Positions 1-63,452 are shown, numbered from the whole stretch's first letter. The stretch is DNA of 63,452 bases, filler included, from Lenisia limosa (GCA_001655205.1; 12 parts of 12 records of this genome joined end to end with filler, not necessarily neighbours in it), one strand, 5' to 3'. Notes: generated by a model not told the origin, from the sequence alone. Translations and numbers: made by a program.

Positions 1-151
1 ATTATATCAGTTTAAATAATAGGCTTTAGTTTTGCTTCCTCTCTTTGATGATTAGGTAGAAAAGGGGTGAAAGGGAATTGAAAGAAGAAGAAAGATAAAC
101 TAAAGAAGTGGGACTGATTCTTGCCCAGGAGCTTAATCCTCGTTTTCAATC

Positions 152-3100
152 ATGGGTAAGAGATAAGTGTACAATAATTAATTACTTTGTAGGTAAAAAG
201 ACGAAATTTGGAAAGTCGCGTCTTGATAAAGTATGACCAATTCTCTTGAGCCTCTCCGTTTTACTTCTTTAGTTTTATCATCTTGCAAAAGATCAAGGAT
301 ATCGTTCTCGAGCATCTTTCAAACTTATTCAGCTTAATAGAAAATTTGACTTCCTTTCAAATGCCAAGGCTTGCCTTGATCTTTGTGCTGCTCCTGGTGG
401 ATGGTTTGTTTGTCTTCTGCAGATGTAACAATAATAGGCTTCAAGTTGCAGCCAAATATATGCCTCTTTCTTCTATTATCGTTGGAGTAGATCTCTTTGC
501 TATCAGGTCAGACTCCTCTTACAAAATAGGCCTTCTCTGACTCTCTAGGCCTATCAAGAATGTCATTACCCTCAAACAGGATATTACTACTATTCAATGT
601 CGCCAAGCTATTAAAAGAGAACTCAAAACATACAAAGTGGATGTGTAGGCAGCCCTTAGTCCACTTGACAGTCCAGCGTACTTCATGATGGTGCACCCAA
701 TGTTGGTTCCTCCTGGGCTAAGGATGCGTACGGACAAGCTGAATTGACTCTTCACTCACTCAAGCTTGGTGTTGAATTCATGAACAAAGGAGGTTTGTTA
801 CTTTTTGGATCTGACCTTTCAGCTTGGTTTGTGACTAAGGTTTTCCGTTCAAAAGATTACAATGCTTTGATTTGGGTGTTCACCCAGCTCTTCGAGAAGG
901 TCGAAGCAACCAAGCCTGCTGCCTCAAGGTCTGCTTAAATGTCATTCTTATAACCTTCTAGAAACACGTCAGCAGAAATCTTTGTTGTTTGCCGAGGATT
1001 CTTAGCGCCCAAGAAGTTGGACCCTCGTCTCCTGGACCCTAAGACTGTCTTCAGCGACGACATCCCCGTGCATGAGGCGATGTCCAACAAGAGAGTATGA
1101 TCAATAAGCCTTTTAATGTTTGTAGCACGGACGAAAGGAGAGACCGAACCAGCTTGGATATGCTGATGATGCTGGTGTTCTTCTCTCAACTCAAGGAACG
1201 GTCAGTGCCCTTCTTGATGCGTCCAAGCCTGATGAGTATCTCTCAAGTTTGTCTTGATAGTGTTCGTTTCTTTGACTCACCTTTCAGGTGTTCAAAACAT
1301 TTCCTTTGATGAGGGTGCCAAAGAGTGAGCAAAAGGCTTCTGATTGATCTCTTTCTGTTCTTTAAATTAGCTTCTCTATTTACTCTTGATGATCATATCT
1401 TTAGTCTGGAGCTTCATCCTTTGACTACTCCCGAACTTCTTACTTGTTTCAAAGATACCCAGGTGAGGGCTGCAGCTTCAAGAATAACCCAAACTATTCT
1501 TTGCTTTTTTTTCTCCCTCAAACGCCATCCATCCTTAATTGTTTCTCCTCACATTGAATTTGTATTTTGATTGTTCAGGTTCTTGGAAAGGGTGACTTTA
1601 AAACTATTATCAAATGGGTGAAGAAGGTGAAGAGGAGTTTCAAGAAGCTCCAGGACGAGAAACATGGTGGGCTTGGTGTCTCAAGGTGCAAGAGTTACCA
1701 CTATCCAAGGGATCACAAGAATTAGAGCTTCACTTCGTTTTCAAAAAAGACTGAATTTTTCTATAGTTATATTTTGTTTTTGTTTTTCAGAGTGAAGCCC
1801 AATTAATAACTGTCCAGGCGTGCCTGAAGGAGAGGAAAAGGCAGATGATGAGTCAGGAGACGAAGAAGTGGAGGACGGAGATGAAGATGAAGAGAAGAGT
1901 GCAGCTCCGCATAAAGAGGTTAGAGTTGATCTGATCGGCTCTAACTCTTTGTTTCCACTGGCACAATATTGATGTTTTCTGGAGACAGTTTAAATGTTTC
2001 AGGAAAAGTCTCTGAAGGGAGAACTGGATGATCTGTTGACCACTCGTGCTGCGGAGGCAAAGAAGAAGCGCAGGCGGATGCGTGAAAAATTGGCGCAACA
2101 ACAAAGAAGAATCGATATGAAACTGGTAGGCCTTCAATAGTAATCCAATTTTCCTTTCACTCCGTTCGAATTTATACTCCCTTTCCTTGTTGTAATCACA
2201 TTCCTAGGACAACCCTGGTGATGAAATTGTCACTGCTGATGATGAGATGCTTTTCAGTGCTCGTTTACTCAAATCTAAATCGGTAAGAGGAGGCAAAGTT
2301 TTTTTCTTCGTGATTATCGGTCTAATAAACATTTCTTTTGTTTTACAGGCCAGATGGCCGGTTCAAGATAGAAACTTATAGTTTAGGATATTGAGAAGGT
2401 CTTGTCTGAGGACGCAATGGCCCATGTTGAATTTGAGTGAGCTTTGGGTGGCGATATGAATGTTTCCAGTTTTTGAATTTGGTTTTACTTTTCTTGAATA
2501 CGGTGTTTTCTTGACTGTTTTAACTTTACAGTGAGGACAAGGAGCCATTGATGCCACAACGGGAGTTTGTTGATGACGTTTACATGAGTGATGATGAGAT
2601 TGAAAGGGAGCGTCAAGGTGACCTCGAAGACGAAATCGACGCTGCCTACACTGAGTACAAGAGTGTGTTGGGTTTTACTGTTTCTAAATTATTACATGAC
2701 TACTATTCTTCAACCACAATATTTCTTTGACATCTTCTAGTGTTGTGCAACTGTCTTTTCTTATAATCCAGACCGTACTATGGGAAGGCTTGAAAGACAG
2801 AAGGCTGAGAGAGAAAACAAGAAAATCAAGCCCAAGGAGTGAGTGGCAATTTAATATTTCTGCAAATCATGCGCAAACTGCTAAATCTTATCCTAAACAA
2901 TATCCAGCGAGCTGAAATCAATGAATGAAGTCTTCGAGGAGGAAATCGACAAAATTGAGCAGAAGGCACCAGCCCCACTTGTTGAAGAGCTGGAGCATCT
3001 TGAGCCCCAGGTTTCCGATGATCACCGAGTTTCAATGTTCTTCTCAAGAGAAGGCTTCGACGATTTGATCGAGGTAAGAGAGCGTCATTTTCTCCTTTTA

Positions 3101-4555
3101 CAGTAACTGTGTTTATTCACACTTTTTTTTTCTTGCATAATGTAGTTTTGAAATTGCAACATTACGTTTCCTCTCCATTTCACGAACCAGGATGAGGATC
3201 AAGCTTTGATTGATGGAGAAAATGACCAGGAGAAGAAGAAACCGCATTTGAAGCGCCCCGCCGCAGCCGAAGCGTCTGATGAAGATGATGACTCGGAGTC
3301 TGATAGTGATGATGACAACAGTGAATCTGAATCTGATGGCGAATATAACTATGTAAACGAAGGTATGTGGTTATAAGTAATTTCTTTTGGACTAATCATA
3401 TTAGAGGACCAGAGTGGCGACTTTGAAGTTGTTCCTGAGGAAGCCTATGACGATGAACGAAGGGATAATATTGACCCTAGACAACTTAGTCGTAAGCAGA
3501 GAGGCGAGGCTACAGTTTACAGCCCTTTTTCTGAAGTTTGTCCTTAAATGCGTAGAAACCCTGCAATTGGGAGTGCAAATCAATAAGAGCAAATCCGAGA
3601 GAAGGAAACTGGTTGATGACTCGTTCCACCGCTACTCGTTTTCCGATGTCAACGGCCCAGATTGGCTTCTTGACGACGAAAAAAGGTTCAACAAACTTCA
3701 AGTCCCTGTCACTCGTGATGTCATTGCTCAAGTCAAGGTGGGAGACTGTTCTGTCATCAAATTGTGTGCTGATTCCCCTTGCCCATAATTTAATGGCATT
3801 GCAGGCGAAGTTCCAGGACGTCAACGCGCGGCCCATCAAGAAGATTGCCGAGGCCAAGTTGAGGAAGCGTCAGAAGGTTGGTTGTTGGCCATGTTGTGTA
3901 TCAGGTAAATACTGAGAACTTTCGTATTACTCTGTAGGCGGCAAAGAAGAATGACAAATTGAAGAGAGAAGCGGAAAGTAGGACCCTCTCTCAACTGAAT
4001 CATATAAAAGGGATAGGAAAATTTGATAGATAACCCACTGTTTCTCCCAGTTACCTTTCCCTCATTTCTTATGGACAGGCATATTGTTTAATTGAAATCG
4101 TGCTTACGCTGTAGACATTGCGGCAAATGAAGATATGGATGTCAAATCTAAGAATCGCCAACTGGAACAGCTTCGTAGAAAGTTTGTGGGGTTTCTCAGG
4201 TTCTCAATTGTTCTGCTGTTATCAATATGGCAGAACGATATTTACTCATCATCTTCTGACCAGAATGAAGCCCAATACCAGCAATCCTCTTTTTTTACCT
4301 CACGTTCTCAGATCAGTGAAATCCATGTCTGGTAGACAGAAAAAGGAGGTAGTTGTTGCGAAGAAGTTCCAAGGAAAGTCTTCAGCAGGCAAGGGCAAGA
4401 AGGTAGGAATTGTGAAGGAAATTTTAGGTTTTCTAATATTCCAGCTTGTTGATAAGCGAATGAAGAAGGACTTGAGAGCGCAAAAGCGAATTGAAAAGAG
4501 AGACAAAGGAAAGAAAAAGCCCTCTTCAAGGAAAAAGAGGAAGGTGGATTTTTAG
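152..4555 (+). CDS. SPB1: SPB1/FTSJ3 pre-rRNA 2'-O-methyltransferase (multi-exon, short GT-AG introns)
   Basis: Manual splicing gives [39 protein letters not shown]...[13 protein letters not shown]...[10 protein letters not shown]...[19 protein letters not shown]...[17 protein letters not shown]-terminal Spb1_C-like [12 protein letters not shown]...[14 protein letters not shown]. Stop TAG at 4553-4555. Confidence 0.93.
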
Positions 4556-4662
4556 AGGTGATATTTTAATGCAATTGTTTATGGTATGATTTTTAAGCAA
4601 TGTTGTCAAAAATTAATTTTTTTTAAAAAAAGAGAAACCCATTCCAATAAATAGCAAACTAC

Positions 4663-6412
4663 CTACACCCGCGAGCCAAGTGTGACTTCTTCTTCTTCTT
4701 CTTCTAACTCGAAATAGCCTAGAGAATTAAAGGAAATTGAGCCAAGGCGCATCAGTTGTTTTATAGCTTACCATCTCCTGCCGGCTTCTTGACTGTAGGA
4801 GTGAAAAGCTGATACACATGCCTAAAGCGGTAAATTGACAATAGTGTTGAAGTAGTCAGCTCAGGTGCTGCCTCAAATGCCAATACCCCAAAAACTTCAT
4901 GTTCAAAAAGAACTTCAGATTTTTCCAAGGACCATGGTTATACTTCTAAAGTGTCAACCATTATGTCAAAAAAATAACGGTGACTTGATGATGAACAAGC
5001 CTACATTGGCACCCTTGGATTTGATATTCTCCAACGTTGTTTGATCTAAAACGTTACTGTTAGAACTACTACAGATGATTCTTTGACTATAGAAATATTG
5101 TGCAATTACTGATCACCTAGCGTACTTTCAAAAACCAAGTACAAATGCCATAAGAAGAAAAGCGCCATGAATCCTCCCATAATTCCAGTTATCATTCCGC
5201 AAAGAATGATTGATGAACGTGGACCATGTCGGTATGCGTCAGATTGCTGTCATGTTAGAGGCTGATGAAATGTCAACATAGTATCACGATGTGAAAGGAA
5301 AAGAGTTAAATGAAGGAAGTAACAATTTCATGAAAGATGGTGAGCTTACCCGATCAGTGAAAACGGAGTACGCAGGTGGGACAGATACCCATGCGTAAAT
5401 AGCTGATGTAACCACAATGAAGAAAAGGAAGAGCACAAAGTGAATGTGATTGTAGTGGCCAACGCAGTTGTTTATCCAGGGACTAAACAGTTTAGTAGAT
5501 TTCTTTCATTTAACCTTTGAAAAAAAATACCAATGAACACATTTACATCACAGAGCCCCTACCAATGGTGGTCATATTTGAGGATACACTTTTGACATAC
5601 TGAACAATGGTGCGCCCTGGGTGGTCGAAATATTTGACCTAGAGAGTGAGAAGCTAATTCAGGCTGATAATCAGCAGATATGTGACAAAATCAGTACATA
5701 TTATTACTGACATTTTCGACATAGTTTCCGGTATTCATATGTGACATCTTCAACTTCAGTGAACCTAAAATAGTTTAAGCTACAAAGGTGTGGGGTAGAG
5801 ATCTTTAGAAGAAAAACCTCTATCCAATATTAAGTTGAATAATAATTATGGTCTCTTTTGAATTTTATACAATAAGGCTTTATGGTCGGCCATAATAGGA
5901 GGAACCCACTCTGTAAGCAGAAACTCAATTCGCGGTATGCCAAATCACAAATATGGTATTTTAAAAAATAGTTTCGGTGTGTTACAATATACTCACTTTT
6001 CAGTCGGACTTCCAGGAGAAATGAAGACACAGCACATATGATGGAAGAGGATGAGGAAAGCGCAGTACAGTCCCGAGAGAAGAAAGACTGTAAACCAAAA
6101 TGGAGAGTCCGCATACTTGTACTCAAGCACATCTACATTATTAATTCTAATTTCACCTCAGAGAAATATTAAACAGTGGAGCAGAATTAAGTTGGCAAGC
6201 TGTCCAACTCACAATAGTAGCAATAGGAGATACCGCTGACAATGCTCCAGAGAACTAAGATGAAGAAGCCCCCAACAGCATTAGAGAAAAACTACAGGGG
6301 ATAAAATTCAAATTGGAATGAAGAAGAAGCCAACAGCCAAAAGAGAGTACTTTATTATTGTAGTAAAACAAAGACTCACTTTGATCAGCATTTGTATTGG
6401 TGAAAGTGCCAT
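4663..6412 (-). CDS. DHHC-type protein S-palmitoyltransferase (5' end may extend upstream to ~6700)
   Basis: Spliced minus strand gives [41 protein letters not shown], with flanking TM segments ([26 protein letters not shown]...; [17 protein letters not shown]...). Ends [17 protein letters not shown]. Confidence 0.88.
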
Positions 6413-7368
6413 TGTATTCTACAAGTGTCAAAAAATTCCGTGGTTGAAATTGAAAACGTTTTTTTTTTTGAGTAAACACACCTTTCCCTCCAGAATTTCA
6501 TCATCATATCTCAAAACTGACCTTTAGTTACACATACGGGGATTCGGTCACTCTGACCCTCGAGTCACACTTGAGGTGCTACAGGGTGTAACAAAGTGGC
6601 AGAAGTGGAAAAGAAAGTACAGAAGGGTGTAAAAAAGTGAGAAAAGGGGTATCAGAGTGGCAGAAGTGCACCTGTTGGGTATGAGAAGGCCTCTTCTCCA
6701 GTCGGCGTGTAGCCAGTGTAACTGATATCTATATTTCGTCTATATTCCCAGTTCTACAATAGGTCTGAGGAGAATGGTAGGTGAGAAGCAAGTGGGTGGG
6801 AAGTGGTGGAAACGGAAACTTGGACACCTCTGTCTTTTCCTTTGTCTTGGTGTCTTAACTCTGTCTTAATATTGTTTCTCTCTCCTACTAACTTTTCAAA
6901 AAAACTTGAGGTGGGGGCGAAAATGGAGTCGGTGGGCTGGCTTTGTATGGAGGCCTATCTATTCTGTCCATTTCCATTTCGGCATGTTTTCCCATCAAAC
7001 CACCTGTTGTACATGCTTTCCCTCCCCAGAAAATAAATCAATCAATACATAGCAGCTATCAAATGATTATGTTTGGATAAAACATAACAGCAATGGTCAT
7101 TTAGGGGTAGGCCTTGAGCATATACTCAAGTTACTTACTGAAAGAAAAACCTTTTATAAAACTCAAGCCTTCAACCAGGTTTGAGAAGGATCAAATTATA
7201 GCGATCCACTGTATCACTCAAGTACAGTGGACACACTGAGATTATTTCACACACAATGCCTTCAATTGTCAAATATATATAAAGATCACATCGAACACTC
7301 AAGAGTAAATAAAATGAGTTAAATATACATTGTTCTGGACTATACCTAATAATACATCAGAAAAGCGT

Positions 7369-8220
<852 letters not shown>

Positions 8221-8566
8221 TCTAAAAACTAGTAAAAATTTCAAAATTTCTTTCCCTTTAAATAAGTCAATTCACGTATTTTTTTGACTCAGCAAAAGAC
8301 TGTCCCTTACCTGATATAAATATATATAATATTGTTCAAATATTGTTGTAGGGGGTTGTTGTAGGTGTATTCTTCGCGTTTGTGTGAGGCTCTAGCAGTT
8401 GTTATCACCTTTTCATCACTTCCTACTTCTTCCAAATATGGTATGTTGTGAAGCTTCCTTTCTAGTTGCCTACTTTTGGGAGTTTGTACAAAGATCAGAT
8501 CTCTTCTTCTGTTTTTAGGTGTTTTCTTCATATTATTGTGATTTACAGCGAGACACTTGTGTGAAG

Positions 8567-11500
8567 ATGAGGTTGTTCCTTGTTCTCCTATTGGCATTTT
8601 TTGCGGCAGGTTTGTGAAGAGATGGAGCAACAAACTTACAATCTCAGCGGTTCCTGCCAGCTTTTACAGAATTGATGGAACCGGAAACAATGAAGTCAAT
8701 GAGGATTGGGGAAGCGAAGCCACTAAGCTGTTGCGATTTGCCGGGTATCACTTTGCAGATGGTAAGTTATGGTGCACTTGCTAATTGAAATTTAAAAATG
8801 AAGTTTCAAAACGATTCATCAATTTTCACATTTAAAGGAATTGGTGAAATTGACAACCGTGGGCGTCCCAACGAAAGAAAGATTTCCAATGTTCTTTGTG
8901 CTCAAAGTCAATCAAGGACAAACCACAAGGGACTTTCTGTAGGTGTTTCTTGTTATGTCTTGTCAGATTCTAAGAACCATGACTTTAAAGGACGCAGTAA
9001 TTATGTGGGGACAACTCATGGACCACACTTTGGATTTGACATCAACCAACCCCATGGAGCCAGTGGATATTGACATTCCTTCTGGTGACTTGCATTTTGT
9101 TTGTTGGGATCGTCCAAAGATGACTGATGAATAACTGACATTGTATTTTCGGCTTCTTTGCTCATTCGATATGTAGGACCCAAATTCAACCGGGATCAAG
9201 AAGATTGTCACCGAGCGTAGTGTAATCAGCGCCGGTACTGGAGTTAGCGGCAACCCTCGTGAACAGGAGAATGAGATCACCTCATTTCTGGACGGCTCTT
9301 TCCTCTATGGAAGGTTTGCATTATTAACCATCTCTCAGAAGCTGTTAACAGTTTAGTACGGATGCTAGATCTCTCAAACTTCGCTCTTTATCAGGTGGCA
9401 AATTGTTGAGCCAGGTGTGAATTGCATCCAACAATGTGATAAGAGATGATGTGTAGTACCTCACAAAGCAATAATATCGTAGATAACTGCTGTCAGTACC
9501 TCACAAAGCAATAATATCGTAGATAACTGCTGTCGGGGAGTTCCCCCCATTTAATACACTGGGAGTTGAAATGGCCAACCCCACAGGTTTGCATATTCTT
9601 TAAAATAATGAAGCTTATTAGCTTGTCAATATATGGTGTTACATATAATATTTATTCAAAGTCAAGTTTATTGTTTCTTGTTAACCCACCAGGCGTGCCT
9701 GACGAATCTCTCCTTGCTGCAGGTGATGTGAGAGCAAATGAACAACCAGTTCTCTTAAGTCTCCATACCCTCTGGGTAAGATTGTGGTATCTTTGTTACA
9801 ATGTTATCATTTCTTTATTCTAAGCTTGGTTTTGATTGCTTTTGTATAATATTATATGCAATACAATTACATGTACTATATGATATGTATATTATATGAA
9901 AAGGGACTTTGCCTCGAGTCACCAGGACGACACAGATACCTTCAACAACGCCATAAGGTTTATTGATGATATTCTCTTGATTGACCCTCATCATAGCCAT
10001 TTCTGCCAGATACATCTTTATTTTTTATTTCTCATTGCTATAATAATAGTATCTAATATCAATATCATATTGAAATGAGAAACTGAAACAAGGTTATTCT
10101 GGCCGAAGTCGTCTACACCAAGCTTTAGAGATATTGGATTAAATATAAAATATATTCACCATCACTCATTATTTTCCATTATTAACCCAATTACCATTTT
10201 AATAATTCGCACTTGGTAATCTTTTCACCTTTCATATCTGACACCCTGTGTAGTTTGACAGTGTAGGTGAGAGAACATAACAGAAAAGCTGCTGAACTTC
10301 AAGCTTCTCACCCTGGATGGACTGATGATGAGCTCTTTGCAGAGGCAAGAAGGTTGGTAACAAGGAGACCTTTTAGTAATCCTATCCAGATGGACAATTG
10401 CCCATACCCAGTCAATTACAACTGGCGAGTACCTGCCTCATCTTCTTGGCAACTACTACCGAACCAAATACAGCTATGATAAGAACATAAACCCTACCAT
10501 TTCTCAGGAGTTTGCACATGGTGCTTTCAGGTACGCAAATAATATACCATGTTCATCATTCCTGAGACTAATCACTCAATTCGTAGATTTGGTCATACCC
10601 AACTGAACAACCAAATTATGAGACTCAACGATCGTTACCAAACCGATGTTTACGGAAATCTGAACCTTTCTGATGGCTTCTTTGTTGGCTGGATTTCTTG
10701 ATCTTTGCTTGTTTTTAAAATAGAAGTACATCTACAGATATATCTATGCCATGTCCATGGAATACAGACAATTTTATCTTGTTTTTCTTTGATTTGTCAA
10801 GGACCCTTCAAAGGTGATGACAGAGGGAGGAATCGATCCTATTATGAGAGGTAAGAAGCAAATAGTTTTGAAATTGTGGATCCACATAAAACTGCCAAAA
10901 AGATTTGTGACCCTGTGAAATGATGACACAGGACTTTGTAGCCAGGCCCACCAAGCTGTTGACGTGTACAACGTGGGAGCTATCCGCAATCTTCTTTTTG
11001 GTACCACTGCCGGACTTGACTTGATAGCTCTTGACATCTTCAGGGCACGTGACCATGGTTTGAAATTTGTCTTTTATTTGTCATTTGACACTTGCAGGAA
11101 TTGGCAGCTACAACGAGGTTCGCGTGGCCTATGGCCTTCCTGCAGTTACTTCTTTCAAACAGATTACCACCGACGAGGAGGTTTGTAGGACAATATACTA
11201 GGTATGACCAGACCAGGTTTTTAATGAATGATAAATGTGAATGGGAAAACAAAAATCATGTCTCTAGATTTATACGCGCCTCCACGACCTCTATGGTGAT
11301 GTTGATAAGATTGATCTGTTCATTGGTGGTATTGCTGAGAAACCCAGCAATAACGCTATGATGGGCGAGGTGGGCTATTGGTACTTGGTCGTTTACTATT
11401 TCAGTGTCCTGTATTTCCCACTGGGCTTGGCTTTGTTTTAAAACCCTTAAGTAAAAGGGAACATATTGAAATATTGTGTTTTGGTGTAATTTCAAAAATT

Positions 11501-12044
11501 TGGTGCTTCATAAATTCAATTTCATCTCCTCCAGACTTTTGGTACAATTATTTCCGATCAATTCCATCGCATTCGAGATGGTGACAGATTTTGGTGAGTA
11601 ATTTTGTGGTAGAAGAGAAATAATCTTGCGATTTTTTTTTTTCTTCTTTTTAATAATCTTGCGATTTGACAATACAGGTTTGAGGGAAGCATGACCCCAT
11701 CGGAGATTATCGAGGTCAAGAGTGTGAAATTCAGCGACATCATCAAGAGAAATACCTATGTCACTTGCCTGCCCAAGGACATATTTGTTGTTCCACAGGT
11801 TTGCTGCTCCTACATCGTGTACAAATCTAACATTATAGGGAGGTCTTTACAAATACTGCCAAACAGATGGAAACTGTGACAAAGGATCTGGAGGCAACTG
11901 CTCTGGTCATTGCTCAGGTCATTTCGGGTGATGTAGATGGATTATTACCTTCAGTCTTGCATTCATTGTCTCACTTTTCTAGGTGGTGGCAGTGGCAACG
12001 TTGTGAACATCAACTTTGGTGGTGATATTGACGTTAAAAATTAG
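8567..12044 (+). CDS. Secreted animal-type heme peroxidase (peroxidase-cyclooxygenase superfamily)
   Basis: Signal peptide MRLFLVLLLAFFAAAVPA, then YRIDGTGNN, WGQLMDH (distal His), ITSFLDGSFLYG, GDVRANEQ, HTLWVREHN, AFRFGH (proximal His), DIFRARDHG, DQFHRIRDGDRFW. Confidence 0.92.
9455..9534 (+). repeat. Perfect 40-bp tandem duplication spanning an intron 3' splice site of the peroxidase gene
   Basis: AGTACCTCACAAAGCAATAATATCGTAGATAACTGCTGTC occurs twice head-to-tail (9455-9494, 9495-9534). Confidence 0.9.
9941..10003 (+). pseudogene. Possible decayed reverse-transcriptase fragment (Penelope-like) inside a peroxidase intron
   Basis: Translates FNNAIRFIDDILLIDPHHSHF, resembling the FNxTxRYIDDxLxxNNxxF context of Penelope-like RTs. 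Very short match. Confidence 0.35.
9995..10170. mobile_element. Repeat family 2: two copies (minus ~9995-10042; plus ~10069-10170) in a peroxidase intron
   Basis: TTTTATTTCTCATTGCTATA is the reverse complement of the family 5' end. AAGGTTATTCTGGCCGAAGTCGTCTACACCA matches the copy at 19007. Confidence 0.6.
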
Positions 12045-13119
12045 CCCTGTTATAGCTTCTATTTATGCAACAATGATACCAAGGATTTCATTTCATGAGC
12101 TTTCTCCTGGCTTTCTCCATTATTAGTGCCCAGTATCAACTTTGTGGCTGCTTTGTGGTGTCTGGTTGTTCTCAGAAGAGTCAATGAGGAGAATTATTTT
12201 AGGTATGGTGAACATTCATACGGGTGAGAAATAGACAATGTGAAACGCGGGGAGGGGGGGGGGACCGCCTTGGGATGTACTCCGTACTCCTCCAAGGTAT
12301 TAATAAATTGTTATTTTCTTTTAAAAACATTCCAAAAAATAATAATTAAATCACATTATATTGACTCCCTCAGGACCCCCTTGCTTTCGAGAGGTGAGAA
12401 CCAAGGTTATGAAAAAGGTGATCTCTATTTGGTGAAACTCCAATCTGATCGATGGGAGACGCTACCGCCTCTACTCTTTGTCTCCGACCATAATATTTAT
12501 CTTAAAAATCACATATTTATTTAGTTTCATAAAATAAAAGCCACACTGGTAAAATTTTGTGAAGGATTGGACCCAAAAAAACACCTGTGCAGGTCACAGC
12601 GTCAATAAGATTTCCTTTTGACCCCCCCAAGCAAACAAGTTTTTTTGTCTCAATCGAGGAGCGGGTGGCGGGGGAGACAAGGAGACACACAAGGGGAGAT
12701 TTGATGAAACAGCCACCACCACAGGTCCAAATAACTATACCCTTGACAAGCAAGTCTGAACAAGACAGTGAGTCAACAGTGAGTTCGATTAGAGTATTAT
12801 ATATAAGAGAGAATAATTGATCCATCGTATCGGTACCCCCCCCCCCCCNNNNNNNNNNNNNNNNNNNNNNNNNNNNNNNNNNNNNNNNNNNNNNNNNNNN
12901 NNNNNNNNNNNNNNNNNTCCAGACGGCTTGACCTCATAAATCAACCACACTGCAAAAAATTATTAAGGTTGTACAATAGCATACTATTCGTATTTGGAAA
13001 GCCACATTCTCATTCGGTTTTTTAACTGTCAGCTTTATCTCTGACTTAATATTGAAGATTTATCGATTGGGATTGGAAACGCCATATTTGAGGTTTTAAT
13101 GATCTTTAGGAGTTGGAGA

Positions 13120-14343
13120 ATGCTCTCTTACTACGCCAAATGTGGAAGACCAAAGTCCACTGTTTTGGTTTGCCTCTAGATTCAGTACTATGTTGACTAT
13201 GCCAATAAACAGTTAAATAACGAATTGTTAAGGACTTTCAGCAGGAAAGTACGTACACTGTTTATTTTTCTTTTTCTTCTTTTTTTGTTGATTGTGTACA
13301 GCTAATTGGTCCGAATGGCAGTGGACGGAAAACGTTGGCAACAGAGTTGGAACGTATCGATGGAGATTCTCTTTTTGAAATGTGGGTTTATTCTTCGTTG
13401 GGCTGATTCTCTGTTCCATAGTGTTGTGTTCTGATACTACCTCCTTTCTACAATATTATCTGTCTTTTTATATTCTTTTCAGATGTTTTTCAGCCAAACC
13501 TGTTGCAGACCTTGAGAGGGTTGGAAGAATCGATTATATAGTCTTTGTGGTAGGTCTTTGTTTGGATTTCCTGTTGTAAAATCCTTTCTCATCTAGGCAA
13601 CACTCTTTCGGCAACTAGTTTAAAAGGACTATTAGAATTTGGGAACAGAGTTGCTATTTTTGTGTCATCGTGTCCAGTCACCAATACTATCAAGACAGCA
13701 TTCTCCCACTTGACCCAATTTAGGTAGATCTGACGAGTAAGGCATCCCTCGATTTGGCCCTGTCAGTAGTCCAGGATCTGGACCCTCGATATGTTTTCGG
13801 CGGCCACGCTTGTGTAGTCTGCACCAAAGGTATCATGGAACTTCTTCTTGTTAAAGGGTTTGTTATTTACCTGCTTCTATTTGATACACAAAGAATAACT
13901 TCCAATATTATACCACGCTAGAATTTATTAGTCTTCTGAACTTACTTGGCACATTTGTAGCAGACCGACGATTGAATTGGTCCGTGCCTCCTGGTGAACT
14001 GGATCCTTTGATATCCATCCGACCGATGCCATGCATTTGGGCGGCTTTGGGGGTTTGAGGGTCTGTCACTGGATAGGTTTATAGTATAGGAGTGTAATGC
14101 GAAATAAGATGAATGGGATAGGAGGTGTACTTGTGCTTTCAAGCATTGGAAATGACATGCTCAAGATGAATTTTATTTCTAGACTGAATCAGGAAGGGAA
14201 GAAGCGGGACAGAAACTAGCGGCTCTTGTGTCGTCAATACGCAGCGAAAACCGAACACGACCATCTCCGTCATTAATCCACTCTTTGATCTCAAGCGACG
14301 GCCTGCCTCAGTCGACTTTGCTTGATGTCGGGGGGGGGGGGGG
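13120..14343 (+). CDS. CENPM: CENP-M-like kinetochore (pseudo-)GTPase; 3' end lost in gap
   Basis: Spliced: MLSYYAKCGRPKSTVL|LIGPNGSGRKTLATELERIDGDSLFE|ICFSAKPVADLERVGRIDYIVFV|VDLTSKASLDLALSVVQDLDPRYVFGGHACVVCTK|ADRRLNWSV...|TESGREEAGQKLAALVSSI. This aligns by eye to human RIDLIVFVVNLHSKYSL...VDASFFLGKVCFLAT. Confidence 0.65.
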
Positions 14344-14599
14344 NNNNNNNNNNNNNNNNNNNNNNNNNNNNNNNNNNNNNNNNNNNNNNNNNNNNNNNNN
14401 NNNNNNNNNNNNNNNNNNNTGCCTTTGCTTCATTCTTATTCAAATCATGATCAAGATTTATCTGGTGCTCAAACTACATTTTTTCTATCTTATTACATTT
14501 AGATTGAGGCGCTACAGGAGTACAACCAAGCCATTGATGAAGCTGAGGGTGGGATGTAGCTTACATCTTGAACCATTTCGGACTGGATGACAAACAACA

Positions 14600-16520
14600 C
14601 ACTACCTTTTGAAAGAAGAGGTTGACTTTTTCCTTGGTTTTTCAAGCTCTAAAGTTGACTTTTCCTCTGATACAAGTTTCTGAATCGGAAGACCACTTTT
14701 AGGAGAAATGTTGTTTGTAATGTGTAGTAAAACGGAGGGAACCAGTTCAAAATCTATGAGGTAAAAACAAACATGCTGGGATTTCTCGTCTTTGGGGTTT
14801 CGTCAAACCTTCGATTGATACTTCAGTTTTTGGGATCACTGTCCGAGGAGGAGTCATAACTAAAATTATGAATAGAGGTTCTTTTTTATGGATATGATAT
14901 AGGCCACCCCCAAAGAAGGGGTTTTTTTTCAAATTTTGCTATATTTTGGGTTCGGTTTTACAGTTGGAAAATATGTAAATACCCTATTCTTCTGCAAAAG
15001 AAGTCTTGGAGAAGAATTTATCCACCAACACAAATCAAAACTGGCAGTGGGATCAGCAATATACTCTCTGATGAACGCGTAAATGTCGTTGAGGGTTTCT
15101 CTTGCTAAAAAGCTGGCTTCAAGACGAACTGCCCCAGGGAAGAGGAAGGCTACCCGACACTATGTAGTGAATAAAAAGAAGCAACTCTGAGCTGCCCTCA
15201 TGTCCCCTCTTACTTTCACATAAGTCTTTTTCTTTTTGGTAGACCTTTTTGTGAGTTAGGAAACATAATGACAAGAAAAATACATCTGTTTCTCTCCCAC
15301 TTGAACTGAAGCGTGTCGGAGTCTTTGGGTTTTGTACTGGAGGTCAAAAGAGAAGGTGTCATTTCGTAGAAGGAATCCGGAAGGGAAGCTGAAAATGTAA
15401 AAGGCTGCAGTCAATTGCAATGTTAGGTCAAAACCAAAAGAGTATACAATAATCAGATCCGGGAATACAACAACGGAACTCACGGCTGGCTTGCCGTGCT
15501 GTTGAAATTTCAAAAATTTTCACCTCTCGATTGTGATTGCTAAAATATAAAAAAAAGAGGAAAAGGTCTGAATGAAATATCAAAGTGCAGCATACAGCTT
15601 TGCTTTCTTGTGCATTTCCTCAATTTTTACGGCGTTTAGTTGCTCTTTTAGTCTGGCTGCCTCATAAATGGATTGAATATCCTCGTTTCTAAAGTGGTAA
15701 AGAGGTTAACGTATATAGAGAACAAGCAATCTCTTTAACACAAAATTCAGGTTTTAGAATTGAAAAACATATAGTAATGAGAGTGGTGCACCAACCGTTG
15801 TGACACTTGCTGCATAATGTGTTCTTTGCTAAGGGTTTCCTCAACCTTGGTTGCTAAAAGGGGATTAAATATGATACAAATGGGAGGCAATCTAACCTGC
15901 AGGCTGATATGCAACTTCAGGTCCTGTTGAGTGACTTCTATTCTCATGAAAAATATTATTAATACCAGAAAATTAGTTGATGCAAAAGTAAATGTTCATC
16001 GAAAAATGGCTTACTCTGAGGGAGGGATGACTTTTTTCTGTTCCTTGGGGACAAATTTAGTTCCCTATTGGATAACACGAATAAATAAGCCCAGAACAAT
16101 AAAATGTGCATCTTCAATGAAAGCAAACCTCCTTTTGAGGGGGAAGAGCAGGTTTCGGTTTCACAGTTTCAGTCATTTTTTGCTTATCAGATTTTGGCAT
16201 TTTTGAAGTCTGAAAAAATGGATTATTTTCTAGAATTTCTTCTAACTAAAACTATCAATACATTCACTTTTATTCTCTCTTCCCATATAATAGTGATATG
16301 TTGGATGGAGTCTGGTTCTACCTTCCTGTTTGCTATAGCACACGAACAGCTAACCAATATCGGCATAAATCAGATCATATACTAAATGTGTATAATATAT
16401 GTATGTAATAGGTAGTAGTAGCTCCTACCTCTTCCAATTGGCCAATGGAACCTAGCATTTCCTCTACCTCCGATGTCTCCAGTGTTGTTCCTCTGAGAAG
16501 TCAGATAACAACTTTCACAG
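14600..16520 (-). CDS. UBX-domain protein (TUG/ASPL/PUX1-like); boundaries approximate
   Basis: Exon ~15030-15160 reads CRVAFLFPGAVRLEASFLARETLNDIYAFIREYIADPTASFDL, followed by YMTPPRTV (a UBX-like FP...F...F-x-L-x-x-x-PP pattern). Confidence 0.55.
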
Positions 16521-16630
16521 GATAGTATTCTGTGCTTGACCCCCCCCCCCCCNNNNNNNNNNNNNNNNNNNNNNNNNNNNNNNNNNNNNNNNNNNNNNNN
16601 NNNNNNNNNNNNNNNNNNNNNNNNNNNNNN

Positions 16631-17258
16631 CTCAAGGGTTGTATTCATGAGCAATTCCACACCAGAGATCTGGGTTAGAATCAAAGCTTCAAACTGGTGT
16701 ATGGAGGATTTTCACCTGAGGCTCTTGCCAAAGCAACTTCTTTGTTTTGGGCTGTTCAATGAACCTGGATGTAACAGGAATAGCTAATAAGAACAAAATA
16801 AAAACTGTCATTTAATGATAGCAAAATGTTCCACAAGGTTGATTTGGTGGCAAAGGTATTTGTGATTCTTGACGGGTGGCCTTCAACACTGATACCAAGC
16901 TTTACTGAAGGTTGAGTCACAAAACACAAGTCGGGCGGTCCATTTGGATAATAAAAGAAGATGGTAATTGTTCTCCCAATGTAAACTAGCATATAGTTCT
17001 CACCTGAGAGAGTTTTATGAACCTTGAAAGCATCAACTTTAGCATTGTTTATCAACTTTGTTAACCGAACAGGGGAGGAATCGTCCAAAACTGACCCTTG
17101 GAACCAAGGTTATAATGAGGAACATACTTGAGTCTGTAAGAACCAGGTTCTTTGGCCTTGGCTGCTGCTTTCTTCACAAGGCAACCAACAGTCTCATTAG
17201 GGGTCACAGAGACTGAAACTGTGGAATGGGGAAAGTTGACAATAATAGCCACCATCAC
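16631..17258 (-). CDS. Unidentified spliced gene fragment with ubiquitin-like N-terminus
   Basis: MVAIIVNFPHSTVSVSVTPNETVGCLVKKAAAK resembles a beta-grasp start. No family assigned. Confidence 0.25.
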
Positions 17259-17386
17259 TTTGTTTTTAAAAGCCCTCTGGACTAATATGGAATGGGAGAA
17301 TTACTATATCTTTATGCAAGGTTACAAGGTTCGCAGTTCGCGGGAAGTTGGATTGAGATTGATGGGAGGGCAATGGGAGGGGAGGT

Positions 17387-17486
17387 NNNNNNNNNNNNNN
17401 NNNNNNNNNNNNNNNNNNNNNNNNNNNNNNTTAATTAATTAANNNNNNNNNNNNNNNNNNNNNNNNNNNNNNNNNNNNNNNNNNNN
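17387..17486. other. Artificial scaffold-joining spacer (N-TTAATTAATTAA-N). Linkers start at 17431, 19330, 20622, 25981, 32163, 34762, 37099, 51348, 55967, 60783 and 62081
   Basis: An identical 12-mer embedded in N runs, recurring 11 times. Confidence 0.97.
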
Positions 17487-18351
17487 AAAAGGAAAACAAG
17501 AATATTGAGATAAGTATCAAACAGTTACGAACCAGTGAGAGGGGGAAGGAAATTAAGATTAAGACTATTGGCGTAAAGGTACTAATTACGAGCCAAATAA
17601 CCTGAAACTCCAAACAAAAAAGGAGCAATAAAAAAAAGGAGCAATAGACAAACAATCGATGACAAAAACACCAAAACAAAACCCGAAAGATGAGCTGGTA
17701 AGTTGGTAAGATGAGGGGGTGAGATGCGGGTGTAAGAGAGGCCCCAAAATGACCAAAGGAATATCGCTATTTCGAAAGGAATAATAAGACCCCAAAAGAA
17801 CCCATCCATTTCCCCTGTACATCACTACCCACGTCCCCCATATTTCCTATTAACGAACCTGCCATCCTCCATAGCCGTTCGTAGCCTCTTGAATGGGCGA
17901 CTGAGAAAACTGCTAACAGGGAGTGAGCGTTTATTGGGGGAATGGTATTGAAGTTAAGAATGCTTGAAACAAAACCCAAAAAACAATATCATATGTGACC
18001 ATGACCCCTCCAATGAAAGCAAACAGTAATAATCTGAGTGTACCCCTTTTCTATTCACGAACGTACTTAATACCTTTTCAGTTCAAAAATACTCGCATCT
18101 TTAACCACAAACCACTCAAAACAACAAAAACAGTTCTTATTTATTTTATACTTTGTAATCTGTTTTCTCTTTTATTCTTCGTACAGGACGTTTTTATTGA
18201 ACTTTATTGTATTTCGTTCAATCTGTTAATTTGAAAAATATGATTGTCCCCNNNNNNNNNNNNNNNNNNNNNNNNNNNNNNNNNNNNNNNNNNNNNNNNN
18301 NNNNNNNNNNNNNNNNNNNNNNNNNNNNNNNNNNNNNNNNNNNNNNNNNNN

Positions 18352-18682
18352 CTTGCCACCCATCCTCCCGTGTCGCCCTCGTGCAGTGTAATGGTCAAAT
18401 CGGTACCGATGCTGCCGCCGGCGTAGGTGTAGAAGGAGTCAAACCACACCACCTTGCCTTGGTTGGCAACTGCGTTTTGGTACCACACCCTAAAAGGAGG
18501 TTACTAAAGAGGAAGCAACTCTTTTACATCCATCCACAAAAAGAAATTATTGAGGATACAAGTTCCCGATAAAGCAAGCAACCCCCACATTTGGCGGGCA
18601 TCATATGGGACCTCCTCGCTTTTGGGAGAGTCAAACACAGGCATCCCAGTCGAATCACAGGTGTAGAAGTGCTTCATATGGG
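18352..18682 (-). CDS. Cache (dCache-like) sensor domain fragment
   Basis: Spliced ...EVPYDARQM|VWYQNAVANQGKVVWFDSFYTYAGGSIGTDLTIT matches the YDxRxRxWYxxA...W..PY Cache motif pattern. Confidence 0.5.
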
Positions 18683-19006
18683 CCTATAATGTAAGTAATG
18701 TAAGCAATTATGTAGGTGATTTGCGGAAGTTGGTTTGAGTATCAGAAATTTTGTCAGCTTATTTTGTGTGAATTATGCCACTTTGGCGTCTTTCACCATA
18801 TACCCCACGTTTTGTTTATTTCATAACTTTTCCAATTTTACTGTTCCCCCCCCCCCCNNNNNNNNNNNNNNNNNNNNNNNNNNNNNNNNNNNNNNNNNNN
18901 NNNNNNNNNNNNNNNNNNNNNNNNNNNNNNNNNNNNNNNNNNNNNNNNNTCCAGTAGGGTTGACCTGGAAGATTAGAGTTGCGGCTTCCAAAATGCCTTG
19001 TTCAAA

Positions 19007-19124
19007 TATAGCAATGAGATAAAACATAAGGTTGTATCTGGCCGAAGCCGTACACCATCATGCTGAGAAGAGATATTGAATTATAGTCATTACATAATAT
19101 AAATTCACCCAATCATTTGCCTTA
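19007..19124 (+). mobile_element. Repeat family 2 (short MITE-like element), most complete copy
   Basis: TATAGCAATGAGATAAAACATAAGGTTGTATCTGGCCGAAGCCGTACACCA...TTCACCCAATCATTTGC. The same ends occur at 41623-41700 and 52959-53041 (minus). Confidence 0.7.
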
Positions 19125-20163
19125 CAACTCCGTGCACACAGCTTTCTGCGTGCCTCCACAGCATAGATATTTATGTTCCTAAAATTCAATACGATATTCT
19201 CATTTTATCAGACCTTTTCCAAGCACAATGGGTAAACACAAAAAAAGGGAACAGCATAAAGACCTTCATCATCATCCCCCCCCCCNNNNNNNNNNNNNNN
19301 NNNNNNNNNNNNNNNNNNNNNNNNNNNNNTTAATTAATTAANNNNNNNNNNNNNNNNNNNNNNNNNNNNNNNNNNNNNNNNNNNNGAGGTGGCATTTTGT
19401 TTGTCAGCGACAGAGCATAAACATCAAATGTAATTCAGTTGAATTGGCGTATAATACTTAGTGGTGTTATCCAGTTGAATTCGATACTATAGTAATACTC
19501 CTCAATGAATATCTTCAAAACCCTTTGAAATAACAAATAGAGAATGTGGTCCTGTATACCCTTGTATTTTTTGGTGGTTACACCAGATGCACACCCTCAA
19601 ACAATGATTAACAGCTTCTTGAGACTCGTGGAGAGGAAAAAATGTGACAGTTCGGGTGAATGTTCGGATAATTGTTCAGAGGGTCTTTATTGGTCTTTTG
19701 TTTAAAACAAAACTCTGGAAAACAAAAGTGAGGTACTCAGCTAGCAAATGGGCAAGAAAAAAATACTAATCAAAAATCTATGTTTCAAACTGTAAAAGAG
19801 GGGCTCTGAAAAAAAAAATTAGAGAAAAGGGGCAATGAACTGAACTGGATTTTTAAGAGACTATTCTAGAAAATTCTAAAAAAAAATCAATTTTGCTAAA
19901 AAAAAACGCTTTACCAGTGTTAATTATTGAAATATGTTTTTCCTCTGGTTTTTTTTTATTACTTTTACTAAATGTTTTTGTGTTACTCAGTGATGTTGTT
20001 TGAAAACCCCTGAAAGAGTTTCTTTTGGGTTATTTTTGCTTTAACCCCAACTCCCTCTCTAGACACGCAGGCACGAAGAAGGACCGACAGAGTGCCTCGT
20101 GCGATTCCTCGGGATGGTGGGTGTCTTTGTTGGCTCATTTAGTCCTCTTTTTGATGGTTTGAT

Positions 20164-20246
20164 CAGGGCTTCACTTCGGTTCGAAAAATACCAGTAAATT
20201 ATCGATAATTTTCGATAATTTATCGAGAAATTTAGTCTTTCTTCGA
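20164..20246 (+). mobile_element. MITE family 1 copy (right TIR lost)
   Basis: CAGGGCTTCACTTCGGTTCGAAAAATACCAGTAAATTATCGAT... Confidence 0.85.
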
Positions 20247-21173
20247 TCCTTAACCTTCCCTGATATTTTCCATTGGATTGCGAAGCGAGTACTCTTATTT
20301 TTCAAAAGATCAGTTTTAACACAATCTGGCTAGCTGTTTTAAAAATCATGAACATTTTTGACAAGCAATAAGACTTCTTCATTTTCTGGCCGTTTCTACA
20401 CTAACACTCCAGCGGTTAAGAAGAAACCGCGAAACGTTGTCATCACTAATCGTGGGTAAATGACTGTCTACTACTATGCTGTAATGTGTTTCTTTCATAA
20501 TTGTTCTTTGTTCTGAGAATGTTTGCGTGAACTCGCCACCCCTAATGGTTTATTAACTTGAAGAGCCCCCCCCCCCCNNNNNNNNNNNNNNNNNNNNNNN
20601 NNNNNNNNNNNNNNNNNNNNNTTAATTAATTAANNNNNNNNNNNNNNNNNNNNNNNNNNNNNNNNNNNNNNNNNNNNGAGATTTTTTGCGGAACAGTTGA
20701 AGGGCTTGGAGCAAGGGACGACCGTCTTCGACCCATATTGCTGGTGGTGACTGGGAGGAGTGAAATTGGAATTTATGAAACAAAAAAAAAAGCCCAAGTT
20801 AGTCTCTTCTGTAGCACCACATCCCATCGAGGTTAAAGTCAGATATCAACAAAATACACAAACACCCACACAAAATAACACATCACACAAGAAAAGACAA
20901 CATAATCATAATCACAAATAATATTAATAGAAAACAATCCCATGACAACATACACGGTGAAGTGGAAGTTGGCGGTGTGGGTTGTAGAGGAGACTTCATG
21001 GCTAAAGTCGATGAGTGAAACTTTCATTTGAAAATATTTGAAATTAGTAAATATTTCATTTGAAAATAGGTGACATTTTGTATTGAGATGCATTGTAAAT
21101 GGGGTTATCTTTTCATTTTGGTATCTCTATGCATTCTTTTGTCTTTAATAAATGCTTTGTTGTATTTTCAACA

Positions 21174-21365
21174 AAACTGATCAAATTTCATTTTGTCAAA
21201 AAGAGTGATTTTATTACGGCTCCGTGCAATTAATCGAAAAATTAATTGCAAAATTTGACGTGGGACATATGGAACTCCATTTCAGACACTTTAATTTCAA
21301 ACTAATTAATTGCGCGGTGTCCTTTTGCATTCTTTTTCAAAAGTTCGATCAAATTTGATCTGTTT
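21174..21365. repeat. Foldback / MITE-like inverted repeat
   Basis: AAACTGATCAAATTT ... AAATTTGATCTGTTT (14/15 inverted), plus internal CCGTGCAATTAAT ... ATTAATTGCGCGG (12/13 inverted). Confidence 0.6.
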
Positions 21366-21582
21366 CACCCACCAGNNNNNNNNNNNNNNNNNNNNNNNNN
21401 NNNNNNNNNNNNNNNNNNNNNNNNNNNNNNNNNNNNNNNNNNNNNNNNNNNNNNNNNNNNNNNNNNNNNNNNNNNNNNNNNNNNNNNNNNNNNNNNCTTC
21501 GACCTCCGCCGTGTTTAGATCCTGGGGAAATGCGTTGAGAATAATATGATGAATACAAAGTAGAAATAAGTTGTAGTATCAT

Positions 21583-21683
21583 TAGGGCATACCCTGGTCC
21601 GAAAAAGGCCTATAAAATATTGATAGTTTTTCGAGGAATTATCGACATATTCAGTCTTTTATCGTACTGAAACAGAAGCCCTA
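21583..21683 (+). mobile_element. MITE family 1, degenerate copy
   Basis: TAGGGCATACCCTGGTCCGAAAAAGG...TCGAGGAATTATCGAC...ACAGAAGCCCTA. Confidence 0.7.
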
Positions 21684-23971
21684 AGTAGACCGCGGAAACA
21701 AAGCCCAATTTTCCTTGTAAGTTACTTCGGCAAACCTGAAAGCCGTGCAATTGAATGGTGTTTCATAGGACCGAGGGTGTCATCCATCTCCTTTCATGTC
21801 AGAAATGGAATACGTGAAGTTTGGTAACAATAATAATGGTAATAATGGTCATGGTGATGGTGATAATAATAATAATAATAATAATAATGGTGATGATGAC
21901 GACATTGGTGATGATGATGAATAATTAATNNNNNNNNNNNNNNNNNNNNNNNNNNNNNNNNNNNNNNNNNNNNNNNNNNNNNNNNNNNNNNNNNNNNNNN
22001 NNNNNNNNNNNNNNNNNNNNNNNNNNNNNNNNNNNNNNNNNNNNNNNNNNNNNNTGGAGATTCATCGTCTGATGACGTGTCAACTCCCATCACCACGGCT
22101 CGTAGAAGAGCCCAATTATCCGCCGCCGTACTAAGTATATAAATTTATAAGATATACGATAATGTGTATATGTATAAATGGCATATGAATATGATGATAT
22201 AATAGATATAATTACATAGTATATCATATGAAAATACATAATATCTATATTAGTAATACATACATTATCGATATAGTAGTACGAATATACCAAAAATGTA
22301 ATAGTCATACATACATCATACATCACACTCATGCCCCCCCCCCCNNNNNNNNNNNNNNNNNNNNNNNNNNNNNNNNNNNNNNNNNNNNNNNNNNNNNNNN
22401 NNNNNNNNNNNNNNNNNNNNNNNNNNNNNNNNNNNNNNNNNNNNNNNNNNNNNNNNNNNNNNNNNNNNNNNNNNNNNNNNNNNNNNNNNNNNNNNNNNNN
22501 NNNNNNNNNNNNNNNNNNNNNNGTTGAGGTATTTACTTATATGATTGCAGGCGAAAAAACCATTGAAAAAGATAAAAAAACCCTCGATGAACTGAAGCAC
22601 TATAATACATACCAAGGTACCCACCCACCTTTTCGCCAGCAGGACCAAGTAATATGACGGAATCTGGGGGTTGATCTGTGTTATGCACGTCGAGTTTGAA
22701 GGCCATGGTTGATGGAATGCTGCCCTTATTGAAGACTGTGACTTTCCTAAACGGGATTACTGGCTTTCCTAATAAGGAAACTGCAACCTTCCTTATATGG
22801 CACCTGACGGGTTGAAAAGGGGAAATAAATCATACCTTGTCAAAAAGAAGTTACTAGCAACCTCGCCGCACGCCAAATCCCCAACGTGGTTGAGAATAAA
22901 CGTCCCCGCAACCGCCTAAAAAGGAAATAAATTGGAATAAGATACCCAAAAAGGAATATATTATTTTAAAAAACTGCAGAAGAAAAGGAAACCAAATAAA
23001 ATAGGTTTCAAAAAGGAAATAAATTGCTGCCGCAAATACCTTAATAGGAAGTTTTAAAGTGGAACATGCGGATGCAAGAATAACATTTCCTGAGGAGGGG
23101 TTAACTGAAAAAAAGCCAACTTCCAAAAACGCAAACAAAAATGCTCCCAAAAAGGCAAAAAAATGCTCCCAAAAAGGCAAAAGCACCCCATACCGGCAAA
23201 AGCACCGACGGCCTTCAGCTCAAGCCGCGTCTCAATAACCTGCATGCGGCCCGGTGGCAGTGTCAGTTCAAGTTCGTCATCATATTGGTCCGCACTGGGG
23301 GGTAAATTGGAAAATTTATTAAACAAAAAAGAAACCCAAATCAACTCTGATTAAGCCCAGCAGTGAACTAATGAAAATGAACGTCACGCCAAATTCCGAA
23401 TACGTTTGCTGGTCAGAAGTTGTACTGAGTGCACTTGAAATTGAGGAGGTTGAAGAGGCTTTTTCGAGTACCAAATCTACTTCGGTAAGAATAAATGCGA
23501 TCACTTTTTTTATACTGACTAGGTTCACAACACACACATGTATTCAAAATATACACAGTAACTGGGATAAATCTTGACCGATTTGCTGTATGATTTCCCA
23601 AGGAAAATTGGTCAAGTTTCCCGGTCAATGTACATATCATATCATACTACATGTATATAGNNNNNNNNNNNNNNNNNNNNNNNNNNNNNNNNNNNNNNNN
23701 NNNNNNNNNNNNNNNNNNNNNNNNNNNNNNNNNNNNNNNNNNNNNNNNNNNNNNNNNNNNNNNNNNNNNNNNNNNNNNNNNNNNAGGGGCACTTTCGCCT
23801 TCGTCCATGCTGGCGGAACGTCACTCTAAATTGTAAGTGATATACTTGGTAAATATTGCTCTAAATTGACAATTGAAAAAAGACTAAATAGTCTCAAAGA
23901 AGTAACAATTGAATAATATCACCCTACCCTCACTGTGATAGGAAGCCAGGAATGAGTCACCCCTACCTACC

Positions 23972-24071
23972 CAAGGCTTCATTTCGGTTCGAAAAAGACC
24001 GGTAAAATATCGATAGTTTTCGAGGATATATCGAGAAAGTTAGTATATTTTCGAACCGAAGTGAAGCCGTA
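23972..24071 (+). mobile_element. MITE family 1, full copy
   Basis: CAAGGCTTCATTTCGGTTCGAAAAAG...TTTTCGAACCGAAGTGAAGCCGTA; ~24-bp TIRs. Confidence 0.9.
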
Positions 24072-24207
24072 ACCCTCACCCCCTAATCTCCCGATTTGCC
24101 AATTCCTCCCTTTCCCACTGTGCGTCACGGTTTTTGCCTGAAATGCGAACATTTAGTGTGACCTGAATAATTAGTAGGTTTTAATGAAGTATATTATTTC
24201 TTAAGAA

Positions 24208-24430
24208 AGCAAGTTTAAATGTTCAGAAATTAAGCAAGTTTTAATGTTCAGAAGGATAAATACTAATATTGTTTATTAATTCATGTCCAAAAGAAAGAAA
24301 GCATGTATGCGAAATATCATTATCACAGTACTATTTCATGTCCAAAAAAGAAAGAAAGAAAGTAAGTTAAATTTCAGAAAGATTATTAATGATTATTACT
24401 TCATGTCCAAAAAAAGAAAGAAAGTAAGTT
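24208..24430 (+). repeat. Degenerate ~55-65-bp tandem repeat
   Basis: TTCATGTCCAAAA(AA)GAAAGAAAG at 24280, 24335 and 24400; AAGCAAGTTT(A/T)AATGTTCAGAA twice at 24208-24253. Confidence 0.7.
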
Positions 24431-24532
24431 TGAATGAATAATAGATAACTCTCACCACTTTCCCCTATTCCTATTCTTCACCAAAACGATAGATATCATA
24501 TCATAGAGTATAATAAGTGTATTTTTTGTTCT

Positions 24533-24607
24533 AGACTGAATTTCACGATAAATCCTCGAAAACTATCGATATTTCACCGGTATTTTTCAAACCAAAGTGA
24601 AGCCCTA
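24533..24607 (-). mobile_element. MITE family 1, inverted partial copy (another TIR end at 24888-24902)
   Basis: ...ATAAATCCTCGAAAACTATCGATATTTCACCGGTATTTTTCAAACCAAAGTGAAGCCCTA. Confidence 0.85.
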
Positions 24608-25360
24608 TCTACCTATCTACCCCCCAACAACCTGGCCGTGATTATGAACGGTGAAGCTCCGGAGAGCAAGAGCCTGAACAGCTACCATGTCAAAATCCAG
24701 AGACTGCGACACAAGGTCGCGGGGCGTGGACAGGCCCACAAATAATCGGCCGATTCCTCCTGATCCTGCTACTTCCATAGCGGTCACCTCGTTGTCCCAT
24801 GCGAGGTTGATGGAACCCTGGGGGGGGGGGGGNNNNNNNNNNNNNNNNNNNNNNNNNNNNNNNNNNNNNNNNNNNNNNNNNNNNNNNCAAAGTGAAGCCC
24901 TTTTATAACCTAGCAGAAAACGCCTCACCATTCCTAGGTACTAAGTTTACATTACCTGTTGCTGCAACTGTGGGAGTTCCTGACCTGTCGTTTTACCCGC
25001 CAAAGTACGAGGACATTGTGTTTTTTTTTTGTCAACATTTTAATAAGTTGTGATGGTTTGTATTATATGATATATACATACATAGTTAGATATATAATTA
25101 TAATCATCATTTAAATTTCCACATTTATGTGTTGTCATCAGCCAACAGAGTTGATTTGGGGTTTTATTTTTTGTTTCAAATGTTCCATTTTACTCCCTCA
25201 GCGTCCTCGCTGAGGACCACTCTGACCTCTTCAAGCTTCTGGTTTGTGGCTTGGATTTCCCACTCAACCTCTCTCTGTCTCACTTATTTGCACATTATCA
25301 TACACCCCCCCTATTTGTACAGNNNNNNNNNNCTTCAAATGTTCCATTTTACTCCCTCAG

Positions 25361-25936
25361 CGTCCTCGAGAGTTTCAACTTTGGAGTCACTTCAGTCTCC
25401 AATGCAGCTGTGCGCAGTTTCTCCATTACAAACCGGGGGAACATCAGCCTCGATTTCAGGTGAGGAGGGGGGGGGGNNNNNNNNNNNNNNNNNNNNNNNN
25501 NNNNNNNNNNNNNNNNNNNNNNNNNNNNNNNNNNNNNNNNNNNNNNNNNNNNNNNNNNNNNNNNNNNNNNNNNNNNNNNNNNNNNNNNNNNNNNNNNNNN
25601 NNNNNNNNNNNNNNNNNNNNNNNNNNNNNNNNCGCCCGGGGCGGGAATGCTGATGGCGATGGCACGTCTCTAACCCCCTTGTCGGCGGTGTTTGACGCCA
25701 CTCAGGTCACAATGCAACCAAGCGTTTCGCAGGTAAAAGGGAAGGACCGTACAATGAGGATATTTGACAACACATCTTGGCCGTGGTAATGAGAGCTTGG
25801 TTTGTTATCTCCCGCATTTCTTTGTTTTTCACAGCACCAGATGCTTCTGTCACCAAACGACGTGGTGGAATGTTTGATTCCCGGCCCGGCTACGATATTA
25901 GACACCGCTTTTCCAGGGGAATACATTATTCAGGGG
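25361..25936 (+). CDS. Possible ASH-domain ciliary protein fragment (HYDIN/CFAP47-like)
   Basis: Exon VLESFNFGVTSVSNAAVRSFSITNRGNISLDF resembles ASH-domain FG...F.I.N.G...L.F. Truncated by gaps. Confidence 0.35.
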
Positions 25937-26036
25937 NNNNNNNNNNNNNNNNNNNNNNNNNNNNNNNNNNNNNNNNNNNNTTAATTAATTAANNNNNNNN
26001 NNNNNNNNNNNNNNNNNNNNNNNNNNNNNNNNNNNN

Positions 26037-26613
26037 CAAAACATCATGTCCCCCCCCCCCTCACGATCTAAATCTTTCATGCCCTGCTGTGTCCCAAATT
26101 TGAAGGTCGTAACCCTTGCCATCAACCATGATAGTTTTGATGGAGAAGGTTGCTAGATGGAAAAGTTGAACGGATTTCTTAAAGATATATATATTAAAAT
26201 AAAAGACAAATAGAAAGGATAGTAATACCCCCAATGTTTCATTTTACACCCGAAGCTGGGGATTCTACTTAGCAAAAATTGCTTATCAAGCTTTTCAAAG
26301 ACGTGACCAAAAAAAAAAAAAAAACAGAGACAGCATAGCGGGATAAGAAACAAGGCGAAGGGGTCTGGTTAATTATCACTTCTACCACTAACCTCCAATT
26401 GTAGAATGTGTTTTAGCCTTAAACTCATTCTCAATGAATCTCATCATGATCGATGTCTGGAGAGTTAAAGAAACACTGTCAGATAAAAAAAAACCATTAT
26501 GGAGTAAAAATAAAGGAAAACCCCACGGTGTTTACTATCTTCTGTTACTTTAACTCCCAACCAACCTTTCCCGTTGACATATCGCCAAGGAAAACGACTT
26601 TGTGGGTTGACAT
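26037..26613 (-). CDS. Rab-family small GTPase, 5' half (Rab5/21/22-like); truncated at scaffold end
   Basis: Spliced: MSTHKVVFLGDMSTGK|TSIMMRFIENEFKAKTHSTIG|ATFSIKTIMVDGKGYDLQIWDTAGHERFRS. Confidence 0.85.
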
Positions 26614-27059
26614 TGTACAAGGTTGAGTGATGAATTGAGTTCTTGTTTTTATTCCATCTACTCCAACTCAGTTATGGTAATTTTCTTTTATGCAAATGGC
26701 GGAGAGAAAAGAGGGAGAGGGGTCTTGGAGTGTGCAAAAAACAGCTATTCAATAATCAAGTTGGTGTAAATCTTGTCTAAGAGGAATCCGTAAGATGGTA
26801 TACGAAACGTATGCACGACTTATGTAGGAGCTGGTTGCTAATTTCAAGAGAACGCAAATTCAAAAAAATCAAAATAAATACAAAAAGAACCTGGGAGTTG
26901 GACCACAAACTAAATGCTTTGAAAAAGTGGGTCAAAGGGATTATTGCAATATTCCGTGAATTGTTAAGTTCAGTTCCTTCTGGAACGCCCTTTTTCAGGA
27001 TTTTTTTTTGAGGAAATTTTTGTTCAAGTGTAATTAGAATACTAATTTAGTTGAGCATA

Positions 27060-28259
27060 ATGTCTACCGAACAAATCCGTGATGAAAATGTGTACATGGC
27101 CAAGCTTGCCGAGCAAGCCGAGCGTTATGATGGTTGGGCTCTAGTTTTATTATACATATTGGTTAAAAAGTTGAAAATGACCCTTTTCAGAGATGGTTGA
27201 GGCCATGAGGAAAGTCGCCCAACTTGATGTTGAGCTGACTGTTGAGGAGCGCAACCTTCTTTCTGTTGCTTACAAGAACGTTATTGGTGCTCGGTATGTG
27301 GTTTCCTTAGTTTTGTTCTTATTAGTTTTCTTTTTAAAGTGTTTTTGAGGAAATGGGCTGTTTTAGCGCGATTTTGATAGAAAGGGAAGAATTAAAAGGG
27401 TTGGGGAGGCCAATAAATGGAGTATAAGTGGTCTCTGATCGTTTTAGTCGTGCTTCATGGCGTATCATCTCCTCTATTGAGCAGAAGGAGGAGAACAAGG
27501 GTAATGATGGAAACGTTGGTCGCATCAAGGAGTACCGCCTTAAGGTTGAGAAGGAGCTCCAAGGTTTGTTTCTGAGAGTGTTGAATGGTTTCTGACTCTA
27601 TATAGACATTTGCCAAGATATCCTCAATGTTCTCGATCGCCACCTTATCCCTGCCTCTACCACTGGCGAGTCTAAGGTCTTCTACTACAAGATGTGGGTT
27701 TTGGGGCCTTTATTCTGTCATTTTCTTTGTTTTTTGAAATTCATTTCTTCATTAGGAAGGGTGATTACCACCGTTACCTCGCTGAGTTCCTCACTGGCCA
27801 GCCTCGCAAGGATTCTGCTGAGAGTTCTCTTGTCGCTTACAAATCGTAAGGTTTTTTTTTTTGAGGAATTTGTTCTCATTCCTTTCTTAGTGCTTCTGAT
27901 ATTGCCACCACTGAGCTTCCTCCCACCCACCCCATCCGTCTTGGCCTTGCCTTGAACTTCTCTGTGTTCTACTACGAGATCCTCAACTCTCCCGACCGTG
28001 CCTGCCGTCTTGCCAAGCGCGCCTTCGACGAGGCTATTGCTGAGCTTGATACCCTTTCTGAGGAGTCTTACAAGGACTCTACTCTCATCATGCAGCTTCT
28101 CCGTGATAACCTTACTCTCTGGACCTCAGACATGCAAGGTTTGTTATAAATTCTATATTTAGCGTTTTTTGATCAGTTCTAATTGATTTAGGTGAGGAGA
28201 AGAACGGTGATGAGCAGATCCGTTTGGAGGAGGCTGAGCCTGAGGACGGTGACAACTAG
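27060..28259 (+). CDS. 14-3-3 protein
   Basis: [30 protein letters not shown]...[28 protein letters not shown]...[28 protein letters not shown]...[21 protein letters not shown]. Confidence 0.97.
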
Positions 28260-29224
28260 AGTGGTGTATGTATTTATTTCTTGTATTTTTCTGAACCAAA
28301 ATAAACGAATTTTTTTCGATTCCAACGGTGGTCTGTTTTTCTGGTTTCGTCGATCTTAGGTTCTTCCTTTCTCTTTGGTGGGCATTTGCATTTGCTGTTT
28401 GCTCGGGTGGGCCATAGAGTTCGGTGCCGCCGTGCTGTTGCGCAAAATTGCAAGTGGTACTTGAGTGGTACATCCAAGGTACACCTAATTATTCAGTCTT
28501 AAATCATTAGTGAGTGTCGTCACATATAGTAGTGTAGTATTGGTGTTGTAATCATCATCAGTGAAGTGATATTCGCGGTTTGTGGTTTGATTCTATCTAT
28601 CCCCTATACCCCTATCTATTCGTGNNNNNNNNNNNNNNNNNNNNNNNNNNNNNNNNNNNNNNNNNNNNNNNNNNNNNNNNNNNNNNNNNNNNNNNNNNNN
28701 NNNTGCCTTTTTTTTTTGTTCTGGAATCTTGAAATTGCTTCCGGTTAAGGTTTATTATTGTTGGAGCATGTTGGAATCGGGAGCAGGGGTTTGGATATTG
28801 TTGAAATTGGGTGAGGTTTTTCTTTACTCCTCCTCCTCACCTCCCCTTGTTCCTGACTCAGCTCCTCCTAGACTTTCCTCCTCATGACAATGGACAATAA
28901 TGAACTCGGCTTGCCACCTTCGCCTGCGCATGACCGGCTGAGGAGTCGATAACTTCTGGTTCTGCATACATCAATCGTAACGATCGCAACAAGTGAGCCA
29001 CCGCCCTGTACCTACTTTTTTCTTGGGCCTCATTGCTTTGAGATCCATTCAGTTTCTAGGCATATTGACCCTATCCCATCAGATTTTGATGTTCTTGTGT
29101 GATTTGGTTGAGTATTCTGAAATTCAGGAGTGAACCACCGTTGTATTTCTTTATCATTTCTTGAAGACTGGTGTACAATAGTTTATTATGGTCAGGGTAG
29201 TTCTTTGATTCAAACGTATTTTAG

Positions 29225-29636
29225 GTTGGTGGAAGAACACCACACAGTGAAGAACGTCTGCAGATCCCTTGCTTTGAAGAAAGAAGAGAATGAAGAATTG
29301 AGAGAAGAATTGGTGGAGGAGGTAAGAGAAGAAGTGAAAGGAGATTTAAGAGAAGAATTGGAGGAGGAGGTAAGAGAAGAAGCGAAAGAAGAATTAAGAG
29401 AAGAATTGGAGAAGGTAAGAGAAGAAGTGAAAACAGAATTAAGAGAAGAATTGGTGGAGGAGGTAAGAGAAGAAGTGAAAAAAGAATTAAGAGAAGAATT
29501 GGAGGAGAAGGTAAGAGAAGAAGTGAAAGAAGAATTAAGAGAAGAAGTGGAGGAGTTGCTGAGAGTTCATTATGAAAATAAGAAAAAGTCAAAAGGTGAC
29601 ATGAAGAAAATGACCTGTCAGCTTGTTCTGAAGTAA
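29225..29636 (+). CDS. Last exon of an unidentified coiled-coil protein with tandem EEVREEVKEELREEL repeats
   Basis: Open frame from the acceptor at 29224 to the stop at 29636. About 5 imperfect 42-45-nt repeats preserve the frame. Confidence 0.5.
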
Positions 29637-30133
29637 GCGCAAGCAAGTGCAACTTTCTGCCCCATTTTCCTTTGAACTCCCTGTATTATATAATTGTAAA
29701 TATATTTGTTAAGTATTTGTTAATTTCATCATGAGAAATCTGGCTTGAATGTGTAAGACACAAGATGCCATGCCAATTAGGAAGGTGTGAGCCAAACAAA
29801 TAGAGGTTTATCAATAAGAAACAGAACATTGCTCCTACACGCCTCTCCTGTTGTCCTTGTCAGAGTTAATGCATGGTTGATGTGGCACCAACAACCGGGT
29901 CATCACTGGATCATCAGTCCGTGCGTTCCGGGAAAAGCCAATAAAAACCATCAGCCATTCTCTCCACACCTCCTGCCCCAACGCAAGAAACCACCCCCAT
30001 TGAACCCCTGAACCACCCACCACCATCAAACAACCAAGTAAAGAGGCTGAGTAGTACACCATAGCACTGCCATAGCACACTGTGGGCAGTCGAGTGTAAA
30101 CTGTAATCAGCAAACAGCAAGAAGAGTTTCAAT

Positions 30134-30524
30134 ATGAGGATCTCCCTCATCCTCATTGCTGTACTCTGCTCAGGTGAGCGTGTAATACCGAGCATAAACG
30201 AATAACTCACACCAGTTGTATCATGCTATGAAGTGTCCACTGCGGTCAAAACCAAATGGCGATCAACCTCACTTCTTGCTGAAACTCTGTGGGTGTCATT
30301 GATGGAAAGAAATGGATGATGGCTTAACCACAAACCGGACGTTCTTGTGTCTTCTCTTCTTCTCTATTTTTAAAGATATCATTATTCATGGCGATGTATG
30401 AATGTTGTCAAAGAGTTTCACAAATTGCAGGGAGCTAATATCTGCTTCCAAAGGAGACAAAGCCATGTTTGAAACGGCCAAGTCCATCTGTGATCACCCT
30501 CAAGCATCAACCCTTGACCAACAG
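30134..30524 (+). CDS. Possible N-terminal fragment of UDP-glucose:glycoprotein glucosyltransferase (UGGT)
   Basis: Signal peptide MRISLILIAVLCS, then VVSCYEVSTAVKTKWRSTSLLAETL, which resembles UGGT ITTSLTTKWFSTPLLLEASEFL. The middle exon structure is unresolved. Confidence 0.35.
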
Positions 30525-32327
30525 GTGGGTGGTGACTTTGGTTAGAGTGCTATCGTGATAGGAAGATGAGACACTCAATATTAACCTTTATGCTATTCAT
30601 TGGTTATTCCCAATAAATGTGGGCGTTTTTGATATGATACTTCCTTGTTTTGTTTCTTAAAATTATATGTGGTTTTCTAAAGTATTCTTGCTTTGTATTT
30701 ATTTGTTGTTGTGAAGTGGTGGGACCAACTCTACCTCTTCAATATTGAAAAGAGTAATGCATTAACCTCAAGATTGGAGTTGATTGGAGTTGGGAAAGGC
30801 CGGAAAAGAAGGGATGATTAAAAATTATTTCACTAAATAACTCCTTTCTAAGCCTAAACAGAATTTTACTTGCTAAGTTCACGTACTTACAAGTGTTTTC
30901 TGTGTTGGTGAATTTTTGAATGCCTTTTAGTAAAAACATGTAGGGGCACTTAGAAGCTCTCCTTGGTCTTCTTGACTCCGCTGATGACTTTGGCACCAAG
31001 CTTGGATTAGACAAGTGGTCCCTTGCGTCTCGTGANNNNNNNNNNNNNNNNNNNNNNNNNNNNNNNNNNNNNNNNNNNNNNNNNNNNNNNNNNNNNNNNN
31101 NNNNNGACGAATCCATCAAAGGTGTTTTAAAGGAATACATTTGTATATACATAATACATATGATATACAATATATATTATTATATCATATAATATACAAT
31201 GTATGTGATATACATATATAATATATCTATATACTATATATATATATACATATACATATATGATATACTAGATATTATACAATGTATATATAGTATATAA
31301 ATATATGAGAGGGGGGTCCTATACACACAGACAGTTAATTGGATTCTTTCTATGAGGAGAACGGAAGTAGGTGGGTCTTCGGCAAAAGAAAAAAAAAAAG
31401 GGGGGGGGGGNNNNNNNNNNNNNNNNNNNNNNNNNNNNNNNNNNNNNNNNNNNNNNNNNNNNNNNNNNNNNNNNNNNNNNNNNNNNNNNNNNNNNNNNNN
31501 NNNNNNNNNTGGGAATAGTGTTATCAAAAATTTAACCGAAATGAGATACATCAAAGATGATCTCTGATCAAACAGGTTGCAATGTTCCAACAGCTCGAAA
31601 GCATTGACAGAAACCTCGGCTCGGTTTCAGCGGAATGTGCACGTGACGGCTGGGCTATTTCGAGGGGCGTTGTTGCCTGTACCCCCCAGGAGTTGGACGA
31701 AGTTTTGCGTGTGGCAGTGGTCAAGCCTGTCGATTTGGTTTGCTTTGGGTGAATTGGAGTAAATACAGCGGAAAGCGGCTGGGTTCGTGTTTATACTCTA
31801 ATCAATATCACTGATAAAACGCGGCTGTCTGGACTGCTTTTGCCAGGTGCTCCTGTTTATCCTGTTTTTTGTTTATTCTCTTTTCTGCATATTATGAACA
31901 AATATAAAGAATACTATTCGCTTTTGTAAAATATTACAAAAATTCACGGTCTTTTTTGTCCTCGATGAAGCCCTAGATACTAATGATCCAGGAAATGGAC
32001 ACTATTGCCACGGATCATTTTATGTCGTTGACTGAAGGACCCGTGGTGATCGTGTACTTGAAATGTGGGTACCCGGGGGGAAAGGGGTGTACATGAACCA
32101 TGAAAATGGGGGGGGGGGNNNNNNNNNNNNNNNNNNNNNNNNNNNNNNNNNNNNNNNNNNNNTTAATTAATTAANNNNNNNNNNNNNNNNNNNNNNNNNN
32201 NNNNNNNNNNNNNNNNNNGTTGAGGACTTCTCTCAGTTTCAAAAAGGACAAGGGAAATCTTCTTGATTTTTGGAATCGAACCCTCTATTAAGAGTACTCA
32301 TTTCATCCTTTCCATTCCCGTCACCAG

Positions 32328-32584
32328 CTCTCACTACGCCTCCAGGTCGCAGGACGAAGACGAGGTGAAGAGTATCATGAGCCACCCAGAGACTGAAACA
32401 CTGCATGAAGTTAGGGGGATAACGATGTCAAATATTAAGGTGTTAGTTCACTTTTTTTTTCACGTAACATTATTCACCTCTGCAGGTTCTCAAAAGAGCG
32501 TGTGCGATGGTTGACCTCCACGCCAAAAGAGATTACGATATCACACGCATGCGCGAAATTCTCATGACCATTAAGAATGCCTAG
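32328..32584 (+). CDS. C-terminal exons of an unidentified gene (weakly dynamin GED-like)
   Basis: SQDEDEVKSIMSHPETETLHEVRGITMSNIK|VLKRACAMVDLHAK...*; pattern similarity only. Confidence 0.25.
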
Positions 32585-32790
32585 ACTCTTTGAAGGTGAC
32601 CTAATTTATTATTGCATACATAACCTGTTTCCTGGCTCGGAGCAAGATATATGAAAGGTCGGTTTATTTGGGGCGGTGAGCTGAGATCCCAACACACTCT
32701 CATATTCTTTGCCGGTCGCACTTACGGATAGTGAAGAAATTCATTGATATCAAGAAGAAAGGATACAGAAAACATGGAATTTGAAGATAC

Positions 32791-34697
32791 TTATACGGAC
32801 GCCTCATCAAGAGCCTTCCATCTACAGTATGAGAACCAACGCATGAGAAATGAATATGGAGATATGAAGGAAAACAAAGTTATGAAGGGAGTAAAAGCAA
32901 CAACACCCCTCAGCATACTTGCCTTTATTGACGCTCATTGTCTCAACGCAAGTCTGCGACAAGGGCAAGATCTTGGCGACGGCAGAGTACATAGGGCCAA
33001 CAAGGAAGTTGACAAAGCCAAGCTGCAGGGTGATGGATATTCAAAGCAAATTTTTAATAAACTTCAGCCACGAAGCCTTACACCAAAACTATCATCAGGG
33101 GAATCCGCATCCCCCCATTGACCAGCCCAAACCCACGGTCATTTTAGCTTCATCGGGGGTGTCGCGGTCGCAGAACGAAGACACTGGCAGTCCAAGTCGC
33201 TTCTCCTCGTCACCCTGTTGAAGCATCTCCCTGAAATGTCAGATGGGACAATGTGAGGCATTTCGGTTCCAAATGGAAAGGGAAATATCCATTTGAATTG
33301 TCAGTTTTCAATACTGTCTATTTATGTCCGTCTTTGGGAGAAATTCTATAAAACAAAAAAAAAAATAAGCATTTTTGAAGCATACTCGTAAATCATATCG
33401 GTCCAGTATTTGCAGGAAGTGAAGGGTCGGGCAGGGTTGGAGATGTCGGCACATTTGATGATCATGCAGCACAGAGTGGTCACGTGGTCCTAAAATAGTG
33501 AAGATTGGTATCAACGGTAGTTTAGAACCTAAAACAGTCTTTTTCATCGGGGATTGATACACTATATTTCTTAAAACGGTATTCCACACATCAACCCATT
33601 ATCATACCTTTCCAACCATCCAACCATCCCCACCCCCTCCCCACCTTGCTTTCGAAGTTGAATCCCGACGTAATTTCGTTCTCAAACTTGGCTGAAATTG
33701 TAAATAAAAAGCACCATTTTACACTTTGCGTGTGTTATATGATGTTTTCTTGCCGTTAAAATAGTGGTAAGTAGGGTTGGTCAAGTATCTAAAACTAGTG
33801 CGATTGAGGGTTTTTGCGCGGGAAAAAATATTAATATAATAATATTAGGCTCACCCATGATTTGCATGTGGCCAGCAAGGTCAGTTGCCAGGATCATTTC
33901 AATAATGAGCTTCCTGATGTCTTTGTATTGGGCTGGGTTCAGGCCGGAGAGAATGTTGGTCTGGTTCATAAGTCAAAATAAAGTCAACAATGTGCATCAT
34001 TTGAATAATTATTAAAATACGAAGGTTCAATGATAAACGATAGTAATCTAAAGCATCGAACGAAGAGTATAGCAAATCTGGGTGACAATCCATGGTTAGC
34101 ATTGCTTACCTCTGGTTCACCAAGGATCTCAAAGCAAAGGAAGGCGTGGTAGTTCTCAAGGATGGATTTGTCGTTGTACTGAAGAGCCAATTGAGCACTT
34201 GTACTCTGAACAAGGTAAGTACCAGCTTAATCAAAAAACGAAGAATACAATCCGCAAAAAAGGTGTAATGGAACCTTCTGACAGCTCTCCAATTTTTTTC
34301 TCCTCATCCCTACTACTCTGAGGCTTACATGTGGCATGAAATAGTTTATGAACAAAATGTCAATTAATACATCACCCACGACGAGGAAAGCGTTATTGAC
34401 ACCAGGGTGGTCGAGGTCGTGGCATATGGCAGCGACAATTACACCAAGTTTCTACAGTAGAGTCAAGACCATCTGTGAAACATTTCTCAAAACAGAGAGA
34501 GACCAATGATATGTCGCTAACTCAGCAAGGAAAACTTCTGAAGCAAAACAAAGTACAACGCATTTTATAGTAGCAGCATTACAACACTAACACTGTTTGC
34601 GCATAATAGTATACTATATAATGTATCATTTGGTTGCTTACTTGTAAGGGGGTGAGGTATTTGGAGGCTCCGAAGGTTTGGAGGAAGCAGAAGCAGG
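32791..34697 (-). CDS. Class I cyclic-nucleotide phosphodiesterase, catalytic domain; 5' truncated
   Basis: AVDVTQ; AAICHDLDHPGVNNAFL; YNDKSILENYH; EMILATDLAGH; IIKCADISNPARP; QGDEEKRLGLPVS; LGFVNFLVGPMY. Confidence 0.92.
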
Positions 34698-34871
34698 CCT
34701 GTGTGACATCTACTGCGNNNNNNNNNNNNNNNNNNNNNNNNNNNNNNNNNNNNNNNNNNNNTTAATTAATTAANNNNNNNNNNNNNNNNNNNNNNNNNNN
34801 NNNNNNNNNNNNNNNNNGTTTATTGACGAAAATGCCCCAAAACACCAGAACCAAAAATATGCACCTATCAC

Positions 34872-34972
34872 AAGGGCTTCACTTCGGTTCGAAAAATTCT
34901 GGTAAAATATCGACAATTTTCTGAAGATTTATCGAAAAATTCAGTCTGTTTTTGAACCAAAGTGAAGCCCTA
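34872..34972 (+). mobile_element. MITE family 1, full copy
   Basis: AAGGGCTTCACTTCGGTTCGAAAAA...TTTTTGAACCAAAGTGAAGCCCTA. Confidence 0.92.
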
Positions 34973-35186
34973 GAATACACGATGAAATGGATAATTTAAG
35001 CAATAATCCCTCCTTTTTTTTTCTCTTTTATTTTTCTTCCGAAAAAAGAAAAGAAAAAAAAGAAAGAAAAATAATAATAATAAAAAAAAAAACCCANNNN
35101 NNNNNNNNNNNNNNNNNNNNNNNNNNNNNNNNNNNNNNNNNNNNNNNNNNNNNNNNNNNNNNNNNNNNNNNNNNNNNNNNNNNNNN

Positions 35187-36985
35187 CGGGCCTGTCCAGT
35201 AGGATTTATGCAAGAAGAAGAACCAAGACTTGCCAGGAATTCCGTCGGCCTCTGTGGCGAGTAAAAATGGACAATTTATGAAACAAATAAAAAAACCCCA
35301 AAGTAACACTGTTAGCTCAACACTAAAAATTTTGAATATGTGGGGGTGGGGGTAAAAATGGCAAATGTATGAACGAAAAATATTTATATCAGATGTAGCT
35401 AGTATACACTGTTACGCTGCCCCTCCCCCCAATAATTAGCAGTATTGCAAACATACCATTTGCGGTTTGGTGCAAGAACCAGGCAACAAGCAGGTACACA
35501 AGCAGGACGAAGAGATAGAAGTAGAGTTGGGATATGACTGAGGGAAGCGTGTCTTCGTAGAGGACCGGAATATCGTTCTAGGGAATATTAAGGATTAAAT
35601 GAGAAATTCAATCTCAAGAGTATGGGTTCTTGAAATTGCAAAAAAAAAGTTGATGGACTTAATCCCACAAAATATATACAGTATATTATATGTAACTACT
35701 CCTAATTTACCCACAACCTGAGCCAAACTCTCTTGTTTTGGACGACAGCAAAGTCCTAATTTCCCCAGTTACCCCCTAATTTACCCGGGGCTCCTTAATC
35801 TACCCTTATTCCTAATTTCCTCTTATTGCTAATTTAATTTTCCCTTATTGCTAATTTCCCTTTAGTCCTTATTTCCCCGGGTACCCCACCCACCACGGTG
35901 CCGCAGTCGGTGATTGACCGAGTCTTGAAAATATCGTCAAAGCCAAAGAACTTGCCTTCCTCTGGGGGGTGAGGGAAATGAAGGAAATTTTGATGAAGAA
36001 TATTTGATACCTCTCCTCACAAGAAGCTACTTGCCATATAGGGAAACAACACCCACACAAAATACTTGTCATATTAGGAAAAAACCCAAATGCAGCACTT
36101 GCCATATAGGGAAATAGCCCCTACCCACCCCAGGAAGCAACACGACAGAAGTTTTGTGAAATATCCCACACTGGGACTTTGTAGGAGTAGAGACGCATGA
36201 TGCGGAAAATATGAGCAAACCTGGGGGGGGGGGGGNNNNNNNNNNNNNNNNNNNNNNNNNNNNNNNNNNNNNNNNNNNNNNNNNNNNNNNNNNNNNNNNN
36301 NNNNNNNNNNNNNNNNNNNNNNNNNNNNNNNNNNNNNNNNNNNNNNNNNAAATAATAATAATAATTAATAATAATACTAATACTAATAACAGAAATCCCT
36401 CAAACAGTACGTCAGGACCAACGAATTTGATAATGATATCGAAGAAAGTGGGGTCACGGATCATGCTATCGATGCCGCTGTTGCGGTTGTAAATGCCGAC
36501 CTGTGGGGGGTGAGATTGGTAATTTGAAACAAAAAAAAAACAAAAGGAAGCCCACATTCAACTCTGTTGGGATTGGAATTCATGGAACAAAAAAAAAAAA
36601 CAAAGCTCAAAATGTAAAGAGGGTAGGGAGTGGAGGGGTCAGATTGGAAATTTTATAAAACAAAAAATGTCCTTGTTGGCCACCCGTCAAACCTCGCTGG
36701 GGATAGCCACACTTTTGATGATACTCTACACTAGGTTAAACACGAGGAAAAGTGAAACCCTTTCCAGTCCAGGCAGATAGGATATTGTAGGAGAGAAAGA
36801 AAATACGATAAACGAAATAAATTGTCAAAAAACAAAATAGTAAATAAATAAACAGGACAATACAAAAAAAGGGTATAAAACAATGTAAAACCTTCAATAT
36901 TCCTTAACCCCTCCCACCGCGATAGCAAGGTAGATGAAGGTCCAAGTCATACCCTTCTTGGTACCGTAGAAATGAGCACCGAGGG
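35187..36985 (-). CDS. ABCA-subfamily transporter fragment (TMD1 region)
   Basis: ...SVISQLYFYLFVLLVYLLVAWFLHQTAN|EADGIPGKSWFFFLHKSYWTG matches the ABCA LYxxLAWY...GxxxPWYFFLxxSYW motif. Confidence 0.55.
35701..35880 (+). repeat. Degenerate CCTAATTT(A/C)CC minisatellite
   Basis: Repeated cctaatttaccc / cctaatttcccc / gctaatttccc units. Confidence 0.55.
36029..36114 (+). repeat. Three 18-bp direct repeats with short unique spacers
   Basis: ACTTGCCATATAGGGAAA at 36029 and 36097; ACTTGTCATATTAGGAAA at 36064. Confidence 0.75.
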
Positions 36986-37009
36986 CCTAACGAGTGGGTG
37001 AGTTATAGA

Positions 37010-37054
37010 TATAGCAATGAGAAATAAATAATAAGGTTAGATCTGAGTAATTAT
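37010..37054 (+). mobile_element. Repeat family 2, 5' end truncated at scaffold edge
   Basis: TATAGCAATGAGAAATAAATAATAAGGTTAGATCTG. Confidence 0.65.
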
Positions 37055-38416
37055 NNNNNNNNNNNNNNNNNNNNNNNNNNNNNNNNNNNNNNNNNNNNTT
37101 AATTAATTAANNNNNNNNNNNNNNNNNNNNNNNNNNNNNNNNNNNNNNNNNNNNTTTAAATTTTGTTGAAATAGCCGGGTTAAAGTGGAGAAAATAATAA
37201 TTTACGGAAATACGAAGAATTACGGGAATTCTGCGCGGTAGCATATATTATTTCCTGAACACAGATCACAGTCCAAAGCAAACTTGTCCTTCCTCGTCAA
37301 GGTCGTGAACAGGCCGATGACACTTTCCGGAAAAGCAGGTTATGTCACTGGCACCAGCTAAAAACGCCCTCTAGCCAGACACATTCACAACAATTACTGA
37401 TAATAGTTTTCTAACAGCAACGAGAAGACTGAGGGAACATCCTCGAAATTTGGGAATGGCATGGTAATACCAGAACGGAAAAATGGNNNNNNNNNNACCT
37501 TCCAACAAGATCTGGTGCTGATCTGTCTCAAATATTGAATTTCTATAAAAGCCTTACTGAGACATTTTTTAAACTTGTTTTTATAATTTTATTGTATGTA
37601 TGTAGTTTTTGGTTTAAATTTTGTTGAAATGGGTTAAAGTGGAGAAAATAATATTTTACGGAAATACGGATAATTTACGGGAATTCTGCGCGGTAGCATA
37701 TAGTATAGGTTTATTCTGAAGACCGATGGATTTGCAAAGGATATCATTCCTCATTTTATCGAATCCCACAGACCAGCCTATCTCCTAAGGACCCTGAGAC
37801 ATTGTCAATTTTTATTCGAAAGCCTCCGTTGACCTTCTTTCAGGCGATAACGTTGACCACAATGATGTTGGAAAGTAAGGAACCTTTGATTTCTTTGATA
37901 ACTATAGCGCAGTAGAGGAGATCTAGAATATGATTTTTTTATGACAATTCATACTTTAGGGCTACTATTTATCTTGACATTGTTGCATAGTCAAACCCCA
38001 ATTGTCACAGTCATAAAAAAAAGTATAGTTTTGGATCATGGGTGGGGATATTAACATTATCAGAAGCCCTTAATTCATTATATTCCTACCTTCATGAAGT
38101 GTCTTGTGAGATTTGTTCACCACCGTGTTGTGAGAAACTCCCCAGAANNNNNNNNNNAATAAAACTATAGTACTTGTATCCTCTAATTTTTAAGTTTCGA
38201 GACTTGCTCCCTCAGAAAAGGGATTCGGTAGCCCGAGCCACGGGAACTCCATCCTTTCCTTGAGCCTTAGACTTCCTCCCCTTTTTTAGTTGGCCCGACT
38301 ATTCTATATAAGACTCGCGGTTTTCCAATAAAAAAATGTAAGTAATTTACTGGAAAGAGTTTTCCACTTTCCAGTACCACAGATCATTCAAAAACAAAGG
38401 GGGTAAATGTATACGC

Positions 38417-39031
38417 TTATTTTTGAACAGGTAAAAAGAGTTTAAATTCAGGGGGTAATTCTTCTTCACTGTACAACCTGTCAGAGAAATAAATTCTCCT
38501 AATTCTACAATTCGCAAATAAATAGAAAGTAAAAACCATGAATTTGAACTCTTAAAGTTTCAATGTAATTTGTACCATAAGCACGACGAGTAAAATCACT
38601 TAAATTGAACTGTATCTGGTTCCATCCATCATCCAGCCTCATTGGCATTGTACAAATAAACGGTTTAACTCTTGTTTGACTCAACAGTTAACAAAACAAA
38701 AAACTTGATAATTCGAAGCACGAAATCTCCTTCTTACATTCTTATCATCCAAAACTTGGACTTCAAAACTAAAATACTTTTTTAGATTTTTAATAATCAT
38801 AACCAAAAACGGTAATTTAATACCCAGGGTCTTAGAGGAATCAGCAGGACAAGAAACAAAACAGGTTGAAACATTGTTACCTAACAGTTCAATCACCACT
38901 GATTGAATATCTTGGTCGGTAATTCTTTTGATATGTCCATTTTTAACCGTTTTATCCCAAAGTTGCAAAGGCTTTGAACCAACAGAATATAAAATTGAAA
39001 GAAACCCTGATTGAAAGGTATTCCTAAACAT
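38417..39031 (-). CDS. CFAP20: CFAP20/BUG22; exons 39031-38705, 38681-38537, 38514-38417 (189 aa) separated by two GT-TG micro-introns
   Basis: [27 protein letters not shown]...[10 protein letters not shown]|[48 protein letters not shown]|[32 protein letters not shown], colinear with the conserved CFAP20 sequence. Confidence 0.96.
38515..38536 (-). other. 22-nt non-canonical GT-TG intron (CFAP20 intron 2)
   Basis: Coding strand: CAT G|gtttttactttctatttatttg|CG AAT TGT. Removal restores the invariant QIHANCRIRR, and no AG solution is in frame. Confidence 0.88.
38682..38704 (-). other. 23-nt non-canonical GT-TG intron (CFAP20 intron 1)
   Basis: Coding strand: CAA|gttttttgttttgttaactgttg|AGT CAA ACA AGA. 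Removal restores the conserved YQ-S-x-TRVKP. Confidence 0.85.
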
Positions 39032-41622
39032 TCCTAATGACTTAATGATGAAGACAACAGGAAGCCAGTGATGAGGGGTACCAGGCATGATCCCTGATCT
39101 TTTATAATTTTCGCTGTTGTTTCCTGATGTAAATCTTTTTTTTTTTTTTTTTTTTTNNNNNNNNNNNNNNNNNNNNNNNNNNNNNNNNNNNNNNNNNNNN
39201 NNNNNNNNNNNNNNNNNTCTAACAATAATATAGAAGAAGAATTATCCAATTCACTGGCATTGAGAACAGATTGAGAACTCATCAATTTTTCGAAACATCA
39301 AACAAAAACAGACAGTCCTCAACAAATACTACTCTATACAGCAGCTACCACCACAGTGACTGATTGACTGACGACTGCTATCATCCAACTGCATGACTTT
39401 GGCATNNNNNNNNNNNNNNNNNNNNNNNNNNNNNNNNNNNTACTGGTTTTGTTGTTCCGTTATCTTTTCTTCGTTAAATGTTAAACTTTTGAATTTGCTG
39501 GTTTGCTCTATTGTTGTATTGTTGTACTTACTAAAGCGGTATGATATATTACTCATATTACTTTTATAATTACTAACTACTGAGTGAAAGCGACAAACAA
39601 TAACCCAACCCTTCAAAACATATCTAATTAGAAAACAATACAAAACAAAAGGGAGCACATTACGGCGAACAGAGCCAGCCAGCGGTAGATATGGCAAACT
39701 AGAGATGGTCAAAAAAAGCTTTTGAAAAACAACAGCGGTACCCGAAATATGGTCTGGCTTCCGATGCGCTTGATATGATTTTATCGTGTACTTGTTGTTC
39801 TTAATTCATTCCGGACACTATGTTACTCACATGGTTAACCCGGAGGACACCAATTTTTTCCGAAGCAGCGAACACTGGGGTGCTGTGATCAGGCAGGCGT
39901 CATCAAGCTGCGGTACCCATATATGGTCTGGCTTCAGCATGTGGGACCCAGGGTGACAGTGGAACCATAGGGTAGTAGAGCATGATGCAATGTGCGTTTT
40001 TTGGGACCAGAGGGAAGCCATATTGTGGTATTGATAATGTATCATATTATTTATTTGCCTTTACTTGGTTTCAAAATAAAACTGGAAGTATATTCCATCC
40101 TATCAGGAATTACCTCTGAGAAGCGAAGTCCATAACCCCCCTCACGTTGCAGCCGGTGAGGACCCTTGGATCAATGAGATCGACCAAGCCAGTCTCGAGT
40201 ACCATACTGCTGGGACTGGCCACTGCCCCCTTTATGGCGAAAACTCCTATCCTGAAACAAGCATTCCTGCTGTGAGGGGGTTTGAATATGTCTTATCTGG
40301 GACTGATGTGAAGTATGTTATCTTTTATTCTTGATGTTGGTTCACAAACAGTCTAAAAATCCACGAGTGATAACCTAATTTATTGCTGACCATTTGGAAT
40401 TCCGCTTTGTTGAATGTACTGCTCACCGACCTGTCCGAGCGCACTTGGATTACTTCAGGATATATTTTATGGAGAGGATGAACGCCCTTGTTACTTAGTA
40501 TGTTCATAGATATCACATCCTATATCCTCTGTTGAAAAAAAATATCCTCACAACCACAAATTTCAGTTACATAGCCATTATAGTTCCTGTGAATAGAACA
40601 GCAATGCGGCACCCAGAAGCAGAAGGGTCAAAAAAGTCCGCTTCTTACCAAGTAGTCTCTGCCATGTCGTTGCGAGAGGCGTTCAGACATGACGTTGTGA
40701 GATATGGGATACGAAGGAGATTTCGATGAAGAATATTATTGTAAGAGCGTGAGTGAAAATAAAACCATACTCCTGTTTTCTTCTTGAATAATGTTGTGCG
40801 TTAGAAAGTGTGGAATAAAATGAGGATAAAATACCTGGAAGGTGTACCTCCTAGAAAATACCTCAAAAAAACTAGGTTTTGCATGAAACTAGAGTATTGT
40901 GAAGCAGATACTCAAGAAAAGGGAATATGAATATAGTATAAAAAAAACCACCTTATTCACTTCCCAAAAAGGGTCGGCCCTCCCACATCGCTCTGATCGG
41001 CAGATTTAACTTCATTGCCACTCTTAGCAAAGAGGAGCTCAATGGCGGGGAAAAGCTCAGAAAGGAAGACCTCAAAGGTCTACGGATATCAGGAACAGCA
41101 AGAGTGTTATATCATATTACGAGTAAGTGGAGTGAAGCTAGGTGAAATTATTAATTTGAAAAGTGAGGCCAGAACAAAAAAAAATATATAATACTGTCTG
41201 AAGACGGAAGCAAGAAATGGCTCAATAGTTAATTGATTCTATTCTTGGATTTAAGGGAAAGAAAACGCATACCTCAACACATCTAGCCTTGTACTTCTCC
41301 TTGTCTTTCTTCTCCATCTTCTTACAGATCTTACGAACACCCTCCATATTTTCATTGATNNNNNNNNNNATTTGAATATGTCTTATCTGAGACTGATGTG
41401 AAGTATGTCATCTTTTATTCTTGATGTTGGTTCACAAACAGTCTAAAAGTCCATGAGTGATAACCTAATTTATTGTTGACCATTTGGAATTCCGCTTTGT
41501 TGCTCACCGACCCCTTAGTTCTTTCCGTGCCTTAAGGCCCAAAACGGCACCAACGTCTGGATCCGCTAGATCAGTTCTTAGCGTTATTTATATCGGTATA
41601 CTGTATTCTAGTATACGTATAC

Positions 41623-41700
41623 TATAGCAATGAGAAATAAAAAAATGGGGTTGGCCAAACCGTCCACACCATTATAATATTACTTCACCCAATCATTTGC
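41623..41700 (+). mobile_element. Repeat family 2, internally deleted copy
   Basis: TATAGCAATGAGAAATAA...TTGGCCAAACCGTCCACACCA...TTCACCCAATCATTTGC. Confidence 0.7.
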
Positions 41701-44700
41701 TTTTATTTATTATTGATTCAGTGTGATGCGACATCCAATAAATAAATGATGCCCTGTATACTGTATGCTCAAGAAATTTGAACCAGTATTTTATATATAC
41801 ACCATTGTTTGGTCAGTTATTGTTTCGTTGTTTCTGCCTATTCAGAGTCCAATCAGAGTATGGGTGTGAATTTGCAAGAATTCAAGGCGGATTGATTGAT
41901 TGATTGAGATGTTAATGTTCAGTTCGGAGAGTTCAAGTTCATTGGGTTCATTAATCATCTGAACATCTAAACCTTGCTAGATTTTAAGATTTCTTGATTG
42001 AAATAAATTGCTGTGAACCACAGTGAAACAACCGTGAAAAAAATAATCCCCCGAGATGATGAGATACCGATGCCAATATCCAATCCAATACGATCCTCGC
42101 CATCTGGCCAAGGCCGCCTTGATCCTGGCTGGCAAGATTCAAGAACCTTAGATTATAGATGGTGCTTGCTGTCCATCCGCAAAATACTTTGTGTGGATGT
42201 TCTCTGTGACAAACCACTCAGAAGAAAGCGTTATCATTTATTCAAGAGGAATTCTTTCAATTCCTTTTTCCTTAGTTGAAGCGGAAAGAGGCCCCAAACC
42301 GTGAATTCCACCCAACAAAACAACCTCCGCCCGCGGAGTTTCATTTTAGTGAAAACTCCAATAAGCTTGTTTTAATTTAAATACCTTAATTATATGTATA
42401 CATAGTAAATATAATAGTATAAATATATTTATTTTCGACTATATAGACGTAATTTGTTTTCACTAAATTTGACTTTGCTTTTCTTGCTAACTTGGGAGTC
42501 GCGCGGCGCTTCCACACTTTGGAATCAATCAGAATATTGTTGTCTGAAATAAAGCTTGACTCAAAATTTGTGTTTGGACAGCACAGCCACCTCCAGGAGA
42601 AGGGACGATTTGGTTTTCTGCTGATGAGGCAACCCTCCAAGCTGTCATGTGAAAACAAATGACTGAAACAATTAATTGCTGATGGGTAAACATACGAATT
42701 GGGGGTAAGTGGTGGGTTATGTCAATTGTTACTCTGTCCATGTGCTTTTCCCTTATTATATTTGCAACTCTCTTGATTATTACAATCAAAGCCGTTTGTT
42801 TAGAGCTGTAACCCATTCTTCACCTCCAAACATTGGTCTGTGTTCTTCCAAGATTCACCACCACCACAAATAATGAAGTTGAATTAGCTGTGTTTTGTTC
42901 TTGTCCTAGTGTCCATGTCTGCCTTTCATTTACACCGCCCACCCAGACAGGCAGAATGAACAGATACGACTCGATTAGTGTGGCATCTACAAACCAAGGT
43001 TGGAGAGGCCAACACAACAATGCAGTGACTTCATAATTACGAACCTGTCTTAAGCAAAAACAGCTTATTTGTTTTATTCTAACGTGATTCCTGTTGATAC
43101 ACAAGGTCGTGACTCGGGAAGGGTGCATCAATCTGATTTGGCTAGCGTTCTCCAAAGTACTGAGCAGTGAGTGGGTAACCAATAATCACCTCTGATGGCT
43201 TAACAATGACCAAAGGCCTGTGAAGATTTGACGGAAATCCATCTTGCCTTTTTCTTATTTCCGAACTGATATGTCCCGAAATAACAGCAGCCTAACAACA
43301 CTGTTCCTTCAAGTTTCTGATCAGCTGTAGAATCGAAAAGAGCGTGGAAATAGGACCGAATGCTGACACAGCATCAAAGCTCTTCCTCAACATCTTCAAA
43401 GACCCCATCCTTGAAAATGACTTCAGGGCTTACCACTGGGTATGTTCATTTGTATATGACTTTCTAAAGAGTATAATCGGGATTTTGTTGTCAATCGCGT
43501 ATACACTCCTAAAGACATCGATTGTATTTGTTAATTGCCATGAAAACACTATTCATTTCTTCTTATTATTATTATTCATGAAGTAACATTTTCAGAAGCA
43601 AAAAGGCCCCACCGTTTTAGCAGGATGCAGAGTTGGTGGCTGGACTTTACTTGCCGCCACCTTTCCAATTCTACTGCGAAGAGACTATCTGGGTTGGCAA
43701 TAATAACCTGTGGTAATAGGTTTTTTCATGTTTGTTTGAATATCCCCACATAGTATATCATTTGTCTGTTAACACATTAAGGGTTTTTTGTCCAAGTCAT
43801 GGCACCCCTTCTTCTGATAGTATCACCATCCATCATGAACCACTCAAAATATTGTAAGTTATAAATTGGTTCCTCAAAGAAAAGAAAGTAATAGAATATT
43901 GTTACACTTTTCGTTTGTCATCGAAACTTAAGGACTATTTACCCACAGATTCTTTAAACTCACACCACAGTCCAGCTGCACTACGGCCAATTAACGTCGT
44001 TCTCCCTCTGTTTCCACTTTGTACTAGGCGTCATGGTCAGAAGCCGGCTCAAAGGCTCAGAGGAAATCTCCCTTCTCTGGTTTGTTGTAGGATTAGGACT
44101 TCTGGTACATTGGAAGAAGGATATTCTGTAGAAAAGTCTTTTCTGTGCATAACTGTAACGGTCATCTGTCACAATCTAGGGCTCAACTGTTGATCGTTCT
44201 CATGTTCATTGGTCCTATGATCTTCAGCTCCCTCTTTACCGAGTCATTTCTGACCGCCGTCTTCATACCGACGTCAAATATTATATTTATGATTTACTTC
44301 AGTTGGGGGTTTTATTCATATTGCTTTCATGAAGGTTTTTTTACAGTATAATTCAGTACTGTGATTGTGATTATACATATAATTATGTAAATGTAGGAAA
44401 GAGATTAATATGAATATTATCATATGATAAATTATAATATATCATATAATAGTATGATACATCATCAAGGTAAATAATTAAATTAAAATTCCTTAATGAC
44501 TTGTAGAATATGATGACACCATTTGGGGTGAGAGTAACATCGGTTTTGGCCTCATGAACTTCCTCTTTGCCTTTGTGTTCATGTTGGAGGGGATTGTCTT
44601 TATTCTAAACCGTTGAACAATCCAATCTACAGCATTCCTTTCATCCTTACGCTTTATTCAACGGTTTTGAATATTGTCATATTTTAGTTTTGTTTTCTTC

Positions 44701-45479
44701 AGGAATGACAGCGGATTTCGGTAAGACGTTGAGGGGAGAGTGTTTCATCATTCATAATGTAGTAAAATCACTCTTTTATGTATTATTAGAATCATATATT
44801 ATGAAATGTAGTTATTTGTTTTCTTTGTATAAGATCTGCTGAAATACAAAGATAATATCTGCTTAAATAAAAAGATTAAATCAATATATAAATCTTACAA
44901 TCTAGGCGAGACTTTCTGCTTACCCGATGGGTTATTCACGAAAACGATAGACTTCAGAAGAAAATCTCCACTGTACACCTCATTGAGAAGGGGAAACTGG
45001 ACATGGACCAACAGACAAAAAACTACCTCAAGGAGCTCTCAGGCCAAACTGCAGTGCATGGTAAGATGGGTTTTGTCCGCTGGTGTGACTGAGCTCAACA
45101 TCATGATCTGGTTTAACCAGGAAAGAGTATAGATTTTGTAATGTCTAGTCTACGCAGTCAACATATTATTATCATTGTCCCCCAGTAAATACGACTCCAA
45201 GTGTACGTTCGAAGACGCTCTCAAATTCTACACAAAAGTTAGCATGACTTACTCAACGGCAACATTACTATATAACTGATCACATACCATTTTTGGACTT
45301 CTTTACGAAATATATACATCTCTATACAGCACATTATAAGAACCATCAAATTTACGAATAATTTTTGATCTGGTTTGTTTTAACAAAGTAGCAAATCATT
45401 CAACCCCCCAAAACCCTCAATTTTCAATGCTGTTCGAAGAGGTGAGATATGGCGGGTTTTTATTGTATTCCTTTTTGTC

Positions 45480-48400
45480 ATCTCCTTTCTAAAGGTCTGA
45501 ATACCCTTGGTTTGGCGGCATCTAGACATATTTACTTCTCAGGTTCAATGGGATCTCCTTTGCCATCTCCAAATGTACCAGGGAAAGTCAGAAACGACAC
45601 CTTCAAAGCGCTTCCTGTATGGAATCACATTCATTCTTTCGTACTTCTTGTGTCGCACCTTGAATAACGTAAACAGGTCATAGTTCCTAAACCCAAAACA
45701 AGTCCTGATGGTAAGATTTGAACGTTTTACTATGAACTGCCCAAGACCCTTTTTGAATTTAATATCAACAAGACTCCATATGCAATATCTTCTTGTTCAT
45801 TTATTCTTATCACTTGAAGATTCTAACGTGATATTGGACTAAAATGTAGGAACTGGACCGCGTAAACATCAAAGGCGAATGTCAATGGGAGTGATACCCC
45901 TGTTTTCGATAAAACAGTCAGTAATGGGCTCCCCAATTGTAAGTTGAGGAGAAAGGGATTCTTCTATGTGCATTAGTGTCTTTGATTGACCATTCCTATA
46001 GGTTCAGTACGATGAAGAATCAGGTCACTCCACAGTTAGAACAGGAGCGTTAGTGGGGCACATTGAACAGATAGTGTAGCAGTCTAAATTTGACACATTA
46101 GTATCTCGATTATTGAGAAAGATGAAGACAGGGGCATGACGCCTCAAGTTCAAGAACCAACCCTAAAACACTCGCTGGAAATCAACAAATTGATTCATGA
46201 GAATTCAAACTTGTCGTTTCAGGAGCATAACCAGCGGGGATTCCCAGAGCCGGTATGAATGGTTTGAAATCTTGTGATGTGTTTGTTAACAGTTTCTCAT
46301 TTTCTACAATTATAACCAAACAGCTTGAAAATATTATGGCGTACAGTTGCTTCTCCGAACCTTTTTTGCAACTGTAAGGCCGATTTTTGGTCCAAGCGAC
46401 ATTTGGGGTTCTCATATACTAGAAGCCCAGACGTGACGCTCAGTATGAGCGGGCAGATTGACGCGTTTTCTCAAGTCAACATGTTCCATTTGAACAACAA
46501 AATAGAAGCTAACATCTTGGTTTTCATTGTTGGCTGGGCAATTGCAATTGAAAAAGTTATAACTCTATATGTAGAGCAAGAGAATAAATATTCTGTTATA
46601 TTTATTAAATGTCAACATTACGGAGATCTTTGTGACCTCTTCAGGGTATGGAATGTCTTGACCGACTGAACCTCTTTGAATATTGCGAACTCAAAAGAGA
46701 CGACATGGCAAGGCTTCTGACCAAAGCCTCCAACTGTTACCACAACTTGCCATACCACAATGAGTGTCACGCTGCCGACGTGTGCTTCTCAGTCACTGAA
46801 ATGATCCTCAATTCCCCGATTCTCAACTATCAGCTTAGCTGCTGGGACAGTGGGAACGGATGGTCTGTATACCCAATTTCTTATGCAATTGTCTTTCTGC
46901 CATTTGATGTTTTTTGAAATTGTGTTTTGAAATTGTATTTTGAAATTGTATTTTGAAATTGTGTACTATATGATATTTTACCTCTCAGAATTTGCGGCCG
47001 TTTTAGCAGGAATTTGCCATGACTTCGCTCATCCAGGAGTGAATAACAACTTTCTCAACGCAATTTTGCATCCACTATGTAGGTAGAGATCAAAATAGTT
47101 TGTGTTATTTATTCAATGTACTCATAATAGTCTCCCTCAGTTATCAACACAGCAACTCTCTAAATAATCCATATCTCTTCAGTATCTAATGAATAACATG
47201 TAGCTATGGCCTATAACGACCGATCTGTATTGGAAAACTTTCATGCAAGCGGGTCATGGCACCACCTGGTGGCGGCGACTGGGGGCCTGGCTGAAATGAT
47301 CGAATGTGACAATCTAGTACGTTTTGGAGATTTTTGCGTATAATCTCAGATATTTTTTTTTGATATCGTAATATTATCCGAAATAAGCAATTGAATATCA
47401 AATCCTATTCAAAACTGTCCACATGTTCCAGTCATCACCAATGGTGGAGGGCTTCGGCTAGATAATACCTTGTTATCACATTTCAACATACATATATGTC
47501 TGACCTTCAGAGTGCCGTTCGCACAACGTTTATTGATTTGATCCTTGCAACAGGTGGGGTTATAAGATGGGTTCTTATGATAGAGGGGAGAAAACCTAGT
47601 GTTCGTTTTTGACTTGTCTAGACGTCTCAACTCATTTTGAATTTATGGCTAATTTTCAAAGTAGAATTGAAACCGGTGAGGGGTCTGGCTATCAGATGTG
47701 AAATTCATTGTTGTACTTATTCATGGGACTCTTACCATCTGCTCATTGTTCAGGCATTGAACCGAATTCACGGTCAGATCAGAAGCTGGTGGGATAGAAG
47801 TATCAATACTATCATGACACAGATGTACAAATCATATCATATTCTTTGATGTATTATATCCACAGTAACCTACCTGACTCTGTAAAGCGCTCACCACTAC
47901 CAATTCAGCTCATGAGGCTCATGATAAAAATCTGCGACATCTCACACACCCTCAAAGACCCTGAAGTCTCACTTGACTGGTCAAAAGTGGGCTGGGAAGA
48001 AAACGGAAGAGCGTCGCTAGCTGGCAAACAAACGTGTAATGTTCTAGCGAGTCAATGAGGAGTTCTACGGGCAAGGAGACCTGGAGTACAGCCTCGGACT
48101 TCCCGTCTCGGCCTTTATGAACCGCGAACTTGCCAACTTCAAGAAGTCCCAGATCGGCTTCATCTCATATGTGGCCAAGCCCGTCATTGAGGTTGGCTCT
48201 GGTGTTTATGGTTTTAGAAATACGAGGATGTAATAGAGTATAAGGGCAATAGTAATCAATTTTCTTTTACAAACACGGCTTATTTGTTCCATAATTAGTG
48301 TGTATTGCAGTTTAACCTTTTCAGCTCTGGGAGCAAGGAACTGGAGAAAGTCTCTACACCAAGAGGTGGGAACTCAGATCCAATAAAAACAGGGTTTCAT

Positions 48401-48534
48401 AAAACGCCTACCCCCCCCCCCCCNNNNNNNNNNNNNNNNNNNNNNNNNNNNNNNNNNNNNNNNNNNNNNNNNNNNNNNNNNNNNNNNNNNNNNNNCATCT
48501 TGCAGAAGACTACTGGAAAGACTATGCCGAGTAG
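45480..48534 (+). CDS. Class I cyclic-nucleotide phosphodiesterase with long N-terminal region (5' end unresolved)
   Basis: YHNLPYHNECHAADV; AGICHDFAHPGVNNNFL; YNDRSVLENFHA; DLILAT; MIKICDISHTLK; EEFYGQGDLEYSLGLPVS; SQIGFISYVAKP; ends LAEDYWKDYAE*. Confidence 0.9.
46912..46963 (+). repeat. 13-bp tandem repeat (TTTTGAAATTGTR x4) in a PDE intron
   Basis: tttttgaaattgtgttttgaaattgtattttgaaattgtattttgaaattgtg. Confidence 0.8.
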
Positions 48535-48916
48535 ATTTCATTAGTCCTTCGCCCCATTACAATTTTGCCTTTTATTTATCATTATTATAGCTATTACTAA
48601 TGTAACGTAGAACCAAGAGTATAAAGGTTATCTTTTAGGTATATTTCATTGTCGCAATAATCAATAGAAAGGAGAAAAGGTAGTCGAACAGTTTATCTTG
48701 ATGGACAGTGATATAGAATATCGCGAGAGATATGATTGATTAGGTAAACAGGTAATCATAAAGCTATGATATTATGATACACGTAGTATTATACAACGCT
48801 ATGCTATGCATGTGCCACCCATGTTCACCGAGATAGTAAAGAACAACAAGAAGGTCCATTATAGCGTCAGACCTGAAACCATAAACGGTCACACGGCTAG
48901 GCTCGAGGGCGGGTGT

Positions 48917-49874
48917 TTAGTCGCAAGAGGCACATCCGTGGCAGCCACTGCGGGGGGGGGGGGGNNNNNNNNNNNNNNNNNNNNNNNNNNNNNNNNNNNN
49001 NNNNNNNNNNNNNNNNNNNNNNNNNNNNNNNNNNNNNNNNNNNNNNNNNNNNNNNNNNNNNNNNNNNNNNNNNNNNNNNAAGTTGCTGTAAGATATTATT
49101 ACGAAAAAAACAAAATGTTGAAGTTCGTATTCGACGACTAAATTCTGCATCACATTCCTTTAGCATAAGTCACAATGTTACACCTTCCTTTCCCAATGTT
49201 GTAAATTGAACCAAATTCAACCTTTTCAACTTTTTATCAGCTTATCTCGCTCCAAGATCCCATCCTCCAACCAGGCCTGGCACTCAATCACTGAGCCAGC
49301 AGGGAGATCCTTGCGAGGCACACGGCAAACACATGTCGTTTCAAAGTTGGTACGGTTCTTTTGAATACACTGCAGACAACAGAGCTTCTCATACCCGGTC
49401 TAGTGCGTGAGGCTTTCAACATGACGCTTGTTTGGAAGAACATGGTAAAATAGGAGGTGATCAAACTACGGGGAAAGAGAGGGGAATTGAAATTGATGAT
49501 TCTTACCTTCTTCCACTTGGCAATAAGGCCAGCATCTGCCCATTTCTCCTTGAGGCACCACTCGTAGAGCTCTCTGGAGATCTCCTTTTTCTTCAAAAGT
49601 TATATTTAGACAAAACCAAGGCTTACCACATAGAACATCTCGTAAACAAAGCGTGATCTCTGGTGGTTGATTCTGAAAATAGGCCAAATGGCTTCGACCT
49701 TCCGCTTTCCCTCATGAGGATCGTTCTCAGCTGAAAATAGCGTTAACCTGAGTTCTATTGCAACTATAATTCCTCACCTTCTCTCATCTTGTCTTCAAAT
49801 TCAAGAAGAGTTGGCTCAATGAGCTCAAACCCTTCAGGAGGAGCTTTCTTTCTGTTAGTTCTAACCTTTGGCAT
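48917..49874 (-). CDS. BUD31: BUD31/G10 spliceosomal protein
   Basis: [59 protein letters not shown]...[12 protein letters not shown]|[13 protein letters not shown]...CVCRVP...ECQAC|GCHGCASCD*. Introns are GT-AG. Confidence 0.95.
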
Positions 49875-51690
49875 ACTGACAAGCTTGAAAAAGACCTTAT
49901 CGTGAAAAAATCACAACAAGGTGAAAAAGCTGTGGTGTCTATATGTTGGTTCTTTCCTGAAAACTCGCAATTTCAGGACCTTTTTGCCAGTTTTACAGTT
50001 ATTTAGACACTGGCTATAAAATTCATTCGTATACGAGAGAAAAAACCAAATCTGCAACTTTATTGGCTTTTTTTTTTTTTTNNNNNNNNNNNNNNNNNNN
50101 NNNNNNNNNNNNNNNNNNNNNNNNNNNNNNNNNNNNNTTCATTTTTCAACTGTCATAATGACACAACAATCCTCGGGCGATGAGCTTGGTCGAGCCTTGC
50201 AAATGGTTTGTGATTCCCATTATCTTGTTATTCAGATTATTGAATTATTTTCAAAAGCCCTTTAATTACGCATCAATTATTAAGTTGTTGTCGCTATTCT
50301 TCTTCCTTTGTTCTCACGTTTGTTGTCATCTTTCCCCTTTTCAAGCAGGGCATACTTACTATAAGAGGTTTTTGTCCAAGAAATGGAGTATGTAATGTAT
50401 CGCTTCAGGCCTACAAAGCCCAGAATGATATTTCAAAGCATCACCTTTATGGCCAGTTGTGCTATCAAACACATTTTCAGAGCTTTTTTTTTTTTTTGCA
50501 TCCACATTTATCAAAAAATGAAACATCCACTGAGTTATTTTATCTCGTGTATCTGTATGTGATATGTATACAGTACCTTAAGACTGTATGGGAACTAAAG
50601 TGAACCCGTATATTGATTTTCATATTAGCAAGAGCATGCCGTAGAGATATATATTAGATATCATATATCATGTATAACTGGCGGAACTTTCTTGTCATCC
50701 TTTCAGAGTGACCACAGTAGCGTCATATATTTATAAACCTAAATCACACTTCGTGTCACTTCCTTTTTCATTTCCCATTTCGTTCCCATTTCTGACGTAG
50801 TAGGCGCGGATGGACCACATTCGGAGACAACAGAGAGTAGCATCTTTGAAGGAAACCGTCAAACTGAAGAAAGAGTCTGGCCGGTAGGGGGCAGCATTTT
50901 GGGCTTCAGACATTTATGTGTTGTTGTTCTGTTTGAATACACGACATTTATATACAGTATGTGTTTCCAGTTCCAATACATTAGCTTAATGTGTATGTGT
51001 ACCAATATATGAGTTTTTCAATACATGGCCTTTTTGTCATTTTTAACTAATTCTAGTATTTGGGTTGATAATTCACTGATGACTGCGACTTGCTCTTTAA
51101 ATCAATAACTTCCCACAATCATCGTCACACCCGACCCCGTCTTCCCTCTTGAAACGGCCACGTATTAATATCGCAGTGCTCGGTCCAACTCAGCAGGCCG
51201 ACGGTCGCGGAGCCCTTCACCCGCACCGCGCCGCCTTGGTGGGGGGTGAACCATGCAATATCGCTTATTGCTGAATGTGGGGGTAAACTGCTGCTTTAAT
51301 AAANNNNNNNNNNNNNNNNNNNNNNNNNNNNNNNNNNNNNNNNNNNNTTAATTAATTAANNNNNNNNNNNNNNNNNNNNNNNNNNNNNNNNNNNNNNNNN
51401 NNNAAACTATTAAAAAAAAGGTTGCAATTAATTGCGAATTAATTCATCAGCTTTTGTAGAATATCTTATTAATATATGTTATGTTACAATGTGAAATAGA
51501 ACTAATATTGAAAAGTTTTTGAAACTGACAATCCTTGAAAAACTACTTGTGCCCAGCCAATAATAAAGAAGTTTATCTCTTTTTTTTTCACGCAACTAAT
51601 TACATTTTCCAATTATTTGAAATGGAGGTAACTTTTCAAAAAAAATACCAACTTCAGACTTAAGGATAACACATTACTCCAGGTTTATTA

Positions 51691-54600
51691 TAGGGAAAAC
51701 ATCGCACTGACCATCCAGCTAATTTTGACGACCTTTATCGCAGCACTGACCATCCAGCTCATCTTTGACGACCTTTACCGGAGCATCAAACAGGACCCTA
51801 CAAACCCCCAGAAAGTTCAGTGTATGTGGCTCTCACTTTTGCGAATGATGCCTTCGAAACTCAGGCTACCTGAAGTCCCATCTAAGTCACCCTCCCCCCC
51901 AGTATTCAAGGAGGTCACTGATACGAAGTCGCACATTATGGGGAGGATTCACCGTTCACTGTTTGGCGAGTGGAAGAAGGTAGTCTCCAAGATTGCCGCG
52001 GAAACAATGAAGGGCAAGGACTTTGAGAAGGTTGGCATCTATTCGGCTACAACGATCCTTCACTTTCTCCCCTGACATCACAGTGTGGCCTGACTAAGAG
52101 TGACATGGAGCATCTGAAGAAGTACGTGTCATCTCAGGACCTGAGCGACTGGTCTCCGTATCTCGCCAACTTTCAGAAACACTTCCCCAGTCGGCTATTT
52201 GATACAAAGACTGTATTTATCAAAAAAAATACCTCACGAGGCATAATATATGGCTTGTCAGAGTTTTTTTTTTTGTTAATTTTTTTTTTACGATTACCTG
52301 CCCCTCCAATAGTCTCATTACCCCCAGAGCCTATTGAAATGCCTGGACAGTATCACGGTTTCTCCAAGCCCATTCCTGGCACAGCTAAAACCATTGTAGC
52401 GTTCAAATCGTAGGTGGATGACTTGTTGTTTTGTAGATTTATTTTTCCTACCTTATTTATCAAAATTTCCTTTGATTTACTCCCACACCGACCCCTTAGA
52501 GAACTTCTTTCATTAATTTCCGTTTAGGAGGATCACAATGATGGGGTCATTGAGACAGCCGAAAGCAGTGGAGATCATCACATCAGACCTGCAGACCACC
52601 AAAATGCTTGTTAAAGGTGGGTTGAGGCATAATATTGTTAATTTCTCACTTCTCACATTTCAGGAGGAGAGGACTTACGACAAGATCAACGCGCACTTCA
52701 AGCCTTCAGAGAAATCAATAGGATGATGCCTGAAGCCTCGACTTCCGGAACAGCTCTCCAGTAGGCTTTGCTAATGACGTCATGACTTCACCATACAGCA
52801 CACCTACATACGCCTGCATTCCCTTGTCCGGTCTAATTGGCCTGGTGGAATGGGTGCCCCAGACGGTACCCTTCAAGAGCCTCATTGACGCCGAATTGCG
52901 AAGAGCGTAAGCGCAGGCTTTTGAGTGTGTTAGTTCCCGTTGTAGCTATTGCTGTGTGTAATGCAAATGATTGGGTGAATTATTATACTCTTTAAGCGTG
53001 ATGACCAGATACAACCTTGTGTTTTATTTCTCATTGCTATATAGCATATCATATGTTATTAATGCGGTGGTTGCAGTGTGATATTACGATACGCAGTTTT
53101 GATTGCTCTCATGATTAGGGGTAAAAACTCTACTCTGATGGACTACCGACAAGCTTTGACAAAGAATGACGTTTGTCAGCAAATCGACAAAAAGTGGGGG
53201 GAGTACTGGATTGACTGTTGAAACCCCTGTAATTATCGATATAAGATTATCAAGGCCTTCAGCATATCAAACTTGAGATGGCCCCCTCTAACCATTCAGG
53301 AGAGAAGCTGTGTTCCAGAAGTCGGCCAAAGCCTTCCCAGCCAACATGCTGAGAAGCGCCATTCAAAACGCCGCGTCTTCACCACATGCCTGGCTTCAAA
53401 TGAGAAAGAACTACGCTGTGACCCTCGGTACTGATCCTTCGTCCATTGGATTCAGTTTATTCTCTTCCACCCCCCCCCCCCCNNNNNNNNNNNNNNNNNN
53501 NNNNNNNNNNNNNNNNNNNNNNNNNNNNNNNNNNGACCTTTCAGCGTGCTCCAACATTGCGGGATACATTATGGGAGTGGGCGACAGACATTTGGATAAC
53601 ACGCTCGTCAAGGTGGGTGTGTTTGTTCAAGGTGGTTGCCAAGATGGTTGTCAAGATGCTTGCCAAGATGTTAGCCAAAATGCTTGTTCAGATGATTGTT
53701 ATGATGATTGTTACGATGGTTGTTAAGGTGCAAGATGGTTGTTAAGATGAGCTCAAGTGTTTTTGAGAACATTAGAAAGGAACTGACGGTACAGATGAAC
53801 ACAGGCGAATTACAGCCCATTGACTTCGGTCATTTGTTTGGTACTGCCACAATCGTCCGCGGGGGAGGGGGTCATTAAGAGCTTTGGGTAGCCCGTTACA
53901 ACGCTACAAAGGGGGTAGATCTCTTTCTTGACTCCTCAGCTCCTTGGAATTCCCGAACTGGTGCCCTTCAGACTGACTCGAAACCTTGTCAACGTCCTTG
54001 AGCCTCTGGGCGTCCAGGGAGGCTTGCGACTGGCCTTGCTTGAGGCTCTCACTGCAATCATCGGTAGGGGATAAGACTCCAAAACATGCTTATTTGGACT
54101 GCTTATCACCCCCTAAGGTAGCATATGATTATCCCCCCCCCCTCCCCAGTGATTACTACCTCAACGCCCATATTCTTCATCGAAATTTCTTCGTTTTACT
54201 CCCCCCAGATAACAAACACGTACTACTGCGCATTCTGTCCGCGTTCACAGAGTGTCCGCCTTTGGATTGGGAGAAGTACGGTGCCCGTATCAAAAAGTGA
54301 GTGGTTAACGATTTTTTATGTACTATTATTATATACATCATCACCCTTACTCTTCAGCTTCAAAGATATCGCGTACAAGGGTCTTGAGAACCGCATCAAT
54401 GGTCTGGGGAGGGGGGTTTGACCAGGGCAATTAGGTCTTCACTTCGGTTCGAAAAAAGACTGAATTTCTCAATAAATCCTCGAAAACTATCGATATTTTC
54501 CCGAACCGAAGTGAAGCCTTACTGACAATCATTCTCTTTACTTATATTACATCTAGGTAAGAACCCCACTCTGGCCACCTTCGAACTGGTGGAGCACAAC

Positions 54601-54855
54601 CCGCACCTCAGAAGAGAGAGCGGCAGAACAAAACTCCGATATCTCAAAGTCTGAAGGGATTAACTGTACTTCTTAGTCAAATCAATCATTTACCATATAT
54701 AGAAGGTCTTGGATGGCAGCAGCTCAAGTATCCGCTATTCACTTTCGAAAAAGTCTCACTTATCACCTGCTGACCAAGTTGACATTTTGATTGACATGGC
54801 TACGGACCCTCTTTTGCTTTCCACAATCTATTGTGGGTGGAGCCCCAACGTGTAA
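51691..54855 (+). CDS. PRKDC: DNA-PKcs C-terminal part (FAT end, PI3K-like kinase, FATC); 5' truncated
   Basis: IEMPGQYHGFSKP; MGSLRQPK; LVKGGEDLRQDQR; GLVEWV; YIMGVGDRHLDN; IDFGHLFG; ELVPFRLTRN; FATC-like DQVDILIDMATDPLLLSTIYCGWSPNV*. Confidence 0.9.
52959..53041 (-). mobile_element. Repeat family 2 copy in a DNA-PKcs intron
   Basis: GCAAATGATTGGGTGAA...CCAGATACAACCTTGTGTTTTATTTCTCATTGCTATA is the reverse complement of the 19007 copy ends. Confidence 0.75.
53628..53750 (+). repeat. Degenerate 12-bp minisatellite (CAAGATGGTTGT-like) in a DNA-PKcs intron
   Basis: About 9-10 imperfect units: caaggtggttgc caagatggttgt caagatgcttgc caagatgttagc ... Confidence 0.75.
54432..54521 (-). mobile_element. 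MITE family 1 copy in a DNA-PKcs intron
   Basis: TAGGTCTTCACTTCGGTTCGAAAAAAG...CCGAACCGAAGTGAAGCCTTA; flanks AGGGCAAT/CTGACAAT. Confidence 0.9.
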
Positions 54856-55109
54856 TACATGGTATCCAAGTGTAATTCAAAAGTATCTTTTATTTCATTC
54901 TCATCGGTGTTTTGCATCTGTTGAGGACAAGTCCATGGTGACTTTGTTGGATGGACAGTCAAAAAAAAAAATCGAATTGGCGCGGAAACCATTTTTATGC
55001 CTAATGAGCACTCGTGTACTTCGGGATTTCCTCACCATTGCAGTTAATATTACAATATCAATACATTAATACAGAAAGAAACACCCAACATTTTCAAAAT
55101 AAAAAAAAT

Positions 55110-55921
55110 CTACTCTACCCATATTCCCTCTTCCTCGTCGTCGCTCACGTTCAACGCCTCTTGTTGGCCGGTAGTGTTAATGAGCACTGACCGTCTCTTA
55201 TGCGCTTCTATCACGGTTAATAAATATGACAATTATACTGAAATGATGAAAGATGGATTGCCCTCTTCCAAAAAAGGTGTCTTTTTTAGGATAAATTTGG
55301 GAAACATCATGCCCAGCTTACTATGGTTAAATGAGTGGTCCTCTATTGAACTGGCAGCATCTGCATCGAAGTTGGTCATCATCGTTTGGGACGTGTCTGT
55401 TTCCTAATATGGTAATTTGGTGTTTCATTTCCAAAAACACAATGAACACTTAAATACTGATCAGATTGTTATTCTGACACAGTAAACCTCCATTGTTAAA
55501 GTCATACTTTGAGCCCATCGTCTATCTTATGTGAGGCCTCAAGGAGTATCACAACGATGCAGAAGAGAACATTTCCTGCCAGCAGCACCAACACCGTCCA
55601 TGTTAACACGTCTGAGCGATGTCCCTATCAGGGGTTAAAAGGGGATAAAGGTGATTGTAAAGAGTCGATAACTCAGGATATAGCAATGATAAAAAAAAGG
55701 GTTGAGATATAACGTAAACGTAATCAAACTATCCCCAGGAAAATATGATAAAACAATGCAGTTTCACATACATCAGCGTAAATTTGGCCCGCAATGAGCG
55801 TGAGTGAGTTGACACAGAGACCCGTTGAATCGGCCATCGTCAGCGCCGGTGACAGGTAGGGCCGGAAGTGTTCGTTGAGAAAAAGACAAATGAAGAGGGA
55901 CCCCAGACATATGGCTGTCTG
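55110..55921 (-). CDS. C-terminal fragment of an unidentified multi-pass membrane protein
   Basis: Exons QTAICLGSLFICLFL...LTLIAGQIYAD; DVLTWTVLVLLAGNVLFCIVVILLEA; ends EEEGIWVE*. Confidence 0.4.
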
Positions 55922-56053
55922 CNNNNNNNNNNNNNNNNNNNNNNNNNNNNNNNNNNNNNNNNNNNNTTAATTAATTAANNNNNNNNNNNNNNNNNNNNNN
56001 NNNNNNNNNNNNNNNNNNNNNNTAATAACTGCATGCAACCACTCATGACACAG

Positions 56054-59000
56054 TCATCTTGCTGGAATGTTCTACCGCACCATCCGCCTCTGTAACCTTG
56101 GCCTCAAGCCGGTGTACGTGTTCGATGGAAAGCCTCCCGAAATGAAGAGTGATGAGGTGGGAGGGGGTCAAATTCAACAGTAAGTGGATTTTTACGTTGG
56201 AAGTTACTCAGAAATAGTACTACTTATTTGTTCCCAGCTTCATAAAGATACTATTTAAATTCATAAACAGGAGGTTAAGCCTATTTAACACCAGTGGTGC
56301 GGATATGAGGGAAGTACCTCATATTTACCTCGCAAGCCCCACTCACCCTTCCAGCTTGTCAAGCGTCGTGAGAAGAACCAAGAGGCTCAGGAAAGTCTTG
56401 CCAAGGCCAAGGAGGAGGGTTGGGGGCCGAAACTAAGGGAGTAGGAGTGATGGTAAGATATGTTATAGTAGCCAATAACATAAACAGCACTACAATCAGA
56501 AGACGCAATATCCTATAACTGAATGGAACAGACTGGATCCTTACCATTGCGTCATATCAACCTGACCAAGTCTACACTTTTCAGGGTTTCCTCACATAGT
56601 ATAATATGCTCGAGGTCCTAAACTATGTCGTTAATTCGAATTATTGTCGTTAATTCAATTTTCTGTGACTGTCTCTTTCTCATGTTACGGTCAACTTCAC
56701 AACAATTTAACTCGTAAAAAAGGACATATGAGAAGAATGCGAGCGCGCATAAACTGAAAAAAAATTGCGCGAGCGTGGCGCTAAAAAAATTAAATTTCCA
56801 CGATAAAGTGCTGATTTTGCAAAAAAAAAAAAAGAAAAATTTTGAAAGATTATATTTTTCTTTTTTTTCCTTCATAAACAAATTAAGTGTGTATATCTCA
56901 GAAATATAGTACTATTTTGAAGGGGAATAGCTGATTTGGCGACCGTAAATAATTAACGACATGAATTCGAAATAATGACATAATTTTGGACCTTGAGCAT
57001 ATGTACTGCATCATAAAAGATCTTTCTGACAACATCATTGTTCAGGTGATGCTGAGATGATCAACAAGTTGTCAAAGAGAACTGTCCGGGTGAGTTCCAC
57101 ACATCGTGATGAGGCTATGAAGCTTCTTGACCTCTTAGGTGTACCTTATGTTCTGGTCTGAGGGGGGGGTGGACAGTTTTTTTTTTATGTCAAAAGGAAA
57201 TCGTCCTTCCTATTTTGTTTTTACTATTTCTGGCTTTCATTCAAAAGCATTTCAGATATTGGGATTAAGATCAAATTGGACATCAACAGAGTGATCCTTT
57301 GGTCACATCCCCATGTCACCTTCCAGGCCCCCTGTGAGGCTGAAGCCCAATGCGCGTCTCTGGCCAAGGACGGCAAGGTTGCTGGGGGGGGGGTCATTTT
57401 GGCCCTATATCACCACATTTAACTCAACATCTTTGAGATACATATATACATATGTATTGATACATGTCATTCTACTGCTGAAGTGAGTGGATGGGAGTGA
57501 ACAGGTGGCGATGGTAAGAAATAGTTAATCTCATAAAAATGTAGCAATCTCTCTTGGTATAATGATTCTCACGCTTGTTCCCTAGGTATGGGCAACAGCC
57601 ACTGAGGATATGGATGCCTTGACTTTCGGAACTCCTACTCTCCTGAGGCATCTGACTTTCTCGTGAGCGACAGGTCATGGAATATTTGCAGTGCTCCCTA
57701 TGGTATGAAAAAGACCAGTAAAATGATATTTAACGAGGATTTATCGAGAAATTAAGTCTTTTTTTGGGACCGCAGGTAAGCTCTTAATATGAGAGAGCCC
57801 CCTGCATGTTTTTCTTCCTTAGCTCAAAGTGACAATGTAGTGAGTCTCGCAAGTTGCCAGTTCTTCAGATCAACCTTGACAACGCCATCAAGGAGTTGGG
57901 CTTGACTATGGATCAGGTCTGCCCCAGGAAAATTCATTCATTTTAATCTGAGGATACTACTAGGGAAAAGAGTACACTACCAACATGCTCTAATATTTTT
58001 CGATGTCTCTTTATAACTGATTCCTTTACCTCCTTTCAGTTCATCGACATGTGTATTCTGTGTGGCTGTGACTACTGCGGCACTATTCGCGGTATTGGCC
58101 CCATGAAGTCCCTTGATCTCATCAAGAAACACAAGAACATAGAGACGGTTATTAAGGTTGGCAGGTTCCGATACTGCGGTTTCAGGGGACTCGATAAACG
58201 TAAATATTTCTGGGTTTGTTATTCTGTGTTCAATGTTGTGAGAGTATGTTTATTACATTTTTTGTTTGTTTGGAATTATTGTTTACTTTTGTGTCATTTC
58301 AGCATTATTCTTCATAGAATTTGCCTTTGTTTTGCTGTTTTCAACCCTTTTGAGCACCTTCAATGTTCATCCAATAGGGTTGTTTCAAGTTTTTCATTCC
58401 CCAGAACCTTGACACTGAGAAGTACCCCGTGCCGGACAGTTTCAACTACGAACAAGCCAGAAAGCTCTTCAAGGAGCATGAAGTCACAAAGTCCGAAGAT
58501 ATTGAGGTTGGGGGCACATATCTTAATATCGTATCTGAGTCGTCATACCAACGGGTTCTCCTTGATTGTTTTTCATTCTCCATCACCCCCCAGCTGACCT
58601 GGAAGCCTCCCCAAGAAAAGGAGCTTATTGAGTTCATGTGCGGGCAAAAGGGATTTTCAGTGGAACGAGTTACATCAGGAATGAACAAAATCAAGGTGGG
58701 TTCGTCATCTGAACAACAAAAAAACTGTTCTCTTGCAGCTTTTCTTCGTTTTCCCCAGGGTTCGACATTTTCACTTTATCATTTTATCCATATTTCGATA
58801 CAACATCTTCTTTTCACCCCCCTCAGGCTTCCCAAGCCAAAAAGACCCAGAACCGCATGACAGACTTCTTCAAAGTGACAGGTGTGACAAAGGTCAAGGC
58901 CGACCCCAAAGTACGCCGCTGTTTTCGATCGAATCGTGCAATTTGTTCCCACACCACTTTTTTATGACTAAAGATGGGGGTTAGATCTGCCGATTTTATT

Positions 59001-59300
59001 AGTATCCATCTCCAAATTGGATTCCTTTACCCCTCCCCCCCGGTGCTGCCGAAGCGACTGGCCTGGGCTTTGTTTTGTNNNNNNNNNNNNNNNNNNNNNN
59101 NNNNNNNNNNNNNNNNNNNNNNNNNNNNNNNNNNNNNNNNNNNNNNNNNNNNNNNNNNNNNNNNNNNNNNNNNNNNNNNNNNNNNNNNNNNNNNNNNNNN
59201 NNNNNNNNNNNNNNNNNNNNNNNNNNNNNNNNNNNNNNNNNNNNNNNNNNNNNNNNNNNNNNNNNNNNNNNNTGCCGCAAAGAGATTCAATAAGAAGTAG
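56054..59300 (+). CDS. FEN1: Flap endonuclease 1; 5' truncated
   Basis: [13 protein letters not shown]...[10 protein letters not shown]; [10 protein letters not shown]; [11 protein letters not shown]; [15 protein letters not shown]; PIP-box-like TQNRMTDFF; ends AAKRFNKK*. Confidence 0.95.
56606..57000. mobile_element. MITE family 3 (~395 bp, ~50-bp TIRs) in a FEN1 intron
   Basis: ATGCTCGAGGTCCTAAACTATGTCGTTAATTCGAATTATTGTCGTTAATT against the reverse complement of 56951-57000 gives 43/50 identity. Confidence 0.8.
57689..57785 (+). mobile_element. MITE family 1, degenerate copy in a FEN1 intron
   Basis: GAAAAAGACCAGTAAAATGATATTTAACGAGGATTTATCGAGAAATTAAGTCTTTTTTT matches the family interior. 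Confidence 0.7.
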
Positions 59301-60838
59301 ATGTTTTAGCCAGGTGTAAGATAATTTTGTATTATATACTATGTATCATATGGTGTAGTTTTCTATTCTTTTGGATCTGGGCGGATATCGCTGCTGGTTG
59401 CTCAACACTTGTTATTTCCGGCCCGATTTATTATCAGAAATAACACTCACCGCGCGTGTGTGTGTGGGGGGGGGGGTAATAAATCTGTAAAAAGCACTGA
59501 AAGCACAAACCAAAAATTGCTAAAATACTGCACCTGCACTTGCTGCACTCCGTGGTTTGCTAACATTGATTATTCAAGTTTCAAATTAGTCTTAGTAGCC
59601 AAATTGTTGTGAAGCAGCCCGAGGAGACACACCTGACACCAAACCTTGATCCTTGAACCCTTCGAACACCCCCCAACTTCAGAACTCCTCAATCACCCCA
59701 TCACACATAATGGTTGATAAGAAGTGCTGTGTCTGTTTTGAGGCGACAACAAAGGGCTACAAGTGCCCCACGTGCTCACAACCCTAGTATGTTTTGCTTG
59801 ATTTCCTTATCCAGACATGCCCAACCCCTTTATTTCCTCACGCAAGGCTGGTGCAAGATATTCTCTGAACTCTTATATTTGCAACTAAGGGCTCAAACCC
59901 ATGGCATACGGGGTGGATAGCTTTGTTTTTGAGATATATTAACTAGCAGTATGCTTGCCCCTCCCCCTCTTCCTCAAGCTCTCTTTTCATCTCTGCCATG
60001 GATATAGTCTTGCTCACTGAAAACTAATTTTCATCTTCAACTCTGAAAGTACATATCATATATCTCATTTCTATATGTCTCAAACACAATGATGCTCTTT
60101 CATGTTGCTCGCACACCCCTGTTTTGACGTTTTTAGCTGTTCAGTGCCATGCTTCAAAACCCATAAAGGTAGGCAGTATTATGAATACCCGAACATTTTC
60201 AAGCCATTCTGTCAAATGCTAGCTTTTTTTTTGTATTCTTGAAGAAATAAACATTGCACCAGCCTCCTTGGGTGCTTGTGATGAAGTATACTGGAGCACG
60301 TTTTCCCCGTAACCGCACAATAAACCAAAACTAGGACAGTAGCCAAGGAGGAGTCATGTAGAAAGGCAGCTCACACAAAAGGGTACAATATCCATATGCA
60401 CTATTTAGACGGGAGGATGTGCAACGTGAAATCTTTTATTATTTCCAGTATCGGAACTATCAACCAATAATTGTGGGGTGTGACTCTTAACATCTTAGTT
60501 ACCTGTGTGCCCCCTCCCAAACCTGAACCCGCTGTTGCGAGGGTTGAAGCCAACTTAGGTTAGTAGCTGGGGGGGGGGGAGATCATTTTCTTTCATTGGT
60601 TCATTATGTGGCTTTATCTTTTAACAGTGGGTAATATGCCTCGGAGTAAGCATTCACGCGTATTACAAACGTTCTTAGAGTTTTTATGGTTAATAGGCGG
60701 ATTATGCAAAGCTATTCTTAGTCGGTTTTCGTACTCGGNNNNNNNNNNNNNNNNNNNNNNNNNNNNNNNNNNNNNNNNNNNNTTAATTAATTAANNNNNN
60801 NNNNNNNNNNNNNNNNNNNNNNNNNNNNNNNNNNNNNN

Positions 60839-61996
60839 GCGTTATGAGCGAAGGATCTTGTGTGGAGTGCGACACTGGTATGGCTTCGTTTATTTGTAGT
60901 ATTACTGCCATTCATTGAATAGTTACATTCACCTTTCATTTAGTTCATATACATATAGAGTTGAGCATTACTGATTATATTACATGGGTATACATATATT
61001 GGAGTATTACTGATATGTAATATGCTTAGTATTAATGACACTATATGTAGTATTATATAAATAATACAATATTTTGGAGCGTAGTTTTATGTGTGTATTT
61101 TTTGAGCACCGATTTCACCTTACCGTTTCAGCCCAGTTTGCCTTCCTTGACAATTGTCTATCGTGCCCCTTTGGTCTTATATACAGGTATTTTTTGAAGG
61201 GCTTCACTTCGGTTCGAAAATAACCAAACAAATATCGATGGTTTTCGAGGATTTATCGAGAATTTAAGGCTTTTTTTTGAGCCGAAGTGAAGCCCTAATT
61301 ATTTGAGATAGTTTTCGCTTATTATTTTTGCTCGGGGTTGATTCTATTCGTGACTATAATCTTTATACCAATATTCGTGATCGCTGCTAATTTACCCCTC
61401 TGGTCTTATATAATTATACAGATATTTGAGAAAAGGAGGGAAATGTTCAAATGCAGTATGTGAGAAAAGAAAATAAATTGGTGATTACCCGTGTTTGTTT
61501 CCTTAAATGCTTGCCAACAGCGTTGACTCTGAGTGTTTTTGTTGTTACAAAAAAATATGCATATTGGGAGTTGTTTTACCAAAGGAGATAATTTTGGGCT
61601 TCTTTTTATTTGTTTCATAAATTTCCTTCGTTTCATCCCCCCCCCCCCAANNNNNNNNNNNNNNNNNNNNNNNNNNNNNNNNNNNNNNNNNNNNNNNNNN
61701 NNNNNNNNNNNNNNNNNNNNNNNNNNNNNNNNNNNNNNNNNNNNNNNNNNNNNNNNNNNNNNNNNNNNNNNNGACTAAGTAGGCTTTTAGGGCTTTTCAT
61801 CGGTTGGAAAAAAAGCCGCCGGTTTGGTCAACAGAGTTTTTTCCTGGGACCTTTTTATTTCATCAATTTTTATTTTCATAAATTTTCCAACTTTACCCTG
61901 TAGATGCGACTCGCTGGACTACACAAGTCATGACTTAACGGAATGCGTGTCATGCCCCCCTGGCAGCCTTGCCCAGAATAACACCGGACTTGGGTC
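60839..61996 (+). CDS. Cysteine-rich (GCC2/GCC3, Ephrin-receptor-like) repeat protein fragment
   Basis: Exons SEGSCVECDTG; FLDNCLSCPFG; CDSLDYTSHDLTECVSCPPGSLAQNNTG (CxxCPxG motifs). Confidence 0.45.
61197..61297 (+). mobile_element. MITE family 1, full copy with 8-bp TSD
   Basis: AAGGGCTTCACTTCGGTTCGAAAA...TTTTGAGCCGAAGTGAAGCCCTA; flanks ATTTTTTG/ATTATTTG (7/8). Confidence 0.92.
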
Positions 61997-63355
61997 TGTG
62001 GTGAATATCTATCCCTCTCCCTATTTTTTTTTTAATNNNNNNNNNNNNNNNNNNNNNNNNNNNNNNNNNNNNNNNNNNNNTTAATTAATTAANNNNNNNN
62101 NNNNNNNNNNNNNNNNNNNNNNNNNNNNNNNNNNNNCTTTTTGTGTGTGTGGGGAAGGTTTATCTTCTTTTTTTGATATTCATTCTTGGTGGAAGTCTTT
62201 TGTTTATTCTGTATGAGTTGCATTATATTTGTACATATTGTACTTACTACCACTTTTCTTGGCTCACGCCACTTAGTCACGCCCCACGCAAGCTTCGCAA
62301 AATCGCCAAGCACGTGCGTCTTCAGCTCGCACCGCGGCCCCTGTTAGACCGCCGCGCCAGAGTGGGCTGTTTTGACGATCGTAAAGATCACAAGTCTGTT
62401 TTTTTTTTGCAAATTTTGGTTATATTGTTAATTCGTTTTCCACTTTTTCACCCCATTCGCTGGAATGATGGGATGCGGNNNNNNNNNNNNNNNNNNNNNN
62501 NNNNNNNNNNNNNNNNNNNNNNNNNNNNNNNNNNNNNNNNNNNNNNNNNNNNNNNNNNNNNNNNNNNNNNNNNNNNNNNNNNNNNNNNNNNNNNNNNNNN
62601 NNNNNNNNNNNNNNNNNNNNTGCTTATTTATGTTTCATAAATTTTCCAATTTTCTTCCCCCCCCCCCCATGTTTAGAGGTTCAGATTATTTGGTTCGTGA
62701 TTGGTACCTGTACTCCAGCATCTTTATCGAAATTTCCTTATTTTTTTCAGTTGATTTTTGTTGTTGTTGTTGTTATAAATATTCCAACCTGCCCAGGCCA
62801 AGACCATCGTCCTTCATCCTCGCCTGCCCGCCCGCGGCCTTCGTCATCCACCGCTCCCCGCACATCCTCTTCCACTGCCACACGCTCCCGGTACGCCGAG
62901 ATCTCTTAATCTCCAAATAAATAACAAAAAACATAAGACAAGCAATAGCAAACACGGAGGGGGGAGGAGTGAAAAATGGGACACCTTTCCACTTTCTCTT
63001 TGTTCATTCTCCACTCCCTTGACCCCCCCAGGACCCCCACCCGCACCTCACAGCCGGCATCTCGGCCCTCTTCAACTAGGTTTGATTGTAGGATGAATGT
63101 GGACATCTTCTGCCAAACACTCCCTTCTTTTTAGGGCTCCGTGTAGTTATTTGAAAAAATAATTGCAAAAATTGAAGTGAGAGATATTGTCGTGCTAAAA
63201 ACTCATTATTGTTCTTTTTTTGCCCATATTGGTTAGAAATTTCACCGTGCACAGAATCCAAAATCGCGAATCTCCCTCATCACGGCGAACTTATGACCGA
63301 CCCTGGGCATCAGCCAGGAGTGGGAAGGGAGTGGTTAAGAGCGGGAGAGTGGCAA

Positions 63356-63452
63356 TAGATTTCACTTTGGTTCGAAAAATACCGGTAAAATATCGGTGTT
63401 TCCGAGGATTTATAGAGAAATTCAGACTTTTTTTTGAACCGGAGTGAAGCAT
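63356..63452 (+). mobile_element. MITE family 1 copy at the window end
   Basis: TAGATTTCACTTTGGTTCGAAAAATACCGGTAAAATATCGG...TTTTGAACCGGAGTGAAGC. Confidence 0.85.

Follow-up and report, generated by a model that had tools for sequence, protein, structure and literature searches.

Two ultra-short introns ending in TG in the CFAP20 gene of a Lenisia limosa scaffold

CFAP20 and the other introns of its scaffold

The window, by which we mean the whole 63,452-nucleotide stretch of Lenisia limosa DNA that was analysed (filler included), carries on its minus strand a gene for CFAP20 whose reading frame is interrupted by two short inserts (Table 1). Both inserts start with GTTTTT and end with TTG, and both are 65–68% T. 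Neither length, 23 or 22 nt, is a multiple of three, and by direct reading the retention of either one leads to an early stop. When both are taken out, the Pfam CFA20_dom profile is matched at positions 1–109 by exon 1 (E = 1e-48), 111–157 by exon 2 (E = 1.5e-19) and 159–184 by exon 3 (E = 3.6e-09), with positions 110 and 158 corresponding to the junction Ser and the split Ala codon. The profile positions of the exons are contiguous, so neither junction loses or adds a residue. A sequence-only reading of this DNA had placed the inserts in this way and had predicted that their removal gives a 570-nt CDS ending in TAA, and the contiguous Pfam positions bear this out.

The spliced protein is 90%, 89% and 88% identical to the CFAP20 proteins of a stramenopile, a fungus and a fly, respectively, which are distant eukaryotes. 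A search was made for near relatives in which conservation of the TG ends could be checked; the closest CFAP20 match found anywhere is ~90% identical, and most of the CFAP20 metagenome loci (n = 80) lack introns or belong to unrelated organisms. In the public assembly, where a prokaryote-style gene caller was used, the locus is represented by a 135-aa ORF that consists of exon 1 and 7 codons of intron 1.

Table 1 Positions in the window of CFAP20, its exons and tiny introns, and other intron-bearing genes of the scaffold
Feature	Position	Strand	Description
CFAP20 gene, ATG to TAA	38417..39031	minus	570-nt CDS, three exons, 189 aa
CFAP20 exon 1	38705..39031	minus	327 nt, Met1–Gln109, ATG at 39031; 5′ portion of ORF P0001
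CFAP20 tiny intron 1	38682..38704	minus	23 nt, GTTTTTTGTTTTGTTAACTGTTG, phase 0, unambiguous GT..TG
CFAP20 exon 2	38537..38681	minus	145 nt, Ser110 to base 1 of the Ala158 codon
CFAP20 tiny intron 2	38515..38536	minus	22 nt, GTTTTTACTTTCTATTTATTTG, phase 1, GT..TG or (one-G shift) GG..TT
CFAP20 exon 3	38417..38514	minus	98 nt, end is CAA AAA TAA
Highly expressed neighbour gene	40986..41359	minus	193-nt GT..AG intron (41272..41080), second GTGGGA donor at 40986
Class I cyclic-nucleotide phosphodiesterase (PDE) catalytic region	46645..48402	plus	predicted model: 10 exons, 9 GT..AG introns of 61–139 nt
BUD31/G10 splicing factor	49226..49874	minus	4 exons, 3 GT..AG introns: 47, 39 and 107 nt

The flanks of insert 1, read directly, fix its borders, as a slide of one base in either direction is impossible. 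A one-base shift would alter the mRNA, and the RNA contig described in the following section has zero mismatches; insert 1 is therefore unambiguously GT..TG. The borders of insert 2 can be slid by one G, which would give GG..TT instead of GT..TG. Thus a terminal 5′ GT is definite in intron 1, and in intron 2 the first two bases are GT (or GG when shifted); in either case, GTTTTT fits the local GTRRG donors poorly. At the 3′ end the terminal AG of U2-type introns is missing, and both CFAP20 introns end in TG in two DNA assemblies. Motif matches reveal branch-point-like sequences in both introns. In intron 1 this is a TTAAC that lies 5 nt from the intron's end, as had been read earlier, with the A at a distance of 6 nt; the candidates in intron 2 are CTAT or TTAT, at 8 or 4 nt before its 3′ end. 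Each TG is followed by an out-of-frame AG, 2 nt downstream in the case of intron 1 (CTGTTG/AG, the slash marking the intron end) and 10 nt downstream in the case of intron 2 (TTTG/CGAATTGTAG).

Other ways of cutting out the inserts were considered and rejected. The GT..AG alternatives, of 25 nt for intron 1 and 32 nt for intron 2, shift the frame and disagree with the RNA junctions, and a TT..AG solution for intron 1 replaces the Ser by Val and is excluded by the RNA sequence; the earlier reading had discarded both kinds of alternative and was correct in doing so. A GT(+7)..AG solution of 29 nt would change SQTRV to VFF. Finally, assignment to the U12-type (minor) introns was rejected, as the donors are GTTTTTT and GTTTTTA rather than RTATCCTT, and only the TTAAC of intron 1 resembles the branch sequence TCCTTAAC.

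The same scaffold contains ~15 ordinary GT..AG introns of 39–193 nt with GTRRG donors and YAG acceptors, and the tiny CFAP20 introns make up 2 of the ~17 introns of the stretch. They deviate from the local norm threefold, in length, in donor (GTTTTT) and in acceptor (TTG). The PDE model, which was predicted from the sequence only, has a 290-aa open frame and colinear PDEase_I matches, and includes a 12-nt micro-exon that is a guess; its donors are GTGGGA, GTAGGT, GTACGT, GTGGAG, GTGGGG, GTGAGG, GTGGGA, GTGGGC and GTTGGC. The four exons of the BUD31/G10 gene match positions 1–32, 34–66, 68–95 and 96–137 of the Pfam BUD31 profile. The highly expressed neighbour gene is physically linked to CFAP20 on a DNA contig of an independent assembly (L001, below), and its 193-nt intron is confirmed by RNA (joint 41079 to 41273, CT..AC on the plus strand, depth 306.7). 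A further RNA junction, from 40271 to 41519 on the plus strand, is also GT..AG, its length being uncertain owing to a local duplication, and GTAAGA is likewise found among the donors of the neighbouring ordinary introns. We also note that the RNA of the neighbour gene has 18 extra nt relative to the DNA at position 41299, which means that one locus at least is present in a second copy or allele.

Given that the scaffold neighbours have GT..AG introns, the spliceosome normally uses AG. From the use of TG by two of two introns, the sequence-only reading had proposed a systematic TG 3′ splice site. What stands of that proposal is that the inserts are taken out of the RNA with a TG 3′ end; what does not is a systematic alteration of 3′ splice-site recognition, since the introns of PDE and BUD31 and the two RNA-confirmed junctions are all GT..AG. 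The spliceosome is otherwise conventional in this organism, and the data lend no support to a spliceosome that is altered globally.

The inserts are transcribed and then cut from the pre-mRNA

DNA and RNA contigs were taken from two public runs (here X1 and X2) that belong to one 2016 study and derive from different samples (S1 and S2, respectively), and were aligned on positions 37155–43100. X2 is a polyA 'metatranscriptomic' RNA-seq run. The library type of X1 is unrecorded, and its even depth of ~36–47 over transcribed and silent parts of the scaffold identifies it as genomic DNA. The X1 contig that covers CFAP20 (931 nt, 38169–39099) contains both inserts and shows zero differences from the window. 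Its depth of 42.7, compared with 36–47 for its neighbours, matches the flanking depth, and for CFAP20 without the inserts the depth in the X1 DNA is 0.

A second, independent DNA assembly is provided by L001, a SPAdes contig (ENA analysis ERZ3820729, NODE_4502, 3699 nt, coverage 44) that was located through the exact 135-aa ORF. It is 100% identical to the window over 999 nt (39156..38158), reads TG at the intron ends and continues without a gap into 41354..39441. Because X1 and L001 both read TG, the TG bases do not stem from a fault of assembly. The scaffold itself contains gaps and one mis-joined block, 37497–38147, which is missing from L001.

The X2 RNA contig (631 nt, 38396–39071, depth 486) has zero substitutions relative to the window, and all that is absent from it are 23 nt at 38682 and 22 nt at 38515. 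It also takes in 40 nt of the 5′ UTR and, at the other end, 21 nt of the 3′ UTR, again with zero mismatches. Its junctions are exactly those that had been placed from the conserved protein, so that the interruption of the CFAP20 frame by two GTTTTT..TTG inserts of 23 and 22 nt is confirmed. The CFAP20 inserts are transcribed and are then precisely cut from the pre-mRNA.

The sequence-only reading had named observations that would speak against it, namely AG in place of TG in the DNA, transcripts that keep the inserts, and RNA junctions at other AGs. At the contig level the DNA reads TG in both X1 and L001, the X2 contig lacks both inserts, and no AG-spliced or insert-retaining RNA contig is found among the assembled X2 contigs; these are Logan contigs, in which rare variants are lost and minor isoforms are invisible.

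Intron position and possible modes of removal

The site of insert 1 holds an intron in other eukaryotes as well. Orthologue ORFs P0003, P0005, P0006, P0053, P0091, P0101 and P0109 run to ASNYQ (RFRASNYQ) and then pass into non-homologous sequence, most of them resuming with Val (from GT) and P0006 with Ala. Three loci have a phase 0 intron after Gln109, which is a 36-nt GT-AG intron in L082 (CAG/GTAAGT...TTTCCAG/AGA), a 35-nt GT-AG intron in L085 (CAG/GTAAGC...CTCTCAG/AGA) and a ~150-nt GC-AG intron in L084, from a GC-rich genome (CAG/GCGCGT...GCGCAG/AGC). These lie at the exact site of insert 1, and insert 1 thus occupies an old and widely shared spliceosomal intron position. At the site of insert 2 (His157/Ala158) no orthologue intron was matched in a small sample of intron-bearing loci, which have introns near residues 153, 161 and 131–134. 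Tiny CFAP20 introns are found elsewhere, of 15 nt in L057, 21 nt (two introns) in L075, 33 nt in L068, 35 nt in L085 and 36 nt in L082. All six of the six end in AG, so a TG end is no general property of tiny introns.

It seems likely, though well short of certain, that the two inserts are degenerate, ultra-short, U-rich U2-type spliceosomal introns in which exon ligation occurs at the proximal UG with an AG just downstream. Under such a scheme the 5′ cut would be made at GU, the branch adenosine would lie 4–8 nt from the 3′ end, in UUAAC in intron 1 and in CUAU or UUAU in intron 2, and the exons would be ligated at the proximal UG with the AG bypassed. In the catalytic step an intron's first G is in contact with its last G; the last G of these introns would keep that contact, with a U in place of the usual A at −2. 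The exonic AG that lies 2 or 10 nt downstream may aid early 3′ splice-site recognition, a role that has been suggested for the AG of human TG-AG tandem acceptors. Ligation at this AG would shift the frame, and if the products were lost to nonsense-mediated decay, the UG-ligated mRNA would, we propose, be left as the sole abundant species. Intron 1 may have descended from the ancient intron at the same position and then shrunk. Both introns would now be close to the smallest size that is physically possible.

A tandem TG-AG style of model such as this is plausible rather than demonstrated. It is supported by the precise removal from RNA, by the ancestral position of intron 1, by the human precedent discussed below, and by intron-like traits, which are the GT start, the U-richness, the lengths that are not multiples of three, the branch-like motifs and the lack of stable structure. 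Against it, human TG acceptors never act as the sole or productive site, the GTTTTT donors fit neither the local GTRRG nor pairing with U1/U6, the ordinary introns of the piece are at least 39 nt long compared with 22–23 nt in CFAP20, there are two such introns in one gene (n = 2), and the tiny CFAP20 introns of other loci all end in AG. Since an AG within 10 nt downstream is expected by chance about half the time, the downstream AG gives weak support. Only the TG-ligated form is present in the RNA contigs; ligation at AG would yield frame-shifted products of low abundance, and variants of that kind are lost from contigs.

Alternatively, the two inserts could belong to a dedicated class of tiny U-rich GUUUUU...UUG introns (22–23 nt) that is spread genome-wide and is recognised differently from the ordinary GU..AG introns of 40–200 nt, whether by measurement of a fixed length, by action without U1 or U2AF35, or by a variant or minor-like snRNP. 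It would account for the fact that the tiny introns, two of two, have GTTTTT...TTG, measure 22–23 nt and contain 65–68% T, and that their donors are sharply unlike those of the ~15 neighbouring GTRRG introns. In addition, the motif GTTTTT-N12-16-TTG occurs seven times in the 14-kb piece compared with 1.5 times in composition shuffles, which ignore natural T-runs. However, just two cases are in hand, as the other five motif matches have no recognisable coding frame and, where they lie within 37155–43100, little or no RNA depth. An Rfam scan found no snRNA or other Rfam family in the piece, and the 5′ ends of the inserts are unlike the U12-type RTATCCTT. We consider a dedicated class unlikely. 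If it were real, two intron grammars would exist in one nucleus, and the UG class would be spliced constitutively, with UG able to serve as sole productive acceptor.

Removal without a spliceosome, by an endonuclease and an RNA ligase, appears highly improbable. Here the agents would be IRE1/RtcB, a tRNA-splicing endonuclease acting on a bulge-helix-bulge, or the euglenid machinery, and the non-AG 3′ end and the poor donor speak for such a route. Introns of the IRE1/RtcB type (20–26 nt range), such as those of XBP1 (26 or 23 nt), bZIP60 (23 nt) and also HAC1, are similar in size to the CFAP20 inserts, have non-AG borders, and restore or shift a frame when removed. But they depend on two stem-loops with CNG/NNGN loops that are cut after the G, and these are absent in CFAP20, where no twin 7-nt CNGNNGN loops are present and insert 1 is cut at its 5′ end after an A, not a G; moreover, the IRE1/RtcB targets are stress transcription factors, whereas CFAP20 is a structural gene of the cilium. 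The nonconventional and intermediate introns of euglenids likewise have non-GT-AG borders and coexist with conventional introns in the nuclear genome, as the CFAP20 inserts do. Euglenid nonconventional introns are usually longer, and they are defined by pairing of the intron ends, whereas the ends of the CFAP20 inserts are unpaired. Folded by themselves, the inserts reach 0 kcal/mol. When flanks of 30 nt are added, the minimum free energies are −10.6 and −8.0 kcal/mol, which is no gain over shuffled sequence (z = +0.66 and +0.78), and there is no bulge-helix-bulge. Both inserts, furthermore, start with GT, and insert 1 sits at an ancestral spliceosomal position. The non-spliceosomal excision that the sequence-only reading had offered as one source of the TG ends is thus unsupported, there being neither a stem-loop or bulge-helix-bulge nor, for insert 1, a position other than a shared intron site.

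We give very little credence to a difference at the DNA level, in which the RNA would come from a source that lacks the inserts, be it through programmed DNA elimination such as that of ciliate IESs, an intron-loss allele or an insert-free paralogue. The DNA and RNA do come from separate samples (S1 and S2), the RNA of the neighbour gene does have its 18 extra nt at 41299, and ciliate IESs are, like the CFAP20 inserts, short AT-rich segments within coding sequence that are absent from mRNA. IESs are, however, cut from the DNA and bounded by TA or pointer repeats, whereas the CFAP20 inserts are kept in the DNA at full depth, with the insert-free form at zero, and their borders have no TA or pointer repeat and share 0–1 nt. 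The RNA, moreover, matches this very locus with 0 mismatches, also over the 40 nt of 5′ UTR and the 21 nt of 3′ UTR. Inserts aside, the copy that carries them is an open gene with perfect conservation, and as such it must be expressed by way of insert removal. There is no alternative genetic code or gene-dense organisation of the ciliate type; translation with tables 6, 10 and 4 gave no longer frames in the piece and no sign of a ciliate-type code. A ciliate IES or nucleomorph origin was rejected on the DNA depth and on the linkage to genes with ordinary introns of 39–193 nt.

Least credible of all is an artefact (misassembly or an error in the k-mer contigs, template switching by reverse transcriptase, or a contaminating organism), for although the data are contigs rather than reads and the scaffold has gaps and the mis-joined block at 37497–38147, two independent DNA assemblies are identical base for base, the RNA contig has a depth of 486 and the DNA depth over CFAP20 and its neighbours is uniform, both deletions restore a frame that is 88–90% identical to CFAP20 elsewhere, and template switching requires direct repeats, which here amount to 0–1 nt.

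Relation to known introns and significance

Read as U2-type introns ligated at UG, the CFAP20 inserts can be compared with the human TG-AG tandem acceptors of U2-dependent introns, in which the TG is ligated only when an AG lies ≤28 nt away, in motifs such as TTG,GAG/ and TTGTTG,AAG/ (Szafranski et al. 2007, Genome Biol 8:R154, PMC2374985). The authors of that study proposed that the AG is required early and that the TG is selectable later, and they described the human TG site as alternative, usually minor and 'never the sole 3′ splice site' (PMC2374985). The CFAP20 introns share with these the GT..TG borders, the T before the TG and an AG within the ≤28 nt range, at 2 or 10 nt. They differ in that the human TG is a minor site in long introns, whereas the CFAP20 TG is productive and is the only form seen; in CFAP20, moreover, use of the partner AG would break the frame, the introns measure 22–23 nt and the donors are poor.

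Introns of such a size are well known in some groups, being 20–30 nt in Paramecium, 18–21 nt in the Bigelowiella nucleomorph and 15–16 nt in Stentor and Blepharisma. Medians of 22–27 nt occur in dicyemids and myxobolid myxozoans (PMC13644364, PMC6543705, PMC6736024). The ultra-short introns of ciliates, the nucleomorph, dicyemids and myxozoans resemble those of CFAP20 in size, in removal from RNA, in their GT start, in their reduced motifs and in a branch-like A near the 3′ end. But they are AG-ended and form the dominant class of their genomes, whereas the CFAP20 tiny introns are TG-ended and are 2 of ~17. Dicyemids, myxozoans, Mesodinium and oxymonads were rejected as matches on their intron profiles, and TG ends are unreported for them in the literature searched. 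In the full-text literature, GT-TG or GU-UG intron classes were found in human surveys only, and a genome paper beyond the searched texts is possible.

The 3′ AG of U2-type introns is among the firmest rules of splicing. What is new in CFAP20, on present evidence, is spliceosomal-looking introns that pair ultra-short length with a productive TG acceptor while the other introns of the genome are normal. No abundant or productive mRNA other than the UG-ligated one is seen for a nearly invariant cilium gene, in which the UG acceptor is used twice. Should the two introns prove to be isolated oddities, they would be a well-documented curiosity. If the finding is upheld, they would be a natural substrate for the study of second-step site choice when an intron is almost too short for the spliceosome. 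It would also mean that gene finders and spliced aligners which require AG or a minimum intron length make false pseudogenes of such genes; the public prokaryote-style call, which stops 7 codons into intron 1, is an example of an annotation broken in this region.

Tiny introns in other CFAP20 genes

Introns of 15–36 nt are present in the CFAP20 genes of other uncultured eukaryotes, at five loci, and these are GT-AG introns (listed in the table). Two of the intron positions, one following Gly18 and the other following Asn88, recur, each in at least two loci. The CFAP20 locus L075 has TAA and TAG codons in frame, and its source is therefore, judged from these codons, probably a ciliate with a reassigned code.

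Tiny introns at CFAP20 loci of other uncultured eukaryotes, and homopolymer runs in the window
Feature	Position	Context
CFAP20 GT-AG intron	L057 124-138	
CFAP20 GT-AG intron	L075 1123-1143	
CFAP20 GT-AG intron	L075 1337-1357	
CFAP20 GT-AG intron	L068 964-996	
CFAP20 GT-AG intron	L082 1585-1620	
CFAP20 GT-AG intron	L085 545-579	
Homopolymer T20	39137-39156	contig end beside N gap
Homopolymer C13	48411-48423	contig end beside N gap

Scaffold structure, repeats and the neighbouring gene

A 651-nt block at 37497-38147, bounded by two 10-N gaps, is missing from L001 (the independent SPAdes contig covering CFAP20) and from one contig of the DNA-type run X1, both of which connect 37484 to 38158 through a few other bases; the block is probably a mis-placed scaffold piece. 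The two homopolymer runs in the table are typical assembly break points. On either side of the gap at 41360 lies a local duplication of about 130–160 nt with 96% identity (40283-40440 and 41371-41502), and it is adjoined by a high-copy repeat at 41533-41731 with a DNA word depth of about 2978, as against about 40 elsewhere.

In the neighbouring gene (40986-41359, minus strand) an abundant RNA contig (depth 306.7) has 18 additional in-frame nt at 41299/41300, plus-strand CTCGAGGCCAGCATTGCT, which are missing from the DNA contig and the window. DNA depth at this site is 64.8, compared with about 43 nearby, and a second copy or allele of this gene is likely.

PDE and BUD31 gene models

PDE intron 1 contains a tandem repeat at 46909-46965 with units of the type TTTTGAAATTGT(G/A), and this repeat accounts for one chance match to GTTTTT...TTG, the pattern of both tiny CFAP20 introns in the window. 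The frame of the PDE model is kept only with a 12-nt micro-exon, TCATCACCAATG (47432-47443), flanked by two GT..AG introns; this exon is a prediction of the model, and we offer it as a guess.

The match of the final BUD31 exon to the Pfam BUD31 profile stops at position 137 of 146. The exon reads on to a stop codon, and the HCGCxGC zinc motif normally present at the C-terminus is missing (region 49160-49279, minus strand). Some 100 nt downstream, CAT TGT GAC TTA TGC TAA (49177..49160, minus strand) encodes HCDLC-stop. Splicing of ...IECQ to HCDLC would require removal of 99 nt (49276..49178) as an intron whose ends are not GT-AG but GC..AA or a shifted form of these. HCDLC-stop may be due to chance, or it may mark a further non-AG acceptor.
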